This document shows positions 1-64,000 of a stretch of 64,000 bases of DNA, piece by piece. A program made the translations under genes and the position numbers. Every line of letters starts with the position of its first letter. Within the stretch, counting starts at the first letter, position 1. Source of the DNA: an uncultured Eubacteriales bacterium (GTDB lineage Bacteria; Bacillota; Clostridia; Oscillospirales; CAG-382); NCBI GenBank assembly GCA_900551295.1, contig URVJ01000003.1, positions 68,593-132,592 on the forward strand, given 5' to 3'. A model generated the notes under the pieces. It searched no databases. It was not told the DNA's origin and was given only the letters and a program-made list of their open reading frames with translations.

Positions 1-1014
1 TCCCAGTCCGTTGCGCTTTCGGGTGCGGAAGAAACAGAGGAACTTCTGTCCGTTATGAAAAAAGTACTTACGGGCAGTCTCGGCGCGAACCTTATCGACA
101 TTGCCTTTGACACGGACGATACCGTAAACGGAGACGAGCACGGACTGCTTACCGCGCTTAAAACGTCGGGACTCTGCGACGAAAACGCACTTGACGAATT
201 CTATCACAGAGCCGCAGAGGTCATACATATTGACGGCAACTTCGTAATACTGCTTGCAAACGATAAGTACGACGTATTCAATTATTCCGGCGACGGTCAG
301 CGCGAGGAAGAATCCTCAAGCACATACAACTACATAGTCTGCGCGATCTGTCCGATAAAGCTTACAAAGCCCGCGCTTTCGTTCCAGTCTTACGACAACG
401 CCTTTCACACCCTTGCGGCAAACTCTGTAGTATCGCGTCCCGAAAACGGCTTTCTCTTTCCTGCCTTTGACGACAGGCGCGAAAACATCTACAACGCTCT
501 CTTCTACACACGCGACATCACTGCCGACAACACAGAGTTCGTAAGCAGAATTTTCAAGTCAAAACCGCCCATGCCTGCCGCAGTGCAGAAGCAGACATTC
601 GGCTCATGCCTTGCCGAAACCGTTGCCGAAGAATGTGACTTTGAGGTTCTCAAATCCGTACATTCCCAGATAAACGAGATGATCGAGGAGCACAAGAACA
701 CAAAGGACTCCGAACCTCTTGTAATGACAAAGGAAACCTTGAAGGACGTTCTGCTTTCGGGCGGCGTTTCAGAAGAAAAGGTTGAAAAGTTCGGCGAAAA
801 GTTTGAAGAAGAATTCGGTGCAAACACGCCTCTGCCGCCGAAAAATCTCATCAATACCAAAAAATTCGAGCTTACATTGCCCGACGTCACCATCAACGTA
901 AATCCCGAACGCAGCGACCTTATAACAACTCAGGTCATAAACGGCGTAGAATACATACTTATCCGCGCACATGAAGGCGTGGAGGTAAACGGCGTAAACA
1001 TAAATATCAAGTAA
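1..1014 (+). CDS. DUF4317-like conserved Firmicutes protein; the 5' end runs off the window
   Basis: The frame is open from nt 1, with no stop before the ATG at 55. Motifs YNYIVCAICPIK and FPAFDDRRENIY recall the DUF4317 family, from memory only. Confidence 0.5.
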   Translation, partial: SQSVALSGAEETEELLSVMKKVLTGSLGANLIDIAFDTDDTVNGDEHGLLTALKTSGLCDENALDEFYHRAAEVIHIDGNFVILLANDKYDVFNYSGDGQREEESSSTYNYIVCAICPIKLTKPALSFQSYDNAFHTLAANSVVSRPENGFLFPAFDDRRENIYNALFYTRDITADNTEFVSRIFKSKPPMPAAVQKQTFGSCLAETVAEECDFEVLKSVHSQINEMIEEHKNTKDSEPLVMTKETLKDVLLSGGVSEEKVEKFGEKFEEEFGANTPLPPKNLINTKKFELTLPDVTINVNPERSDLITTQVINGVEYILIRAHEGVEVNGVNINIK

Positions 1015-1118
1015 AACACGCACATTTATACGATTTTGATATTTAGCTGTACGCTTTTTATGGATTTAACCGGAATTCTATGTTAAAATAGAAAAAAGCG
1101 CAAACGGGGTGACGCAGA

Positions 1119-2012
1119 ATGCTTGAAGAAAAGATATATTACGATTTAAAGCAAGCCGATTGCAGCTACTACGAAACCGACGCCGGAAAAAACGAGTATA
1201 CAAATCCGGTATTTATGTCCTGCGCCATGCACACCCACAACTACAACGAGCTGTGCATTGTAACGCAAGGCGATTCAAAAATAATTTCTCCGTCGAGCAT
1301 ATCTCATCTTGAAGGCTGCTTTCTCATCTTTTATCCGGCGTATCTGCCGCATATGCAGATAAACCGCCTTGAAAACGGTTACAGGCGTTATCTTATACGT
1401 TACGGTTCAAACCTCGTAAATTCGGCGTTTCTGACGCCTGTCGCTTACAGTTTTGTCACAGGTGCTTCGGACGTAATAAGCCTTGCGCTTAACAAAAACG
1501 CCTGTGAAACGCTGCTTCCTGCGGTATCGCTGTTCAATCGTCTGTGCAAAGACAAACACTCTCAAAACAACGCCCAAAACCGCGCCCTTATACTGTCGGT
1601 CATACTGAATATTGTTTCGGACGCCATAAACGAGTGCGGAGGACTTGAGATAAAATCAAGCAGATATGCGTACATCGGAAAGGTCTTATCGCACATTTCG
1701 GAAAACTACGAAAAAAAGATGAGCGCGTCAATGCTTGCCGACAAATTTTACGTGAGCCGAGCAAAGCTTATGAACGATTTTCGCCGCATAACCGGTGAGA
1801 CGCTCGCGGATTACATAACAAAGGTACGTCTTGAACACGCGGCAATTCTGCTCTGCGGCAGCGAAAGCCTTTCGGAAATATCCGAAAAATGCGGTTTTTC
1901 CAGCGTAAGCTATTTTGTCAACCGTTTCGGCAGGGTTTACGGCACAACTCCGCTGAAATACCGCAAAAACAAGACGCTTTACAATTTTGACAAGTCTTTC
2001 GGCGGCGAATAA
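1119..2012 (+). CDS. AraC family transcriptional regulator
   Basis: The C-terminal dual HTH (LADYITKVRLEHAAILL ... ISEKCGFSSVSYFVNRFGRVYGTTPLKYRK) is typical of AraC/XylS. The N-terminus is cupin-like. Confidence 0.8.
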   Translation: MLEEKIYYDLKQADCSYYETDAGKNEYTNPVFMSCAMHTHNYNELCIVTQGDSKIISPSSISHLEGCFLIFYPAYLPHMQINRLENGYRRYLIRYGSNLVNSAFLTPVAYSFVTGASDVISLALNKNACETLLPAVSLFNRLCKDKHSQNNAQNRALILSVILNIVSDAINECGGLEIKSSRYAYIGKVLSHISENYEKKMSASMLADKFYVSRAKLMNDFRRITGETLADYITKVRLEHAAILLCGSESLSEISEKCGFSSVSYFVNRFGRVYGTTPLKYRKNKTLYNFDKSFGGE

Positions 2013-2095
2013 CGCAAATCTTACCGTAACAAAAACATAAATAAAAGAGCTAAGCACGGACAAAAAACGTACTTAGCCTTATTTTTGCGGAAATC

Positions 2096-2350
2096 TTACT
2101 TTATCTCCTGTTCTATATCCGAAAATGTTTCGCAGTTGAAAAAGTCGATTATGCTTATTTCAAGCCCGTCGCAAATTTTCTGCACCGTCGATACCGTGGT
2201 GCTGTTGTTTCTCCCCCCGACTATATTTCCGAGAGTCGACTGCGTTATTCCGCTCATTACCGCAAGCTTATTCACCGTTATTCCTCTTTGCGTACACAAT
2301 TCCAGAATACGTTTTTTTACTGCTTCTTTAATCGTCATATTCCCTCTCAT
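2096..2350 (-). CDS. XRE-family helix-turn-helix transcriptional regulator (small)
   Basis: HTH_3 pattern: KRILELCTQRGITVNKLAVMSGITQSTLGNIVGG. The start may instead be the second ATG at 2338. Confidence 0.7.
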   Translation of the reverse strand: MRGNMTIKEAVKKRILELCTQRGITVNKLAVMSGITQSTLGNIVGGRNNSTTVSTVQKICDGLEISIIDFFNCETFSDIEQEIK

Positions 2351-2409
2351 AAAATTTAGTTATATACATATAATATTCCCTTTTGAGTTTAAAACTTAAC
2401 CCAAAAGAG

Positions 2410-2438
2410 TTGATAAGAGGGATAATTTATGTTATTAT
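2410..2438 (+). promoter_or_regulatory. Sigma-A-like promoter with no downstream ORF
   Basis: TTGATA (2410-2415), 17-nt spacer, TATTAT (2433-2438). Confidence 0.35.
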
Positions 2439-2525
2439 AATGTCGGCGGTGCTGTTATATATCCATATTTTTCACTTCAGATACTGTTTTTTCGTTTAGC
2501 ACGGCATCGTCTTTCCTATTAAGCG

Positions 2526-2560
2526 GGGCTGTATTCGGGAAAATACAGCCCTTTTTATAT
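2526..2560 (+). terminator. Intrinsic terminator
   Basis: 10-bp stem GGGCTGTATT/AATACAGCCC, 6-nt loop, then TTTTT. Confidence 0.6.
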
Positions 2561-2564
2561 TTTT

Positions 2565-2612
2565 AAACAAAAAAAGAAAGTCCGGTATGAAATTTAAATT
2601 CACATCGGACTT
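2565..2612 (-). terminator. Probable rpsB-tsf terminator
   Basis: Stem AGTCCG/CGGACT (2579-2584 / 2606-2611), followed on the minus strand by a T-rich run (plus-strand A-run 2565-2577). The loop is large. Confidence 0.45.
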
Positions 2613-2683
2613 ATAATTTTCATAAAAAATTTACACTGTAAAAAGTGAAATTATCGGGAAATTAAGCTCTTATCGGAAAACTA

Positions 2684-3601
2684 TTACTGTTTACCGGTGA
2701 GCTTTGCGATTTCTTCAGCAAAGTTATCCTCGCGCTTTTCAAGACCCTCGCCCTTTTCGTAGCGAACGAATCCCTTAACGGTAACATTTCCGCCTGCTGC
2801 CTTTGCTGCGTCTGCAACATACTTTGCAACGGATTCCTTATCGCCTTTAACGTATTCCTGTTCCATAAGGCAGTTTGTCTCATAGAACTTGCCGAGCTTA
2901 CCGTTAACCATCATCTGGAGAACCTTTTCGGGCTTATTTGCGTTCTTTTCGTCGTTCTTGATCTGAGCGAGAACGATTTCCTTTTCAGCGTCGACAGCCT
3001 CTGCGGGAACGTTGTCCTTATCGAGGTACTTCGGGCTCATTGCTGCTGCCTGAAGTGCAAGGTTCTTGAAGATTTCCTTTGCTGCGTCTTCGGAAGTGGT
3101 AGCTTCGCCGTATACGATTACGCCGATAGTGCCGCCGCCGTGTACATAGGAATTTGCAAGTCCTTCAACGATGGTGAAACGTCTGATAGAGAGCTTTTCG
3201 CCTATCTGGAATATCTTATCCTTGAGTATAGCCTCAACGGTATCGTCGGTACCTACGTACTTTGCTGCGAGAAGTGCGTCTACGTCAGCAGGCTTTACTG
3301 CAAGTATGGTCTTGAGAAGATCCTTTACAAAGTTTCTGAAAGTTTCGTTCTTTGCAACGAAGTCTGTCTCGGAGTTTACTTCGATCATGGCGGTGAGATT
3401 GCCTTCCGAAAGTATATCTACGATACCTTCCGCAGCAATTCTGCTCGCCTTTTTCTCAGCAACGGCAAGTCCCTTTTCGCGAAGAATCTTAACTGCTTCT
3501 TCCTTATCGCCGTTTGCTTCGGTGAGTGCCTTTTTGCACTCCATCATGCCTATACCGGTCTGCGCGCGCAGCTCGGATACGTCCTTAGCTGTAAAGTTCA
3601 T
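2684..3601 (-). CDS. tsf: Translation elongation factor Ts
   Basis: N-terminal UBA-like TAKDVSELRAQTGIGMMECKKALTEANGD. GGGAGGA RBS. Located downstream of rpsB. Confidence 0.95.
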   Translation of the reverse strand: MNFTAKDVSELRAQTGIGMMECKKALTEANGDKEEAVKILREKGLAVAEKKASRIAAEGIVDILSEGNLTAMIEVNSETDFVAKNETFRNFVKDLLKTILAVKPADVDALLAAKYVGTDDTVEAILKDKIFQIGEKLSIRRFTIVEGLANSYVHGGGTIGVIVYGEATTSEDAAKEIFKNLALQAAAMSPKYLDKDNVPAEAVDAEKEIVLAQIKNDEKNANKPEKVLQMMVNGKLGKFYETNCLMEQEYVKGDKESVAKYVADAAKAAGGNVTVKGFVRYEKGEGLEKREDNFAEEIAKLTGKQ

Positions 3602-3636
3602 TTTTAATCCTCCCGTTTAAACGTGATTTTCTGTAA

Positions 3637-4380
3637 TTATTCTGCTGCTTCGTCAGCGGCGTCGTCGGACTTCTCATCTTCAGCGCCGGTGAACTGTTCG
3701 CCCTGCTTGCCTTCGAGAACGGCGTCTGCCATTACGGAGAGTATGAGCTTGATGCCGCGGATTGCGTCATCGTTACCGGGAATTACATAATCTACTTCAT
3801 CGGGGTCGCAGTTGGTATCTACGATAGCAACAACCGGAATACCGAGTTTCTTTGCTTCAGCTACTGCGTTCTTTTCCTTCTTAGGGTCTACTACGAACAT
3901 TGCGGAGGGAAGTCCCTTCATGTTCTTGATACCGCCGAGGTTTCTCTCGAGGTCGTTTATTTCCTTAACGAGCGAAATTACTTCTTTCTTGGGAAGAAGT
4001 TCAAATGTTCCGTCGTCTTCCATTCTGTGGAGTGCGTTAAGACGAGCTATGCTCTTCTTGATGGTCTTGAAGTTGGTAAGCATACCGCCGAGCCATCTCA
4101 TGTTTACATAGTAGCAGCCTGCTCTTTCAGCCTCTTCCTTGATTGCGTCGGAAGCCTGCTTCTTTGTACCTACGAAAAGAATGTCGCCGCCGTCCATAGA
4201 AATCTCTCTGATGAACATATAAGCTTCTTCGAGCTTCTTTACGGTCTTCTGAAGGTCGATGATATATACACCGTTTCTTTCAGTGAAGATGTACTCAGCC
4301 ATTTTAGGGTTCCATCTTCTTGTGTGATGTCCGAAATGGACGCCTGCTTCAAGCAGCTGCTTCATTGATACTACTGACAT
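3637..4380 (-). CDS. rpsB: 30S ribosomal protein S2
   Basis: [22 protein letters not shown] and VDTNCDPD motifs. AAAGGAGG RBS. Confidence 0.95.
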
Positions 4381-4479
4381 TTTTCATGTCCTCCTTTAGG
4401 TTTTTTCCACCACGCACGACCTTAGTACGGCAAATCCGGGTATTTCCGGACACCTTACCGCAAATACGCACGTGTGTGT

Positions 4480-4521
4480 GATAAAAATAAATTAAAAATA
4501 CCGTCGGGCACAGCCCAACGG
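4480..4521 (-). terminator. Terminator-like hairpin between the upstream membrane-protein gene and rpsB
   Basis: Minus strand reads CCGTTGGGC-TGT-GCCCGACGG (9 bp including one G-U pair), followed by TATTTTTAATTTATTTTT. Confidence 0.5.
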
Positions 4522-4602
4522 TTGATATTATAACACAATATGCTTATCAATTAAAGTCTGCTTTGACGTTATTTACATTTTTTTTACATTTACTTTGCCC
4601 TT

Positions 4603-5061
4603 TCATCTGCCTCTGTACCGTTTTGAGCCTGAACCTGCCGCAGACATTCTTACGCCGATAACAGCCGCGGCAATTACACAAAGGCAGAGTGCACTCCTGT
4701 AAACAATGCCGTGTTCTGACGACGGAAACACAAGCGACACCGCAAACAGCACCGCAAGAAACACAGCGCCGCAAAGAGCACCCGTGCCGAGAGATGCATT
4801 TTTGCCGAGTTTTCCCGACGCAAATCCTCCCGCAAGCGACGAAACCGCAGCGCAGGCAAATCCGACCGGTGCAAACAGTTTTCCCGGATCCGCATTGCTT
4901 TTAAGCACGCACGCGCATAATATGAGCAGCAAAATCCAAAGCAGTGCCGACACCGCCGTTCCGAGACACGCCGATTTTGCCATGCCCGTACCTGTCGCCG
5001 CAGCGCCCGGAGCATTTTTAAAGACTTTTCCGGTCTTTCTTTTCTTTTTCAAGTTCAGCAC
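4603..5061 (-). CDS. Small integral membrane protein (about 4 TM helices), function unknown
   Basis: Hydrophobic segments ALLWILLLILCACVL, FACAAVSSLAGGF, ALCGAVFLAVLFAV and LCLCVIAAAVIGV. The start is uncertain; a TTG at 5052 has better GGAGG spacing. Confidence 0.4.
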   Translation of the reverse strand: MLNLKKKRKTGKVFKNAPGAAATGTGMAKSACLGTAVSALLWILLLILCACVLKSNADPGKLFAPVGFACAAVSSLAGGFASGKLGKNASLGTGALCGAVFLAVLFAVSLVFPSSEHGIVYRSALCLCVIAAAVIGVRMSAAGSGSKRYRGR

Positions 5062-5218
5062 CTCCGTTACGGTATCAATATATGCGCCGTTTTACGAACA
5101 AAGAACCCGATTTTAATTATTTTGCAAAAACGCCGTGCAAAAAAGAAGTACGGCACGCTTTTATTCTCGTACCGTACGGTTTGCGACATAACATAATATT
5201 GCACAAAGCAGGCAGCAT

Positions 5219-5614
5219 TTACTGTTTTTCTTCCTGCTTTTTAACGCCCGTTACTTTGTATCCGCCCTTGGGAGCCTTTGTATCTCCGTTTTTGAGGTCA
5301 ACCGTGGAGATTGCCGAACGTCTTACGCGGATCTTGTTTCTGTCGGCGCCTGTCTCTATGGTAATAACGTCGTCCTTGATGTGTGTTACTCTGCCGATAA
5401 TTCCGCCGATAGTGGTGATCTCGTCGCCGACTTCAAGAGAATTTCTCAGAGCTGCTGCTTCTTTTTCCTGCTTTTTCTGAGGTCTTATCATAAAGAAATA
5501 GAAAAAAGCCACGATTGCAACGATATAAATTACCATAACTATCGCCGAGTTTGCCCCGCCCTGCGTTCCGGTGTTTTCGGCAGCCGCGTCGAGCGCATAA
5601 AACATATTCTGCAT
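5219..5614 (-). CDS. yajC: Preprotein translocase subunit YajC
   Basis: A single TM helix followed by RPQKKQEKE...LEVGDEITTIGGIIGRV, the YajC signature. Confidence 0.85.
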   Translation of the reverse strand: MQNMFYALDAAAENTGTQGGANSAIVMVIYIVAIVAFFYFFMIRPQKKQEKEAAALRNSLEVGDEITTIGGIIGRVTHIKDDVITIETGADRNKIRVRRSAISTVDLKNGDTKAPKGGYKVTGVKKQEEKQ

Positions 5615-5704
5615 TTAATGTTCCTTCTTTCACAATGAATATTTATCAGAATAACACTATAATATGAACCTGATGTTAATTCAGCATAAATTAATAGTTC
5701 AAGT

Positions 5705-5748
5705 GCGAAAAAATCAAAGTCCGGAACAGCGCAAAGCCGAACCGGACT
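5705..5748 (-). terminator. Intrinsic terminator after the RNHCP gene (hairpin is bidirectional)
   Basis: Stem AGTCCGG/CCGGACT (5718-5724 / 5742-5748). On the minus strand it is followed by TTGATTTTTT. Confidence 0.6.
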
Positions 5749-5774
5749 GTTTTACATTGCTGTTTGCCCTTGTC

Positions 5775-6122
5775 TTATCTGTCCGCGGTAAGAGCGATAA
5801 GCAGCGATTCGTCGTCGTACTGCTCGTCGGGCAGCGTATCCTTTGCGCTCATTTTAAGAGCCGCCTTGTTTCTGCCCTCGAAACCGCATTTATCGCATTT
5901 ATACAGTATCACAAATCCCTTTTTGGGATCGGGGAACGTCCTCACCGGTCTAAGCACGCCGCGGCAATCGCACGCCCTGTCACCGGGAAGTATATCCACA
6001 TGAAGCGAACACAGGCATTTCGGGCAGTGATTTCTGCTTGTGCGGCCCAAGGGTTCGACCTTAAATCCGCAGTTTACGCAGACAAAACCCTCGTCGTTTT
6101 TTGAAAAACGCTTTGTTTCCAT
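5775..6122 (-). CDS. RNHCP domain-containing zinc-ribbon protein
   Basis: Contains the literal RNHCPKC motif plus CVNC and CDKC cysteine pairs. Confidence 0.7.
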   Translation of the reverse strand: METKRFSKNDEGFVCVNCGFKVEPLGRTSRNHCPKCLCSLHVDILPGDRACDCRGVLRPVRTFPDPKKGFVILYKCDKCGFEGRNKAALKMSAKDTLPDEQYDDESLLIALTADR

Positions 6123-6129
6123 AAAAGCT

Positions 6130-7182
6130 TTACTTTCCGCCGTTCTCTCTGACGATGGATTCCCAGAGTCCGTTCAGATAAGCCGCGCCGAGCGCTCTGT
6201 CGTAAAGTCCGTAGCCCGGTCTGCCCTGTTCGCCCCAGATCATGCGTCCGTGGTCGGGTCTTACGTATCCGTCGAAGTTTACGTCGTATGCAGCTTTCAT
6301 TATCTCGTACATATCGAGAGAGCCGCATTCCGTCTTATGCGCCGTTTCGTTGAAGTCGCGTCCGCCCATATGCTTGATATTTCTCGCATGAAGGAAGTGT
6401 ATCTTTCCCTCGCCGCCGAATCTGCGGATAAGGTGCGGAATATCGTTATCGGGATTTACGCCGAGAGAGCCTGTGCAGAGCGTAAGTCCGTTATACGGCG
6501 AATCGACAAGCTTTAAAAATCTTTCAAGGTTCTTTTCGTTTGTGATTATTCTCGGAAGTCCGAATATGCCCCATGGCGGATCGTCCGGATGTATTGCCAT
6601 CTTGACGTCGTATTCCTCGCAAACGGGTATAATTGCCTTTAAGAAATACTCTGTATTCTTCCAGAGCGCCTCTTCGTCGATGCTCTTATACTCGTCGAGC
6701 AGCGCGTCAAGTCCCGCCTTTGTATAGCTTGCGTCCCAGCCGGGCAGCGAAAGGTCGCCCTTTCTCGGATCCATTGCAAGAACCTCTGCGTCGCGGTAGA
6801 TAAGCGACGTCGAACCGTCGGCATTCTTATAATCAAGGCTTGAGCGCAGCCAGTCGAACACCGGCATAAAGTTATAGCATATTACCTTAACGCCCGCCTT
6901 TCCGAGACGTCTGATATTCTCGCAGTAAACCTCGATATACTTATCTCTCGAAGGCTTGCCGAGTTTGATGTCCTCATGCACCGGAACGCTCTCGACTATA
7001 TCGAACACAAGTCCGTGATCTGAACATTTCTTTTTTATGTCCTCTATCGCCTCAGTCGGCCAGACCTCTCCCGGAGGAACGGAATAAACCGCCGAAACGA
7101 CGCTTCTCATTGCAGGTATCTGCGATATGTATTCCAGCGTTACCGGATCACTGTCGCCGTACCAGCGAAAACTCATTTTCAT
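6130..7182 (-). CDS. uxuA: Mannonate dehydratase
   Basis: MKMSFRWYG start preceded by AAGGAGA. Matches UxuA motifs [29 protein letters not shown] and RPDHG. The longer ORF-track start at 7257 has no RBS. Confidence 0.85.
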
Positions 7183-7213
7183 GTTTGTTTTCTCCTTATT
7201 ATATATAAATTGT

Positions 7214-8209
7214 TTATTTTGCCTTTGCTTTCTGTATGCGTATATCGCTTCCCTCAAATCTGAACGAACGGAAACTGCCTATAAGCCTTGACGTTATTCT
7301 GTCGTCGTAGGTTTTCTTGAAAAGCTGTGTATTATCGAGGTTTGTGCTTATTATCATAGGCTTTGCGCCGTTAATGCGCGTGTTTATGAGATTATACAGC
7401 ACGGACTGCGTAAAGGAATTGACAAATTCCGTGCCGAGATCGTCTATGATAAGCAGGTCGCACGAGAAAAATCTGTCAGTCTCGTTTCCTGCGTTCTCGT
7501 CGCGCTCAAATCTCGAAAGCTCAAACGCACGTATTATATTCTGCGCGCTTTCATATACGACGTCATAGCCTTTTTCGATTATTCCGCGTGCGACAGCCGT
7601 CGTGAGATGGGTTTTGCCAAGTCCCGTCTTTCCTATAAACAAAAGGTTTGACGCATTTTCAGGGTTTCCGAAATCGCTGACGTACTTTTTCGACTTTTCC
7701 AAAATACTCGACATGACCTGTCTCGGGCTGAGCTTGCCGTCGGGAGCTTTATCAGAATAAAAGTCAAGTTCAAAGTTTTCAAAGCCCTGATGTTTGAGAG
7801 TGCTCCCCAATCCCGCGCTTTCAAAAGCCGCCTGCGCCAGCGCTTTTCTCTTGCAGGAACACATTTCTACGCCTACATATCCCGTGTCGCGGCATTTAGG
7901 GCAGGTATATTTAACTTCCGTAAAATCTTCGGCAAATCCGTTTTGTTTCAACAACTCTTTTCTGTGATTCTGAAGATCGAGATTTTCTTTTTTCAGCTTT
8001 GCCATACGTTCTTCAAGCCCGTCTTTGCCCATGAGAGCCGCACGGTACACGTTAAGTCCCGTAAGAGAAAGAGCGTGGTCTATCTCTTTTATCATAGGAC
8101 ATTTTTCGTAGACAAGCTCTGTATGCTCAGCCGCCGTCTGTTCGGCGCGTTTTCTTCTTGCCTCGATAAGCTCGTCAGCTTTTTTTACCGCGGTTTCCGG
8201 ATATGACAT
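7214..8209 (-). CDS. DnaC/DnaI-like AAA+ ATPase with an N-terminal zinc-binding motif
   Basis: Walker [11 protein letters not shown], Walker B LLIIDDLG, and CPKCRDTGY...CSC upstream. Start taken at MSYPE. Confidence 0.7.
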
Positions 8210-8362
8210 AAAAATCCGCACCGTCCTTTCAGCATTATTTCGATTGTATTTTATCACATTTAATTCTTCAAGTCAATATTTATACGCAAACACGGCACGA
8301 TTTTTGTAAAATTTTATTTTTATGTAAATTTTCGCTTTTCTTCGCAAAAGAGCATTTTTGTA

Positions 8363-8391
8363 TTGAACAAAGCGCGGTTTTATGGTAAAAT
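8363..8391 (+). promoter_or_regulatory. mnmA promoter
   Basis: TTGAAC, 17-nt spacer, TGgTAAAAT (extended -10). Confidence 0.5.
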
Positions 8392-8426
8392 AAACACGGA
8401 AACCAACTCATAAAGGAAGATAATCC

Positions 8427-9500
8427 ATGTGCAAAAAAACAATCACGGCAATGAGCGGAGGCGTTGACTCATCTGTTGCGGCTCTGTTATTAAACGAGCG
8501 CGGATACGAAAACGTCGGCATAACCTTAAAGCTTTACGACAACGAGGACGTCGGAATATCGCGCGAAAAGACCTGCTGCAGCATAGATGACATAAACGAC
8601 GCGCAGAGAGTCTGCGCAAAGCTCGGAATACCGCACTACGTATTCAACTTTTCTGACGATTTTGCAAAATACGTCATAGACAACTTTACCGAAACGTACC
8701 TCTGCGGAAAAACGCCAAATCCCTGCATCGAATGCAACAGGCATATAAAGTTCAGAATTCTTCTTGAGCGCGCAAAGCAGATGGATTTTGATTATATTGC
8801 GACGGGTCACTATTGCAGCACGGAACGCGACAGCGCTACGGGACGGTATATGTTAAAGAAAGCTCTCGACGACACCAAGGATCAGACATATGTTCTGTAC
8901 ATGCTGACGCAGGAGCAGCTCTCGCATACGCTTTTCCCTCTCGGAGGAATGACAAAGAAGCAGGTGCGCGAAATAGCCGAGCAAAGCGGTCTTATAAACG
9001 CGCGCAAGCACGACAGCCAGGACATATGCTTTGTCAAGGACGGCGACTACCGTTCGTTTATCGAAAACCGCACGGGAAAGCACTTTGAATGCGGCGACTT
9101 CCGTCTTGCCGACGGCACAAAAGTCGGCACTCACAAGGGCATTATCGGCTACACCACCGGACAGCGAAAAGGTCTCGGCATTGCGTACTCAGAGCCGTTA
9201 TACGTCGTGAGCAAGGACGTTGAAAACAACGTGGTCACGGTCGGAAAGCAAAACGAGCTGTTTTCAAAAAGAGTAAAGGTAAAAGACGTAAACTTCATGC
9301 CGTTTGAAAGCCTTTCGTCGCCTATGAAAATAAACGCAAAACTGCGCTACAAGCAAAAGGAAAGTCCGTGTACCATGTTTCCCGACGGCGAAAACTCGGT
9401 AATTCTCGAATTCGACGATCCTCAGAGAGCCGTTACATCGGGACAGGCAGCCGTTTTCTATGACGGAGAGTACGTTGTCGGCGGCGGCACGATAGTATGA
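8427..9500 (+). CDS. mnmA: tRNA 2-thiouridine(34) synthase
   Basis: PP-loop AMSGGVDSSVAA, TPNPCIECN, and the C-terminal GQAAVFYDG motif. Confidence 0.9.
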   Translation: MCKKTITAMSGGVDSSVAALLLNERGYENVGITLKLYDNEDVGISREKTCCSIDDINDAQRVCAKLGIPHYVFNFSDDFAKYVIDNFTETYLCGKTPNPCIECNRHIKFRILLERAKQMDFDYIATGHYCSTERDSATGRYMLKKALDDTKDQTYVLYMLTQEQLSHTLFPLGGMTKKQVREIAEQSGLINARKHDSQDICFVKDGDYRSFIENRTGKHFECGDFRLADGTKVGTHKGIIGYTTGQRKGLGIAYSEPLYVVSKDVENNVVTVGKQNELFSKRVKVKDVNFMPFESLSSPMKINAKLRYKQKESPCTMFPDGENSVILEFDDPQRAVTSGQAAVFYDGEYVVGGGTIV

Positions 9501-9545
9501 CCTTGCGCTTTTAAGGCAGTTTATGTTCTTTTTTCAAAAAAGGTC

Positions 9546-9574
9546 TTGACAAAATATTTTTTACATGATATAAT
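9546..9574 (+). promoter_or_regulatory. Consensus sigma-A promoter for tRNA-Ser
   Basis: TTGACA (9546-9551), 17-nt spacer, TATAAT (9569-9574). Confidence 0.7.
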
Positions 9575-9614
9575 AATCAAGCTGTCGAAAGCACGGCGGC
9601 ATTTTATATCAAAC

Positions 9615-9706
9615 GGAAAGATGGCTGAGCTGGTCTAAGGCGCACGACTGGAAATCGTGTTTCGGCTAATACCCGAACCAGGGTTCGAATCCCTGTCTTT
9701 CCGCCA
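9615..9706 (+). tRNA. tRNA-Ser (anticodon GGA) with a long variable arm and encoded CCA
   Basis: Hand-folded. Acceptor GGAAAGA/TCTTTCC; anticodon stem CACGA/TCGTG with loop CTGGAAA; variable arm TTCGG/CCGAA; T-arm CAGGG-TTCGAAT-CCCTG; ends in GCCA. Confidence 0.9.
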
Positions 9707-9710
9707 TAAC

Positions 9711-9750
9711 AGAACTGCGGTTTTAATATGAGCCGCAGTTCTTTTTTATT
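9711..9750 (+). terminator. Intrinsic terminator after tRNA-Ser
   Basis: 10-bp stem AGAACTGCGG/CCGCAGTTCT followed by a run of T. Confidence 0.8.
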
Positions 9751-9769
9751 GTTTTCCAAGTTGCAAAGG

Positions 9770-9799
9770 ACAAAAAACAAGTCCGGAAAAGCTCCGGAC
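9770..9799 (-). terminator. Intrinsic terminator after wecB
   Basis: Stem GTCCGGA/TCCGGAC (9781-9799). On the minus strand it is followed by TTGTTTTTTG. Confidence 0.6.
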
Positions 9800-9851
9800 C
9801 TGCGTTATAATATTCATCTTTTCCGTGCGATACTGCCGGCACGCACGTTTT

Positions 9852-10946
9852 TTATCTTTCTTCAAGAATATCGGCAATTCTCTTGCACGCAAAGCCGTCG
9901 CCGTAAGGATTGCTTGCGTGTGCCATTGCGTTATACGCGTCTTTATCCTCAAGCAGCTGCTTGAAGTTCTTATATATGACGTCCTCGTTTGTTCCGACAA
10001 GCTTTAAGGTTCCCGCTTTTATGCCCTCGGGACGTTCCGTCGTATCGCGCATTACAAGCACGGGTTTTCCGAGCGACGGAGCCTCCTCCTGTATTCCGCC
10101 GCTGTCGGTGAGTATCATATAGCTGCGCGAGAGGAAGTTATGGAAGTCAAGCACTTCCAACGGTTCGATTATGTGTATTCTGTCGCAGCCTCCGAGTTCT
10201 TCATCGGCGGCTTTTCTTACGACGGGATTCATATGTATCGGATATATCGCCTTTACGTCGGGGTGCTCGTCCATTATACGGCGTATCGCCCTGAACATAT
10301 GGTGCATGGGTTCTCCGAGATTTTCGCGTCTGTGCGCGGTTATCACTATAAGGCGGCTGCCCGACGCCCATTCAAGTTCGGGGTGGGTATAATCGGCGCG
10401 CACCGTCGTTTTGAGCGCGTCTATCGCGGTGTTTCCGGTAACGTATATGCTGTCCGGATCTTTTCCCTCTTTAAGCAGATTCTGCTTTGAAAGCTCTGTC
10501 GGTGCAAAATTGTATTTTGATATTATGCTTACCGCCTGACGGTTAAATTCTTCGGGATACGGAGAATAGATATTATACGTGCGCAGTCCTGCCTCGACGT
10601 GTCCGACGGGTATTTGCAGATAAAAGCAGGCAAGCGCCGTGACAAACGTCGTCGAAGTGTCGCCGTGGACAAGCACGACATCGGGTTTTACCTCTTCAAG
10701 CACGCTCTTTATGCGGTTCAGTATATTTGTCGTTATATCGAAAAGCGTCTGCTTATCTTTCATTACCGAAAGGTCATAATCCGGCACTACGCCGAAAGCC
10801 TCAAGCACCTGGTCGAGCATCTGTCTGTGCTGTCCCGTAACGCACACAACGGTATTTATGTTTTTTCTTGTTTTCAGCTCATTTACAAGCGGACACATCT
10901 TTATTGCCTCCGGACGTGTTCCGAATACAAGCATTACTGTTTTCAT
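9852..10946 (-). CDS. wecB: UDP-N-acetylglucosamine 2-epimerase (non-hydrolysing)
   Basis: FGTRPEAIKMCPL, VHGDTSTT, AHRRENLGEP and LTDSGGIQEEAPSLGKPVLVMRDTTERPE motifs. Confidence 0.9.
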   Translation of the reverse strand: MKTVMLVFGTRPEAIKMCPLVNELKTRKNINTVVCVTGQHRQMLDQVLEAFGVVPDYDLSVMKDKQTLFDITTNILNRIKSVLEEVKPDVVLVHGDTSTTFVTALACFYLQIPVGHVEAGLRTYNIYSPYPEEFNRQAVSIISKYNFAPTELSKQNLLKEGKDPDSIYVTGNTAIDALKTTVRADYTHPELEWASGSRLIVITAHRRENLGEPMHHMFRAIRRIMDEHPDVKAIYPIHMNPVVRKAADEELGGCDRIHIIEPLEVLDFHNFLSRSYMILTDSGGIQEEAPSLGKPVLVMRDTTERPEGIKAGTLKLVGTNEDVIYKNFKQLLEDKDAYNAMAHASNPYGDGFACKRIADILEER

Positions 10947-11110
10947 AAATTTCTCCCATTACAGATAGTAATAATAAAACTTTTTATTATTTTACCGCAA
11001 ATGCGCATATTTTGCAATACATTTGGGACAAATAAATTTCCTGCTGCGGGATTTGTACGGCAGGAACAAATTAAAATCAATATTTTTACACAAAAATCTT
11101 TGAACGCGGT

Positions 11111-12273
11111 TCAAAACTTATTGAAAATGTCATGGTGCTTTCTGACGTTTAAGTTTCTGTCAAGAAAAGCCATGTAAAGACCTTCGGTCATATGCGATTC
11201 TTCTATCGGGTGAAGATCCGCAACGGGAGAGGTGAAAAGTCCCTGCACAATATATCCGACGCCGAGTTTTGAAAAAGTCTCAAGCTCGGATTCAAGGTAC
11301 GGCAGTCTCTCATCCTCCGTCGGCGCGCCCCAGCAGCATTCGGTAATAAGAAACGGCTTTCCGAAAGTCTCTATATAATCCATAAGTTCGACAGTCTCGG
11401 CTTCAAACACGTCCTTTGGCTTATTATGCTGATTATACGGGTGCAGGCTTATTACGTCAACGGACGGCGCAAGTCTTGTAACATCGCGTATTTTCTTTTC
11501 ACCGTTGAAATAGCAGCACTGAGAGCCGACGGTTATTCTTCTGCCGTCAACGGTTCTGAGTACGCGTATCATTTCTTCGAGAAATTCCGAAACCTTCTTG
11601 AATGCGCGGTCGGTTCCGTAAACATTGTTATAAGGCTCGTTTGCAATGTCATGCATGAGTATATCGGCGTTAAACGTCGTTGCGAACAGTTCTTTGTAAA
11701 GGTGCTGAAAATACGACGTGCTCATATACATTTTTGCCGCAAGCTCCGTGGCATTATATGATTTTTCGGGACTGTCGAGTATTTTTTCGCGCATGATTTT
11801 CAAATTGACATATCGTGTTTCGAGCGATTCGCATTTTGCATCAAAGACGGTGCTTGCGGCAAGCTTTGCGAAGAAATATCGTGCAAGCTCACTTAAAACG
11901 CAGTTTTCGGACGGTTTTGCAAGCCGCGATTCCTTTTTCATAGGCGAAATTATATCGGAGATCTCGCCGCTGCCGCGAAGTCCGCAGACTTTTCCGAAAC
12001 TCAGATTTTCAAACACGTTTTTTCATAAGCTTCATACGTAAAATGAAAAAAGTCATGGCAGAAATAATCCTGCGCCGAGTAATATTCGGTATACGCGCCC
12101 TTTTCAAATATGCAGTAAGATCCTGCCTCGATATAAACAAATTTCCCGTCAACCGACACATATGCCGGAGTTTTGAAAAGCACAAAAAGATTCTTTTCCG
12201 GAAGTCCGTTCTTGCGCAGACAGCGAAAACTCTTGCGGCATTCGTAATTTACGGTTATATCCCTGATTATCAT
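11111..12273 (-). pseudogene. Disrupted AraC-family regulator gene fused to the C-terminal half of a clan GH-A (GH5-like) glycoside hydrolase
   Basis: ORF 12001-12390 encodes an AraC-type cupin N-domain. ORF 11111-12016 continues in another frame with the linker and first HTH (SYNATELAAKMYMSTSYFQHLYKELF), then switches near nt 11665 to DIANEP...ITECCWG hydrolase motifs. The frame break is at a T6 run, 12018-12023. Confidence 0.6.
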
Positions 12274-12389
12274 AATAAAAAATTCCGTCCGATACGTTTT
12301 TATATTAATATAACATTCGATTTCTTCATTGTCAAACGGTTTTGGGCGCACACCCAAAAGAACCGCGCCGAAAAAGCGCGGTTGGTGCA

Positions 12390-13103
12390 TTATTCGAGTT
12401 CAGCCGTGCCGTCGTTAAGTTCCATAAGCTTCGATACGGTTACAAAGCTGTATCCTCTTTCTTTGAGTTCGGGAAGAATTACCTTTAGTGCGTCGGGCGT
12501 CGGGCTGCCTTTTACGTTATAGTCGTGAAACAGAATTATATCTCCGTTCTGAAGATTGCCCAACACCGTATTTACAACGGACGAGACCGGAGGTCTTGAC
12601 CAGTCGCGCGTGTCCTGACGCCACGACCACAGCACCGGAGTGCAGTCGTAGCTTTCTATGGTCTTGATAATCCCGTCGTCGAAATATCCTCCGGGAGAAC
12701 GGAACAGCCGCGGCGCTTTGCCCGTGATGTCCTCAACTATTTTCTGAGTTTTTTCTATCTCCTCCAAAAGTTCAGACGCGCCTATTACTTTCATTTTCGG
12801 GTGTGAATAGGTGTGGTTTCCTATCTCGTGTCCCTCGTCAAACTCGCGCTTTACAAGTTCGGGATTTTTTTCGGCGTTCTGCCCTATTACAAAAAACGTA
12901 GCCTTTGCGTCATATTTTTTAAGAATATCGAGTATCTGCGCGGTATATTCCGTATGAGGGCCGTCGTCAAAGGTAAGAGCCACATATTTTCCCGCAGAAC
13001 GGTTTGCGGCAAACACGTCGTTTTTTCCTGCGGCGCAGACCGCGCACGAAAGCAAAAGCGTCGCAAAACAAGCATATAAAAGTACAAAAATTCTCTTTTT
13101 CAT
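12390..13103 (-). CDS. Secreted polysaccharide deacetylase (NodB/CE4 family)
   Basis: Signal peptide; LTFDDGPH and HEIGNHTYSHP motifs. Confidence 0.8.
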   Translation of the reverse strand: MKKRIFVLLYACFATLLLSCAVCAAGKNDVFAANRSAGKYVALTFDDGPHTEYTAQILDILKKYDAKATFFVIGQNAEKNPELVKREFDEGHEIGNHTYSHPKMKVIGASELLEEIEKTQKIVEDITGKAPRLFRSPGGYFDDGIIKTIESYDCTPVLWSWRQDTRDWSRPPVSSVVNTVLGNLQNGDIILFHDYNVKGSPTPDALKVILPELKERGYSFVTVSKLMELNDGTAELE

Positions 13104-13122
13104 ATTATCCTACGCTTCTTTC

Positions 13123-13881
13123 TTATCCGAAATCTTCAAGAGAACAAAATTCGTAGCCCTTGGCTTTCATGTCCTTTATAAAGCTTTCGATAATTGCGGC
13201 GTTTGTGCTTGACGTCGGGTGAAACAGTGCGACGCAGCCGTTATGCACGCGTGATTCCACAAGAGAAAGAGCCTTGTCGGGCGGCATTTGTCTGTTTTCG
13301 TCCCAGTCTGCATATGCAAGACTCCAGAAAACCGTCTTATATCCGAGTTTGTTTGCCATTTCCAGATTCAGCTTTGAAAAAGTACCCTCCGGCGGTCTGT
13401 AATACTTATCCACTTCAAAGCCGCACTTTTCGCGAACGACGTCCTCCAGTCCGCAAAGCTCCGCCTTAAAGGTTTCAAAATCCGTAACTCCGCTCATGTT
13501 CCTGTGCGACTTTGTATGATTGCATACAAGGTGTCCTTCGTCCTTCATTCTCTTTACAAGTTCCGTATTTTCCTTTGCTATCTGCGGCAGAATAAAAAAG
13601 GCTCCGGGAACGTTCTGCTCTTTCAATACATTCAGTATCTTTTCGACGTTTCCGTTTTCGTATCCTGCGTCAAAAGTAAGATATATTTTCTTTTCATCGG
13701 GATTTCCGAGATATATCGCGCCGTTTTCCTTTGCAAATCCGCTTGCTTCGGGACAGCATTGAGGCTGGACGTTATCCTTTGCAGGCTTGAAATACCAGCC
13801 TATGCTTTCGGATCTTACCCTGTGCGGAACCGAAAAACACAGCGTCAGCAAAAACAGCGCGGCAAGCATCTTTTTTTTCAT
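13123..13881 (-). CDS. PdaA-like polysaccharide deacetylase (delta-lactam-type de-N-acetylase family)
   Basis: Signal peptide; YLTFDAGYENG, GAFF and CNHTKSH motifs typical of the PdaA subgroup. Confidence 0.7.
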   Translation of the reverse strand: MKKKMLAALFLLTLCFSVPHRVRSESIGWYFKPAKDNVQPQCCPEASGFAKENGAIYLGNPDEKKIYLTFDAGYENGNVEKILNVLKEQNVPGAFFILPQIAKENTELVKRMKDEGHLVCNHTKSHRNMSGVTDFETFKAELCGLEDVVREKCGFEVDKYYRPPEGTFSKLNLEMANKLGYKTVFWSLAYADWDENRQMPPDKALSLVESRVHNGCVALFHPTSSTNAAIIESFIKDMKAKGYEFCSLEDFG

Positions 13882-14106
13882 TTTTTCACATCTCCTCGCA
13901 TTTTTGATGCCGTTTTTATTGTCTGCGTTTTACGTGAGCTTTATTATGCCCATTTTTACCTTTATGCTGCATAATCATTGTATAAAACCGCATTTATGCA
14001 CTTTAATATTCACTTAAAAAGTGCCTGTTTTTGACGCATATATTGTAAAGAATATAACAATCATAAGATTAATTGCATAAAAAATGTAAATTCAAGCCGC
14101 AATCTA

Positions 14107-14135
14107 TTGATTTCGGCAAAAAGCGGTGGTATAAT
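14107..14135 (+). promoter_or_regulatory. argG promoter
   Basis: TTGATT (14107-14112), 17-nt spacer, TGgTATAAT (-10 at 14130-14135). Confidence 0.6.
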
Positions 14136-14174
14136 TCAGACAATAAAAAAATTCTTGCAAAAAAGGTGACGAAA

Positions 14175-15401
14175 ATGGATAAGACAAAAATCAAAAAGGT
14201 AGTTCTCGCATATTCCGGAGGACTTGATACATCGATCATTATTCCGTGGCTCAAGGAAAACTACAACAACTGCGAAGTAATCGCCGTTTCCGGAAACGTA
14301 GGTCAGGCGGACGAGCTCGAAGGTCTTGAAGAAAAGGCTCTAAAAACCGGCGCGTCGAAACTCTACGTTGAAGATCTCACCGATGAATTTGTAGACGATT
14401 TCATTGTTCCTACCGTAAAGGCAGGAGCGCTGTACGAAAAATATATGCTCGGCACAAGTTTCGCACGTCCCGTAATCGCAAAGCGTCTTGTTGAAATTGC
14501 TCTCAAAGAGGGCGCGGACGCGATCTGCCACGGCTGCACGGGCAAAGGCAACGACCAGGTTCGTTTTGAGCTTGCGGTAAAGGCTCTCGCACCCGATATG
14601 CCGATCATCGCACCCTGGCGTGAGTGGAACATAAAGAGCCGTGAGGAAGAAATCGAATATGCCGAGGCTCACAACGTTCCCCTTAAAATAAATCGTGAAA
14701 CCAACTATTCAAAGGACAAGAATCTCTGGCATCTCTCGCACGAAGGTCTTGATCTCGAGGACACGGGAAACGAACCCAAGTACGAAGAAAAGGGATTTCT
14801 TGAAATGGGCGTATCTCCCATCGACGCTCCCGACAAGCCCACCTACATAACTCTCGATTTTGAAAAAGGCGTTCCCGTTGCATTCAACGACAAGAAGATG
14901 AGCGCAAAGGAAATAGTTCTCGCACTCAACAAGGTCGGCGGTGAAAACGGAATCGGACTTCTCGACATAGTTGAAAACCGTCTTGTAGGCATGAAGTGCC
15001 GCGGCGTATACGAAACTCCCGGCGGAGCTATTCTGTATGCGGCTCACGAATACCTCGAAACGCTCACGCTTGACAAGATGACCGCCCACAAAAAAGAAGA
15101 GCTTGCAATTACATTCGCGGAACTCGTATACAACGGTCAGTGGTTCTCGCCTTTGCGCGAAGCTCTGAGTGCCTTTGTCGACAAGACTCAGGAAACCGTA
15201 ACGGGTAAAGTTAAGCTCAAGCTCTACAAGGGCAACATCATAAAAGCAGGCGCATGGAGCGACTACACGCTGTATTCCGAAGAAGTCGCAACTTTCGGCG
15301 AGGATCACGTTTACAACCAGGCAGACGCTACGGGCTTTATCAACCTCTACGGACTTCCCACAACGGTTCGCGCACGCGCTCAGAAAAACTGGAAAAAGTA
15401 A
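14175..15401 (+). CDS. argG: Argininosuccinate synthase
   Basis: [12 protein letters not shown]-binding motif and full-length ArgG-like sequence. Start taken at MDKTK with an AAAAGGTGA RBS. The ORF-track 5' extension from 14073 has no RBS. Confidence 0.95.
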
Positions 15402-15422
15402 CTGATACAAAAATACATATCG

Positions 15423-15654
15423 GGGCAAGCATAAACTTGCCCTCATGCTGTTTCAAAAGTGTATAAAACTTTTCGGGCAAAGCCCGATTTTGGCAAAAAT
15501 TGAAAAACTCCGGGGACACGCGCCGCGGATTTTTCTCCGATAGATTCGCGAGTGTCGAAAACGTCAGTTTTTGGCATGAGGCGCGAGCGCACGAATCTGT
15601 TTCGTGCCGTAAACGAAGTTTGCGGCACGCTCAGGGCAAGCATAAACTTGCCCT
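15423..15654 (-). repeat. MITE-like intergenic repeat, copy C, bounded by identical 21-nt hairpin repeats
   Basis: GGGCAAGCATAAACTTGCCCT occurs at 15423-15443 and again at 15634-15654. The interior shares AATCTGTTTC..GCC.TAAA..AAG and (in reverse complement) ACTGACG.TTTTC...CGGAGAAAAATCC with the copies at 22474 and 56266. Confidence 0.55.
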
Positions 15655-15718
15655 GAATTTAATTATTGACATCGCTCAATTTGACACCGCATAACAAATG
15701 AAAGGTTAGCTGAAAAAT

Positions 15719-17092
15719 ATGAAAATGTGGCAGGGACGGTTCAAAAAGGAAGAGGACGAAAGCGTAAACGACTTCAACTCCTCCATCTCCTTTGACAGCC
15801 GTATGTACAAAGAGGACATCACGGGAAGCATAGCGCACGCAAGAATGCTCGGAAACACGGGTATTATCGACAAGGACGAAAGCTTAAAAATAATCGACGG
15901 TCTGAAAGGTATTCTCTCGGACATAGAGAGCGGAAAGCTTGAGTTCGATCCCAAGGCGGAGGACATTCATATGTTCGTCGAACAAGTGCTTACGGAACGC
16001 ATAGGCGACGCCGGAAAGCGGCTTCACACCTCGCGCAGCAGAAACGATCAGGTTGCTCTCGACACAAGAATGTATCTTCTCGGTCAGATAGACGAGGTAA
16101 CTGCGCTTATAAAAAATCTATCCCACGTCATAATCGAAAAGGCAAAATCAAACATCTCGACGGTCATGCCCGGATACACTCATCTTCAGCGCGCTCAGCC
16201 GGTCACTCTCGCACACCAGCTTCTTGCGTATGCACAGATGTTAAAGCGCGACGTGCAGCGCCTTTGCGACTGCCGCGAAAGAACAAATATAATGCCTCTC
16301 GGCTCCTGCGCTCTTGCAGGCACCACCTACCCTATCGACAGGCTTTCGGTCGCGGACGAACTCGGATTTTCCGGCGTTACGCAGAACAGCATAGACGGAG
16401 TTTCAGACAGGGATTTCGTGCTTGAACTCGCATTCTGCCTGTCGGCTGTCATGATGCACCTTTCAAGATTTTCCGAAGAAGTAATACTCTGGTGCAGCAG
16501 CGAATTCGGATTTATGGAGCTTGACGACGCATTCGCAACAGGTTCGTCAATAATGCCGCAGAAGAAAAACCCGGACATTGCCGAGCTTGTACGCGGCAAG
16601 ACCGGACGCGTTTACGGATCTCTCATGACTCTGCTCACCGTTATGAAGGGACTTCCTCTTGCCTACAACAAGGATATGCAGGAGGACAAGGAAGCTGTAT
16701 TCGACGCTCTCGACAACACAAAGCTCTGTCTTGAAATATTCACAAAAATGCTCGACACCGCCTCGTTCCGCACCGAAAAGCTCCGCGCCGCGGCAGGATT
16801 CGGATTTATAAACGCGACGGACTGTGCGGATTATCTTGTCAAAAAGGGTATGCCGTTCAGACAGGCTTACAAGATCGTCGGCGAGCTGGTTGCGGTATGC
16901 ATCGAAAAGAACACGACGTTTGAAAAGCTGCCTCTCGAAGAATACAGGAAAGTATCCGACGTATTTGACGGCGGAGTATATGCGGCAGTCGACCTTGACG
17001 CCTGCGTAAACGGCAGAAGCGTTATCGGAGGACCTGCGGAAAGCGCGGTAAAGGCACAGATAGCGGAACTCGAAAGCTTTTTCAATGATTAA
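15719..17092 (+). CDS. argH: Argininosuccinate lyase
   Basis: MWQGRF start, TSRSRNDQV, and the GSSIMPQKKNPD signature. Confidence 0.95.
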   Translation: MKMWQGRFKKEEDESVNDFNSSISFDSRMYKEDITGSIAHARMLGNTGIIDKDESLKIIDGLKGILSDIESGKLEFDPKAEDIHMFVEQVLTERIGDAGKRLHTSRSRNDQVALDTRMYLLGQIDEVTALIKNLSHVIIEKAKSNISTVMPGYTHLQRAQPVTLAHQLLAYAQMLKRDVQRLCDCRERTNIMPLGSCALAGTTYPIDRLSVADELGFSGVTQNSIDGVSDRDFVLELAFCLSAVMMHLSRFSEEVILWCSSEFGFMELDDAFATGSSIMPQKKNPDIAELVRGKTGRVYGSLMTLLTVMKGLPLAYNKDMQEDKEAVFDALDNTKLCLEIFTKMLDTASFRTEKLRAAAGFGFINATDCADYLVKKGMPFRQAYKIVGELVAVCIEKNTTFEKLPLEEYRKVSDVFDGGVYAAVDLDACVNGRSVIGGPAESAVKAQIAELESFFND

Positions 17093-17105
17093 GGAGGACG
17101 GTTTT

Positions 17106-18149
17106 ATGAGCGGCACAAAGAAAATTAACGCCGGTATAATCGGTGCAACGGGATATGCGGGCTGCGAACTTTTCAGACTGCTTACCTGTCACAAAAACGT
17201 AAACATAAGCGCGGTATCCTCTTCAAGCTTTGAGGGAAAACAGCTTTCCGAAATATATCCGGCTCTCTCAGGCAAAGGCGACATGGTTCTCTGCGGCATG
17301 GACGAGGTTATAGAAAAATCCGACGTCATCTTTGCGGCTCTTCCGCACGGGCTTTCGGAACCTCTTGCCGAAAAATGCATATCGGCAGGCAAAGTGCTTA
17401 TAGATCTCGGCGCGGATTTCAGACTTTACGACAAAGACGACTACAAAAAGTGGTACGGACTTGATTTCAAATATCCGTCCTTACACAAAAAAGCGCTCTA
17501 CTGTCTGCCCGAAATTAACAGGGACAAAATCAAAAGCGTAGATATAATCGCAAATCCCGGCTGCTATCCGACAAGCATTGCTCTCGGACTTATGCCGGCG
17601 CTCAAAAACGATCTTTGCTTTACGGACGGCATTATAATAGACTCAAAGAGCGGCGTTACGGGCGCAGGACGTTCTCTCACCCAGAATACGCACTATCCCG
17701 ACACAAACGAGGCTTTCTCGGCTTATAAGGCAGGTCTTCACAGACATACTCCCGAAATCGAACAGACATTGAGTATTCTTTCGGGCAAGGAAATAAACGT
17801 CACCTTTGTTCCTCATCTGCTGCCGGTAAACCGAGGCATTCTCTCGACAATATACATAAAGACAAACAGAAATTTTGACGAAATATACAACTGCTACAAG
17901 GACGCTTACAAAGACGAAAAATTCGTGCGCGTAATGCCGCAGAACTCATATGCAAACATCAAAAACGTAAGAATGTCAAACTACTGCGACATATCTCTGC
18001 ATTTTGACGCGCACACATCTACGCTTATAATCACAAGCGCGATAGACAACATGGTTAAAGGCGCTGCCGGACAGGCAATACAGAACATGAACATACGCTT
18101 CGGCTTTGACGAGGACGAGGCTCTGACCATGCTTGCGCCATCTTTCTGA
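17106..18149 (+). CDS. argC: N-acetyl-gamma-glutamyl-phosphate reductase
   Basis: GIIGATGYAG and ANPGCYPTS (catalytic Cys). Start after an AAGGAGG RBS. Confidence 0.9.
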   Translation: MSGTKKINAGIIGATGYAGCELFRLLTCHKNVNISAVSSSSFEGKQLSEIYPALSGKGDMVLCGMDEVIEKSDVIFAALPHGLSEPLAEKCISAGKVLIDLGADFRLYDKDDYKKWYGLDFKYPSLHKKALYCLPEINRDKIKSVDIIANPGCYPTSIALGLMPALKNDLCFTDGIIIDSKSGVTGAGRSLTQNTHYPDTNEAFSAYKAGLHRHTPEIEQTLSILSGKEINVTFVPHLLPVNRGILSTIYIKTNRNFDEIYNCYKDAYKDEKFVRVMPQNSYANIKNVRMSNYCDISLHFDAHTSTLIITSAIDNMVKGAAGQAIQNMNIRFGFDEDEALTMLAPSF

Positions 18150-18166
18150 CAAACGGGGTGAATAAT

Positions 18167-19405
18167 ATGAACGAAACAAAGATAAAACGCGCCGAGGGCG
18201 GTATTACATATCCTCTGGGCTTTAAGGCTTCGGGTATACACTGCGGACTTCGCAAAAACAAGAACAAAAAAGATCTTGCTCTCATACTTTCCGATACCGA
18301 GTGCGACGCCGCCGCAATCTATACAACAAACAAGGTGTACGGCGCACCCATAAAGGTGACAAGATTGCACCTTGAAAACGGAAAAGCGCGCGCCGTCATA
18401 TGCAACAGCGGAAACGCCAACACCTGCAATCCCGACGGCGTTGAAAAGGCAGAGACCATGTGCAAGGCTCTTTCAGAAAAGCTCGGAATCGACGAAAACG
18501 ACGTCGTTGTAGCCTCCACCGGCGTAATAGGTCAGACGCTTGACGTACAGCCCATAATAAACGGCATACCGACGCTTATTTCGGAGCTTGACAGCTCACC
18601 GGAGGCAGGATACTGCGCCGCAGCCGCAATAATGACCACCGACACAAGGCTTAAACAGATCGCCGCCGAGATCACGCTTTCGGGAAAGACTGTAAAAATA
18701 GGCGGAATGGCAAAAGGTTCCGGCATGATAAGTCCCAACATGGCGACAATGCTCTGCTTTATAACGACAGACGCCGACATTGATTACACGGTGCTGCGTC
18801 CTCTGCTCAAAGAGGTTGCCGACAAGACCTTTAACATGATAAGCGTAGACGGCGACACAAGCACCAACGACACACTCTGCGTCCTCGCGTCCGGAAAAGC
18901 CGGGAACGCACGCATAACACAGCAGAACGGAGAGGATTACGAAAGCTTTAAGGCAGGTCTTGAGTACGTATGCAAATATCTTGCGCGCAAAATGGCTGCC
19001 GACGGAGAGGGTGCGACAAAGCTGCTCGAATGTAAGATACGCGGCTGCTCGGATTATCAGAAAGCGCGCGTGCTTGCAAAATCCGTTATAAATTCTCCGC
19101 TTGTAAAAACGGCTATGTTCGGTTCCGACGCAAACTGGGGACGAGTGCTCTGCGCTCTCGGATATGCCGGAGTTGAATTCGATCCCGAAAAGGTTGAAGT
19201 AAACTTTATATCGAATTCCGGCGAAATAAACGTCTGCAAAAACGGCGGAAACGTAAACTTCGACGAGGACAAGGCAAAAACCGTTCTCAGCGCAGACGCG
19301 GTTACAATCGACGTTGATATGCACGAGGGCGACAGCACCGCAACGGCATTCGGCTGCGATTTAAGCTACGAATATGTGCGCATAAACGGCGACTACCGCT
19401 CATAA
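18167..19405 (+). CDS. argJ: Bifunctional glutamate N-acetyltransferase / amino-acid acetyltransferase
   Basis: PNMATMLCFITTDA self-cleavage region and C-terminal YVRINGDYRS. Confidence 0.9.
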   Translation: MNETKIKRAEGGITYPLGFKASGIHCGLRKNKNKKDLALILSDTECDAAAIYTTNKVYGAPIKVTRLHLENGKARAVICNSGNANTCNPDGVEKAETMCKALSEKLGIDENDVVVASTGVIGQTLDVQPIINGIPTLISELDSSPEAGYCAAAAIMTTDTRLKQIAAEITLSGKTVKIGGMAKGSGMISPNMATMLCFITTDADIDYTVLRPLLKEVADKTFNMISVDGDTSTNDTLCVLASGKAGNARITQQNGEDYESFKAGLEYVCKYLARKMAADGEGATKLLECKIRGCSDYQKARVLAKSVINSPLVKTAMFGSDANWGRVLCALGYAGVEFDPEKVEVNFISNSGEINVCKNGGNVNFDEDKAKTVLSADAVTIDVDMHEGDSTATAFGCDLSYEYVRINGDYRS

Positions 19406-19433
19406 ATTATTTTTTGCGAAAGGCAGCACTTCT

Positions 19434-20303
19434 ATGTTTATCTCAAATATCGACAAGGCAAAGGTACTTATCCAGGCTCTGCCTTACATACAGGAATACT
19501 ACGGAAAGACCGTCGTTGTAAAGTACGGCGGAAACGCAATGACGAACGACGGTTTAAAGCAGGCGGTAATATCCGACCTTGTGCTGCTTAAGCTCGTCGG
19601 AATAAACGTCGTTCTTGTACACGGCGGCGGGCCCGAAATATCGTCAATGCTTGACAGGCTCGGCGTTGAAACCAAGTTTATAAACGGTCTGAGATACACC
19701 TCTGACGAGGCGGTTGAAGTCGTACAGATGGTGCTTGCCGGAAAGACAAACAAGGATCTTGTAAACAAGATAAACGCAATCGGCGGCAGCGCCGTCGGTC
19801 TTTCGGGCATAGACGGAGGTCTTATAAAGGCTAAAAAGCTGTCCGACGGCATAAACGATTTCGGAAACGTCGGAGAAATAGTCGAAGTCAACACAAAGAT
19901 CGTGACCGACAACATAAAGAACGGATTTATTCCCGTAATCGCAACGGTTGCGACGGGCTGCGACGGAGAAAGTCCCGTATACAACATAAACGCAGACACT
20001 GCGGCTGCCGAAATTGCAATAGCTCTCGGCGCGGAAAAGCTTATTCTGCTTACCGACATAAAGGGACTTATGAGAGACGTAAAGGACGAGGACTCGCTTA
20101 TATCCGTCGTAAAGCTCTCGGAAATAGAAACGCTGAAAGCCGAAGGCATAATCAAGGGCGGCATGATTCCCAAAGTTGACTGCTGCGCTCAAACCGTAAA
20201 AAACGGCGTAAAGCGCGCCCACATAATCGACGGCAGGCTGCTTCACTCAATACTCATAGAAATGCTTTCCGATGAAGGTATCGGAACAATGTTTACCGAA
20301 TAA
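19434..20303 (+). CDS. argB: Acetylglutamate kinase
   Basis: VVVKYGGNAM, VLVHGGGP and NINADTAA motifs. Confidence 0.9.
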   Translation: MFISNIDKAKVLIQALPYIQEYYGKTVVVKYGGNAMTNDGLKQAVISDLVLLKLVGINVVLVHGGGPEISSMLDRLGVETKFINGLRYTSDEAVEVVQMVLAGKTNKDLVNKINAIGGSAVGLSGIDGGLIKAKKLSDGINDFGNVGEIVEVNTKIVTDNIKNGFIPVIATVATGCDGESPVYNINADTAAAEIAIALGAEKLILLTDIKGLMRDVKDEDSLISVVKLSEIETLKAEGIIKGGMIPKVDCCAQTVKNGVKRAHIIDGRLLHSILIEMLSDEGIGTMFTE

Positions 20304-20336
20304 AACAAACTTACATTATTTAAAGAGAAATTAAAG

Positions 20337-21512
20337 ATGAATACAAAAGAACTCGATCAGAAATACATAATGTCAACATATTCGCGCCACGAGCCGGTTA
20401 TTGACCATGCAAAGGGCTGCGTACTGTACGGCGAGGACGGAAAAGAGTATCTCGATTTCGGCAGCGGCATAGGAACGCTCAGTCTCGGCTCCTGCGACAA
20501 AGGTTACATTTCGGCTGTCACGGCGCAGCTTGAAAAAACTCAGCACGTTTCAAACTACTTTGCAAGCGCTCCAGCCTCTCATCTTGCCGAAAAGCTCATG
20601 ACGCTTACCGGATATTCCAAAGTCTTTTTTTGCAACTCAGGCGCCGAAGCCAACGAATGTGCGATAAAAATTGCACGCAAATACAGTTTTGACAAGTACG
20701 GCAAAAACAGAAACGCCATAATCACCTTTGACAAGTCGTTTCACGGCAGAACCGTAACCACTCTTTCCGCAACGGGTCAGGACGTTTTTCACAACTACTT
20801 TTTCCCGTTTACAGAAGGTTTCAGATACTGCGAATTCAACAACAAAGACGCTCTTAAAGCGGCGCTTACCGACGACGTTTGTGCTGTCATGTTCGAGTGC
20901 ATACAGGGCGAAGGCGGCGTAAACGTTATGGACAGAGATTTTGCGGCATTTATGAAAGAACAGTGCGAAAAGCGCGACATACTGCTTGTATGCGACGAGG
21001 TTCAGACCGGCGTCGGAAGAACCGGAACGCTGTATTCGTTTGAGTCTTTCGGAATAAAACCGGACGTTTTCACAAGCGCAAAAGGTCTTGCGGGCGGACT
21101 TCCGATAGGCGCTGCGATAGTCGGTGAAAAGTGCGCGGACATTCTCACTCGCGGAACTCACGGCTCTACTTTCGGCGCAAATCCCGTTTCATGCGCCGCA
21201 GCGAACTACGTTATCTCAAAAATAAGCGAAAAAAGCTTTCTTGAAAACGTAAAACAAAACGGCGAATATCTCGGAAACGCGCTTTCAAAAATAGGCGGCA
21301 GCAAAAATCTCGGCGTCCGCGGCAAAGGGCTTATGCTCGGCATAAAAACAAGCGTTCCCACGTCGGAATTTGCCGACAAGGCTCTCGAAAACGGCTTATT
21401 TGTACTCACAGCCGGCAAAGACGTTATAAGAATTCTGCCTCCGCTTGTTATAACCAAAGAGGAAATCGACAAGGGCGTCGCTATTCTTGAAAAAACCTTC
21501 TCTCAATTCTGA
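20337..21512 (+). CDS. argD: Acetylornithine aminotransferase (class III PLP enzyme)
   Basis: NSGAEANE, DEVQTGVGRTG and TSAKGLAGG (PLP lysine). Located within the arg cluster. Confidence 0.85.
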   Translation: MNTKELDQKYIMSTYSRHEPVIDHAKGCVLYGEDGKEYLDFGSGIGTLSLGSCDKGYISAVTAQLEKTQHVSNYFASAPASHLAEKLMTLTGYSKVFFCNSGAEANECAIKIARKYSFDKYGKNRNAIITFDKSFHGRTVTTLSATGQDVFHNYFFPFTEGFRYCEFNNKDALKAALTDDVCAVMFECIQGEGGVNVMDRDFAAFMKEQCEKRDILLVCDEVQTGVGRTGTLYSFESFGIKPDVFTSAKGLAGGLPIGAAIVGEKCADILTRGTHGSTFGANPVSCAAANYVISKISEKSFLENVKQNGEYLGNALSKIGGSKNLGVRGKGLMLGIKTSVPTSEFADKALENGLFVLTAGKDVIRILPPLVITKEEIDKGVAILEKTFSQF

Positions 21513-21536
21513 AAAATTCAAAAGGAAGATACAAAG

Positions 21537-22445
21537 ATGAAAAAAGACTTACTTAAAATGCAGGATCTTTCCAAAGACGAGCTTATGAACTTGCTTGAGC
21601 TTGCGGAAAAGCTGAAATACGAAAAAAAGCACGGAATACCGCACGAAATTTTAAAGGGCAAAACCCTCGGCATGATTTTTGAGAAATCCTCGACGAGAAC
21701 CCGTATATCCTTTGAAACCGGCATTTATCAGCTCGGCGGAACAGGTTTATTTTTAAGCTCCAAGGAAACGCAGCTCGGCAGAGGAGAGCCTATAAAGGAC
21801 ACTGCGCGCGTACTTTCACGCTATCTTGACGGAATTATGATACGCACTTTCGGTCAGGAGATTGTCGAAGAGCTTGCGGAATATGCGTCAATCCCCGTCA
21901 TAAACGCTCTTACGGACTATGCGCACCCGTGTCAGGTTCTTGCGGACTTACTTACGATAAAAGAATACAAAGGCGGATTTGACGGCAAAAAAATGTGCTT
22001 TATCGGTGACGGAAACAACATGGCAAACTCTCTTATCGTCGGCGGACTGCTTGCCGGAATGGACGTTGCGGTTGCAACGCCGAAAGATTACCGTCCGGAC
22101 AAGTCTGTACTTGACTTTGCCGCAAAATACGGCTCTAAGTTTGCGCTTACGACAAGTATTACCGACGCCGCACGCGATTCCGACGCCGTATTTACCGACG
22201 TATGGTCAAGCATGGGCATGGAAGGCGAAATTGAAAAGAGAAAGAAAGATTTTGCCGGATTCCAGATAAACGACGAGGTCATGGCTGCCGCAAACAAGGG
22301 TGCTATCGTTCAGCACTGTCTGCCGGCTCACCGCGGAGAAGAAATCACAGCCGAGGTCTTTGAGGCTCATGCGAACGAGATATTTGACGAGGCTGAAAAC
22401 AGGCTTCATGCTCAGAAAGCCGTTATGGCAACGCTGATGAAGTGA
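21537..22445 (+). CDS. argF: Ornithine carbamoyltransferase
   Basis: FEKSSTRTR, HPCQ and HCLPAHRGEE motifs. Confidence 0.9.
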   Translation: MKKDLLKMQDLSKDELMNLLELAEKLKYEKKHGIPHEILKGKTLGMIFEKSSTRTRISFETGIYQLGGTGLFLSSKETQLGRGEPIKDTARVLSRYLDGIMIRTFGQEIVEELAEYASIPVINALTDYAHPCQVLADLLTIKEYKGGFDGKKMCFIGDGNNMANSLIVGGLLAGMDVAVATPKDYRPDKSVLDFAAKYGSKFALTTSITDAARDSDAVFTDVWSSMGMEGEIEKRKKDFAGFQINDEVMAAANKGAIVQHCLPAHRGEEITAEVFEAHANEIFDEAENRLHAQKAVMATLMK

Positions 22446-22473
22446 CGCTGAGCTGAGCGCGGTTTTTTGAGCG

Positions 22474-22641
22474 GCTTTTGATTATTTGGGGCTAAAACGG
22501 GAAATTCTCTTCAAAGTGCAGCTTTGTACTGACGCTTTTCTGCGGAGTAAAGTCCTCCTACGAGGAAAAAGTGGGCGTATAAAGTCGCACATGGCAGTGA
22601 ATAATCTGTTTCCGCCTAAATCAAGCAACACTCACCCAAGC
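22474..22641 (+). repeat. MITE-like intergenic repeat, copy A, with imperfect terminal inverted repeats
   Basis: The 76-nt core 22495-22570 is about 87% identical by eye to 56293-56368. The right end 22597-22641 is an inverted copy (about 80% by eye) of 56263-56307, the left end of copy B. Copy A's own left end (22474-22510) is a degenerate inverted match to its right end. Confidence 0.6.
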
Positions 22642-22642
22642 G

Positions 22643-22677
22643 AAAAAAATAAGCACCCCGTCAAGTAAGGTGCTTAT
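22643..22677 (-). terminator. Intrinsic terminator of the 22661-23005 gene
   Basis: 9-bp stem ATAAGCACC/GGTGCTTAT overlapping the stop codon, followed on the minus strand by TTTTTTT. Confidence 0.7.
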
Positions 22678-23005
22678 CATAGTAAACCGTAAAAGTTTTT
22701 TGTTCGGAGGAATTAAGCTCCGTGCCGGAAAAGACCGCGCCGTCAAGGCTCATAAATTCCCAGACAGATAATTCGTCAATTCTGAACCTGAACGCGCTCG
22801 ACACGCCGAATGTCAGCTCGATAATGCCGTCGTCAACAATGTTCAAATGTCCGTCGCGTCCGATTATCAGATCTTCTCCGTCGGGATTCTTTATGCTTGC
22901 ATATTTTACGTGCGTGTCATGCAGCTTTTTGCATATCATTCTGCTCTGCGCCGCGTTTTTGCCGCCGGACGAAAATTTCCCGAAAACCGCGGATATTATA
23001 CCCAT
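22661..23005 (-). CDS. Hypothetical small soluble protein
   Basis: ORF with a GGAGA RBS and its own terminator. I recognise no family with confidence; it may be a PH-like beta fold. Confidence 0.4.
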   Translation of the reverse strand: MGIISAVFGKFSSGGKNAAQSRMICKKLHDTHVKYASIKNPDGEDLIIGRDGHLNIVDDGIIELTFGVSSAFRFRIDELSVWEFMSLDGAVFSGTELNSSEQKTFTVYYDKHLT

Positions 23006-23174
23006 ATTCAAACTATCTCCGTATCAGAAAATACGAATTTATTTTACCACAGGCATTATCAATAACGCAATATATATATTGTAACATTTTTGTGTGCGGC
23101 AAATGTTTGTAGATACGTCCAAAAATGCCGCGTTTATATGCGTCAAAGTCTACACTTCACCGATGTGCGGCTTA

Positions 23175-23203
23175 TTGACAAACACCGCGTATTATTATAT
23201 AAT
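23175..23203 (+). promoter_or_regulatory. purA promoter
   Basis: TTGACA (23175-23180), 17-nt spacer, TATAAT (23198-23203). Confidence 0.6.
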
Positions 23204-23288
23204 AGTTTGTCGGGGGCTGTGCGCAGATGCGCACTCTCCGTCTGAAAAGGAACACACAAAATATAAATTGAAAGGTGAGCTAATCAAA

Positions 23289-24569
23289 ATGCTAACTGCA
23301 ATTTCAGGAATTAACTGGGGCGACGAAGGAAAGGGACGTATGGTCGATCTTCTTTCGGAAAACGCCGACTACGTCGTAAGATACCAGGGCGGAAACAACG
23401 CCGGTCACACCGTTATCAACGAGTACGGAGAATTCAAGCTCAATCTTCTCCCGTCGGGTATTTGCCGCAAAAACGTCGTCAACATCATGGGAAACGGAAT
23501 GGTTATAGACCTTGCGCATCTTGTAGGCGAAATTGAAAGAGTCAGAGAAAAGGGCGTTTCCGTTTCTCCCGAAAATCTCAAAATAAGCGACAAAGCGACT
23601 ATCGTTCTTCCCTACCATGTTCAGCTTGACATTCTTGAAGAAACCCGCCTCACACAGGTCACCGGCAAGCCCTACGGCTCTACAAGACGCGGAATAGCTC
23701 CCGTCTACGGCGACAAATACATGAAAAAGACCATCAGAATGTCCGACCTTTTCTTTGAGGACGATCTTCGCGAAAATGTGAAAGACATCGTTACATGGAA
23801 AAATCTTCTCATTCACAACGGCTACGGTGCGGACGAAGTTAAGCCCGAGGACATAATGGACTGGCTCCACACCTACGGCGAAAAATTAAAGCCTTACGTT
23901 ACCGACGTCGGCAAAATTCTCTACGAGGCAAACAAATCCGGCAAGAGCATTATTTTCGAGGCTCAGCTCGGGGCTTTGCGCGATATTGATTTCGGTATTT
24001 ATCCTTACACTTCATCATCTTCCACAATTTCGGCTTACGCTCCCATAGGCGCCGGTATTCCCGGAATGAAGCTTGACAAGAGCATAGGCATTATGAAGGC
24101 GTATTCGACTTGCGTAGGCGCAGGTCCGTTCACCGTAAGAATGTCGGGAGATGAAGCCGAAGAACTCAGAAAAGCCGGCAACGAATACGGTGCGGCAACC
24201 GGCAGACCGAGAGAAGTAGGCGCGTTTGACGTGGTTGCGTCCAAGTACGGCGTAATGCTTCAGGGCACCGACGAGGTTGCGCTGACAAAGCTTGACGTGC
24301 TTTCGTATCTTGACAAGATTCCCGTCTGCGTTGCATACGATATTGACGGCGAAATTACAACAGATTTTCCCTGCGGAAAGCGTCTTGACATCGCAAAGCC
24401 GGTTATAAAGTACCTTGACGGCTGGAAATGCGACATTTCGGCTTGCAGAAAGCTTGAAGATCTTCCCGAAAAGGCAAGAGAGTACATTGATTTCATCTCA
24501 AAGTCCGTCGGCTGTTATATCAAATATATTTCCGTCGGCGCAAGCAGAGAGGCATATATAGAAGCATAA
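23289..24569 (+). CDS. purA: Adenylosuccinate synthetase (Clostridia-type clade)
   Basis: NWGDEGKG P-loop, YQGGNNAGHT, TKLD, and GAATGRPRE in the aspartate loop. Start at MLTAIS after an AAAGGTGA RBS; the ORF-track 5' extension is unsupported. Confidence 0.85.
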   Translation: MLTAISGINWGDEGKGRMVDLLSENADYVVRYQGGNNAGHTVINEYGEFKLNLLPSGICRKNVVNIMGNGMVIDLAHLVGEIERVREKGVSVSPENLKISDKATIVLPYHVQLDILEETRLTQVTGKPYGSTRRGIAPVYGDKYMKKTIRMSDLFFEDDLRENVKDIVTWKNLLIHNGYGADEVKPEDIMDWLHTYGEKLKPYVTDVGKILYEANKSGKSIIFEAQLGALRDIDFGIYPYTSSSSTISAYAPIGAGIPGMKLDKSIGIMKAYSTCVGAGPFTVRMSGDEAEELRKAGNEYGAATGRPREVGAFDVVASKYGVMLQGTDEVALTKLDVLSYLDKIPVCVAYDIDGEITTDFPCGKRLDIAKPVIKYLDGWKCDISACRKLEDLPEKAREYIDFISKSVGCYIKYISVGASREAYIEA

Positions 24570-24631
24570 CAACAAGGGTGTTGGGGTTTTAACTTCGGCA
24601 CCCTTAACTTTAAAAATACGGAGGAAAAACT

Positions 24632-25720
24632 GTGTCAAAGGCTTATTTGATTTTGGAAAACGGCAGGATTTTCGAGGGTGAATCCTTCGGAGCAAAAGCC
24701 GAAACAACCGGCGAAGTCGTATTCACGACCGGAATGACGGGGTACCTTGAAACGCTCACCGATCCGAGCTATTCTGGACAGATCGTAGTTCAGACCTTTC
24801 CGCTTATAGGAAACTACGGTGTGATACCCGAAGATTTTGAAAGCGAAAAACCTCATCTCAAAGGCTATGTCGTAAGAGAAGTCTGCGACAAACCGTCAAA
24901 CTTCAGATGCGGCGGAAAACTCTCGGATTTTCTCGAAAAGAGCGGCATCACGGGAATTTGCGGCATAGACACGAGAGCGCTCACGAGAATAGTCCGCGAA
25001 CACGGCGTCATGAACGGCAGCATTGTTTTTGACTGCGAAAATCTCGAAGAAAAGCTGAAAACCGTAAAGAATTACTCCGTAAAAGACCCGGTAAAGCTTG
25101 TAAGCGCTAAAACTGCGGTTTTGACCTCTCCGTTTGCAAAATACAAGGTTGCATTATATGATTTCGGTGCAAAAAAGAGCATTGCTGACGAGCTTATCGA
25201 ACGCGACTGCGAGGTTCATGTATTCAGTGCCGATTCAAGCGCCGAAGATATATTAAGCATAAAGCCCGACGGCATAATGCTTTCCAATGGCCCGGGCGAC
25301 CCCAAGGACAACGTATTTGTCATTGAACAGCTTAAAATACTTGCAGAGAAAAAAATCCCGATATTCGGAATATGTCTCGGGCATCAGCTCCTTGCTCTCT
25401 CTCAGGGCGCGGACACGCACAAATTAAAGTACGGTCACAGAGGCGCAAACCAGCCTGTCGTAGAAACCGCCACAGGCAAGGTATTCATCACAAGCCAAAA
25501 CCACGGCTACGCCGTATCAACGGAAAATCTTCCGTCAAACTGCCGCGTATCTTTCATTAACGCAAACGACTCGACCTGCGAAGGTATCGAATACACCGAT
25601 ATGCCGGCATTTACGGTACAGTTCCACCCCGAGGCAAGCGCAGGTCCGCTTGACACAAAGTTTTTATTTGACAAATTCTTGGAGCTTATAAAGGAGGTAA
25701 ATTTCAATGCCGTTAAATAA
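24632..25720 (+). CDS. carA: Carbamoyl-phosphate synthase small (glutaminase) subunit
   Basis: GTG start after GGAGG. GICLGHQLL catalytic Cys motif and QFHPEA. Confidence 0.9.
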   Translation: MSKAYLILENGRIFEGESFGAKAETTGEVVFTTGMTGYLETLTDPSYSGQIVVQTFPLIGNYGVIPEDFESEKPHLKGYVVREVCDKPSNFRCGGKLSDFLEKSGITGICGIDTRALTRIVREHGVMNGSIVFDCENLEEKLKTVKNYSVKDPVKLVSAKTAVLTSPFAKYKVALYDFGAKKSIADELIERDCEVHVFSADSSAEDILSIKPDGIMLSNGPGDPKDNVFVIEQLKILAEKKIPIFGICLGHQLLALSQGADTHKLKYGHRGANQPVVETATGKVFITSQNHGYAVSTENLPSNCRVSFINANDSTCEGIEYTDMPAFTVQFHPEASAGPLDTKFLFDKFLELIKEVNFNAVK

Positions 25721-28700
25721 GGATATAAAACGCGTAATGGTAATCGGCTCAGGCCCTATAATTATAGGTCAGGCTGCGGAATTCGACTATGCCGGCGCAC
25801 AGGCTTGCCGCGCGCTCAAAGAAGCCGGTCTTGAAGTTATCCTCGTAAACTCAAATCCTGCAACCATTATGACCGACAACATAATGGCGGACAAAATATA
25901 TATCGAACCGTTAAATCTTGAAACGGTAAAGAGAATTATAGAAAAAGAACGTCCCGACAGTCTGCTGTCCTCGCTCGGCGGTCAGACAGGTCTTACGCTT
26001 TCAATGCAGCTTGCAAAAGAAGGCTTCCTTGACAAAATGGGCGTAAAGCTTCTCGGAGCAAAGCCCGAAACCATAGACAAAGCCGAGGACAGACAGATGT
26101 TCAAGGACACCATGGAATCTATCGGTCAGCCCACCATTCCGTCGAAGGTAGTTACGGACTTGAATTCGGCTCTCGCATTTGCCGAGGAAATAGGCTACCC
26201 GGTTATCGTCCGCCCCGCATTCACACTTGGCGGCACGGGCGGAGGTATTGCGCAGAACGTTGAAGAACTCACAGAGACCGCGACAAACGGACTCAGGCTC
26301 TCGCCCATTACCCAGATACTCGTGGAAAAGTGCATATCCGGCTGGAAAGAGATAGAATTTGAAGTAATGCGCGACAGCAAGGGCAACGCCATAACCGTGT
26401 GCAGCATGGAAAACTTTGACCCTGTCGGCATTCACACCGGCGACTCTATTGTTGCGGCTCCCTGTCTTACGCTTTCCGACAAGGAATATCAGATGCTGCG
26501 TACCGCGGCGCTGAAAATCATAAACACACTGAAAGTCGAAGGCGGCTGCAACTGCCAGTTTGCGCTCAATCCCGACAGCTTTGACTATGCGGTAATTGAA
26601 GTAAATCCGAGAGTTTCGCGTTCCTCGGCACTCGCGTCAAAGGCTACGGGCTATCCTATCGCAAAGGTTGCGACAAAAATCGCAATAGGCTACACGCTTG
26701 ACGAAATAACCAACGCCGTTACGGGCAAGACAAGCGCGTGCTTTGAACCGGCGCTCGACTATGTTGTGGTAAAATTCCCGAAGTGGCCGTTTGACAAATT
26801 CGTTTACGCCAAAAGAAAGCTCGGAACTCAGATGAAAGCGACGGGCGAGGTCATGGCTATCGGCCAGAGCTTTGAAGAGGCTCTCATGAAAGCCGTAAGA
26901 GGTGCGGAAATAAAGCACACAAGTTTAAATCAGCCCTCTCTTTACACACTTTCCGACGACGAACTCATAAGCATGATGAGAGAATGTACAGACGAGAGGC
27001 TTTTCGTGATATACGAGCTTTTAAAGCGCGGAAAGAGTACCGAATTTATCCACGAAGAAACAAAGATAGATATGTTCTTCCTCGAAAAGCTCATAAACAT
27101 TCTTGATATGGAAAATGTGCTTAAAAAAGGCGAAATTTCCGACAAGCTCTATCTTAAAGCAAAAAAAATGGGATTTACCGACAAGCACATCGAAGAACTG
27201 AGCGGAAAACCCGTCACGAACAAGCTGTATGCAGGCTTTAAGATGGTTGACACGTGCGCTGCCGAGTTCTCCGCGGAAACGCCTTACTTCTACTCGTCAT
27301 ACGACGAAGAAAACGAAGCTGCGGAATTTTTAGACGAGATAAAAGACAGAAAAAAGACTATAATCGTATTCGGTTCCGGTCCTATCAGAATAGGTCAGGG
27401 CATAGAATTCGACTATGCGTCGGTTCACTGCGTGCGCTCGCTCAAACAGCTCGGCTATGAGGTGGTTATCGTCAACAACAACCCCGAAACCGTCTCGACC
27501 GATTTTGACACTGCAGACAGACTTTACTTTGAACCGCTTACCGACGAGGACGTCATGAACATTCTCAAAACCGAAAAGCCTTACGGTGCGGTAGTCGCGT
27601 TCGGCGGTCAGACAGCAATAAAGCTTACATCGTTCTTGGACAAAATCGGCGTGAAAATTCTCGGCACAAGCGCGCAGAGCATTGACGCGGCAGAGGACAG
27701 AAAACTGTTCGACGCACTTCTCGAAAGACTTAATATCAAGCGTCCTGCCGGTTATACGGTATTTACCGAGGACGAGGCTCTCGCCGTTGCAAAGCGCATA
27801 GGCTATCCCGTTCTCATGCGTCCGTCATACGTTCTCGGCGGTCAGAACATGATAATAGCTCAGAACGACGACGATATAAAAGAGTATATGAAAATTATAC
27901 TCACCCACACCGACAAGAACCCTATACTCATAGACAAGTATCTCATGGGACTTGAAATAGAAGTCGACGCCATATGCGACGGCAAGGATATTCTTATCCC
28001 CGGAATTATGGAACACGTTGAAAGAACCGGCGTACATTCGGGAGACTCCATTGCGGTATATCCGGCGCAAAAGCTTTCGGACAGCATGAAAGAGGAAATT
28101 CTCGAAACTACGAAAAATCTTGCTCTTGCACTCAACACCCGAGGTCTTGTCAACATTCAGTACCTCATTCACGACGACGGACTGTACGTTATAGAAGTAA
28201 ACCCGCGTTCCTCGCGAACCATTCCCTATATCAGCAAGGTTACGGGAATACCCATGGTCGATATTGCAACGCGCACCATGATAGGCAAAGAATCAAGCCC
28301 CGAAAAGACAGAAACTTTGGAGGAGATCGGATACGGCACGGGAATTTATCCGGACAGCCCGTACATTGCGGTAAAGGTGCCGGTATTCTCGTTTGAAAAG
28401 CTCGGCGGAGTTGACTCGATGTTAGGTCCCGAAATGAAATCGACCGGCGAGGTTCTCGGCATTGCAAGCTCTCTCAAAGAGGCTATCTGCAAAGGCCTTA
28501 TAGCCGCAGGCTACAAAATGACGAGAAAGGGCGGAATACTTATAACCGTCCGCGACAGCGACAAGGAGGAAATCCCCGAAGTCGCCGAAAAGTTCTACAA
28601 TCTCGGATTCAAGATATATGCCTCCGAAGGAACGGGAAAAACGCTGCGTGCTGCCGAAATCCCCTGCGAAACGGTAAACGGCAGCGAAAACAAGCTTTCG

Positions 28701-29768
28701 CTTATTGACAGCGGAAAGATCGACTATGTAATATCTACCTCGGCGCACGGCAGAACGCCGACGAGAAACAGCGTTATATTAAGACGCAAAGCAATCGAAA
28801 GGAGTATCCCCTGCCTTACCTCTCTCGACACCGCAAATGCAGTCGCGGACAGTCTTATCTCGCGCTTTACACCGGTTTCGACTGAGCTTGTGGACATTAA
28901 CAACATGAGAAAAGAAAAAGTAAAGCTTGAATTCACAAAGATGCAGGGCTGCGGAAACGACTACATCTACTTCAACTGTTTCTCTCAGAAGATAAACAAC
29001 CCCGAAGGCTTATCGGTAAGCCTGTCCGACAGACACTTCGGCATAGGCGGAGACGGCGTTGTGCTTATATGCCCGTCAGACGTTGCCGACGCCAAGATGA
29101 GAATGTTCAACCTTGACGGAAGCGAAGGCAAGATGTGCGGAAACGCCATACGCTGTGTAGGAAAATATCTCTACGACAACAAGATGATAGACAAGACCAC
29201 AACTACCATAGAAACGCTGTCGGGCATAAAGACATTGCAGCTCAACGTCAAGAACGGCAAAGTGGTTTCGGCGTGCGTAGACATGGGCAAAGCCGAGCTT
29301 AAACCCGAACTTATACCCGTAAAGCTCCACGGCGACAAGATCGTTGCTTATCCCGTTACAATAGGCTACAAGGAATACCGCATTACCTGCGTTTCAATGG
29401 GAAATCCGCACTGCGTTGTATTCTACGGAAACGACGAAAGCGTAGACGAGCTTGATCTCGAAACGATAGGCCCGATGTTTGAGAGAAACGAGCTGTTCCC
29501 CGAAAGAGTAAACACGGAATTTATAAAGGTTATCAACGACCACACATTGAAAATGCGCGTATGGGAACGCGGAAGCGGTGAAACATGGGCTTGCGGTACA
29601 GGCGCGTGCGCGGCTGCGGTTGCGGCTTGTCTGTGCGGTTACTGCAAGAAAAACACGGACATTACCGTAAAATTAAAGGGCGGCGATCTCATAATACGCT
29701 ACACCGACGACGCGGTATATCTTACCGGAAACGCCGACATAAGCTATACCGGCGAAATTACTATCTGA
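25707..29768 (+). CDS. carB: Carbamoyl-phosphate synthase large subunit fused in frame to diaminopimelate epimerase
   Basis: Residues 1-1066 form a complete CarB: two ATP-grasp halves, the oligomerisation domain and the MGS-like domain ending ...TSLDTANAV...ELVDINN. Residues 1067-1353 (from the ATG at 28905) form a complete DapF: FTKMQGCGNDY, KMCGNAIRC and ETWACGTGACAA, with both catalytic cysteines. There is no stop codon between them. Confidence 0.85.
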   Translation: MPLNKDIKRVMVIGSGPIIIGQAAEFDYAGAQACRALKEAGLEVILVNSNPATIMTDNIMADKIYIEPLNLETVKRIIEKERPDSLLSSLGGQTGLTLSMQLAKEGFLDKMGVKLLGAKPETIDKAEDRQMFKDTMESIGQPTIPSKVVTDLNSALAFAEEIGYPVIVRPAFTLGGTGGGIAQNVEELTETATNGLRLSPITQILVEKCISGWKEIEFEVMRDSKGNAITVCSMENFDPVGIHTGDSIVAAPCLTLSDKEYQMLRTAALKIINTLKVEGGCNCQFALNPDSFDYAVIEVNPRVSRSSALASKATGYPIAKVATKIAIGYTLDEITNAVTGKTSACFEPALDYVVVKFPKWPFDKFVYAKRKLGTQMKATGEVMAIGQSFEEALMKAVRGAEIKHTSLNQPSLYTLSDDELISMMRECTDERLFVIYELLKRGKSTEFIHEETKIDMFFLEKLINILDMENVLKKGEISDKLYLKAKKMGFTDKHIEELSGKPVTNKLYAGFKMVDTCAAEFSAETPYFYSSYDEENEAAEFLDEIKDRKKTIIVFGSGPIRIGQGIEFDYASVHCVRSLKQLGYEVVIVNNNPETVSTDFDTADRLYFEPLTDEDVMNILKTEKPYGAVVAFGGQTAIKLTSFLDKIGVKILGTSAQSIDAAEDRKLFDALLERLNIKRPAGYTVFTEDEALAVAKRIGYPVLMRPSYVLGGQNMIIAQNDDDIKEYMKIILTHTDKNPILIDKYLMGLEIEVDAICDGKDILIPGIMEHVERTGVHSGDSIAVYPAQKLSDSMKEEILETTKNLALALNTRGLVNIQYLIHDDGLYVIEVNPRSSRTIPYISKVTGIPMVDIATRTMIGKESSPEKTETLEEIGYGTGIYPDSPYIAVKVPVFSFEKLGGVDSMLGPEMKSTGEVLGIASSLKEAICKGLIAAGYKMTRKGGILITVRDSDKEEIPEVAEKFYNLGFKIYASEGTGKTLRAAEIPCETVNGSENKLSLIDSGKIDYVISTSAHGRTPTRNSVILRRKAIERSIPCLTSLDTANAVADSLISRFTPVSTELVDINNMRKEKVKLEFTKMQGCGNDYIYFNCFSQKINNPEGLSVSLSDRHFGIGGDGVVLICPSDVADAKMRMFNLDGSEGKMCGNAIRCVGKYLYDNKMIDKTTTTIETLSGIKTLQLNVKNGKVVSACVDMGKAELKPELIPVKLHGDKIVAYPVTIGYKEYRITCVSMGNPHCVVFYGNDESVDELDLETIGPMFERNELFPERVNTEFIKVINDHTLKMRVWERGSGETWACGTGACAAAVAACLCGYCKKNTDITVKLKGGDLIIRYTDDAVYLTGNADISYTGEITI

Positions 29769-29808
29769 CAAATTATCATTACGCCAAAGACAGGAGTGAA
29801 CACACATT

Positions 29809-30987
29809 ATGAAACTCAACAAAAACTATTCGCGCCTTGCGCAGAGCTATCTGTTTTCAACCATTGCAAAAAAGGTAAACGAATATACGGCAGAAAATCC
29901 GTCCGCCGAAATTATACGTCTCGGAATAGGCGACGTCACGCTGCCGCTTGCCCCTGACGTTGTAAAAGCGCTTGAGGACGCAAGCCGCGAAATGGGCAAA
30001 AAGGAGACTTTCCGCGGTTACGGTCCCGAACAAGGATACGATTTTCTCAAAGCAAGCATTGCGCAGTACTACGGGAAAAAAGGTGTGTCACTCGAAAACG
30101 ACGAGATATTTATCTCGGACGGTGCAAAGAGCGATCTCGGAAACATTCTCGATTTATTCGACACGGACAACACCGTTCTTGTACCCGATCCCGTATACCC
30201 CGTCTACGTTGACACAAACGTTATGGCAGGCAGAAAGATAGTCTATATCAACGCAAACGAAAGCAACGGATTTTTACCCTTGCCGGACAGCAATGTAAAT
30301 GCGGACATTATATACATCTGTTCTCCGAACAATCCGACGGGCGCCGTCTACACCAAAGAGCAGCTTTCCAAATGGGTGGACTATGCGCTTGAACACGGCG
30401 CGGTAATTCTCTTTGACTCGGCATACGAGGCGTTTGTCCGCGACAGCTCGCTCCCGACAAGCATCTATCAGATACCGGGTGCAAAAAAGTGCGCGGTAGA
30501 GTTCTGCTCCTTCTCAAAGACTGCGGGATTTACAGGCACGCGCTGCGGATATACGGTCGTTCCGAACGGTCTTGTTTTCGACGGCATGAGCCTTAACAAA
30601 ATGTGGCTCAGACGCCAGACGACAAAGTTCAACGGCGTTCCGTACATTATTCAGAAAGGCGCCGCCGCAGTATTTACCGACGAAGGTCAGAAACAGGTAC
30701 ATGAAAATCTTGACTACTACATTCAGAACGCGCGCGTAATCTCGGACGCCTTTGACAAAATGGGAATATGGTACACGGGCGGCAAGAACTCGCCGTACAT
30801 CTGGCTCAAGTGCCCGAACGGCATGGGTTCGTGGGAATATTTCGACTTTCTGTTAAAGAACGCGGGCGTTGTAGGAACTCCCGGCGAAGGATTCGGCAAG
30901 AACGGCGAAGGATTTTTCAGGCTTACGGCGTTCAACACGCACGAAAACACGGTAAAAGCAGTGGAAAAAATCAAGTCGGTTATGTAA
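29809..30987 (+). CDS. dapL: LL-diaminopimelate aminotransferase
   Basis: N-terminus LNKNYSRLAQSYLFSTIAKKVNEYTAENP..IIRLGIGDVT is typical of DapL. SFSKTAGFTG carries the PLP lysine. Confidence 0.85.
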   Translation: MKLNKNYSRLAQSYLFSTIAKKVNEYTAENPSAEIIRLGIGDVTLPLAPDVVKALEDASREMGKKETFRGYGPEQGYDFLKASIAQYYGKKGVSLENDEIFISDGAKSDLGNILDLFDTDNTVLVPDPVYPVYVDTNVMAGRKIVYINANESNGFLPLPDSNVNADIIYICSPNNPTGAVYTKEQLSKWVDYALEHGAVILFDSAYEAFVRDSSLPTSIYQIPGAKKCAVEFCSFSKTAGFTGTRCGYTVVPNGLVFDGMSLNKMWLRRQTTKFNGVPYIIQKGAAAVFTDEGQKQVHENLDYYIQNARVISDAFDKMGIWYTGGKNSPYIWLKCPNGMGSWEYFDFLLKNAGVVGTPGEGFGKNGEGFFRLTAFNTHENTVKAVEKIKSVM

Positions 30988-31010
30988 AAAAACGCATGCG
31001 GATAATATTA

Positions 31011-31040
31011 AAGCACCCTTTTACGGGTGCTTGTTTTTTT
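31011..31040. terminator. Bidirectional intrinsic terminator between dapL and the convergent gene
   Basis: Stem AAGCACCC/GGGTGCTT followed by GTTTTTTT. Confidence 0.8.
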
Positions 31041-31048
31041 ATAACATT

Positions 31049-32068
31049 TCATTCAATAAGCAGACAATCGGAAAGAATAACATTGTCGCCGTCAAAGATT
31101 AACATATATGTTCCGCTTTTTCCGGTACACTTGCCTATTACCTTTATACTGTCGCCCTTTCGCAATGCTGAAACAACTTCCGTCTGAGATGTGCTGAAAT
31201 TCAATTGCACAGCCGCAAAATATTTGCCGCTTTGCAGCAGAACACATGGTTGTGAACTGTCAAGTTTGTCAATTTCACTGACAGTTCCGGTTACTATAAC
31301 GACTTTGTCAGTATACTCCTCATCTGCATTTACAATATTTTCCTCATATTCTGCCATAATTTCTGTTGCAGTAAAATTGGGAAACTGAGCATATTGCTCA
31401 TTAATATAAGTGCTCATATTTTTAGCGGTTTCGGTATCGGGATAATTTTCTTCGATACCTTTGCATATTTCCAAAGCGTCTCTGTATCTGCCGTCAGAAA
31501 ATTTTTCTGTTGCCTTTTCAAGTTCCGAAACAGCCTTTTCCTCATCGGTCAGTTCTTCTCTGGCAGACGAAACGCTTTCCTTTACATTTCCGGTTTTGTC
31601 TGCAGTATCAATTACTTTTTCTTTGTCCGAATCACTTGAAAGCAATATGAAAAATATGAATAAGAAAAACAATGAAACAACAACCAACGGGACGATTACC
31701 GCCGGACCGAGACCGTTTTTTGGCACCTGAGTTTTCAAAGAATTATAGGAGTATGTCCCGTTATTCTGCGAAAAATTATTTGAGATCTGAGAAAAATTAC
31801 CCATTTCCAGCTCGATTTTCCCAGACCATGTATTTAACTTGGCATTAATCAAAGTTATGTATTGATTTTCCGGAATATCCACCATTACTGTTTTCTCTAC
31901 ATTGCCGCAAAATTTAAATGACAGCGTATGATTTCCGGGCTGCGTATAAATATTCAGTTCCGAACGGCTTCCGAGTTTTCCGACTTGAAATCCGTCAAGT
32001 TCAACCGTGTAGATCCGCAAAGGTCCGATTGATGACTGCCTTAAAATTTTAATTAGGTACTGTTCCAT
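31049..32068 (-). CDS. Uncharacterised single-pass membrane protein with a C-terminal OB-fold (tRNA_anti-like) domain
   Basis: Start at MEQYL after GGAGGA. N-terminal beta-rich domain; TM helix GPAVIVPLVVVSLFFLFIFFILL; C-terminus EYEENIVNADEEYTDKVVIVTGTV... resembles the OB-fold tRNA_anti-like family (from memory). Confidence 0.5.
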   Translation of the reverse strand: MEQYLIKILRQSSIGPLRIYTVELDGFQVGKLGSRSELNIYTQPGNHTLSFKFCGNVEKTVMVDIPENQYITLINAKLNTWSGKIELEMGNFSQISNNFSQNNGTYSYNSLKTQVPKNGLGPAVIVPLVVVSLFFLFIFFILLSSDSDKEKVIDTADKTGNVKESVSSAREELTDEEKAVSELEKATEKFSDGRYRDALEICKGIEENYPDTETAKNMSTYINEQYAQFPNFTATEIMAEYEENIVNADEEYTDKVVIVTGTVSEIDKLDSSQPCVLLQSGKYFAAVQLNFSTSQTEVVSALRKGDSIKVIGKCTGKSGTYMLIFDGDNVILSDCLLIE

Positions 32069-32150
32069 AAAAATTCCTCCGTTTTTTATATACTTTTGCG
32101 CACTCAAACTCAGCTTTGCAAAATAACAACGGAACAACTATTATTCTGAA

Positions 32151-32375
32151 AAACAAAAAAGTGCGCTCAACAGAAGAACGCACCGAAAAATGCAAACTCC
32201 TATTGTTGCCACACAATTTTCAACAAAGTCGGGAACTCTCCACGCTTGCCATGCGGAACTTGCATTTTTACCAAATTCATACACGGCAAGTGCGCAAAAA
32301 AGTATAAGGGTAAAACGAAATTTCCCTATATAAAAATATAGGGCGCCCGGGATTCTGTTGATTAAATTGTGTGGC
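32151..32375 (-). ncRNA. Candidate structured RNA: orphan riboswitch-like leader of 31049-32068, or a stand-alone sRNA
   Basis: Has its own promoter. An 18-bp closing helix (32376-32356 / 32225-32207) starts at the predicted +1. It encloses a three-helix core and is followed by an 8-bp/U6 terminator (32183-32151). There is no internal ORF with an RBS. Confidence 0.45.
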
Positions 32376-32381
32376 ATTTGT

Positions 32382-32410
32382 ATTATAACACGTCGGCCTA
32401 AAAAAATCAA
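32382..32410 (-). promoter_or_regulatory. Extended -10 promoter driving the structured RNA
   Basis: Minus strand reads TTGATT (32410-32405), 17-nt spacer, TGtTATAAT (-10 at 32387-32382). Confidence 0.55.
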
Positions 32411-32470
32411 CATTTTTGTTCGTGCTATTCTGAATAAACGCACACAATAAAATTAAAAACCCGCTCATTT

Positions 32471-32668
32471 TCAGAACAGGCTCTCGCTTATCTTTACAGC
32501 CGAATCATAATCATTTATCGCTTCAATCGCAAGGCTGAGCTGTTCAAGCGAATGTATATATTCGGAATAACTTGAAAGTTTGAGCTGCATTTCGACACTC
32601 TGCGAAAAATAAAGCTTTCTCGACGACGAGCTTTGCCGCAAAAGCTCTCTCAAATTACCGTAAAGCAA
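32471..32668 (-). CDS. Hypothetical small helical protein (65 aa, TTG start)
   Basis: GGAGGTG lies 9 nt upstream of the TTG. No recognisable family and no clear promoter. Confidence 0.3.
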   Translation of the reverse strand: MLYGNLRELLRQSSSSRKLYFSQSVEMQLKLSSYSEYIHSLEQLSLAIEAINDYDSAVKISESLF

Positions 32669-32794
32669 TGTTTTTTACACCTCCGCGCGTCTATCTTTAC
32701 GTATTATCGGCATAATTTTGGGGTATTATTCGCAAATGTTCCCACGAAATTCGGGAATACTGTAAGTAAAAACAGTTTTACGGAGAATTTTTAC

Positions 32795-34261
32795 ATGAGC
32801 TATTCTCAAAATCAAAAGCGTTCCGAAAATGCGCTGTTTGAAAGCACTCCGATAATTCGCGCCGTATTCTCGCTTGCGCTTCCTGCCGTAATTTCGGCTC
32901 TCGCGGTGACGCTTTACGGTTTTGCCGACGCATATTTTCTCGGACGCGGCAAAAATCCGGATATGCTTGCGGCAGTCTCTGTCTGCGTTCCTTTAAGCGC
33001 AGCCGCAACGGGCATTTCGGCTCTTTTCGGCACGGGAGGCGCCGGCGTAATTGCGGCAAGTCTCGGAAAAAACAATATCCGGCGTGCAAGATCGGCATTT
33101 ATTTTCTGCACAGCCGGAACAGCTTTTCTCAGCGCAGCATTTTCGGCGGGCGTATTTCTATTTTCGGACAAAATTCTGCCGCTTATAGGCGCAAAAAAAG
33201 AAACGGCGGAATATGCGTCGTCCTACCTTCTCCGCACGGTGGTTCTGGGCGCGGTTCCCGTTTCGCTTACCGGCTGTCTTTCTCAGCTTATACGTGCTCT
33301 CGGAAAGCCGGGTATATCGTCATTCGGAACAATGCTTCCGGCACTCTTAAACACGGCGCTCGATGCGGTATTTGTCTTGTTCATATACGGCAAGGGACGC
33401 GAGATATATGCCGTCGGCGACGCATTTTTGATAAGCGCCGCTGCAAGCTGTGCGTTTTTTATTATTTATATGCTGTTTTCAAAAAACGCATTAAAAAACA
33501 AATCCGTCAAAAAGGACGGCACAAAGAATGAGGGCAGACATATACAAAAAGGCGCATTTTCCGAGACGTTCCGCATAGGCTTTCCGTCGGCTGCGGCAAT
33601 TATACTTGCGACGTTTTCAATCGTAATATCGAATTTTTTCATATCAAGCTGCGGTTCTGCGGCTGTCGCGGGACTAGGCGCGGCAAAACGTCTTTCATCA
33701 CTTGCCTTTAACGTAAACACGGCATTTTCCCAAAGTATTCTGCCGCTTATATCATACTGCTTTGCATCAAAGAACCGTGAGCGCATGAAAAAAGCCGCAG
33801 CGTTGAATTTTTCTGCGGCTCTTGTATTATCTCTTTTATATATGGCGGTATCTTTGATCTATGCGAAAAACATTGTCGGATTATTTATCGGGAACGACAA
33901 AACAGCGGAATTCGGTGCGAAGTTTCTGAAGCTGCTCAGTCCGGCGTTTCCGATGTGCGCGGCAAGTTTCTGCATATGCTCTTTTCTGCAAGGCTGCGGC
34001 AAACCGAAACCCTCTCTTGCCGTCACGGCTTTAAGAAAAGGCACGCTCGACGTCATTCTTATGTATCTTGCATTTGTTTTCGGGAACATTTATCTTGTCG
34101 CTCTTGCAACGACCGTTACCGAAGCAGTTTCGGCAACAGCAGCGTGCATTATCTTAATACGGTTTCTCAAAGGTTTTCAAAATCAAAGGTACAGCTCACG
34201 GGATAGTGGTCGGAAAGATAAATTCCGTGCATCTCATCAGTCCAAAGATCAAGGGAAGTAA
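32795..34261 (+). CDS. MATE family efflux transporter
   Basis: Twelve hydrophobic segments and an N-terminus of the form ...TPIIRAVFSLALPAVISAL. Start at MSYSQ with a GGAGA RBS. The last roughly 30 codons are a polar tail antisense to the next gene. Confidence 0.8.
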   Translation: MSYSQNQKRSENALFESTPIIRAVFSLALPAVISALAVTLYGFADAYFLGRGKNPDMLAAVSVCVPLSAAATGISALFGTGGAGVIAASLGKNNIRRARSAFIFCTAGTAFLSAAFSAGVFLFSDKILPLIGAKKETAEYASSYLLRTVVLGAVPVSLTGCLSQLIRALGKPGISSFGTMLPALLNTALDAVFVLFIYGKGREIYAVGDAFLISAAASCAFFIIYMLFSKNALKNKSVKKDGTKNEGRHIQKGAFSETFRIGFPSAAAIILATFSIVISNFFISSCGSAAVAGLGAAKRLSSLAFNVNTAFSQSILPLISYCFASKNRERMKKAAALNFSAALVLSLLYMAVSLIYAKNIVGLFIGNDKTAEFGAKFLKLLSPAFPMCAASFCICSFLQGCGKPKPSLAVTALRKGTLDVILMYLAFVFGNIYLVALATTVTEAVSATAACIILIRFLKGFQNQRYSSRDSGRKDKFRASHQSKDQGK

Positions 34262-34961
34262 GGTGCTTTGCGACGTTCTTCTGCGTGAAGATATAGTCGA
34301 TCTTATGATTTTTTTCAAGTCTGCCGAAAGAATGGAATGTTTCTCCGGAGTTCTTTGATACCTCCGCAAGTTCGGGGTTTTTATGATTATTGCAAAGAGC
34401 TATCGTCTCTTCGTCGGGAAAAGCGTTGAAGTCTCCGAGAATAAACATCGGCGCGTCCTTATCCGTGATGCTGCCGTCGGAGTCTATTCTGTCAAGAATT
34501 ACCTGCATACCCTCTGTTCTTACGTGTTCGTTGTCATAATCGAGATGAACGCCGTAGATATTTATGAGTTTTTTATATTCCTTATGCAAAAGAACTGCAT
34601 GAGGGCAGGTTCTCGGACAAGGACTCTGATCGTCAAATCTTGACGCGGGAACATTCGGCGTCGGCGAAAGCCAGAAATGCTCAAGGCTTACAAGGTCGAA
34701 TTTTTCGGTCTTATACGCAATGCTTACTCCCTCGCCGCCAAGGTCTTTATCTCTGCCGTGTCCGAGCAGTGTATAGCCCGATAGATGCTTATTCAGAAAT
34801 CTGCGAATCTTCTCGGTTACCTCCTGGAAGCATATTACGTCCGGATCTTCCATTGAAATCTTATCGAGTATCATTCCGGCACGGTGTACAAAGCAGTTTA
34901 TTCCGTCGCTTCTGTCATACTCGCATCTTATGTTAAAAGAAACTATTTTAAACTCTTTCAT
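34167..34961 (-). CDS. Endonuclease/exonuclease/phosphatase (EEP) family protein
   Basis: IVSFNIR, VICFQEV, GDFN and SDHYPV motifs. No signal peptide. Confidence 0.8.
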   Translation of the reverse strand: MKEFKIVSFNIRCEYDRSDGINCFVHRAGMILDKISMEDPDVICFQEVTEKIRRFLNKHLSGYTLLGHGRDKDLGGEGVSIAYKTEKFDLVSLEHFWLSPTPNVPASRFDDQSPCPRTCPHAVLLHKEYKKLINIYGVHLDYDNEHVRTEGMQVILDRIDSDGSITDKDAPMFILGDFNAFPDEETIALCNNHKNPELAEVSKNSGETFHSFGRLEKNHKIDYIFTQKNVAKHLTSLDLWTDEMHGIYLSDHYPVSCTFDFENL

Positions 34962-34992
34962 TTTTTCACACTCTCCTTTTTGTTTTATAAAA

Positions 34993-35919
34993 TTAACCTC
35001 TTACGGGGTAATTTTCCTTTCTTACAAGCTCTTCGCCCTGTTCGGAGCATATCCAGTTATAGAGAATTCTCTCTGAGGAATCGGCTGCGGCGTCCTTTCT
35101 GATGACAACGTAAAAATCGTTGATAAACGGATACGAGCCGTCGGATATGGTTTCGTTTGAGGGCTGCACGCCGTTGACGGCGAGAATTTTGCTCCTGTCG
35201 AGCTTATCCGACTCCATATTGGTAAGATAGTAGTACACGGTATAACCAAGAGCGCCCGATGAGCCGTCGTAATCGGCAACCGCCTCGAGAAGTCCTATCA
35301 TAGAACCTATTTTCAATTCTTTGGGTGCAGGCATAAGCTCATCGCCGAGGTTTATAAGCTTATCAAAGAGCGTCTGGCTTCCGCTGTCGGTATTTCTCTG
35401 GAATGCGGTTATAGCAACGTCCTCTCCGCCGACATCTTTCCAGTTTGTTATCTCACCCTTATATATGCCTTTTATCTGTTCTGCCGTAAGGCTTTCAACG
35501 GGGTTTTCATTGCTGCATATAAACACAAGCGCGTCTGCTCCGATAGGCGTCATTTCAAGCTCTTTTCCGCTGTCGGATATATATTTTTTTGCCTCTTCGG
35601 ACGGTTCGTACGCGAGAAGTATATCAAAATCTCCGTCGACTATCGCTTTGTAATTATCGGTGGTAGATCCGGTAAAGCTTATAAGTCCGTCAGCCTCGTC
35701 GCGGCTTATTCCGAGCACGCTTGCCGTAACTGCCTCTCCGAGAGGAAGATTTGCAAGACTGCCGCCCATCTTCGGATAATTTTCTTTTGTGAACACAAAG
35801 CCGGTATCCCCATTTTTATTTTCGTCCGCCGTTTTTGTGTCCGAACAGCCCGAAATCAGGCATGACGAAATCATAAGAGCTGATAAAACCAATGCCGCAT
35901 TCTTAAAAAATTTTTTCAT
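34993..35919 (-). CDS. PstS-like (PBP-like 2) substrate-binding lipoprotein
   Basis: Lipobox LISGC. RNTDSGSQTLF resembles the anion-binding segment of PstS-family binding proteins. Start at the second ATG, which has an RBS. Confidence 0.55.
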   Translation of the reverse strand: MKKFFKNAALVLSALMISSCLISGCSDTKTADENKNGDTGFVFTKENYPKMGGSLANLPLGEAVTASVLGISRDEADGLISFTGSTTDNYKAIVDGDFDILLAYEPSEEAKKYISDSGKELEMTPIGADALVFICSNENPVESLTAEQIKGIYKGEITNWKDVGGEDVAITAFQRNTDSGSQTLFDKLINLGDELMPAPKELKIGSMIGLLEAVADYDGSSGALGYTVYYYLTNMESDKLDRSKILAVNGVQPSNETISDGSYPFINDFYVVIRKDAAADSSERILYNWICSEQGEELVRKENYPVRG

Positions 35920-35955
35920 GATAAATTTTCCTTTCATGTTATCGGTTTCTTGACT

Positions 35956-37629
35956 TTATACCGTCTTATCGACGGGCATACTCATAATAAGATTCATATC
36001 TTCGCCGTAAAGCGAGGTCTTTGTATCGGTAAGCACGCTGAAATAGGTCTTTCCGCAAGCATTATAACAATATATAAGGCGGCAGTTTTCAAAGACAAAC
36101 TCTTTTTTTTCGGTATCGTAAAGAGAATCGCTGCCGTCGATATGCTCAAACTTTACGTATCTTTGGTTTTCATCGCAGAATTCCGCCCAGGCATAACCGT
36201 CGAAATCCGCAATGACGCTCTTGTTCTTAATATCGTAAACGGTAAACTTCTGTTTATACGAACCGTACAGAGAATATTCTTCGTTATTTCCGTCGGATTC
36301 CTCGTCAAGCGTCATCTGATAAAGCATTTTGTCGCCAGTGACGTCGGTATACACAGTATCTTCAAAGTTTTCGAGCTTTGCGTATGTATTTCCGTCATAG
36401 TCTATCATATACGCGGTATTATCCGTATCGACACAGAAAAGATAGCCCTTTACGTTTGAAACGGTATTTGGCGAAAGTCCGTTTTCGCGGCAGACAACAT
36501 CGCTGTCGTCCGACATACGCTTGAACACCTGTTTTTCCGCCGTTACGTCATAGTAGCTGTAAACCGCGTTGTCAGAACTTCCGTAAATCGTTATATAGTT
36601 ATCGTAATCAACGGTCTTTATGAGTTTTCCCTTGCTGTCGAATATATATCGTTTGCCGTCGCTCTTTGTGCCCTGGAAATATTCAAAATCGCAGTACGAG
36701 CCGTCGCCGTTTGAAATATTCTCATACTCCGGCTGAACTATAAAGTTTCCGTCAGAATCTATAATTCCGCTCTTTCCGTCGGCAACCGAAACCGCCGCAG
36801 TCATATTTCCGTTAAACGGCGCGGCATCGGAATAAGGTCCCAAAAGCTCATTACCGTTTTTATCTATGTACATATACGACGGTCCGTCCGTACCGTAATT
36901 TGCGGCAACGGCTATGCCGTTTACAAACTCTCCGACAAAATCATACTTCTTTACCGCCGCGGTTTCTTCGCCGTTTTTATTATAATACGTTATTGACGTC
37001 CGCGCGGAATCCGAGGTGCTGCTGTAATGATACTCTGCAACGGAAAATTCTCCGTCGTCAAACACGCGGTCAAGCCAGCTTCCCTCTCCGTTGAAGTCGC
37101 GGAAAGAATCTATCTGCCATCTGCCGTCATGCGGTATTATATAAGACTGCGTGCTTGTGCTTTCGTAGTAATCGTCGCCGATATCCGTGTCAGCCGTATC
37201 GTGCGACGCCGAATAATACGTGTCATTCCCGGCGCTCTGCACGGTTATATGGTCGTAAAGCGGCATCTTAACTATTTTGCCGTCGCTCGTGCAAAATCCG
37301 TATTTTGCATACGAAAGTCCGCCGAACATCATTGCCGAATAATCGTTTCCGGTTTCGGTCTTATAATCGTACATCTTTCCGGCATAAGGCAGCAGGGTTC
37401 CGTAACTGTCCGACGGGACAAAATTAAGGTCATATGCTCCGTCAAGTATCACGTTTTTTTGAGTTTTATACTCCCCTATATCCGGAAGTCCGTCTTTAAA
37501 ATAAAATTCGCTTCGGGAAACTTCTGTGTTTTCCGGGTCATGCGTATGATCCTTTATTTTTTCCGATACGCAGCCCGGACTCAAGAGCAGCGCCGCAAGC
37601 AAAAGTGCAAAAAGCTTATGCTTATTCAA
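35956..37629 (-). CDS. WG-repeat (KWG-type) lipoprotein
   Basis: TTG start after GGGAGGA. Lipobox LSPGC. Contains repeated units of the form YIDKNGNELLGPY...F..G.A.V...GK.GIIDSDGNFIVQPEY. Confidence 0.6.
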   Translation of the reverse strand: MNKHKLFALLLAALLLSPGCVSEKIKDHTHDPENTEVSRSEFYFKDGLPDIGEYKTQKNVILDGAYDLNFVPSDSYGTLLPYAGKMYDYKTETGNDYSAMMFGGLSYAKYGFCTSDGKIVKMPLYDHITVQSAGNDTYYSASHDTADTDIGDDYYESTSTQSYIIPHDGRWQIDSFRDFNGEGSWLDRVFDDGEFSVAEYHYSSTSDSARTSITYYNKNGEETAAVKKYDFVGEFVNGIAVAANYGTDGPSYMYIDKNGNELLGPYSDAAPFNGNMTAAVSVADGKSGIIDSDGNFIVQPEYENISNGDGSYCDFEYFQGTKSDGKRYIFDSKGKLIKTVDYDNYITIYGSSDNAVYSYYDVTAEKQVFKRMSDDSDVVCRENGLSPNTVSNVKGYLFCVDTDNTAYMIDYDGNTYAKLENFEDTVYTDVTGDKMLYQMTLDEESDGNNEEYSLYGSYKQKFTVYDIKNKSVIADFDGYAWAEFCDENQRYVKFEHIDGSDSLYDTEKKEFVFENCRLIYCYNACGKTYFSVLTDTKTSLYGEDMNLIMSMPVDKTV

Positions 37630-37809
37630 TTTAATCCTCCCTCAAGCTGAAGAAATCATCATATTTATTATATAATATACTACGCAAACGCCCTTTCGTC
37701 AAGAACAGAACGCTTAAATTAAACTAAATTAAGAACTTGTACAAAACGGGTTCATTTTTCGGACAAAACCGGCGGATTTTATTCAATATGAAAAAATCGT
37801 TAAAATTAC

Positions 37810-37838
37810 TTGACAAATCTTCTTCTCTGTGGTAAAAT
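37810..37838 (+). promoter_or_regulatory. Promoter of the liv-type ABC operon
   Basis: TTGACA, 17-nt spacer, TGgTAAAAT. Confidence 0.6.
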
Positions 37839-37899
37839 TTACTATCAACACAGATGCAGCAATGTATCGTTTGACAGACAATTTATGGAGGAAAAGAAC

Positions 37900-39129
37900 A
37901 TGAAAAAGCTACTTGCAACCGTGTTAGCTTGTCTTATGTGCGCATACGCTGCAGTATCCATGACAAGCTGCTCAAACAAACCTGCCGGCAACACTGACGG
38001 CGACAATCAGACTTCAGGCGAGAAAATTCTCTACATCGGAGCTTACGAACCCGCTTCCGGTGAAAACGGAGCAGGCGGAAAACAGGAAGTTCTCGGCATG
38101 GAATATGCAAACTCCTTGGTTCCGACCGTTACTCTCGGCGGAGAAGAATATACAATCAAACTTGTTACCGCTGACAACCAGTCCTCGACAGACAAGGCTG
38201 TTTCCGCAGCAAGCGAACTCGTTTCAAAGAACGTATCCGTTGTACTCGGCTCTTACGGCTCCGGCGTTTCTATTGCCGCAGCAGACACATTTGCAGCCGC
38301 TAAGATTCCCGCAATCGGATGCTCCTGCACCAACCCGGCAGTTACTCTCGGAAACGACTACTATTACAGAGTTTGTTTCCTCGATCCCTTCCAGGGAACA
38401 GTTATGGCAAACTACGCAAAGAGCGTAGGCGCTGAAAAGGCATACGTTCTCTCGCAGCTCGGCGACGACTACTCCACAGGTCTTGCAACCTACTTCCAGA
38501 AGGCATTTGAAGACCTCGGCGGAACCGTTGTAACAGGCGAATTCCCGAAGGACACCAGCGACTTCACTACATACCTCACCACCGCAAAGAATGAGGACGT
38601 TGACGTATTCTTCGCTCCTTCTTCCATTCAGAGCGCTTCGCTTATCATTGCTCAGGCTTCCAACCTCGATGTTGAATTCCCGATCATGGCAGGCGATACA
38701 TGGGAACATTCCGCAATCATCGAAGCTGCTAAGGGCACAAATCTTACAATCGCTCTTTCCACTTTCTTTGATGAACACGACGAAGGCGCAACCGCAGCAG
38801 AATTCGTAACCGGATTCAAGGCTTGGCTCAACGCTAACGACGCTAAGAAGGCAAACAACGGTGGCAACGACATAGTTGCTGCAGTAAGCGCGCTCGGATA
38901 CGATGCATACATGACTGCTATCGAAGCTATCAAGGCTGCCGACAGCGCAGACTCCGAAAAAATAGCAGAGGCCATGTCCGGTGTTGAATATACCGGCGTT
39001 ACAGGCGGCATTTCGTTTGACGAAAACGGAGACGCCAAGAAAGACATGGCGTTCATTAAGACAGTCGATACTGAGGCAGGCGAGTTCAAGTTCGTTAAGA
39101 CTCAGACCGTCGCAGACCTTGCCGACTAA
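37900..39129 (+). CDS. ABC transporter substrate-binding lipoprotein (branched-chain amino acid, LivJ/K type)
   Basis: Signal/lipobox MTSCS and Peripla_BP_6-like sequence. It is the first gene of the livHMGF-type operon. Start at MKKLL after GGAGGAAAAG. Confidence 0.8.
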   Translation: MKKLLATVLACLMCAYAAVSMTSCSNKPAGNTDGDNQTSGEKILYIGAYEPASGENGAGGKQEVLGMEYANSLVPTVTLGGEEYTIKLVTADNQSSTDKAVSAASELVSKNVSVVLGSYGSGVSIAAADTFAAAKIPAIGCSCTNPAVTLGNDYYYRVCFLDPFQGTVMANYAKSVGAEKAYVLSQLGDDYSTGLATYFQKAFEDLGGTVVTGEFPKDTSDFTTYLTTAKNEDVDVFFAPSSIQSASLIIAQASNLDVEFPIMAGDTWEHSAIIEAAKGTNLTIALSTFFDEHDEGATAAEFVTGFKAWLNANDAKKANNGGNDIVAAVSALGYDAYMTAIEAIKAADSADSEKIAEAMSGVEYTGVTGGISFDENGDAKKDMAFIKTVDTEAGEFKFVKTQTVADLAD

Positions 39130-39163
39130 TTATTCGTAATCATTTAAAAGCAAACATTGCTTT

Positions 39164-39192
39164 AAGGCAGGGATTCCTTCCTGCCTTTTTCT
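39164..39192 (+). terminator. Hairpin plus T-run between the binding-protein and permease genes (partial terminator/attenuator)
   Basis: Stem AAGGCAGG/CCTGCCTT followed by TTTTCT. Confidence 0.55.
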
Positions 39193-39216
39193 CTGTATTT
39201 TGGAGGTTTCATACCT

Positions 39217-40113
39217 ATGGATCTATTTAAGGAATTTTTAAATCAGAATCTGCCCCATCTTCTTTCGGGCATTTCCATAGGCGGTCAGTATGCGCTTATA
39301 GCAATAGGCTATACGATGGTCTACGGTATTCTGAGACTCATAAACTTCGCACACGCCGACATCTTTATGGTCGCCGGCTTTATCATGGTTTACGCAAGCA
39401 CATCTTTTCCCATGTACATTTCCATTCCTCTTGTAATAATTCTCACCGTTCTTCTCGGTTTCAGCGTTGAAAGATGCGCGTACAAGCCCCTCAGAACGGC
39501 GCCGCGTATGTCAGTCATGATCTCGGCAATCGGCGTTTCGTACCTCTTGCAGAACCTTGCGATCTATATAACAAGCGGTCTGCCCAAAATCTACCCCGCC
39601 ATTCCCTGGATAAGCGACAGAATAACAGTTTTCGGCTGTTCTACAAACCGCGTTACTATCATAACTCCTTTTCTCACGGTTGCGTTGGTTGCGATTCTCG
39701 CAGCATTCATCAAGTATACCAAGATAGGTATTGCAATGCGTGCCGTTTCGCGCGACTTTGAAACAAGCCAGCTCATGGGCATAAAGATAAACACCGTTAT
39801 CAGCTTTACGTTCATTATAGGTTCGTTCCTTGCCGCTGTCGGTTCCATGCTGTTCTTCACAAGCTATACGACGGTAACTCCCACAATAGGCGCAATGCCC
39901 GGACTTAAAGCGTTCGTCGCTGCGGTATTCGGCGGTATCGGATCTATTCCCGGCGCTGTTGTCGGTGCGTTTATAATAGGTATCTGCGAAACCTTTATCA
40001 AGGCGGCAGGATACACCACCTTCAGCGACGCGTTTACTTTCGCGCTGCTCATCGTAATTCTTGTCGTAAAGCCTACCGGTCTTTTCGGCGAAAAAGTTAC
40101 GGAAAAGGTATAA
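39217..40113 (+). CDS. livH: Branched-chain amino acid ABC transporter permease
   Basis: LivH-like sequence: GYTMVYGILRLINFAHADIFM. Confidence 0.85.
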   Translation: MDLFKEFLNQNLPHLLSGISIGGQYALIAIGYTMVYGILRLINFAHADIFMVAGFIMVYASTSFPMYISIPLVIILTVLLGFSVERCAYKPLRTAPRMSVMISAIGVSYLLQNLAIYITSGLPKIYPAIPWISDRITVFGCSTNRVTIITPFLTVALVAILAAFIKYTKIGIAMRAVSRDFETSQLMGIKINTVISFTFIIGSFLAAVGSMLFFTSYTTVTPTIGAMPGLKAFVAAVFGGIGSIPGAVVGAFIIGICETFIKAAGYTTFSDAFTFALLIVILVVKPTGLFGEKVTEKV

Positions 40114-40127
40114 GGAGGCGGGAAAAC

Positions 40128-41204
40128 ATGAAAAAGTCAACGAAAAATATCATAAACATCGCTCTTCTTGTAATACTGTTCGCGGCTGTGTTCTGTGCGG
40201 ATAAATTCACGGACAACGTAATGTTAAGAACGGTTCTCAAAAAAGGCTCCATCTACGCGCTTGTTGCGGTTTCGATGAACCTGCTCAACGGCTTTACCGG
40301 GCTTTTCTCACTCGGACAGGCAGGATTTATGCTGCTCGGCGCTTATACATACGGTATCCTCACAATTCCCGTCGAATTCAGACAGAGCGTATACCTCTAC
40401 TTTGACGGCGGTATAATCCACTTTGCGCTTCCGCAGCTTGTCGGAATAATCCTCGGCGGTGTGGTTGCCGCATTCTTCGCTTTTCTTATCGGACTTCCCG
40501 TACTTAAACTCAAAAGCGACTATCTCGCAATAGCAACTCTCGGTTTTGCCGAAATTATGCGCGCAATACTTCAGTGGAAAGGCTTAGGCCCAATAACCAA
40601 CGGTTCAAACCTGCTCAAAAAATTCCCGTATTATCTCTCGATAACCCCATATTTCGTCATTTCGGCTGTATGCATAGCCATTGTGGTTCTTCTCATACAT
40701 TCAACCTACGGCAGAGCCTTTAAGGCTATACGCGACGACGAGATCGCAGCCGAGGCAATGGGTATAAACCTTGCGTCACACAAGAGAATGGCATTTGTAA
40801 TAAGCTCATTCTTCGCAGGCATCGGCGGCGCACTGCTCGCAATGTTCCAGAACACCGTGCAGGCTAACGCTTTCAGCAGCGCAATGACATACGAAATTCT
40901 CCTTATCGTCGTTATAGGCGGTATAGGTTCTATCACCGGCAGCGTACTTGCGGCATTCCTCTTTGTCGCGTGCTCGGAATGGTGGTTAAGATTTCTCGAT
41001 CTAGAAACATATATCGGCTCTTTCAAAGTTCCGCTTCTGCGTTCGGGATTCAGAATGGTTGTGTTCTCGGTAGTAATCATGATCGTGGTTCTGTTCTTCA
41101 GACGCGGTATCATGGGTACAAACGAATTTTCCGTTGAACGCATATGTACGAGATTTAAAAAGCTCTTTTCGGGTAAAGCTAAAAAGGAGGGCAATGCAAA
41201 ATGA
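40128..41204 (+). CDS. livM: Branched-chain amino acid ABC transporter permease
   Basis: LivM-like sequence: LNGFTGLFSLGQAGFMLLGAY. Confidence 0.85.
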   Translation: MKKSTKNIINIALLVILFAAVFCADKFTDNVMLRTVLKKGSIYALVAVSMNLLNGFTGLFSLGQAGFMLLGAYTYGILTIPVEFRQSVYLYFDGGIIHFALPQLVGIILGGVVAAFFAFLIGLPVLKLKSDYLAIATLGFAEIMRAILQWKGLGPITNGSNLLKKFPYYLSITPYFVISAVCIAIVVLLIHSTYGRAFKAIRDDEIAAEAMGINLASHKRMAFVISSFFAGIGGALLAMFQNTVQANAFSSAMTYEILLIVVIGGIGSITGSVLAAFLFVACSEWWLRFLDLETYIGSFKVPLLRSGFRMVVFSVVIMIVVLFFRRGIMGTNEFSVERICTRFKKLFSGKAKKEGNAK

Positions 41205-42043
41205 GTGAAAACGTGCTGAAACTTAACGACATCACCATGCAGTTCGGCGGCGTTGTCGCGGTAAACAATCTCTCCTTGGAAGTAAACAAAAACGAAATAG
41301 TTTCTCTTATAGGTCCCAACGGTGCCGGAAAAACCACGGTTTTCAACGTCATCACCGGCGTTTACGAGCCTACAAACGGCATGGTTTCCTTTAACGGCAA
41401 AACTCTTATCGAGAACAAGCCGCGCGGAAAGATGAAAAAGCTCTACATCGGCGAAAACAAGGGCAAATACACAAAGAAAGTATCAAAAACTCCCGACAAG
41501 ATCACAAAACTCGGCATTGCAAGAACTTTCCAGAACATCAGACTCTTCAAGTCTATGACGGTCTTTGAAAACGTACTTGTAGCAATGCATCTGCGCCGCA
41601 AGTCAAACATTTTTACGGCAACTTTCAAGCTTAACCTGAAAGAAGAAAACGAAATGCGCCGCAAAGCGGAAGAACTGCTCAAGATCGTAGATCTTTACGA
41701 TCTTAAAGACGAGCTTGCGACAAGCCTCCCTTACGGAAAGCAGCGCAGACTTGAAATTGCGCGTGCGCTTGCGACAGAACCCAAACTTCTCCTTCTCGAC
41801 GAGCCGGCTGCCGGCATGAATCCTCAGGAGACCGACGAGCTTACAGCGTTCATTCACGACATACGCTCAAAATTCGACCTCTCCATTCTTCTTATCGAGC
41901 ATCACATGAACCTTGTCATGGACATCTCGGACAGAATATACGTTATAGACTTCGGTAAGCTTATCTCATCGGGAACGCCCGACACCGTTCAGTCGGATAA
42001 AAAGGTTATCGACGCTTATCTGGGGGTGGCTGAAAATGAGTAA
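41201..42043 (+). CDS. livG: Branched-chain amino acid ABC transporter ATP-binding protein
   Basis: Walker A GPNGAGKTT, LSYGKQRRLEIARAL-like signature, and LLLDEPAAG. Confidence 0.9.
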   Translation: MSENVLKLNDITMQFGGVVAVNNLSLEVNKNEIVSLIGPNGAGKTTVFNVITGVYEPTNGMVSFNGKTLIENKPRGKMKKLYIGENKGKYTKKVSKTPDKITKLGIARTFQNIRLFKSMTVFENVLVAMHLRRKSNIFTATFKLNLKEENEMRRKAEELLKIVDLYDLKDELATSLPYGKQRRLEIARALATEPKLLLLDEPAAGMNPQETDELTAFIHDIRSKFDLSILLIEHHMNLVMDISDRIYVIDFGKLISSGTPDTVQSDKKVIDAYLGVAENE

Positions 42044-42758
42044 CAACATTCTTGAAATTAAAGACCTTGTGGTTTCATACGGCGGTATCGAAGCCGTTAA
42101 GGGAATAACAATGGACGTACCCAAAGGCGAGATAGTTACGCTTATAGGCGCAAACGGCGCAGGCAAAAGCACAACGCTTAAAACCATCGCCGGAATAGTC
42201 AAGCCGCAGCGTGCCGAAATTCTCTTTAACGGTCAGAATATAACCGGTCTTTCACCCGACAACATAGTTAAAACCGGTATAACACTGGTTCCCGAGGGCA
42301 GACGCGTATTTCCTAACCTTACGGTAAAGGAAAACCTCAGAATCGGCGCGTATTTAAGAAAAGACAGTCTTGAGAAGGATTTTGAATACGTTTACAGCCT
42401 GTTTCCGAGACTTAAAGAGCGTGAATGGCAGCTTTCCGGAACATTATCCGGAGGCGAACAGCAGATGCTGGCTGTCGGACGCGCGCTTATGGCAAGACCG
42501 TCGCTTATCATGATGGACGAACCGTCGCTCGGACTTGCTCCGCTTGTCGTAAAGAGCATTTTCGACATCATAAAGGAAATCAACAGAAACGGCATTACCG
42601 TGCTTCTTATCGAACAGAACGCAAACATGGCTCTCCAAGCCGCTCACACGGCATACGTTCTCGAAACCGGAAAGATAACAATGTCCGGCAAGGGTTCGGA
42701 GCTTATTCAGGACGAAAGAATCAAGGAAGCATATCTCGGCAAAAGCAAGACAAAATAA
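42036..42758 (+). CDS. livF: Branched-chain amino acid ABC transporter ATP-binding protein
   Basis: GANGAGKST, LSGGEQQMLAVGRAL and MMDEPSLGLAP motifs. Confidence 0.9.
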   Translation: MSNNILEIKDLVVSYGGIEAVKGITMDVPKGEIVTLIGANGAGKSTTLKTIAGIVKPQRAEILFNGQNITGLSPDNIVKTGITLVPEGRRVFPNLTVKENLRIGAYLRKDSLEKDFEYVYSLFPRLKEREWQLSGTLSGGEQQMLAVGRALMARPSLIMMDEPSLGLAPLVVKSIFDIIKEINRNGITVLLIEQNANMALQAAHTAYVLETGKITMSGKGSELIQDERIKEAYLGKSKTK

Positions 42759-42806
42759 CCTTACGGAAATTTATGTGTAAAAGAGTATTTTAAAGAGGGT
42801 AAAGCA

Positions 42807-44201
42807 ATGAAAAGACAACTTATCCGCGAACTTTACGAAAACACCGAGAGTTTCGGCGGAAAAACAGTTACCGTCGGCGGCTGGGCAAGAAGTATACGCG
42901 ACAGCAAGGCTTTCGGTTTTATAGACCTCAACGACGGAAGCTTTTTCAAGGGCGTTCAGGTTGTATTTGAAAGAGAAATTATTTCAAACTACGACGAGGT
43001 AGCAAAGCAGAACGTCGGCGCAGCGCTTGTCGTTACGGGTACTGTGGTTCTCACTCCGGAAAACAAGCAGCCGTTTGAAATCAAGGCGTCCGACGTGCAG
43101 GTTGAGGGAACGTCTACTCCCGACTATCCGCTTCAGAAAAAGCGTCACACTGTTGAATATCTGCGCGAGCAGGCTTATTTAAGACCGCGTACAAACCTCT
43201 TTTCGGCAGTTTTCAGAGTTAGAAGCGAAGTTGCATACGCAATTCACTCTTTCTTCCACGACAGAGGATTCGTATACGTTCATACGCCGCTTATCACGGG
43301 TTCGGACTGCGAGGGCGCAGGCGAAATGTTCAGAGTAACCACGCTTGACGTCAACAATCCTCCCCGAAAAGACGACGGCAGCGTTGACTGGTCGCAGGAT
43401 TTCTTCGGAAAAAGCACAAACCTTACGGTTTCAGGTCAGCTTGAGGGCGAAACATATGCCATGGCTTTCGGCAACATCTACACTTTCGGCCCTACGTTCA
43501 GAGCCGAAAACTCCAACACTGCGCGCCATGCGGCTGAGTTCTGGATGATCGAACCCGAAATTGCTTTTGCGGATCTCGACGACAACATGACGCTTGCATG
43601 GGACATGATAAAGCACATTGTAAACCACGTTATGAAAAACTGTGCGGCAGAGCTTGAATTTTTCAACAGCTTTGTTGACAAGACTCTGCTTGAACGTCTT
43701 ACGGCGCTTGCAAACAGCGATTACGAAAAAGTTACCTACACAAAGGCAATCGAACTTCTCAAAGCCTCCGGTGCCGAGTTCAAATACCCGGTTGAATGGG
43801 GCTGCGATCTTCAGACCGAGCACGAAAGATACCTTACCGAACAGGTATTCAAAAAGCCTATATTCGTTGTTGACTATCCCAAAGAGATCAAGTCTTTCTA
43901 CATGAGAATGAACGATGACGGCAAGACCGTTGCGGCAATGGATCTGCTTGTTCCCGGCGTCGGCGAGATTATAGGCGGCAGCCAGAGAGAGGAAAGACTC
44001 GACGTTCTGCTTTCCCGCATGGCTGAGTGTCATCTTGACGAAAAGGATTACTGGTGGTACGTAAATCTCCGCAAATACGGCGGAACAAAGCACGCGGGCT
44101 ACGGCCTCGGCTTTGAAAGAATCATAATGTACCTTACGGGCGTTTCCAACATACGCGACGTAATTCCCTATCCCAGAACAGTCGGCAACGCAGAGTTCTG
44201 A
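42807..44201 (+). CDS. asnS: Asparagine--tRNA ligase
   Basis: Class IIb OB-fold N-terminus; [10 protein letters not shown]; GGSQRE; C-terminal GLGFER...PYPR. Confidence 0.95.
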
Positions 44202-44224
44202 TCAATTTGTAAATTTGCATTTTT

Positions 44225-44254
44225 CGGAGCAGTTTCATACTGCTCCGTTTTTTT
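44225..44254 (+). terminator. Intrinsic terminator after asnS
   Basis: Stem CGGAGCAG/CTGCTCCG followed by TTTTTTT. Confidence 0.8.
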
Positions 44255-44368
44255 GCAAAACCATAAATTTCTCATAAACTCACAATAAATGTTTGCGAAA
44301 AATGTTGATTTATGCCAAACAGCAGAGTGTAATTATAATAGTTTTTTCATACTTTGGGAGGATACGGC

Positions 44369-45059
44369 ATGGACTTTCTGCTCTATTCCGAAATCAACGT
44401 TTTCTGCATAGCAATATTACCGACATAGACTCGTTCAAGAACATAAACGATTTCTACGAACACAATGAGGGGGACAACGCGCTGCTGATAGTTTCTTCCG
44501 CATTAAAGGATTTCTGCCGCAGAAACGATTGTTTTTGCGGACGTTACGGCGGTGACGAATTTGTAATTATCAAGGTCATGAACATAAATGAGAGCGTTCT
44601 GCCTATGCTTGACGAGCTTAAAAATCAGGTATACAAAAAGTGCAGATCGCGCGGTCTTGAATACAGAATAGAGCTTAGTTTCGGATGTTCGGAATACTCC
44701 GTGGGCTGTGTTTCGGGTAATCTTTGCGCTGATAATTGCAACAAACATTGCCGAATGCTTGCGGCGGCGAATGTCTGCTTACTATTTCAAAAGAGCTTAA
44801 AAAGACATTTAAAAACGGCTATTGTTTCAGATTCGGCGGCGATGAGGCTTGCGTGCTTTTAACGAAGAACACAGACAGTGCCGAAAATCTTGTATCGGCT
44901 TACAAAGCAAAACTTGATATTCTTCGCAAATCAAATCCGAGACTTCCGCACATATCCATCGGCTGTACAGTCTACGATCCGGCTTGCGAAACGGTTGAAA
45001 ATGCTTTTCACCGTGCAGATAATCTTATGTACAGCAGCAAGCGTGCAAAGCGTACATAA
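44369..45059 (+). pseudogene. Decayed diguanylate cyclase locus with two tandem GGDEF-domain remnants
   Basis: RBS and ATG at 44369 give MDFLLYSEINVFCIAILPT followed by a stop. The next frame begins mid-domain at DIDSFKNINDFYEHNEGD...RYGGDEFVII. After a further frame change near 44730, a second remnant reads GGECLL...FRFGGDEACVLL...HRADNLMYSSKRAKR. Confidence 0.55.
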
Positions 45060-45108
45060 ATAACACAAGCGTACTCAAGCGACTATACGCAATCAAAATA
45101 ATAAATTT

Positions 45109-45146
45109 ACGGCGGAACCAAAAACAATTATTTCCGCCGTTTTTCT
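45109..45146 (+). terminator. Intrinsic terminator after the GGDEF remnants
   Basis: 9-bp stem ACGGCGGAA/TTCCGCCGT followed by TTTTC. Confidence 0.75.
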
Positions 45147-45213
45147 TTATGCAAAAAAGCCGCACCGCAGGTTTTTATCCTCACGGTACGGCAAAAATGC
45201 TGTTATTTTTATT

Positions 45214-46968
45214 CTATGCCTGTTTAAACTGGCTGTTATAGAGCGTGCTGTAAAATCCGCCCTTTTCAAGAAGCTCGTCGTGTCTGCCCTGTTCTATCAC
45301 GCTGCCGTCCTTCATTACAAGTATAAGAGAGGCGTCACGGACAGTTGACAGTCTGTGTGCAACGACAAAGCTTGTTCTTCCCTCCATAAGCGTGTCGAAC
45401 GCTTTCTGTATACGGAGTTCGGTTCGGGTATCTATGCTTGAAGTCGCCTCGTCAAGTATAAGCATCGGCGGCAGGCAAAGCATTACGCGCGCTATGCACA
45501 AGAGCTGTTTCTGACCTTCGCTGAGCGCGTCGGGCGTTAGAAGTGTGTCAAGCCCGTCGGGAAGCCTTTGTATAAAGCTGTAACAGTGAGAGAGCTTTGC
45601 GGCGTTTATTATTTCTTCTTCGGTTGCGTCGGGCTTTCCGAAAGCTATATTATCGCGCACCGTTCCGCTTTTAAGCCAGGTTTCCTGAAGAACCATGCCG
45701 AAATTTTTCCTCAGCTCATGCCTTGAAACGTCCTTTATGGGCTTTGAATCTATGCTTATAACGCCGCCGTCAACGTCATAGAAACGCATAAGCAGATTTA
45801 TAAGCGTTGTCTTTCCGCAGCCTGTCGGTCCGACTATGGCTATGCGCATACCCGGCTTTACGTCGAGATTGAAATCGCGTATAAGCGGTCTTGTTTTGTC
45901 GTAGCTGAAAGAAACATCTTTAATGTTTACATTTCCCTTTACGTTTTCAAACTTGCCGTCGCTGTCTTTGCTCTCGCAGGGTTCGTCCAAAAGGTCGAAT
46001 ATTCTTGCCGAGCAAGCAAGCGCATTCTGAAGTTCGGTAACGACGGAGCTTATATCGTTAAAGGGTTTCATATACTGGTTTGCATACGACAAAAGCACCG
46101 AGAGTCCGCCGACCGTAAGGCTTCCGCCGGGTATCAGTATTACGCCGACAAGCGCGACAAACGCATATATTATATTATTTACAAAGCGCGTTGACGGATT
46201 TGTAAGACTGCTGTAAAAGGTTGCAAACTTACTGCACTCCATAAGTTCTTTATTTATGACCTCAAAGCGTTCCGACGCTTTTTTTTCATACCCGAAAGCC
46301 TTTACGACTTTTTCGCTGCCCACCATTTCGTCTATTAGCGCGGTCTGTCTTCCGCGTATTTCGCTCTGCTTTCTGAAAAGCTTATAGGAACGTCCCGAAA
46401 TGAACTTTGCAACAAGGAAGCTCAAAGGTGTGAGCAGTATTACCATAAGCGACACGAGGACATTTTTGGAGAACATGAATATAAGCGTAACCACGACCGT
46501 AACAACGCCGGAAAACAGCTGTGTAAATCCGAGCAGAAGTCCGTCCGAAAGCACGTCGGCGTCAGAAATAACGCGGCTTACTATATCGCCCGAACTGTGC
46601 GAGTCGAGATACGACAGCGGCAGTTTCTGTATATGTCTTATAGCCTTTGAACGCAGTTCCTCGACTATTCGGTATGTCATTTTATTGTTTACAAGGTTCA
46701 TTATCCAGGTAAAAACGCCCGAAAGCACGGCGAGAAATGCAATTTTTGAAAGTACCTTTGCCATTGCAGTGAAATCCACCCTGCCGGTTTCCTGTACAAA
46801 GTCGATAGCGTCGCCGAACAGCACAGGAACATAAAGCTGAAGCACGACGGCAGCCGCAGCAAGCAATATACTGAAGATAAGCGCGGCGCTGTGCTTTTTT
46901 ATAAGCGGCATAAGACGTTTGAGTGCGCCGGAATTTTTAATCATAGCTTTATTATCCTTATTTTTCAT
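45214..46968 (-). CDS. ABC exporter, fused permease/ATPase (type I, heterodimer partner)
   Basis: Six-TM domain followed by GPTGCGKTT, LSEGQKQLLCIARV and ILDEATS. Confidence 0.85.
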   Translation of the reverse strand: MKNKDNKAMIKNSGALKRLMPLIKKHSAALIFSILLAAAAVVLQLYVPVLFGDAIDFVQETGRVDFTAMAKVLSKIAFLAVLSGVFTWIMNLVNNKMTYRIVEELRSKAIRHIQKLPLSYLDSHSSGDIVSRVISDADVLSDGLLLGFTQLFSGVVTVVVTLIFMFSKNVLVSLMVILLTPLSFLVAKFISGRSYKLFRKQSEIRGRQTALIDEMVGSEKVVKAFGYEKKASERFEVINKELMECSKFATFYSSLTNPSTRFVNNIIYAFVALVGVILIPGGSLTVGGLSVLLSYANQYMKPFNDISSVVTELQNALACSARIFDLLDEPCESKDSDGKFENVKGNVNIKDVSFSYDKTRPLIRDFNLDVKPGMRIAIVGPTGCGKTTLINLLMRFYDVDGGVISIDSKPIKDVSRHELRKNFGMVLQETWLKSGTVRDNIAFGKPDATEEEIINAAKLSHCYSFIQRLPDGLDTLLTPDALSEGQKQLLCIARVMLCLPPMLILDEATSSIDTRTELRIQKAFDTLMEGRTSFVVAHRLSTVRDASLILVMKDGSVIEQGRHDELLEKGGFYSTLYNSQFKQA

Positions 46969-46969
46969 C

Positions 46970-48724
46970 TTACCGCGCCTCCTTTACCTTATTTTCGGGA
47001 TTTTCTTCGGGAAACTGCGAATAGTAAATTCCGCGGTATACCTCGCTTGTTTTAAGCAGATCATCATGCGAGCCGACTGCGCTCAGCTCTCCGTTATCAA
47101 GCACAAGTATCACGTCCGAATCGCGCACGCACGCTATTCTCTGCGACACTATAAAGGTTGTGACGTTATCGGGCAGCTTTTTTACCCCACTTCTGAGTGC
47201 CGCGTCCGTTGCATAGTCGAGTGCGCTTGAGCTGTCGTCGAGAATAAGAATTTCGGGCTTTTTGACAAGCGTTCTCGCTATGGACAGTCTTTGTTTCTGA
47301 CCGCCGGAAAGATTGCGTCCCGACTGTTCGAGAACGAAATCAAGCTGTCCCGGCTTATCCTCAACCACCTTTTTGCCCTGTGCGGTCTCAAGTGCGTTCC
47401 AAAGCTCCTCATCTGCCGCGTCCGGGTTTCCGTATTTGAGATTATCTCTTATACTTCCCTCAAACAGAACGGATTTCTGCTGAACGACGCCGACCTTTTT
47501 TGTAAGTTCGTCCTTGGTATACTTTTCCACAGGCACTCCGTCAACAAGCACCTGTCCCTTTGTCGCGTCGTAAAAACGCGGTATAAGGCTTATGAGCGTT
47601 GATTTACCGCTGCCCGTTCCGCCTATTACGCCGACATTTTCGCCTTTTGCGATTTTAAAGTTTATATCCGAAAGGCTTGGCGCTCCCGCTCCCGAATAGG
47701 TAAACGTAACGTCCTTAAATTCCACGGCAGGCGTGCCGTTTACGCTGTTTTCACTGTGAGATGACTCTGACGGATAGACCATATCCGGTTCGGTTCCGAG
47801 AATATCCGCTGTTCTCTTTGCGCAGGCAAGCGCCTTATTGAGCGTTATTATAAGGGACGCAAGCTTTATAAGCTCAACTATTATCTGGAGCATATAGTTA
47901 TAAAGCGCGACGACCTGTCCCTGCGGTATAATACCCGAATTTACCTGTACCGCCGACACCTTTATGAGAAAAACGGCGGCTATATTTATAAGCACATAAG
48001 TAAGCGGATTCATGAGCGCCGAGATACGTCCGACAAACAAATTCAGCCTTGTCAGCGCCTTATTGCTTGCGTCAAACTCGTCCACCGACTCTTTTTCGCG
48101 GCAGAACGCGCGTATAACTCTGACGCCCGTAAGATTTTCCCTTGTTTCAAGCGTTACCCTGTCAAGTCCCGACTGCGCCTTTGAAAACAGCGGTATACTC
48201 ACAAGCATTATTGCAAAAACGACGGCGAAAAGCACCGGTATCGTTACCACAAATACAAGCGCACTCTTAAAGTCTATCGTAAACGCCATTATCATTGCGC
48301 CGAACACGATAAAAGGGCTGCGCAGCAGCAGCCTGAGTCCCATATTCAGTCCGTTCTGAACCTGGTTTACATCTCCCGACAGTCTTGTGATAAGCGTCGC
48401 ACTGCCGAGTTTATCTATCTGCGAGAACGACAGCGACTGTATATGATCGAAAAGCGCCTGTCTGAGCGCTCCGGCAACACCTATACTTGCCTTAGCCGCA
48501 AAGTACTGCGCCGTTACGCTGCACGCAAGTCCCACAAGCGCCATAAGTATAAGCGCGCCGAAGCCGAGATACACGCTCTTTCCGACGCCTGCCTTTCCGG
48601 AATCTATCATCTGCGCCACCGCGATAGGCACAAGCAGATCAAACAATGCCTCAAGCAGCTTGAACAGCGGCGCGAGAATACTCTCTTTCCGGTAATCTTT
48701 TAAGTATACCGCAAGTTTTTTCAT
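46970..48724 (-). CDS. ABC exporter, fused permease/ATPase (type I, heterodimer partner)
   Basis: GGTGSGKST, LSGGQKQRLSIAR and ILDDSSSALD motifs. Start at MKKLAVYLK with an RBS; the ORF-track start at 48847 has none. Confidence 0.85.
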   Translation of the reverse strand: MKKLAVYLKDYRKESILAPLFKLLEALFDLLVPIAVAQMIDSGKAGVGKSVYLGFGALILMALVGLACSVTAQYFAAKASIGVAGALRQALFDHIQSLSFSQIDKLGSATLITRLSGDVNQVQNGLNMGLRLLLRSPFIVFGAMIMAFTIDFKSALVFVVTIPVLFAVVFAIMLVSIPLFSKAQSGLDRVTLETRENLTGVRVIRAFCREKESVDEFDASNKALTRLNLFVGRISALMNPLTYVLINIAAVFLIKVSAVQVNSGIIPQGQVVALYNYMLQIIVELIKLASLIITLNKALACAKRTADILGTEPDMVYPSESSHSENSVNGTPAVEFKDVTFTYSGAGAPSLSDINFKIAKGENVGVIGGTGSGKSTLISLIPRFYDATKGQVLVDGVPVEKYTKDELTKKVGVVQQKSVLFEGSIRDNLKYGNPDAADEELWNALETAQGKKVVEDKPGQLDFVLEQSGRNLSGGQKQRLSIARTLVKKPEILILDDSSSALDYATDAALRSGVKKLPDNVTTFIVSQRIACVRDSDVILVLDNGELSAVGSHDDLLKTSEVYRGIYYSQFPEENPENKVKEAR

Positions 48725-48852
48725 GTTTTCCTCTCTTTTCTTCTTATTATCTGTTGACAGAATATAGTATAATACATTATAATCAATATATGAAATATTG
48801 TTTTTATATACTTTCAATATAAATTTTATATAACATCTGTGAGGCAATAAAA

Positions 48853-49746
48853 ATGGAACTCAAACAGCTTGAAATATTCTGCAAAATTGCGGATTACGGC
48901 AGCATAAACGAGGCGGCGCGGAAGATAAATATGTCGCAGCCGCCTTTAAGCTATCAGATTAAACAGCTTGAGGGAGAACTCGGCGTTGAGCTTTTTACAC
49001 GCAGCAGCCGCGGCGTTGAGCTTACAAAGGCAGGAAAGCTGCTCTACGCACGTGCCTCGAGTCTGCTTGAATATGCGCGCTCGACAAAGGCGGAGGTCGC
49101 CGAGGCAGGCAAAAAAAGAGTGCTGCGATTGGGTATCACTTCTACTACCGTTTCCGTCATGCTGCCGTACATAACCGAGTTTTCAAAGAAATATCCTGAC
49201 GTAAACTTTGAGGTGCGCGACGGCGCGACATATGAGCTTCTTGAACAGCTGCTTGACGGGATAATCGACGTATCCGCGGCGCGGACTCCAATGAGAACCG
49301 ACGAGGTTGAAACAGCGGTACTTGCCTCCGAGCCTATGATTGCGGTATCGCCCTATTCAATGCGCGTTGAAAACGAGGGCGGAATACGTTTGTGCAATCT
49401 CAGCGGTGTGCCTTTAATATTGTACCGCAGGTACAGAGAGCTTATACTTTCCACATTTACAAAGAGAAACATAGAACCCGACGTTTTCTGCATATGCGAC
49501 GACGCGAGAGACGCGCTTCTCTGGGTAAAAGAGGGGCTTGCAACGGCGATATTCCCGATGTCGATGAAGGATCAGTGCGAGGGACTGCGCGTGCAGAAAA
49601 TATGTGATGATGAGCTTGAAACGCAGATACTGCTCATACGAAAGAAAAACGCCGCCATGCCGCAGACGGTGCGCGATTTCTGGGACATATGCGCAAAAGA
49701 CAAAAAAAGCTCTGACGGAAACCAAGCCGACAAAGCCTTATTTTGA
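48853..49746 (+). CDS. LysR family transcriptional regulator
   Basis: N-terminal LKQLEIFCKIADYGSINEAARKINMSQPPLSYQIKQLE. Divergent from the ABC exporter pair. Confidence 0.85.
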   Translation: MELKQLEIFCKIADYGSINEAARKINMSQPPLSYQIKQLEGELGVELFTRSSRGVELTKAGKLLYARASSLLEYARSTKAEVAEAGKKRVLRLGITSTTVSVMLPYITEFSKKYPDVNFEVRDGATYELLEQLLDGIIDVSAARTPMRTDEVETAVLASEPMIAVSPYSMRVENEGGIRLCNLSGVPLILYRRYRELILSTFTKRNIEPDVFCICDDARDALLWVKEGLATAIFPMSMKDQCEGLRVQKICDDELETQILLIRKKNAAMPQTVRDFWDICAKDKKSSDGNQADKALF

Positions 49747-50496
49747 TTATTTCTTTTTGATAAGCTTTTCCGCAGCCTTTGCGTCGATAAGATTTACCGT
49801 TTTGAATTCTCCGCCGTAAAAGACCGCCCAGTTATTGAACACGCACGGCAGGGATTTTGCCTTTTGCAGCGTATCGACCTTGACAATATTAAGCGGAACA
49901 CTGTTTTGACTGCAATATTTCTCGATGCTTTCAAGAAAAAGGTACGTATACGGGCACTGCTCCGAATAGTACACGGTAAGGTCTTTATCGGGTATTGCCA
50001 TGTGTTTTGCATTTTCGCAAAAGCGCGGTTTTGTGCCGTCAAACGAAAGGCAGAGCAGTTCATAGCCGTTATCCGTAATATCGGCAGCTTCAAATCCGAA
50101 TTTCTGCGCAAAGTTCTTATCCGAAAGCCACGCTTTCTGCTTCTGCGAGCCGAGCATACAGATTCCCGACTTACCTTTGGCTTTTGCGTCGGCTATGCAG
50201 TATTCCATAAGCTCTTTTCCGTACCCGTGCGACTTTTGATCGCCGTTTACCCAAAGGCAGTAGATATACAGAAAGTTCTCGCCCTCTATCGGAACCCACG
50301 CTTTTTCAAGAGGCGCGTATTCGATAAAAACCGTCGCCTTTTCGTCAAGCTTTCTGAAAACATGACCTTCTTTCAGCCGTTGTGCGAGCCATGCTCTCTT
50401 TGCCTCGACTCCCGGATGCGGCTTTTTTGTGCGTATTATGCAGCAAAGGTGCTGATCGGGAAGATTTTCGGGCGTCAGATTTATAAATTCACTCAT
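49747..50496 (-). CDS. GNAT N-acetyltransferase with a YoaP-like C-terminal domain
   Basis: Acetyl-CoA-binding region KSHGYGKELMEYCIADAK. The C-terminal Cys-containing domain resembles YoaP (from memory). Confidence 0.6.
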   Translation of the reverse strand: MSEFINLTPENLPDQHLCCIIRTKKPHPGVEAKRAWLAQRLKEGHVFRKLDEKATVFIEYAPLEKAWVPIEGENFLYIYCLWVNGDQKSHGYGKELMEYCIADAKAKGKSGICMLGSQKQKAWLSDKNFAQKFGFEAADITDNGYELLCLSFDGTKPRFCENAKHMAIPDKDLTVYYSEQCPYTYLFLESIEKYCSQNSVPLNIVKVDTLQKAKSLPCVFNNWAVFYGGEFKTVNLIDAKAAEKLIKKK

Positions 50497-50512
50497 AAGT
50501 TTTTCTCCGCAC

Positions 50513-50806
50513 TTATTTTTTTAAGTCGGCGCAAGCGTCAAGCGCCATTCTTTTTAAAGTATCGGTGTCGTCGGGATCTGACGGCATAAGCATAGGCTTT
50601 GCGCCGGGATAAGGTATCTGTTCTGAGGTTTCGTACTTGCCCATGGACGGCGTTTTCTTTATTAAAAATCTGTTATCGCAGATGTTGCCGAAATACACTC
50701 CGTCAAGGTAAAGCAGATATTCTCCCATCATCTTGCGAAAAGTAAGACTTCCTATACCGTCAAGCTGTCCCAGCACAAAGTCCAGGTATTCCTTTGTCGA
50801 AGGCAT
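50513..50806 (-). CDS. TfoX/Sxy N-terminal domain protein
   Basis: FRKMMGEYLLYLDGVYFGNICDNRFLIK pattern. Confidence 0.6.
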   Translation of the reverse strand: MPSTKEYLDFVLGQLDGIGSLTFRKMMGEYLLYLDGVYFGNICDNRFLIKKTPSMGKYETSEQIPYPGAKPMLMPSDPDDTDTLKRMALDACADLKK

Positions 50807-50827
50807 ATTTTATAATTTCTCCTTTGA

Positions 50828-51703
50828 TTATGTAAGCAAGACCGAAATAACGGTGCATAAAATTCCGGCTGCACTTGTTTTTGTAATCTTTTCGCCGAAA
50901 AATACCGCTGCCATTACGGTTGCCGCGGCAAGCGACAGAACACTGCTCAGCGGAAACAGTATTACGGACGGCAGCACTTCGGTTGCGGCGGTAAGAAAAT
51001 ACGAATTTGCAAAAAGCATTGCCGCCATTACCGCAATATACGGAATACACTTTTTAAAATCAAGCTTCACTTTCTTTTCTTTACCTGCCAGAAAAGGCAT
51101 TGCAATGCAGAGCACGGCAAGAGTTATAAGAAAAGTATAGAAATTGAATATGACCTTACTTCCGTCGGGCGCCCACGCGGTAAACATCTTCTGCGCGACA
51201 TTTGTAAATCCCTGCGACAGGAAAACGACGGCAAGCAGCACATAGTCCGAAGCTTTCAGCTTTTCTTTCATATCGCTGCTGTATCTTAGAAGAAACGCTA
51301 TTGCCGCAATTATAAAAATAACGCTGAATATTTGCTTTATGCTTATAGACTCGCCGAAAACAAAAAAACCGAACACCATATTTACAATAAATGCCGCAGT
51401 GGTAACGGCGTTTATCATCATATACGCTCCGCTTTTTGCAGAAATAAGCCACGAAATGAGAAAAACTGCCATGGAAATTCCGGAAAATACAGAAATTGCA
51501 AGCTCCGCCGGGGTAAGCGCAAACGATTCGCGTTTAACAAAAGCCATTGCCGCGCCTATAACACAGCAGATTATCATTCTGATTATGTTTGCCGCGGCGC
51601 TTTCGGAAATGCTGTTCACATGTCCGCTCAGCTTTTTACCGCAAAACCCCTTTGCCGTTCCGGCTATAACCGCAAGTACAAGATATAACATCTTAACTGC
51701 CAC
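50828..51703 (-). CDS. Ten-TM membrane transporter, probably DMT/EamA superfamily
   Basis: Two internally similar halves of five hydrophobic segments each. Start is uncertain (GTG at 51703 or ATG at 51691). Confidence 0.45.
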   Translation of the reverse strand: MAVKMLYLVLAVIAGTAKGFCGKKLSGHVNSISESAAANIIRMIICCVIGAAMAFVKRESFALTPAELAISVFSGISMAVFLISWLISAKSGAYMMINAVTTAAFIVNMVFGFFVFGESISIKQIFSVIFIIAAIAFLLRYSSDMKEKLKASDYVLLAVVFLSQGFTNVAQKMFTAWAPDGSKVIFNFYTFLITLAVLCIAMPFLAGKEKKVKLDFKKCIPYIAVMAAMLFANSYFLTAATEVLPSVILFPLSSVLSLAAATVMAAVFFGEKITKTSAAGILCTVISVLLT

Positions 51704-51773
51704 GTCCTTTCACAATGCACAATACGCAAAAAATTTTAACACAGTATTAAGGCAATGTCAAGCGATTTTTCGT

Positions 51774-51804
51774 CAAAAATACCCCGTACTTGAAATATAC
51801 GGGG
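51774..51804 (-). terminator. Intrinsic terminator after nagB
   Basis: Stem CCCCGTA/TACGGGG. On the minus strand it is followed by TATTTTTG. Confidence 0.7.
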
Positions 51805-51815
51805 AAATTAAAAGC

Positions 51816-52529
51816 TCAGATATCTTTATCCGCAGTATACACTACCGAAACGTCGTCATGCAGCTGAAGTATCGACGCAGGAACTTCGGGCGTTACCGGT
51901 CCTTTAAGCGCGCGTTTTACAATATCATACTTCTCCGGTCCTGCAATAAGCAGTATTTTTTTTGCGCTGAGTATGGACTTGAAACCCATGGTAAGCGCGT
52001 GAGTCGGCATACCGCCGTTCGGGAAAAAGCGCGAATTTGCTTTTAGCGTCGATTCGGTAAGCGTTACGCGCCTTGTGCCAAGCTCAAAATGATCTGACGG
52101 TTCGTTGAAGCCGATATGACCGTTAAAGCCTATTCCGAGAAGCTGAAGGTCGATTCCGCCGAGCGAACGTATGAGTTTATCATAGTTTTCGCACTCGGTC
52201 TGCCAGTTTTCGCACATTCCGTTCGGAACATATGTATTTTTCTTATCAATATTTATATGATTAAAGAAATTTGAGTTCATAAAATAACGGTAGCTCTGAT
52301 CATGTTCGGGTGAAAGTCCGCAGTATTCGTCAAGATTTACGCTCTTTACGTCCTTAAAATCGAGATCGCCCTTATTATACCACTCTATAAGCTGTTTATA
52401 GACTCCGAGCGGAGACGAACCGGTTGCAAGTCCGAGTACCGCGTCGGGCTTCTGGATCACCTGTGCGGAAATTATATTCGCGGCTCTGCGGCTCATTTTT
52501 TCATATGTTTCTTCACGGTAAATATACAT
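51816..52529 (-). CDS. nagB: Glucosamine-6-phosphate deaminase
   Basis: LGLATGSSP, NLDEY and GIGFNGHIGFNEP motifs. Confidence 0.9.
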   Translation of the reverse strand: MYIYREETYEKMSRRAANIISAQVIQKPDAVLGLATGSSPLGVYKQLIEWYNKGDLDFKDVKSVNLDEYCGLSPEHDQSYRYFMNSNFFNHINIDKKNTYVPNGMCENWQTECENYDKLIRSLGGIDLQLLGIGFNGHIGFNEPSDHFELGTRRVTLTESTLKANSRFFPNGGMPTHALTMGFKSILSAKKILLIAGPEKYDIVKRALKGPVTPEVPASILQLHDDVSVVYTADKDI

Positions 52530-52567
52530 TTTTCTCTCTCCTTTTGTACACTCTCTTTGTACACATT

Positions 52568-52596
52568 ATTATACATTAATACAAGAGTTTTTTCAA
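52568..52596 (-). promoter_or_regulatory. nagB promoter
   Basis: Minus strand reads TTGAAA (52596-52591), 17-nt spacer, TATAAT (52573-52568). Confidence 0.55.
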
Positions 52597-52638
52597 TACA
52601 CAAAAAGATATAAATATCATGTATTAAGTTAATAACAT

Positions 52639-52669
52639 ACAAAAACCGCCGCAGGCAAACCTGCGGCGG
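52639..52669 (-). terminator. Intrinsic terminator after clpB
   Basis: 10-bp stem CCGCCGCAGG/CCTGCGGCGG with a 4-nt loop. On the minus strand it is followed by TTTTTG. Confidence 0.8.
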
Positions 52670-52712
52670 AAAACAACGGCATTAATCAACCGTAATTTAT
52701 TAAGTTTTGGTT

Positions 52713-55352
52713 TCAGCCTACGACTTTGCCCTCAAATTCGGGGGTGCAGACAAGCTTTCCGTCCTTTGCGTCAAGCACAAGCGTAGTACCCGTATCAAAG
52801 TTGCCTGCAAGAATTTCCTTTGCAATAAGGGTTTCTGCGGAACTTTGGAGATAACGTTTAAGCGGACGCGCACCGTATACGGGGTCATAGCCGTTATCAA
52901 TAATAAGCTGTTTTGCAGCGTCGGTAACTTCAAGCTTAAGTCCTCCGGCACTTCTGTCGGCAAGGCGTTTTCTGAGTCCCGAAAGCAGATTTTCGATTAT
53001 TCCGCCGAGATTATCCTTTGTAAGCGGCTTGAACATGATTATCTCATCAAGTCTGTTGAGAAATTCCGGTCTGAACGACGCACGCAGATCTGCCATTACC
53101 TTACCGCGGGCTTCTTCGCTTATCTCGCCTTCGGGCGTTATGCCGTCAAGCAGATATGAGCTGCCGAGGTTTGAGGTAAGAATTATTATTGTATTCTTAA
53201 AGTCAACGGTACGTCCCTGACTGTCAGTAATACGTCCGTCATCAAGTATCTGAAGAAGAATATTGAACACATCCGGATGTGCCTTTTCGACTTCATCAAA
53301 CAATACTACGCTGTACGGATGACGTCTTACAGCCTCGGTAAGCTGACCGCCTTCATCATATCCGACATATCCGGGAGGCGCTCCGATAAGACGGGAAACA
53401 CTGAATTTCTCCATATACTCCGTCATATCTATTCTTACGAGGTTATGCTCATCATCAAACAGGCACTCGGCAAGCGTCTTTGCAAGCTCTGTCTTACCTA
53501 CGCCCGTAGGGCCTAAGAACATAAAGCTGCCTATCGGTCTGTTGGGATCGGAAATTCCTGCTCTCGAACGCTGTATTGCCTCGCTTACGAGCCTTACGGC
53601 TTCGTCCTGTCCGATAACTCTCTTATGGAGAATATCCTCAAGGTGCAGCAGTTTTTCTCTTTCGCCCTCAACAAGCTTTGAAACGGGTATACCTGTCCAA
53701 CGCGCAACAACGTCGGCTATTTCTTCCTCGGTTACGGTTGAGCGAACAAGCATATTCTGATTCTGCTCTTCGGTTGTCTTTTCGGCATCGGCAAGCTTTT
53801 TCTGAAGTTCGGGAAGATCGGAATACTGGAGCTTTGCGGCTTTTTCATACTCTCCGCGCAGCTTTGCATTCTCTATATCGCCGGTCATTTTTTCGATCTG
53901 CGCTTTTATCTTCTTGACATTTTCGGTCGCCTGCTTTTCGGACTCCCAGCGCGCTTTCATCTCGTTGAACTTTTCTTTCTTTTCGGCAAGTTCTTCGGTA
54001 AGCTTTGCAAGTCTGTCCTTAGAGAGTTTATCCTCCTCTTTCTTTAGCGACATTTCCTCAATCTCAAGCTGCATAATATCGCGTCTGAGGTCGTCAAGCT
54101 CGCTCGGCATGGAGTCGATCTCGGTTCTTATCATGGCGCACGCCTCATCGACAAGGTCTATTGCCTTATCGGGAAGAAATCTGTCGGTGATATATCTGTG
54201 TGAAAGCGTTGCGGCTGCGACAAGCGCGTTATCGTGAATTCTTACGCCGTGGAATATTTCGTATCTCTCTTTAAGTCCGCGCAGTATCGAAATTGTATCT
54301 TCAACCGACGGTTCGTCTACCATTACGGGTTGGAAACGGCGTTCGAGAGCCGCGTCCTTTTCGATATACTTTCTGTATTCGTCAAGAGTTGTCGCGCCGA
54401 TACAGTGAAGTTCTCCTCTTGCAAGCATAGGTTTCAAGAGGTTGCCTGCGTCCATTGATCCCTCGGTCTTTCCGGCTCCGACTATGGTATGAAGTTCATC
54501 TATAAAGAGTATTATTTTACCCTCAGCCTTTTTAACCTCGTTAAGCACGGCTTTGAGTCTTTCCTCAAATTCGCCTCTGTACTTAGCGCCTGCAACGAGA
54601 GAACCCATATCCAGCGAAAAGATGGTTTTATCTTTGAGTCCGTCCGGTACGTCGCCTCTGACGATTCTCTGAGCAAGACCTTCGGCTATTGCGGTTTTAC
54701 CTACGCCGGGTTCGCCGATAAGAACGGGGTTATTCTTACTCTTACGCGAAAGTATTCTTATTACGCTTCTTATTTCGGAATCTCTGCCGATAACCGGATC
54801 AAGTTTCTGTTCTCTTGCGCGTTCGACAAGGTCTGTGCCGTATTTTGCAAGCACGTCGTAAGTATCTTCGGGATTATCGCTTGTTACGGGCGAGGTCTTG
54901 ACTTTTGCAAGCTCATCGGTAAAGCTCTTTTTGGTTATGCCGTACTTCTCGCATATTCTCTTTACGGTGCTTCCGCCCTCGGCAAGCAGTCCGAGCATAA
55001 TATGTTCGACCGAGATATACTCGTCTTTAAGCTCCGACGCCACCTTTTCGGCAAATCTGAGTACTGCGGAAACTTCTCCCGACGGATAAAGTTCGGAATT
55101 TCCCGAACCCGTAACCTTAGGCAGTCTTTCGATTTCGGCGTTAAGTTCTCCGAGAACAGCTCCGACAATATCGGTATTTCCGTTTTTCTGTCCGATACGG
55201 TAGACAAGTGTTCTGACAAGTCCGCCGTCGGCAGACAGCAGCGCATACATGAGATGTTCGGGTGTAAGCGTTTGATTTTGTTTATCACGTGCAAGGTTCT
55301 GTGCGTTATTTATGGTTTCAACCGTTTTTTGAGTAAATTTTTCTGCGTTCAT
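52713..55352 (-). CDS. clpB: ATP-dependent chaperone ClpB
   Basis: Clp N-domain, two AAA+ modules ([18 protein letters not shown]), and the long coiled-coil middle domain specific to ClpB. Start at MNAEKF after AAAGGAGA. Confidence 0.95.
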
Positions 55353-55397
55353 ATATATTTCTCCTTTCGGAAAATAATTCAAAGTTTAATGTGCAAG

Positions 55398-56060
55398 TCA
55401 TATTATTACGGGGCGTTTATCGAGATCCGCCGCGTACATATCCGCCAGCGTCTGCGAATCCGCACCGCCTATACAGGCTTTCATCATTTTATCCACAAGG
55501 CTTACGTAATCCGTAATAGCCTTTGATATCTCTTCGGGATCAAGCGTTCTGTCGCCGGCTGTTCCGAAACGTTTTGCGGGATATGCGAGCGTTCTTTCAA
55601 ATCTTCCGTCGTCAAGCGAATATGCCACGTTTACCGGAAGAACTCTGTTCTCTATTCTTTCAAGACATCTGAAAAATCTTGCAAGAAGTTCGAGAAGTCC
55701 CTGCGACTGCGTTCTGAAGTTTGCGCTGAGCGTTCCTATCGGCTGTCCCGGCGCAAAACTCTTTGCAAGCTCGACTTCATATTTCACCGTAGGGTGATAT
55801 TTATATTCAAGGCTTGAACGCACCGCTACTCTCTGCGTATTCGGTGCAAAAAGCGGCACAAGCTCTCTTGACGCGCTCAGCAGCTGTTCTATTCCGCTGA
55901 ATATATCGTTTATCTGCTGTTCCGGCGTTCTCATCTCCACTCGTTCGGCAAGTATCATATTTACAAGGTTAGATCTGTTTGTTCCCATTTTATGCGCAAG
56001 CAAATCTATTTCTCTCATTACGTCCTCGGACAACATGAGACTATACAATGTTTTTTTCAA
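55398..56060 (-). CDS. Ribbon-helix-helix (CopG/Arc-like) N-terminal domain protein, putative regulator
   Basis: TTG start 8 nt after AGGAGG. The N-terminus KKTLYSLMLSEDVMREIDLLAHKMGTNRSNLVNMILAERV fits a beta-alpha-alpha RHH pattern. The remaining roughly 170 aa are uncharacterised. Confidence 0.45.
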   Translation of the reverse strand: MKKTLYSLMLSEDVMREIDLLAHKMGTNRSNLVNMILAERVEMRTPEQQINDIFSGIEQLLSASRELVPLFAPNTQRVAVRSSLEYKYHPTVKYEVELAKSFAPGQPIGTLSANFRTQSQGLLELLARFFRCLERIENRVLPVNVAYSLDDGRFERTLAYPAKRFGTAGDRTLDPEEISKAITDYVSLVDKMMKACIGGADSQTLADMYAADLDKRPVII

Positions 56061-56106
56061 GGCTCTTACCTCCTATGAAAAACTTCTTTTTCTTTTTACA
56101 TATACA

Positions 56107-56135
56107 TTGTAGCACGTATTATATAATTTGTCAAG
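56107..56135 (-). promoter_or_regulatory. Promoter of the RHH-clpB unit
   Basis: Minus strand reads TTGACA (56135-56130), 17-nt spacer, TACAAT (56112-56107). Confidence 0.5.
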
Positions 56136-56265
56136 ATATTTATATAAATTTATTTGCATTTTTTGAAAGTTCAACTTTTTACACAAGAAAGCAGTGACTC
56201 AGACGCGGTGAATTGTGAGTTATGCGGAATAAAAATGATTGATTTTTACAAGTTACTTTATGTTT

Positions 56266-56421
56266 GGCTGAGTGTTGCTTGGTTTGGTCGGAAACGGGAA
56301 ATTCACTTCCACTTGCAGCCATATACTGACGCTTTTCTACGGAGAAAAGTCCTCCTGCGAGGAAAAAGTTCCCTGCGAGGATAAACCGTTTGCCGCTCAA
56401 ACGCCGCAGCGAAAGCGCGGC
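56266..56421 (+). repeat. MITE-like intergenic repeat, copy B
   Basis: The left module GGCTGAGTGTTGCTTGGTTTGGTCGGAAAC abuts a 76-nt core that is about 87% identical by eye to 22495-22570. CCTGCGAGGA is duplicated internally. The right end GTTTGCCGCTCAAAC... is a degenerate inverted copy of the left module. Confidence 0.6.
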
Positions 56422-56711
56422 TTTATTTTCCGCACGTCAAACTATCATTTATATATAGAAAAACTCTGTGTAAAGTTAAACCTAACGCACAGAGTTATAT
56501 TTTATTCAGTTACCCTTTATTTCTTAATTTCCATAGCTTGCTCACGCACCTGCTCAGATTTGAGTCAGCCGCCTGCCTTTTGGTGGCTGACGGTATAAGC
56601 TGACGACAGAGAGTATCCCATAACTTTTTTCTAAATTAAGGTCTACCGTTTTCTTTGCAGCTTTCTTTTCAAAAAGAAAGCGCGTTCTCCCTCGCGTATT
56701 CCTCGTACCCT

Positions 56712-58070
56712 TTAAAGCGCGTTCTCTCTCGCACTCTTTCGGGAAATTATCAGAAATGCGATAATACAGATTATTACGGAGAGGATGGAGCCGGTTGCGG
56801 TAGCAAGTCCCATCGGGAAGAGAGTATCGGCGAACATTTTTGACATTAGGTAAACAACCGGAACACGGACAAGAAACACTGCGATGACATTATGTAAAAA
56901 CGAGATTTCTGCCTTGCCGCACGCGCAGAAATATCCGGAAAACGAAAAGTGAATACCTGCAAAAATGCAGTCAAAAATATACCCCTTAAAATACTGACTT
57001 CCGAGCCTTACAACATTCGCACCGTCTGCGGTCGACGCGTCGGTAAACAGCGACACTATATCCGCAGCACAGAACTGAACAACGGTACTTACTATAAGTC
57101 CGAATCCGGTCGCGATAAGTACGGCATATCTCAGAGTAAGCACTGCCCTGTCCTTTTTGCCGGCCCCTATATTCTGCGAGCAAAGTGCCGAAACGGCAGA
57201 CAGCATAGACGACGGAACAAGGAACACAAAGCTGATTATCTTCTCGACGATGCCGACAGCCGCCGCGTCATCAAGTCCGCGCTTGTTCGCTATTACCGTT
57301 ATTATAAGAAATGCTATCTGAATAAGTCCGTCCTGCATCGCAATCGGAACTCCCGTCCTTAAAAGCGCGCCCATTACACCTTTTTGCGGTTTCAGATCGC
57401 CTTTACGCACCGAAACGCCGAGCTTTTTGACCTTTATCGCGGCAAGCGCAATTACAACACTCAACGTCTGAGAAAGCGTCGTTCCGAGCGCCGCGCCGAC
57501 AGGACCCATATGCAGCGCGCCCATAAACAGATAGTCCAGCGCGATATTTGCAATGCACGCCGCAGCTATGAAATACATAGGACTTTTCGAGTCGCCAAGA
57601 CCGCGGAAAATCGAACTTATTATATTATACGCCGTTATGAACGGTATTCCCGCAAAGCAGACCTTTAAATAAGCCTCTGTTCCCATAACCGCGTCCGACG
57701 GTGTTGATACAAGTTCAACAATCGGCTTTACACACAGCAGAAGCACAGCCGCCAGAACAACAGAAAGCGACATAAACAGCGTGACGGTATTCCCCACGCA
57801 CGCGGAAATCTTCTTTTTATCCTGTGCGCCGACTGCCTGTCCTACGCCGACCGTAGTTCCCATTGCAAGACCGACTATCATTACCGTCAGCATATGCATA
57901 ACCTGTGAGCCTATCGAAACCGCCGTTGTGCTTGCAACGCCCTCATACCGCCCGATTATATACAGATCTGCCATTCCGTACAGCGTCTGCAAAAAATACG
58001 AAAGCAGATACGGCAGCGAAAAATACACTATATTCTTAAAAACACTGCCTGTTGTAAGGTTCTTTTCCAC
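56712..58070 (-). CDS. MATE family efflux transporter
   Basis: GTG start after AGAGGAG. Twelve TM segments. N-terminus GSVFKNIVYFSLPYLLSYFLQTLYGMADLYIIG is typical of MATE. Confidence 0.8.
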   Translation of the reverse strand: MEKNLTTGSVFKNIVYFSLPYLLSYFLQTLYGMADLYIIGRYEGVASTTAVSIGSQVMHMLTVMIVGLAMGTTVGVGQAVGAQDKKKISACVGNTVTLFMSLSVVLAAVLLLCVKPIVELVSTPSDAVMGTEAYLKVCFAGIPFITAYNIISSIFRGLGDSKSPMYFIAAACIANIALDYLFMGALHMGPVGAALGTTLSQTLSVVIALAAIKVKKLGVSVRKGDLKPQKGVMGALLRTGVPIAMQDGLIQIAFLIITVIANKRGLDDAAAVGIVEKIISFVFLVPSSMLSAVSALCSQNIGAGKKDRAVLTLRYAVLIATGFGLIVSTVVQFCAADIVSLFTDASTADGANVVRLGSQYFKGYIFDCIFAGIHFSFSGYFCACGKAEISFLHNVIAVFLVRVPVVYLMSKMFADTLFPMGLATATGSILSVIICIIAFLIISRKSARENAL

Positions 58071-58103
58071 TTTGAACCGTCTCCTCTTTGCTTTTACTCA
58101 CAC

Positions 58104-58134
58104 ATTATAAACCTTACAACTATTGTAAAGTCAA
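58104..58134 (-). promoter_or_regulatory. MATE promoter with a 19-bp spacer and an internal dyad (MerR-type geometry)
   Basis: Minus strand reads TTGACT (58134-58129), 19-nt spacer, TATAAT (58109-58104). The dyad CCTTACAA-CTA-TTGTAAAG lies at 58112-58130. Confidence 0.45.
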
Positions 58135-58180
58135 TATTATTCACGATAAGTTTACAAAAAAATCTGTACCGGTATTTTGC

Positions 58181-58213
58181 AAAAACAAAAAGCGCACGGT
58201 TTTGTCCATGCGC
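58181..58213 (-). terminator. Intrinsic terminator ending the efp / acidic-protein unit
   Basis: On the minus strand, stem GCGCATGG/CCGTGCGC followed by TTTTTGTTTTTG. Confidence 0.7.
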
Positions 58214-58248
58214 CTCGTTTTAACTCTTATTCAGCTGTCAAAAGGCAA

Positions 58249-58569
58249 TTATTCGTCGCCTTCGGGAGCGTTTTCGCAGCCCTCGCAGTCGTCTGCTTCA
58301 CAGCCGTAGCACTCGTCGTACTCGTCATCGTCTTCGTCGTCATAATCGAGATCGTAAACCTCGGATTCAACGTCGCCGAGATCGCTGTCAAGCTCGTCTG
58401 CATACTCATACAGCGAATCTACATCGTCGTAAAGAGTATCAAGCTCTGCGCTTATGTCGCCGAGAACGTCAATGATGCCCGAAATGAGCTTTCCCTCGTT
58501 AGTCTCGGTGTCAAACTTCATGCCTTCCATAAGTCCCTGGAGTCGAGCTACTTTTTCCTTGATTTCCAT
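58249..58569 (-). CDS. Highly acidic small protein resembling the CD1247 N-terminal domain family
   Basis: KVARLQGLMEGMKFDTETNEGKLISGIIDVLGDIS followed by a D/E-rich tail with a CYGC..C..C cluster. Family name is from memory. Confidence 0.45.
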   Translation of the reverse strand: MEIKEKVARLQGLMEGMKFDTETNEGKLISGIIDVLGDISAELDTLYDDVDSLYEYADELDSDLGDVESEVYDLDYDDEDDDEYDECYGCEADDCEGCENAPEGDE

Positions 58570-58679
58570 AAATTACACCTCACAAATCTCTGCGCCGCAT
58601 ATAAAGAGCGGCAATTTGTTTAATCGGTTTTTAAGTCAAATCCCAACAGCCGCGAAAATACACGGCATACGGAAAAAAC

Positions 58680-59237
58680 TTACGCTCTTTCGAGATATTC
58701 ACCGGTTCTTGTATCAATCTTGAGCTTGTCGCCGATATTGATAAAGAGCGGAACCTTGATCTGTGCGCCGGTCTCAAGCGTTGCGGGCTTGGATGCACCG
58801 GTAGCGGTATCGCCCTTGAAGCCGGGCTCTGTTTCGGTTACCTCGAGTTCTACGAACATGGGAGGTTCAACCGCAATTACGTTATCCTTATAGGAAACTA
58901 TCTTGCACATCATTTCCTCTTTGACAAACTTGAAGTTGTCGCCGAGCTTATCCTTGTTGATGGGAAGCTGTTCGTAAGTCTCCATGTCCATGAAGTAGTA
59001 AAGATCTCCGTCGTTGTAAAGATACTGCATATCCTTTCTTTCAACGTGAGCCGTCGGATATTTGTCCGTAGGGTTGAAAGTCTTTTCAACAACAGCACCG
59101 GTAATGACATTGCGGAGCTTTGTTCTTACGAAAGCCGCGCCTTTTCCGGGTTTTACGTGCTGGAACTCGATTATCTGCATAACGCTGCCGTCCATATCGA
59201 ACGTAACGCCGTTTCTGAAATCGCCTGCTGTTACCAT
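58680..59237 (-). CDS. efp: Translation elongation factor P
   Basis: FRNGVTF...[19 protein letters not shown], with the conserved KPGKG loop. Start after GGAGGA. Confidence 0.95.
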
Positions 59238-59293
59238 TTGATAAATCCTCCAAATACAACATTGCACCTGTCTGTGCAAATTATTTCTAAGTT

Positions 59294-59322
59294 ATTATAC
59301 CACAGTACCGCGCACATTTCAA
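59294..59322 (-). promoter_or_regulatory. efp promoter
   Basis: Minus strand reads TTGAAA, 17-nt spacer, TGgTATAAT. Confidence 0.55.
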
Positions 59323-59352
59323 GTGGTTTTTACAAAAAAGTGCGTCTTTTGC

Positions 59353-60441
59353 TCAAATCTCGGTAAAAGTTTTATGACTGTGCGTAAGATCCGTGCAGCC
59401 GTCGTCAGTGAGATAAACGATATCTTCGATTCTCACGCCATATTTTCCGGGAATATAAATTCCGGGTTCAACGCTTACCACCGCACCCGACGGCACGGCT
59501 GTCTTATCCGACGGAGAAAAGCATGGCCTTTCATGTATTTCAAGTCCGAGGCTGTGTCCGAGACTGTGACCGAACGTACCTTTATATCCTGCGCCGTCGA
59601 TGACGCTTCTTGCAAATCCGTCCGCAACGTTTCCGGCTATTCCGCCGCTTATTTGTTCAAGCGCACATTTCTGCGCTTTAAGCACGGTATCGTAGACGCG
59701 TTTCATTTCTTCGTCCGCTTTGCCTATGCAGACGGTTCTTGTCATATCCGAGCAATATCCGCCGTATCTTGCGCCGAAATCCATTGTAAGAAATCCCTTT
59801 TGCAGCGGAATATTTTCCGGCACTCCGTGCGGCAGCGAGCTTTTATGTCCCGACACGCTTATTGTATCAAACGCGACGCCCTCCGAGCCGTTTTTGCGCA
59901 TAAAAAATTCAAGCTCAAGCGAAACGTCCTTTTCGGTAAAACCGGGTTTGCCCGCATTATCCGAAAGCACTGTGAGTATATGCGTAAAGGCTTTGTCGGT
60001 AATACTCTGCGCCTTTTTAATATTTTCAAGCTCATACTCGTCTTTTCTCGCCCTGAGCGTGCTTATTATCTGCGAACCGGAATAAAAATTTGCCGTCGGC
60101 ATGAATTTTCTGAACGTCGTAAGCTCTTTTACGCTGACGTACGCGTCCTCAAACAGCACTTTTTTATCCTTGCCGATAATTTCGGAGATCTGTTCGAGCG
60201 GACTTCTCTGCTGTTCGGTTATGCATATGCTTTGGTCGATTATTCCGTTTTTCTGCGCAGTCTGAGCTGCCTCGATATAACGGAAATCCGTGATAAACGT
60301 AATTTTGCCGTCATTTATGACAACAAATCCGTCTGAAGTCTCAAAATTTGTCACGTATCTTCTGTTGACGGGAGAACAGATGAGAAATGCGTCCGCCTTT
60401 TCGCCAGTCTGCCTTACAAGTTCTTTTATATTTTCACGCAT
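59353..60441 (-). CDS. Xaa-Pro aminopeptidase (M24B family)
   Basis: Creatinase-like N-domain, DFGARYGGYCSD, HSLGHSLGLEIHE and GIYIPGKYGVRIED motifs. Confidence 0.85.
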   Translation of the reverse strand: MRENIKELVRQTGEKADAFLICSPVNRRYVTNFETSDGFVVINDGKITFITDFRYIEAAQTAQKNGIIDQSICITEQQRSPLEQISEIIGKDKKVLFEDAYVSVKELTTFRKFMPTANFYSGSQIISTLRARKDEYELENIKKAQSITDKAFTHILTVLSDNAGKPGFTEKDVSLELEFFMRKNGSEGVAFDTISVSGHKSSLPHGVPENIPLQKGFLTMDFGARYGGYCSDMTRTVCIGKADEEMKRVYDTVLKAQKCALEQISGGIAGNVADGFARSVIDGAGYKGTFGHSLGHSLGLEIHERPCFSPSDKTAVPSGAVVSVEPGIYIPGKYGVRIEDIVYLTDDGCTDLTHSHKTFTEI

Positions 60442-61309
60442 TTTGGTTTCCTCCGAAAAGACCGGTATAATAATTCTTCATTTGCAGCGCGTCCTCTGCC
60501 ATCGTGCCGTCGGACTCACAAATTATCGTCGGAGTTACGCCGAGCGAGAATATCGCCTGCATAAGCGGTTCAAATTCGGGTCCGAACTGCGTATCTTCAA
60601 ATGTAAGATGCTTTTTTTCGCCGCCCTTTGTATACTCTATTTTGGAAAAATGGCAGTGAAGATTCTGCGCGGCGTCCGGACTTACGCCTTCCGCAATCTT
60701 ATCGAAAACTCTCTTATAATCGTCCGCCGTTACAAACACTCCGCCAAGCTCTCTTGCGTTCATATGTCCGAAATCGACGACCGGAACGACGGTCTTATCG
60801 ACCGAGCACATATCTATTACCTCGTCGAGCGTTCCGAACTGATTAATTTTACCCATGGTCTCTATTCCGAGCTTAAAGCCGTAGAGATTATTTTCCGCAA
60901 GTCTTTCTATCGCATATGCAAGCGCAGGTTTTGCAAGTCTTGCCGCCTCGTCTCTCCCGATCTTTGCGCAGGAACCTGCGTGTATGACTATCGTTTCTCC
61001 GCCCATGGCTTTAAGAGCTGCAGCGCTGTCAAGAATATACTTCGAGCTGTTCTTTCTCTTTTCTTCCTCGACGGACGAAAGCGATATAAAATACGGTGCG
61101 TGTATCGACAGCTTTATACCTGCATTTTTTGCATTTTCTCCGATAAGAGCGAAAGTCTCGGGTTTTCCGGAAACACCTCTGCCGGCTTCGTATTCATATG
61201 CGTCAAGTCCGAACTGTTTTACCCATTCGGGAGCCTCCGCCGTACTCTTTTTACCGTCGGCAAAAAAACTGAGCGAGTTTCCGCCCGGACCGAAAAGCGC
61301 TTTTGACAT
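60434..61309 (-). CDS. AP-endonuclease-2 / xylose-isomerase-like TIM-barrel protein (endonuclease IV-like)
   Basis: IHAPYFISL, IVIHAGS, LGIETMG, VDFGHMNA and HCHFSKIEY metal-ligand-like motifs. Start at MSKALF after AAGGAGG. Confidence 0.6.
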   Translation of the reverse strand: MSKALFGPGGNSLSFFADGKKSTAEAPEWVKQFGLDAYEYEAGRGVSGKPETFALIGENAKNAGIKLSIHAPYFISLSSVEEEKRKNSSKYILDSAAALKAMGGETIVIHAGSCAKIGRDEAARLAKPALAYAIERLAENNLYGFKLGIETMGKINQFGTLDEVIDMCSVDKTVVPVVDFGHMNARELGGVFVTADDYKRVFDKIAEGVSPDAAQNLHCHFSKIEYTKGGEKKHLTFEDTQFGPEFEPLMQAIFSLGVTPTIICESDGTMAEDALQMKNYYTGLFGGNQNA

Positions 61310-61391
61310 TGTTAACGCCTCCTTAAAAACAAATCCGAAGAATGCGACGTTTAAAATCGACACTCTCCGGACCGGTATTACTTAATTAAAA

Positions 61392-63488
61392 TTATTCTGC
61401 GTCGGTGTTTTCAGCTGTTTCTTCGGTTTCTGTGCCGTAATCAGCTTCATCTGCCGGCTCGAGAAGTGCTCTCATTGAAAGGCTTACGCGCTTTGCGTCA
61501 AAGTCGATAGCCGTAATCATTACCTTTACAACGTCGCCTACTGCGAGAACGTCTGCGGGCTTTGCAATTCTCTGATTGGAAATCTGGGAAAGATGGATAA
61601 GACCGTCGATACCCGGAATTACTTCGGCAAATGCACCGAAAGGAGTGAGGCTGACGATCTTTACGTCAACTACATCGCCTTCATGGTAGTTATTTGCAAG
61701 TATTGTCCACGGGTTTTCAGCCTCTACCTTATATCCGAGAGAAATTCTCTTCTTCTCGGGATCGAGTGCCTTGATGAATACGTCTATCTCATCGCCTACG
61801 TTTACAACTTCGCTCGGATTCTTGATTCTCTTCCAGCTGAGTTCCGATACGTGAACCATACCGTCAACGGGACCGAGATCTACGAATGCGCCGTAGTTGG
61901 TTATGGACTTAACCTTACCGGTGAACTTCTGTCCTACTTCGGCAGTCTCCCAGAACTTAGCCTCGCCTGCTGCCTTTTCCTCGCGTACAACCGCTCTCAT
62001 GGAGGCAACCGCACGCTTTCTCTGCTTATTGGTGCTGATTATCTTGAATCTTACGTTCTGTCCCATGAAAGGCTGAAGATCCTTCTCCTCGTAAGGAGTT
62101 TCGCTTCTCGGAAGAGTTGTCTGAGAAGTGGGGATAAATACTCTGCCGTACTGACATACGGCAACAAGTCCGCCGCGGGTTACTTCGATTATCTTACCGT
62201 CGATAACTTCGCCGCTTGCCTCTGCCTCTTCAAATGCGATCCAGTTCTTGTCTGCGTCGATTCTCTTCTTTGAAAGAAGAACCGTGCCTTCTGCGTCGTT
62301 GAACTTTTCAACGATAACTTCGATTTCATCTCCGACCTTTACGAGATCTTCCATTTTTGCGCTCGGATCGTCGGTCATTTCGGAAAAGGGTACGATACCT
62401 GTGTACTTTATTCCAAGGTCAACATGTACTTCGTTTGAAGTAACTCTCGTTACGATACCCTTTACTCTTTCGCCCGGTCTGTACATTGTAAAGGACGCGT
62501 CGAGCATCTCCTCAAAGCTCATGTTGTCGTTAAGTTCTGTGTTCTGCATTTTTGTTGTTTCATCAGAATTGATTATTTCACTCATTCTGACTTTTACCTC
62601 CTCTAATATATCATCGGGTGTTGATGCACCCGCTGTTATCCCTACGGTGAATACCGCGTTTTTGCCCGGCTTGAACGTTTCAAACAAAGCCCTTATCTCC
62701 TTTGACGGGAGTTCGTCCGCCTGTTCCGCAAGATACGTATGCTTACACTTTGACGACGCTATTTCATACAGCTTTTTTGTATTGGAGCTGTGCTTTCCGC
62801 CGACCACAAGCATAAGGTCGCATTTTTCCGACAGACTGACGACTTCATTCTGGCGTTTTTCCGTAACATTACATATTGTATCAAAAATTTTTGCCTTTGT
62901 ATATAGTTTTCTTATAAAATTTTGACAATTTACATTTTTTTCATTATTGTATGTGGTTTGCGACGTTAAAAGAATACAATCTTCACGATTAGTTAATTTA
63001 TTATTAACAAGTTCGGTCAGTTCTTCAATTCCGCTGCAAACATACGCGTCGGTATGCGAATAGCTCATGATACCTGCGACTTCGGGGTGATTTTTATCGC
63101 CCATTATCACGACGGCTTTCGCGTCCTTTGAATTTTCATCGACAATACCGTGTATTCTGTCAACGAACGGACAGGTTGCGTCGATATAGCAAAAACCGTT
63201 CTTATCGAGAAATTCCTTAACGCTCTTTTTTATTCCGTGCGTACGCACGACAAGCACAACGTCGTCTTTCTGTCCGGCAAGGCTTTCAAGATCGCTTTCC
63301 TCAATCACGAAAATATTATCTTTTTCGAGCCGCTTTACAAAGATTCCGTTATGTATAAGCTCGCCTATGGTATATATCTTTTTATCGGTAGTTTTTCTGA
63401 GTTCCGTCAACATATTGACGGCGCGTCTTACTCCGAAACAGAATCCCGAATTTTCGGCGCAGATTATTTCAAACTTCTTATCTGCCAT
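61392..63488 (-). CDS. ispH: Bifunctional 4-hydroxy-3-methylbut-2-enyl diphosphate reductase / ribosomal protein S1-like
   Basis: N-terminal IspH (GFCFGVRRAV, DATCPFV, HSSNT) followed by four S1 domains. This fusion is common in Clostridia. Confidence 0.9.
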   Translation of the reverse strand: MADKKFEIICAENSGFCFGVRRAVNMLTELRKTTDKKIYTIGELIHNGIFVKRLEKDNIFVIEESDLESLAGQKDDVVLVVRTHGIKKSVKEFLDKNGFCYIDATCPFVDRIHGIVDENSKDAKAVVIMGDKNHPEVAGIMSYSHTDAYVCSGIEELTELVNNKLTNREDCILLTSQTTYNNEKNVNCQNFIRKLYTKAKIFDTICNVTEKRQNEVVSLSEKCDLMLVVGGKHSSNTKKLYEIASSKCKHTYLAEQADELPSKEIRALFETFKPGKNAVFTVGITAGASTPDDILEEVKVRMSEIINSDETTKMQNTELNDNMSFEEMLDASFTMYRPGERVKGIVTRVTSNEVHVDLGIKYTGIVPFSEMTDDPSAKMEDLVKVGDEIEVIVEKFNDAEGTVLLSKKRIDADKNWIAFEEAEASGEVIDGKIIEVTRGGLVAVCQYGRVFIPTSQTTLPRSETPYEEKDLQPFMGQNVRFKIISTNKQRKRAVASMRAVVREEKAAGEAKFWETAEVGQKFTGKVKSITNYGAFVDLGPVDGMVHVSELSWKRIKNPSEVVNVGDEIDVFIKALDPEKKRISLGYKVEAENPWTILANNYHEGDVVDVKIVSLTPFGAFAEVIPGIDGLIHLSQISNQRIAKPADVLAVGDVVKVMITAIDFDAKRVSLSMRALLEPADEADYGTETEETAENTDAE

Positions 63489-64000
63489 ATTCACCGTTTT
63501 CGGCGCGTTTGAGCATTGAGCATATATCTGCAAAGATCTCCTCGCTTACGCGCTGATACTCCTCTCTGCTGTTATCCGCAAAGTTATAATACTCGCGCGC
63601 CTTTGGTTCGCCGATTATTACGAACACGCGGCTGAAAAGCTTTATCTTATAATTCTTTGTATACATAGCCACGGGGAGAATTTTTCCTCCCGAATGGTTA
63701 AGCAGCATTGCAACGCCTGTCTTGACCTCTGTCGTCGCCGGATCCACGCCGGGACACCTTGTACCCTGCGGATAAAGGCAGATATTATTTCCGTCCTTTA
63801 TAAGCCCGAGAGTCATTTTTATTGCTGCAATATCGCTTGTTCCGCGTTTTATCGGGAAAACTCCGAGTGCTTTCAGAAGTCCGCGGAGAACGGGTATTTT
63901 AAAAAGTTCGTCCTTTGCCATAAAGCTCACCGAGCATTTCAGCGAACAGGCAAGGATTACCGGATCCCAGTTAGACATATGGTTTGCGCAGATTATGCCC
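63478..64000 (-). CDS. 1-acyl-sn-glycerol-3-phosphate acyltransferase family protein; the 5' end runs off the window
   Basis: HXXXXD motif NHMSNWD near the window edge, followed by FPIKRG and YPQGTR. The frame stays open to nt 64000. Confidence 0.8.
   Translation of the reverse strand, partial: GIICANHMSNWDPVILACSLKCSVSFMAKDELFKIPVLRGLLKALGVFPIKRGTSDIAAIKMTLGLIKDGNNICLYPQGTRCPGVDPATTEVKTGVAMLLNHSGGKILPVAMYTKNYKIKLFSRVFVIIGEPKAREYYNFADNSREEYQRVSEEIFADICSMLKRAENGEYGR

Follow-up and report, generated by a model that had tools for sequence, protein, structure and literature searches.

What is the structured element that lies upstream of a membrane-protein gene in this gut bacterial chromosome, and does it work as RNA, as DNA, or as both? 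The locus belongs to a metagenome-assembled genome of an uncultured Eubacteriales bacterium from the human gut. Within the window (the whole 64-kb stretch of DNA that was analysed) it is flanked by housekeeping genes, with carA, a carB-dapF fusion and dapL on one side, and genes for a MATE transporter, an EEP-family protein and a PstS-like protein on the other. An initial annotation had described the element as an orphan structured RNA on the minus strand.

The predicted promoter is of the sigma-A type and was found where the initial annotation had placed it, at 32410-32382 on the minus strand: TTGATT, a 17-nt spacer and TGtTATAAT match the consensus at 10 of 12 positions and include the TG of an extended −10. 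Downstream on the same strand lies an inverted repeat whose left arm, UGCCACACAAUUU (also given as TGCCACACAATTT; 32376-32364), and right arm, AAAUUGUGUGGCA (also given as AAATTGTGTGGCA; 32219-32207), form the closing helix P1. Both arms were located by a repeat search and by a match to the covariance model R1 described below, and the left arm also by folding. The helix had been called perfect over 12 bp; the repeat proved to be perfect over 13 bp, and the minimum free energy (MFE) fold gives an extended helix. The core between the arms (32363-32220, 144 nt) contains in this fold the P1 extension and two hairpins. These are the 8-bp inner hairpin (32343-32324) and the long hairpin with G-U pairs (approximately 32295-32241) that had been drawn earlier, and the MFE fold reproduced both. 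The loop of the long hairpin carries the family motif GGUAAAAAUG (32272-32263), in which GGUAAAA is common to the phage copies of the element.

The right arm of P1 is followed by the tail AACAAU and a purine-rich strand A, AGGAGUUUGCA (together 32206-32191), which is the predicted 5′ strand of an antiterminator. Strand B, GGUGCGUUCUUCUG (32184-32171), can pair either with A, forming the antiterminator, or with strand C, forming the terminator; C, GAGCGCAC, is the predicted 3′ strand of the terminator and with its U6 tract occupies 32168-32155. The intrinsic terminator expected after the 3′ arm was thus located at 32184-32160, followed by a T run. The competing pairings that had been pointed out also exist, and the fold of the full transcript selects one of them: the tail (32205-32191) pairs with the 5′ strand of the terminator, and the terminator itself is not formed.

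Folding of the 232-nt minus-strand RNA yielded −84.5 kcal/mol, compared with −54.4 ± 4.2 kcal/mol for shuffled sequences (z = −7.15; 0 of 200 shuffles), whereas the plus strand of the same element reached a z of only −4.14 in the shuffle test. The flagged element is a genuine structured minus-strand RNA. A leader peptide or small ORF was rejected as an account of it, there being no Shine-Dalgarno sequence and the ORF lengths being inconsistent between subfamilies of the element (4-40 codons). The element had been reported to fit no known riboswitch consensus, and Rfam 15, with its riboswitch, 6S, Y RNA, raiA and other families, likewise returned no match at gathering score and only chance-level ones at E ≤ 10. 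With no Rfam 15 match, a known riboswitch and a 6S RNA were both set aside.

The description of the element as an orphan was refuted by database searches. When the element was compared with GenBank phages by blastn, its 3′ third matched two unverified gut phage records (E = 2e-9), both of which repeat the whole layout and maintain the closing helix through compensatory changes (GCGACACAAUUCA/UGAAUUGUGUCGC and GCGACACAAGUUUA/UAAACUUGUGUCGC). Pattern scans of IMG/VR returned at least 120 contigs per scan, and at least about 177 elements, with at least 69 distinct cores, were recovered among the IMG/VR matches listed. A covariance model (R1) built from 27 phage copies, with the window excluded, found the window element at 32155-32375 on the minus strand with 72.5 bits (E = 1e-13), over its full length (1-158) and as the sole significant match in 64 kb. 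Because this model was trained on other sequences, the match is more than chance. A second covariance model (R2), from which the window was again excluded, scored the window element at 48.1 bits (E = 1.4e-8).

The layout common to the window and the family consists of an extended −10 about 6 nt before P1, GCCACACAAU/AUUGUGUGGC, GGUAAAA, the AACAAU tail, the A, B and C strands, the U tract and a gene on the same strand. Eleven family members run against Rfam 15 gave nothing relevant, either at gathering score or at E ≤ 10. No match was obtained in plasmids by blastn with the element, or in GenBank phages with a main-family query. A literature search by sequence strings and by topic found no earlier description, the supplement of Fremin & Bhatt 2021 being covered for the first 200 of its 408 files. 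The element is a member of a large RNA family, absent from Rfam, that is carried by human-gut phages, whose hosts are probably Clostridia.

In 157 of 171 copies exactly 6 nt separate the end of the extended −10 (TGnTAnAnT) from P1, and this fixed spacing places the predicted start of the RNA at the first base of P1. The family order is P1, an asymmetric internal loop with a conserved AUA, P2 and P3. P2 comprises 10-14 bp and is wholly different in sequence between subfamilies, with complementarity kept; P3 is an A/U hairpin with GGUAAAA. In the main family P3 is followed by a CU-rich single strand, UUCUCUCUUUACUCAU, which is invariant there and displayed between helices. The window copy is a long variant with an extra hairpin and a core of 144 nt, compared with 79-98 nt in the main family, and it does not have the CU-rich strand. 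The three-way-junction and 6S-like shape drawn in the initial annotation holds for this long variant but not for the family, whose core is P1, internal loop, P2 and P3.

An alignment of 82 copies was used to examine the helices. In this alignment, which was fitted to the model's own structure and is therefore biased toward it, 95.5% of cells are paired and both-side changes occur at 25 of 39 pairs; the covariation score was 0.335, compared with 0.133 after shuffling (0 of 500) and 0.074 or less with slid partners. A covariation check had been suggested in the initial annotation, and this result supports the helices of the family. P2 covaries at all 10 of its 10 pairs; the terminator helix has 98.2% of its cells paired and both-side changes at 5 of 10 pairs. 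P1 (GCCACACAAUCU/AGAUUGUGUGGC) is paired in 96.7% of cells in the same 82 copies and is nearly invariant in sequence.

G-U pairs in the long hairpin had been taken as a sign of a minus-strand RNA, and this argument extends to the family, in which G-U pairs are more numerous on the forward strand than on its complement. In 28 of 29 sequence clusters the forward core gives a more stable fold than its reverse complement (mean difference −6.6 kcal/mol, p = 2e-8). This asymmetry indicates that selection acts on the RNA of the forward strand. The sequence of P1 is conserved far past the needs of a helix, while P2 drifts freely, and this is the main argument that something recognises the P1 sequence, as DNA or as RNA. 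The extreme conservation of P1 points to a constraint beyond the helix.

Beyond P1 the invariant AACAAU leads into strand A, which a U-rich loop separates from strand B (GGUGCGUCUCUC); a second loop separates B from strand C (GGGGCGCAC), and U5-7 ends the series. Strand B can take part in either the A:B hairpin (−17 to −27 kcal/mol) or the B:C hairpin (−14 to −22 kcal/mol) but not in both at once, and this holds for every subfamily, the window included. A:B pairing is retained in 85.8% of cells, compared with at most 62% with a slid partner; strand B varies very little, which leaves few true double changes in A:B and weak covariation. Strand B and the terminator loop are lost in two natural variants (L347 and L352). 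The terminator probability obtained from nested-fold thermodynamics ranges from 0.01 to 0.96, and the default state is therefore uncertain.

A gene with a Shine-Dalgarno sequence follows on the same strand less than 300 nt past the U tract in 117 of 122 loci, typically after 20-50 nt. As the short gap between terminator and gene (20-90 nt) leaves no room for a promoter of its own, the cargo gene would be expressed by read-through alone. In the window this gene (31049-32068, minus strand) encodes a protein of 339 aa that carries a PF12869 (tRNA_anti-like) domain and is predicted to have a single membrane helix, and its RBS, GGAGG, lies approximately 86 nt past the U tract. An examination of the genes downstream of homologues, as had been recommended, revealed variable cargo from at least 10 unrelated families and no fixed regulon. 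A predicted membrane helix or lipobox was found in the cargo at 94 of 117 loci, and the families include a PASTA-domain membrane protein, a DUF4839 lipoprotein, DUF6591, a zinc-ribbon membrane protein and, in the window, PF12869. PADLOC assigned the cargo proteins to no known defence family. Like a riboswitch, the family combines a covarying structured 5′-leader domain with a predicted expression platform; the cargo genes, spread over at least 10 families, share no pathway or transport function pointing to a ligand. Nor does the core appear to sequester the RBS of the cargo gene, since its complementarity to the translation-initiation region was not above that of shuffled sequences (mean z = −0.69; 3 of 27 below −2).

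Phage morons are units of promoter, gene and terminator, for example lambda bor and lom. A terminator is also present 3′ of the cargo gene here, so that its own promoter, leader, gene and terminator make the unit an autonomous phage moron. In the main lineage the unit occupies one fixed site, after small early genes and before genes for a VRR-NUC-like nuclease, an exonuclease and a 915-aa YonO-like RNA polymerase, which are present in 93-96% of the loci with enough flank. None of these neighbours accompanies the divergent copies (the window, L094, L095, L130, L198 and L354), and no phage protein is therefore an obligatory partner. A late-operon leader or YonO-linked function was rejected, as the unit is closed by its own terminator ahead of the nuclease and YonO-like genes and the divergent members do without the lineage proteins.

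The window copy is a divergent chromosomal member of the family inside a mobile cassette. The cassette, comprising promoter, leader RNA and cargo gene, is 1,428 bp long (31042-32469, minus strand) and absent by blastn from a sister genome (L014), a closely related GTDB representative in which DapL and CarB-DapF are 99% identical and the neighbours are the same. The window matches this genome on either side of the cassette, 30708-31041 corresponding to its positions 5900-6233 (95% identity) and 32470-32900 to 6235-6662 (91%). The sister genome has neither the RNA nor the downstream membrane-protein gene, and tblastn with the membrane protein gave no match there. An identical element in the same orientation is present in 8 contigs of the species of the window. 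The RNA is missing from the phage, resolvase and integrase contexts in which homologues of the cargo protein (38-59% identity) are found.

IMG/VR contained no close relative of the window's cargo protein, and a metagenome scan for the window core, in a collection without this species, gave one match, which was unrelated and due to chance. A search of GTDB genomes for further RNA copies by synteny, via DapL, recovered the cassette-free sister genome and no further copy. Synteny via the MATE transporter failed because the lineage is isolated: the nearest full-length MATE homologue is 36% identical, with just a 72%-identical fragment in between.

We propose that the element is a cis-acting transcription attenuator that gates the cargo gene, with a terminated short RNA as its default product, and we put the probability of this reading at roughly one half. 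A constitutive-looking extended −10 promoter would start the transcript on the first nucleotide of P1, give or take one base. The RNA would then fold into P1 (12-13 bp), P2 and P3, with P1 enclosing the P2/P3 core. Capture of strand B by strand A of the tail would form the antiterminator and allow read-through into the envelope gene; B left free would instead pair with C, and the resulting terminator and U tract would release an RNA of approximately 150-220 nt. We infer both that termination is conditional and that a trigger exists, the candidates being a small ligand, a host factor, the kinetics of folding during transcription, or inversion of the core at the DNA level. The leader would thereby set or switch the expression of a phage accessory (moron) gene, usually one for an envelope protein. 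The unit of promoter, leader and gene is modular, and in this chromosome it has been inserted at 31042-32469.

The last of these candidate triggers arises from an unexpected property of P1. In one phage contig (L375) the 113 nt from repeat to repeat are the exact reverse complement of those in another (L363), and 1,287 nt of flanking sequence differ at only 9 positions. A further copy (L368) is inverted relative to L394 and L335, and two more (L113 and L120) are palindromic rearrangements with inverted-orientation junctions. Exact inversions between the P1 arms indicate that the arms also act as DNA inverted repeats. The inverted junction of the L363 type is CACACAATCTCAATCAAGCCGC. That of the window, CACACAATTTTCAACAAAGTCGGG, gave 0 matches in a metagenome scan of a collection without this species.

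These inversions could reflect a programmed invertible leader switch, in which the P1 arms would serve as repeats for site-specific recombination and flipping of the core would toggle the envelope gene in a subpopulation; such a switch may coexist with the attenuator. We consider it possible, though on the unlikely side. The repeats are just 10-14 bp long and nearly invariant while P2 drifts, the promoter and the ORF both lie outside the flipped segment, as in cwpV (PMC2784873), and the cargo consists of surface proteins, among which phase variation is common. Inverted copies are rare, however. Two exact inversions and two rearranged copies were counted among the approximately 177 copies listed, a scan of all IMG/VR for the inverted arrangement found 2 contigs only, one subtype comprised 60 forward copies and 1 inverted, and the species of the window is forward in 8 of 8 contigs. 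No recombinase was seen within approximately 3.5 kb of the element in the phage loci, except for an integrase near L095 and L130 only, and tblastn of the window with 4 recombinase queries gave no match; an enzyme acting in trans may nevertheless exist.

The predicted consequences of inversion also argue against a switch of this kind. The terminator probability, computed for nested structures at equilibrium, was equal in both orientations, since in such structures the core is insulated by P1; nor does inversion of the leader create a new terminator. The strong selection at the RNA level favours one orientation. Moreover, short hairpin-flanked inversions can arise by template switching without a recombinase. 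Such a process could also give the inversions described here, and L113 resembles the product of quasi-palindrome correction.

The closest known counterpart of such a switch is that of cwpV in Clostridioides difficile, where imperfect 21-bp repeats surround 195 bp, approximately 5% is ON and the recombinase is RecV (Emerson et al. 2009, PMC2784873). Here, as there, inverted repeats bound a short segment that has a fixed promoter upstream of it and the ORF of a cell-surface protein downstream (PMC2784873), regulation is proposed to work through intrinsic termination in the leader, and the host belongs to a gut clostridial lineage; the cwpV product, according to a further report (PMC4737114), is likewise tied to the cell envelope and to phage interaction. 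The family differs in that its repeats are 10-14 bp and its inversions occur in approximately 1% of assembled contigs, whereas the cwpV orientations readily coexist, and in that no counterpart of RecV was found within approximately 3.5 kb of the element in the phage loci or in the window. Its terminator also lies outside the flipped segment, and its core is a covarying structured RNA that favours one orientation. For the flgB flagellar switch of C. difficile, two reports describe an invertible sequence upstream of the regulated operon, Rho-mediated phase variation of flagellum and toxin, and inversion of the switch by RecV (PMC5386303, PMC7446863). The family resembles flgB in the position of the invertible sequence and differs in having an intrinsic terminator in both orientations. 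Phase switching of the cwpV type by inversion between the P1 arms is possible but unproven, and the evidence for it is thin.

The attenuator and the inversions could be combined if the 12-bp sequence had a double role, as the RNA helix closing a sensor domain that chooses between antiterminator and terminator, and as the DNA repeats by which the sensor is flipped. Interchangeable envelope or exclusion genes in hundreds of gut prophages and in stray chromosomal cassettes would then be both signal-responsive and phase-variable. We hold this combination to be quite doubtful.

A trans-acting phage sRNA is an unlikely explanation. On this reading the terminated RNA would itself be functional, its CU-rich, anti-Shine-Dalgarno-like strand UUCUCUCUUUACUCAU would pair with the RBSs of host or phage mRNAs, and read-through would be incidental. 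In its favour, the element brings its own promoter, the predicted 5′ end lies within a helix, and a U-rich stretch precedes a strong, conserved terminator, which is kept in nearly all copies; in the main family the invariant CU-rich single strand is exposed between helices. These features together would suit an sRNA too, and not only an attenuator. The CU-rich strand, however, is conserved neither in the divergent subfamily nor in the window, and a same-strand gene without a promoter of its own always lies close downstream. In addition, the conserved alternative hairpin on strand B would have no role in a simple sRNA, and complementarity between the core and the translation-initiation region of the cargo was, as noted above, not above that of shuffles.

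Processive antitermination of the N/nut or Q type is very improbable. It would cast P3, with its GNRA-like pentaloop, as boxB, CUCUUUAC as boxA and the protein family phrog_16126 as the N analogue, or else make the element a late-operon leader like that of lambda PR′-6S-tR′. We take the element to have some resemblance to lambda N/nut: the P3 loop variants GGUAA, GGCAA and GCAA fit a GNRA fold with compensatory changes in the stem, phrog_16126 proteins begin MGRAERRRAQK, an arginine-rich N-terminus, and −10-like hexamers occur in the initial transcribed region. Nevertheless, only 48 of 107 copies are accompanied by phrog_16126, among them 0 of the divergent ones, the window included, and in L094, L095, L130 and L354 GGUAA lies within the stem rather than in the loop. 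Moreover, the transcription unit closes with the terminator that directly follows the cargo and does not reach the nuclease and YonO-like polymerase genes; it is therefore not a late-operon leader.

A DNA element without RNA function (a MITE, another palindromic mobile element or a retron msr/msd) is scarcely tenable: the perfect terminal inverted repeats, the position inside a strain-specific insertion and an a1/a2-like end pairing that resembles retron ncRNA, in resemblance only, are set against one copy in 64 kb, insertion of a 1.43-kb cassette rather than of a repeat-bounded segment and without a target-site duplication, one fixed site in phages with co-conservation of the promoter and tail outside the repeats, covariation and strand asymmetry that indicate an RNA, and no nearby reverse transcriptase (the neighbours being the membrane protein, MATE, DapL and the EEP-family protein, and in phages nucleases and the YonO-like polymerase). 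The MITE and retron readings are largely refuted by these observations. A MITE had already been raised and doubted in the initial annotation. The copy number and the absence of a target-site duplication at the inserted unit bear out that doubt, although the behaviour of the P1 arms as DNA inverted repeats with occasional inversion of the core had not been foreseen.

The proposed attenuator can be compared with trp leaders and riboswitch expression platforms. As in those systems, mutually exclusive hairpins compete for one strand (A:B and B:C; compare 1:2, 2:3 and 3:4), here directly after a P1-closed domain, and the element forms the 5′ leader of the gene that it is predicted to regulate. It differs in that the 3′ strand of P1 lies outside the antiterminator, the regulated genes are heterogeneous, and the family is not in Rfam 15. 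The unit also resembles other morons, being autonomous, placed between conserved phage modules, present or absent between close relatives, and loaded with variable, often envelope-related cargo. Here, however, every cargo lies downstream of a conserved structured leader that contains a terminator, and the regulatory module is kept while the gene is swapped.

The family is best read as a leader attenuator or riboswitch-like element, and possibly also as a switch of the cwpV type. If the attenuator reading is correct, one conserved portable module controls the accessory-gene slot of a very common human-gut phage lineage with a YonO-like single-subunit RNA polymerase, and moves with its cargo into bacterial chromosomes. 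The family would then represent a new class of attenuator or riboswitch-like RNA, whose more than 170 sequences, with their strong covariation, are ready for Rfam-style curation and for the search for a ligand or factor. Should the inversions prove to be programmed, it would constitute a second, far more widespread phase switch of the cwpV type embedded in a leader. An attenuator in this position would also open a way to study how prophages set the amounts of envelope and superinfection-related proteins.

Across the family, the core strand GUGUAUUCUCUC was set against the terminator strand GUGCGUCUCUC, and strand A (the purine-rich tail) and strand C (the 3′ strand of the terminator) were found to end in the same motif, CACUUUUU. 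Together, the tail and terminator resemble an incomplete second copy of the core's 3′ portion. Such a duplication would give the leader four segments with 1:2, 2:3 and 3:4 pairing possibilities, an arrangement resembling that of the trp leader, in which the 1:2 pairing would be a candidate pseudoknot. In the window, the core strand UUAUACUUUUUUGCGCACU (32289-32307) is also complementary to the sequence immediately 5′ of the cargo gene's ribosome-binding site (32086-32104) over 19 nt at 84%. Long-range pairing of this kind between core and pre-RBS sequence was not significant when tested across the family.

Two phage loci from IMG/VR, L347 and L352, carry natural deletion variants of the tail region. 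Two copies of the motif CACTTTTT are present in the element, one ending strand A and the other ending the 3′ arm of the terminator, and the deletion removes what lies between them. The resulting leader has neither strand B, which is shared by the antiterminator and terminator pairings, nor the terminator loop; these may be alleles with constitutive read-through. Two further IMG/VR loci contain the element rearranged into a palindromic form. At L113 a perfect complement of the 3′ side stands in place of the 5′ side, and at L120 the core occurs in both inverted and forward orientation, the two copies meeting at the P2 stem.

Upstream of the promoter, the motifs AAAGTGGGCATTTGGCCA and CATAGCACAA..AAATGTCAAGA are conserved in many phage copies, at roughly -110 and from -75 to -50, counted from P1, and the window retains the upstream motif AATAGCACGAACAAAAATGTTGA (32434-32405, minus strand). 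These conserved motifs may be operator or UP-like sequences. Almost all family members also have -10-like hexamers in the initial transcribed region (CACAAT, then TAATAT, CATATA or similar) between positions +5 and +18 of the predicted RNA (32371-32358 in the window), which could cause sigma-dependent promoter-proximal pausing.

Between the MATE gene and the cassette lies a small minus-strand ORF (32471-32668; 65 aa from TTG, 39 aa from ATG), which is 91% conserved in L014, a sister genome lacking the cassette, and has no match in Pfam. In a plus-strand ORF of 1,353 aa (25707-29768), the large subunit of carbamoyl-phosphate synthase is followed at the C-terminus by a fused diaminopimelate epimerase (DapF) domain, and dapL lies directly downstream; some contigs of the same species (L003, L006) carry this ORF in split form.

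The 122-aa phrog_16126 protein (3068-3436 in the phage locus L098) has an arginine-rich N-terminus (MGRAERRRAQK.EEKAK) recalling that of lambdoid N proteins, and is found upstream of the RNA in only 48 of 107 copies. Downstream of most phage copies are homologues of a YonO-like single-subunit RNA polymerase (915 aa, L098 7034-9790; phrog_4291, E = 0), whose C-terminus contains a resolvase-type HTH / sigma-70 region-4-like domain. This polymerase is the protein that defines the phage lineage carrying the main RNA family.
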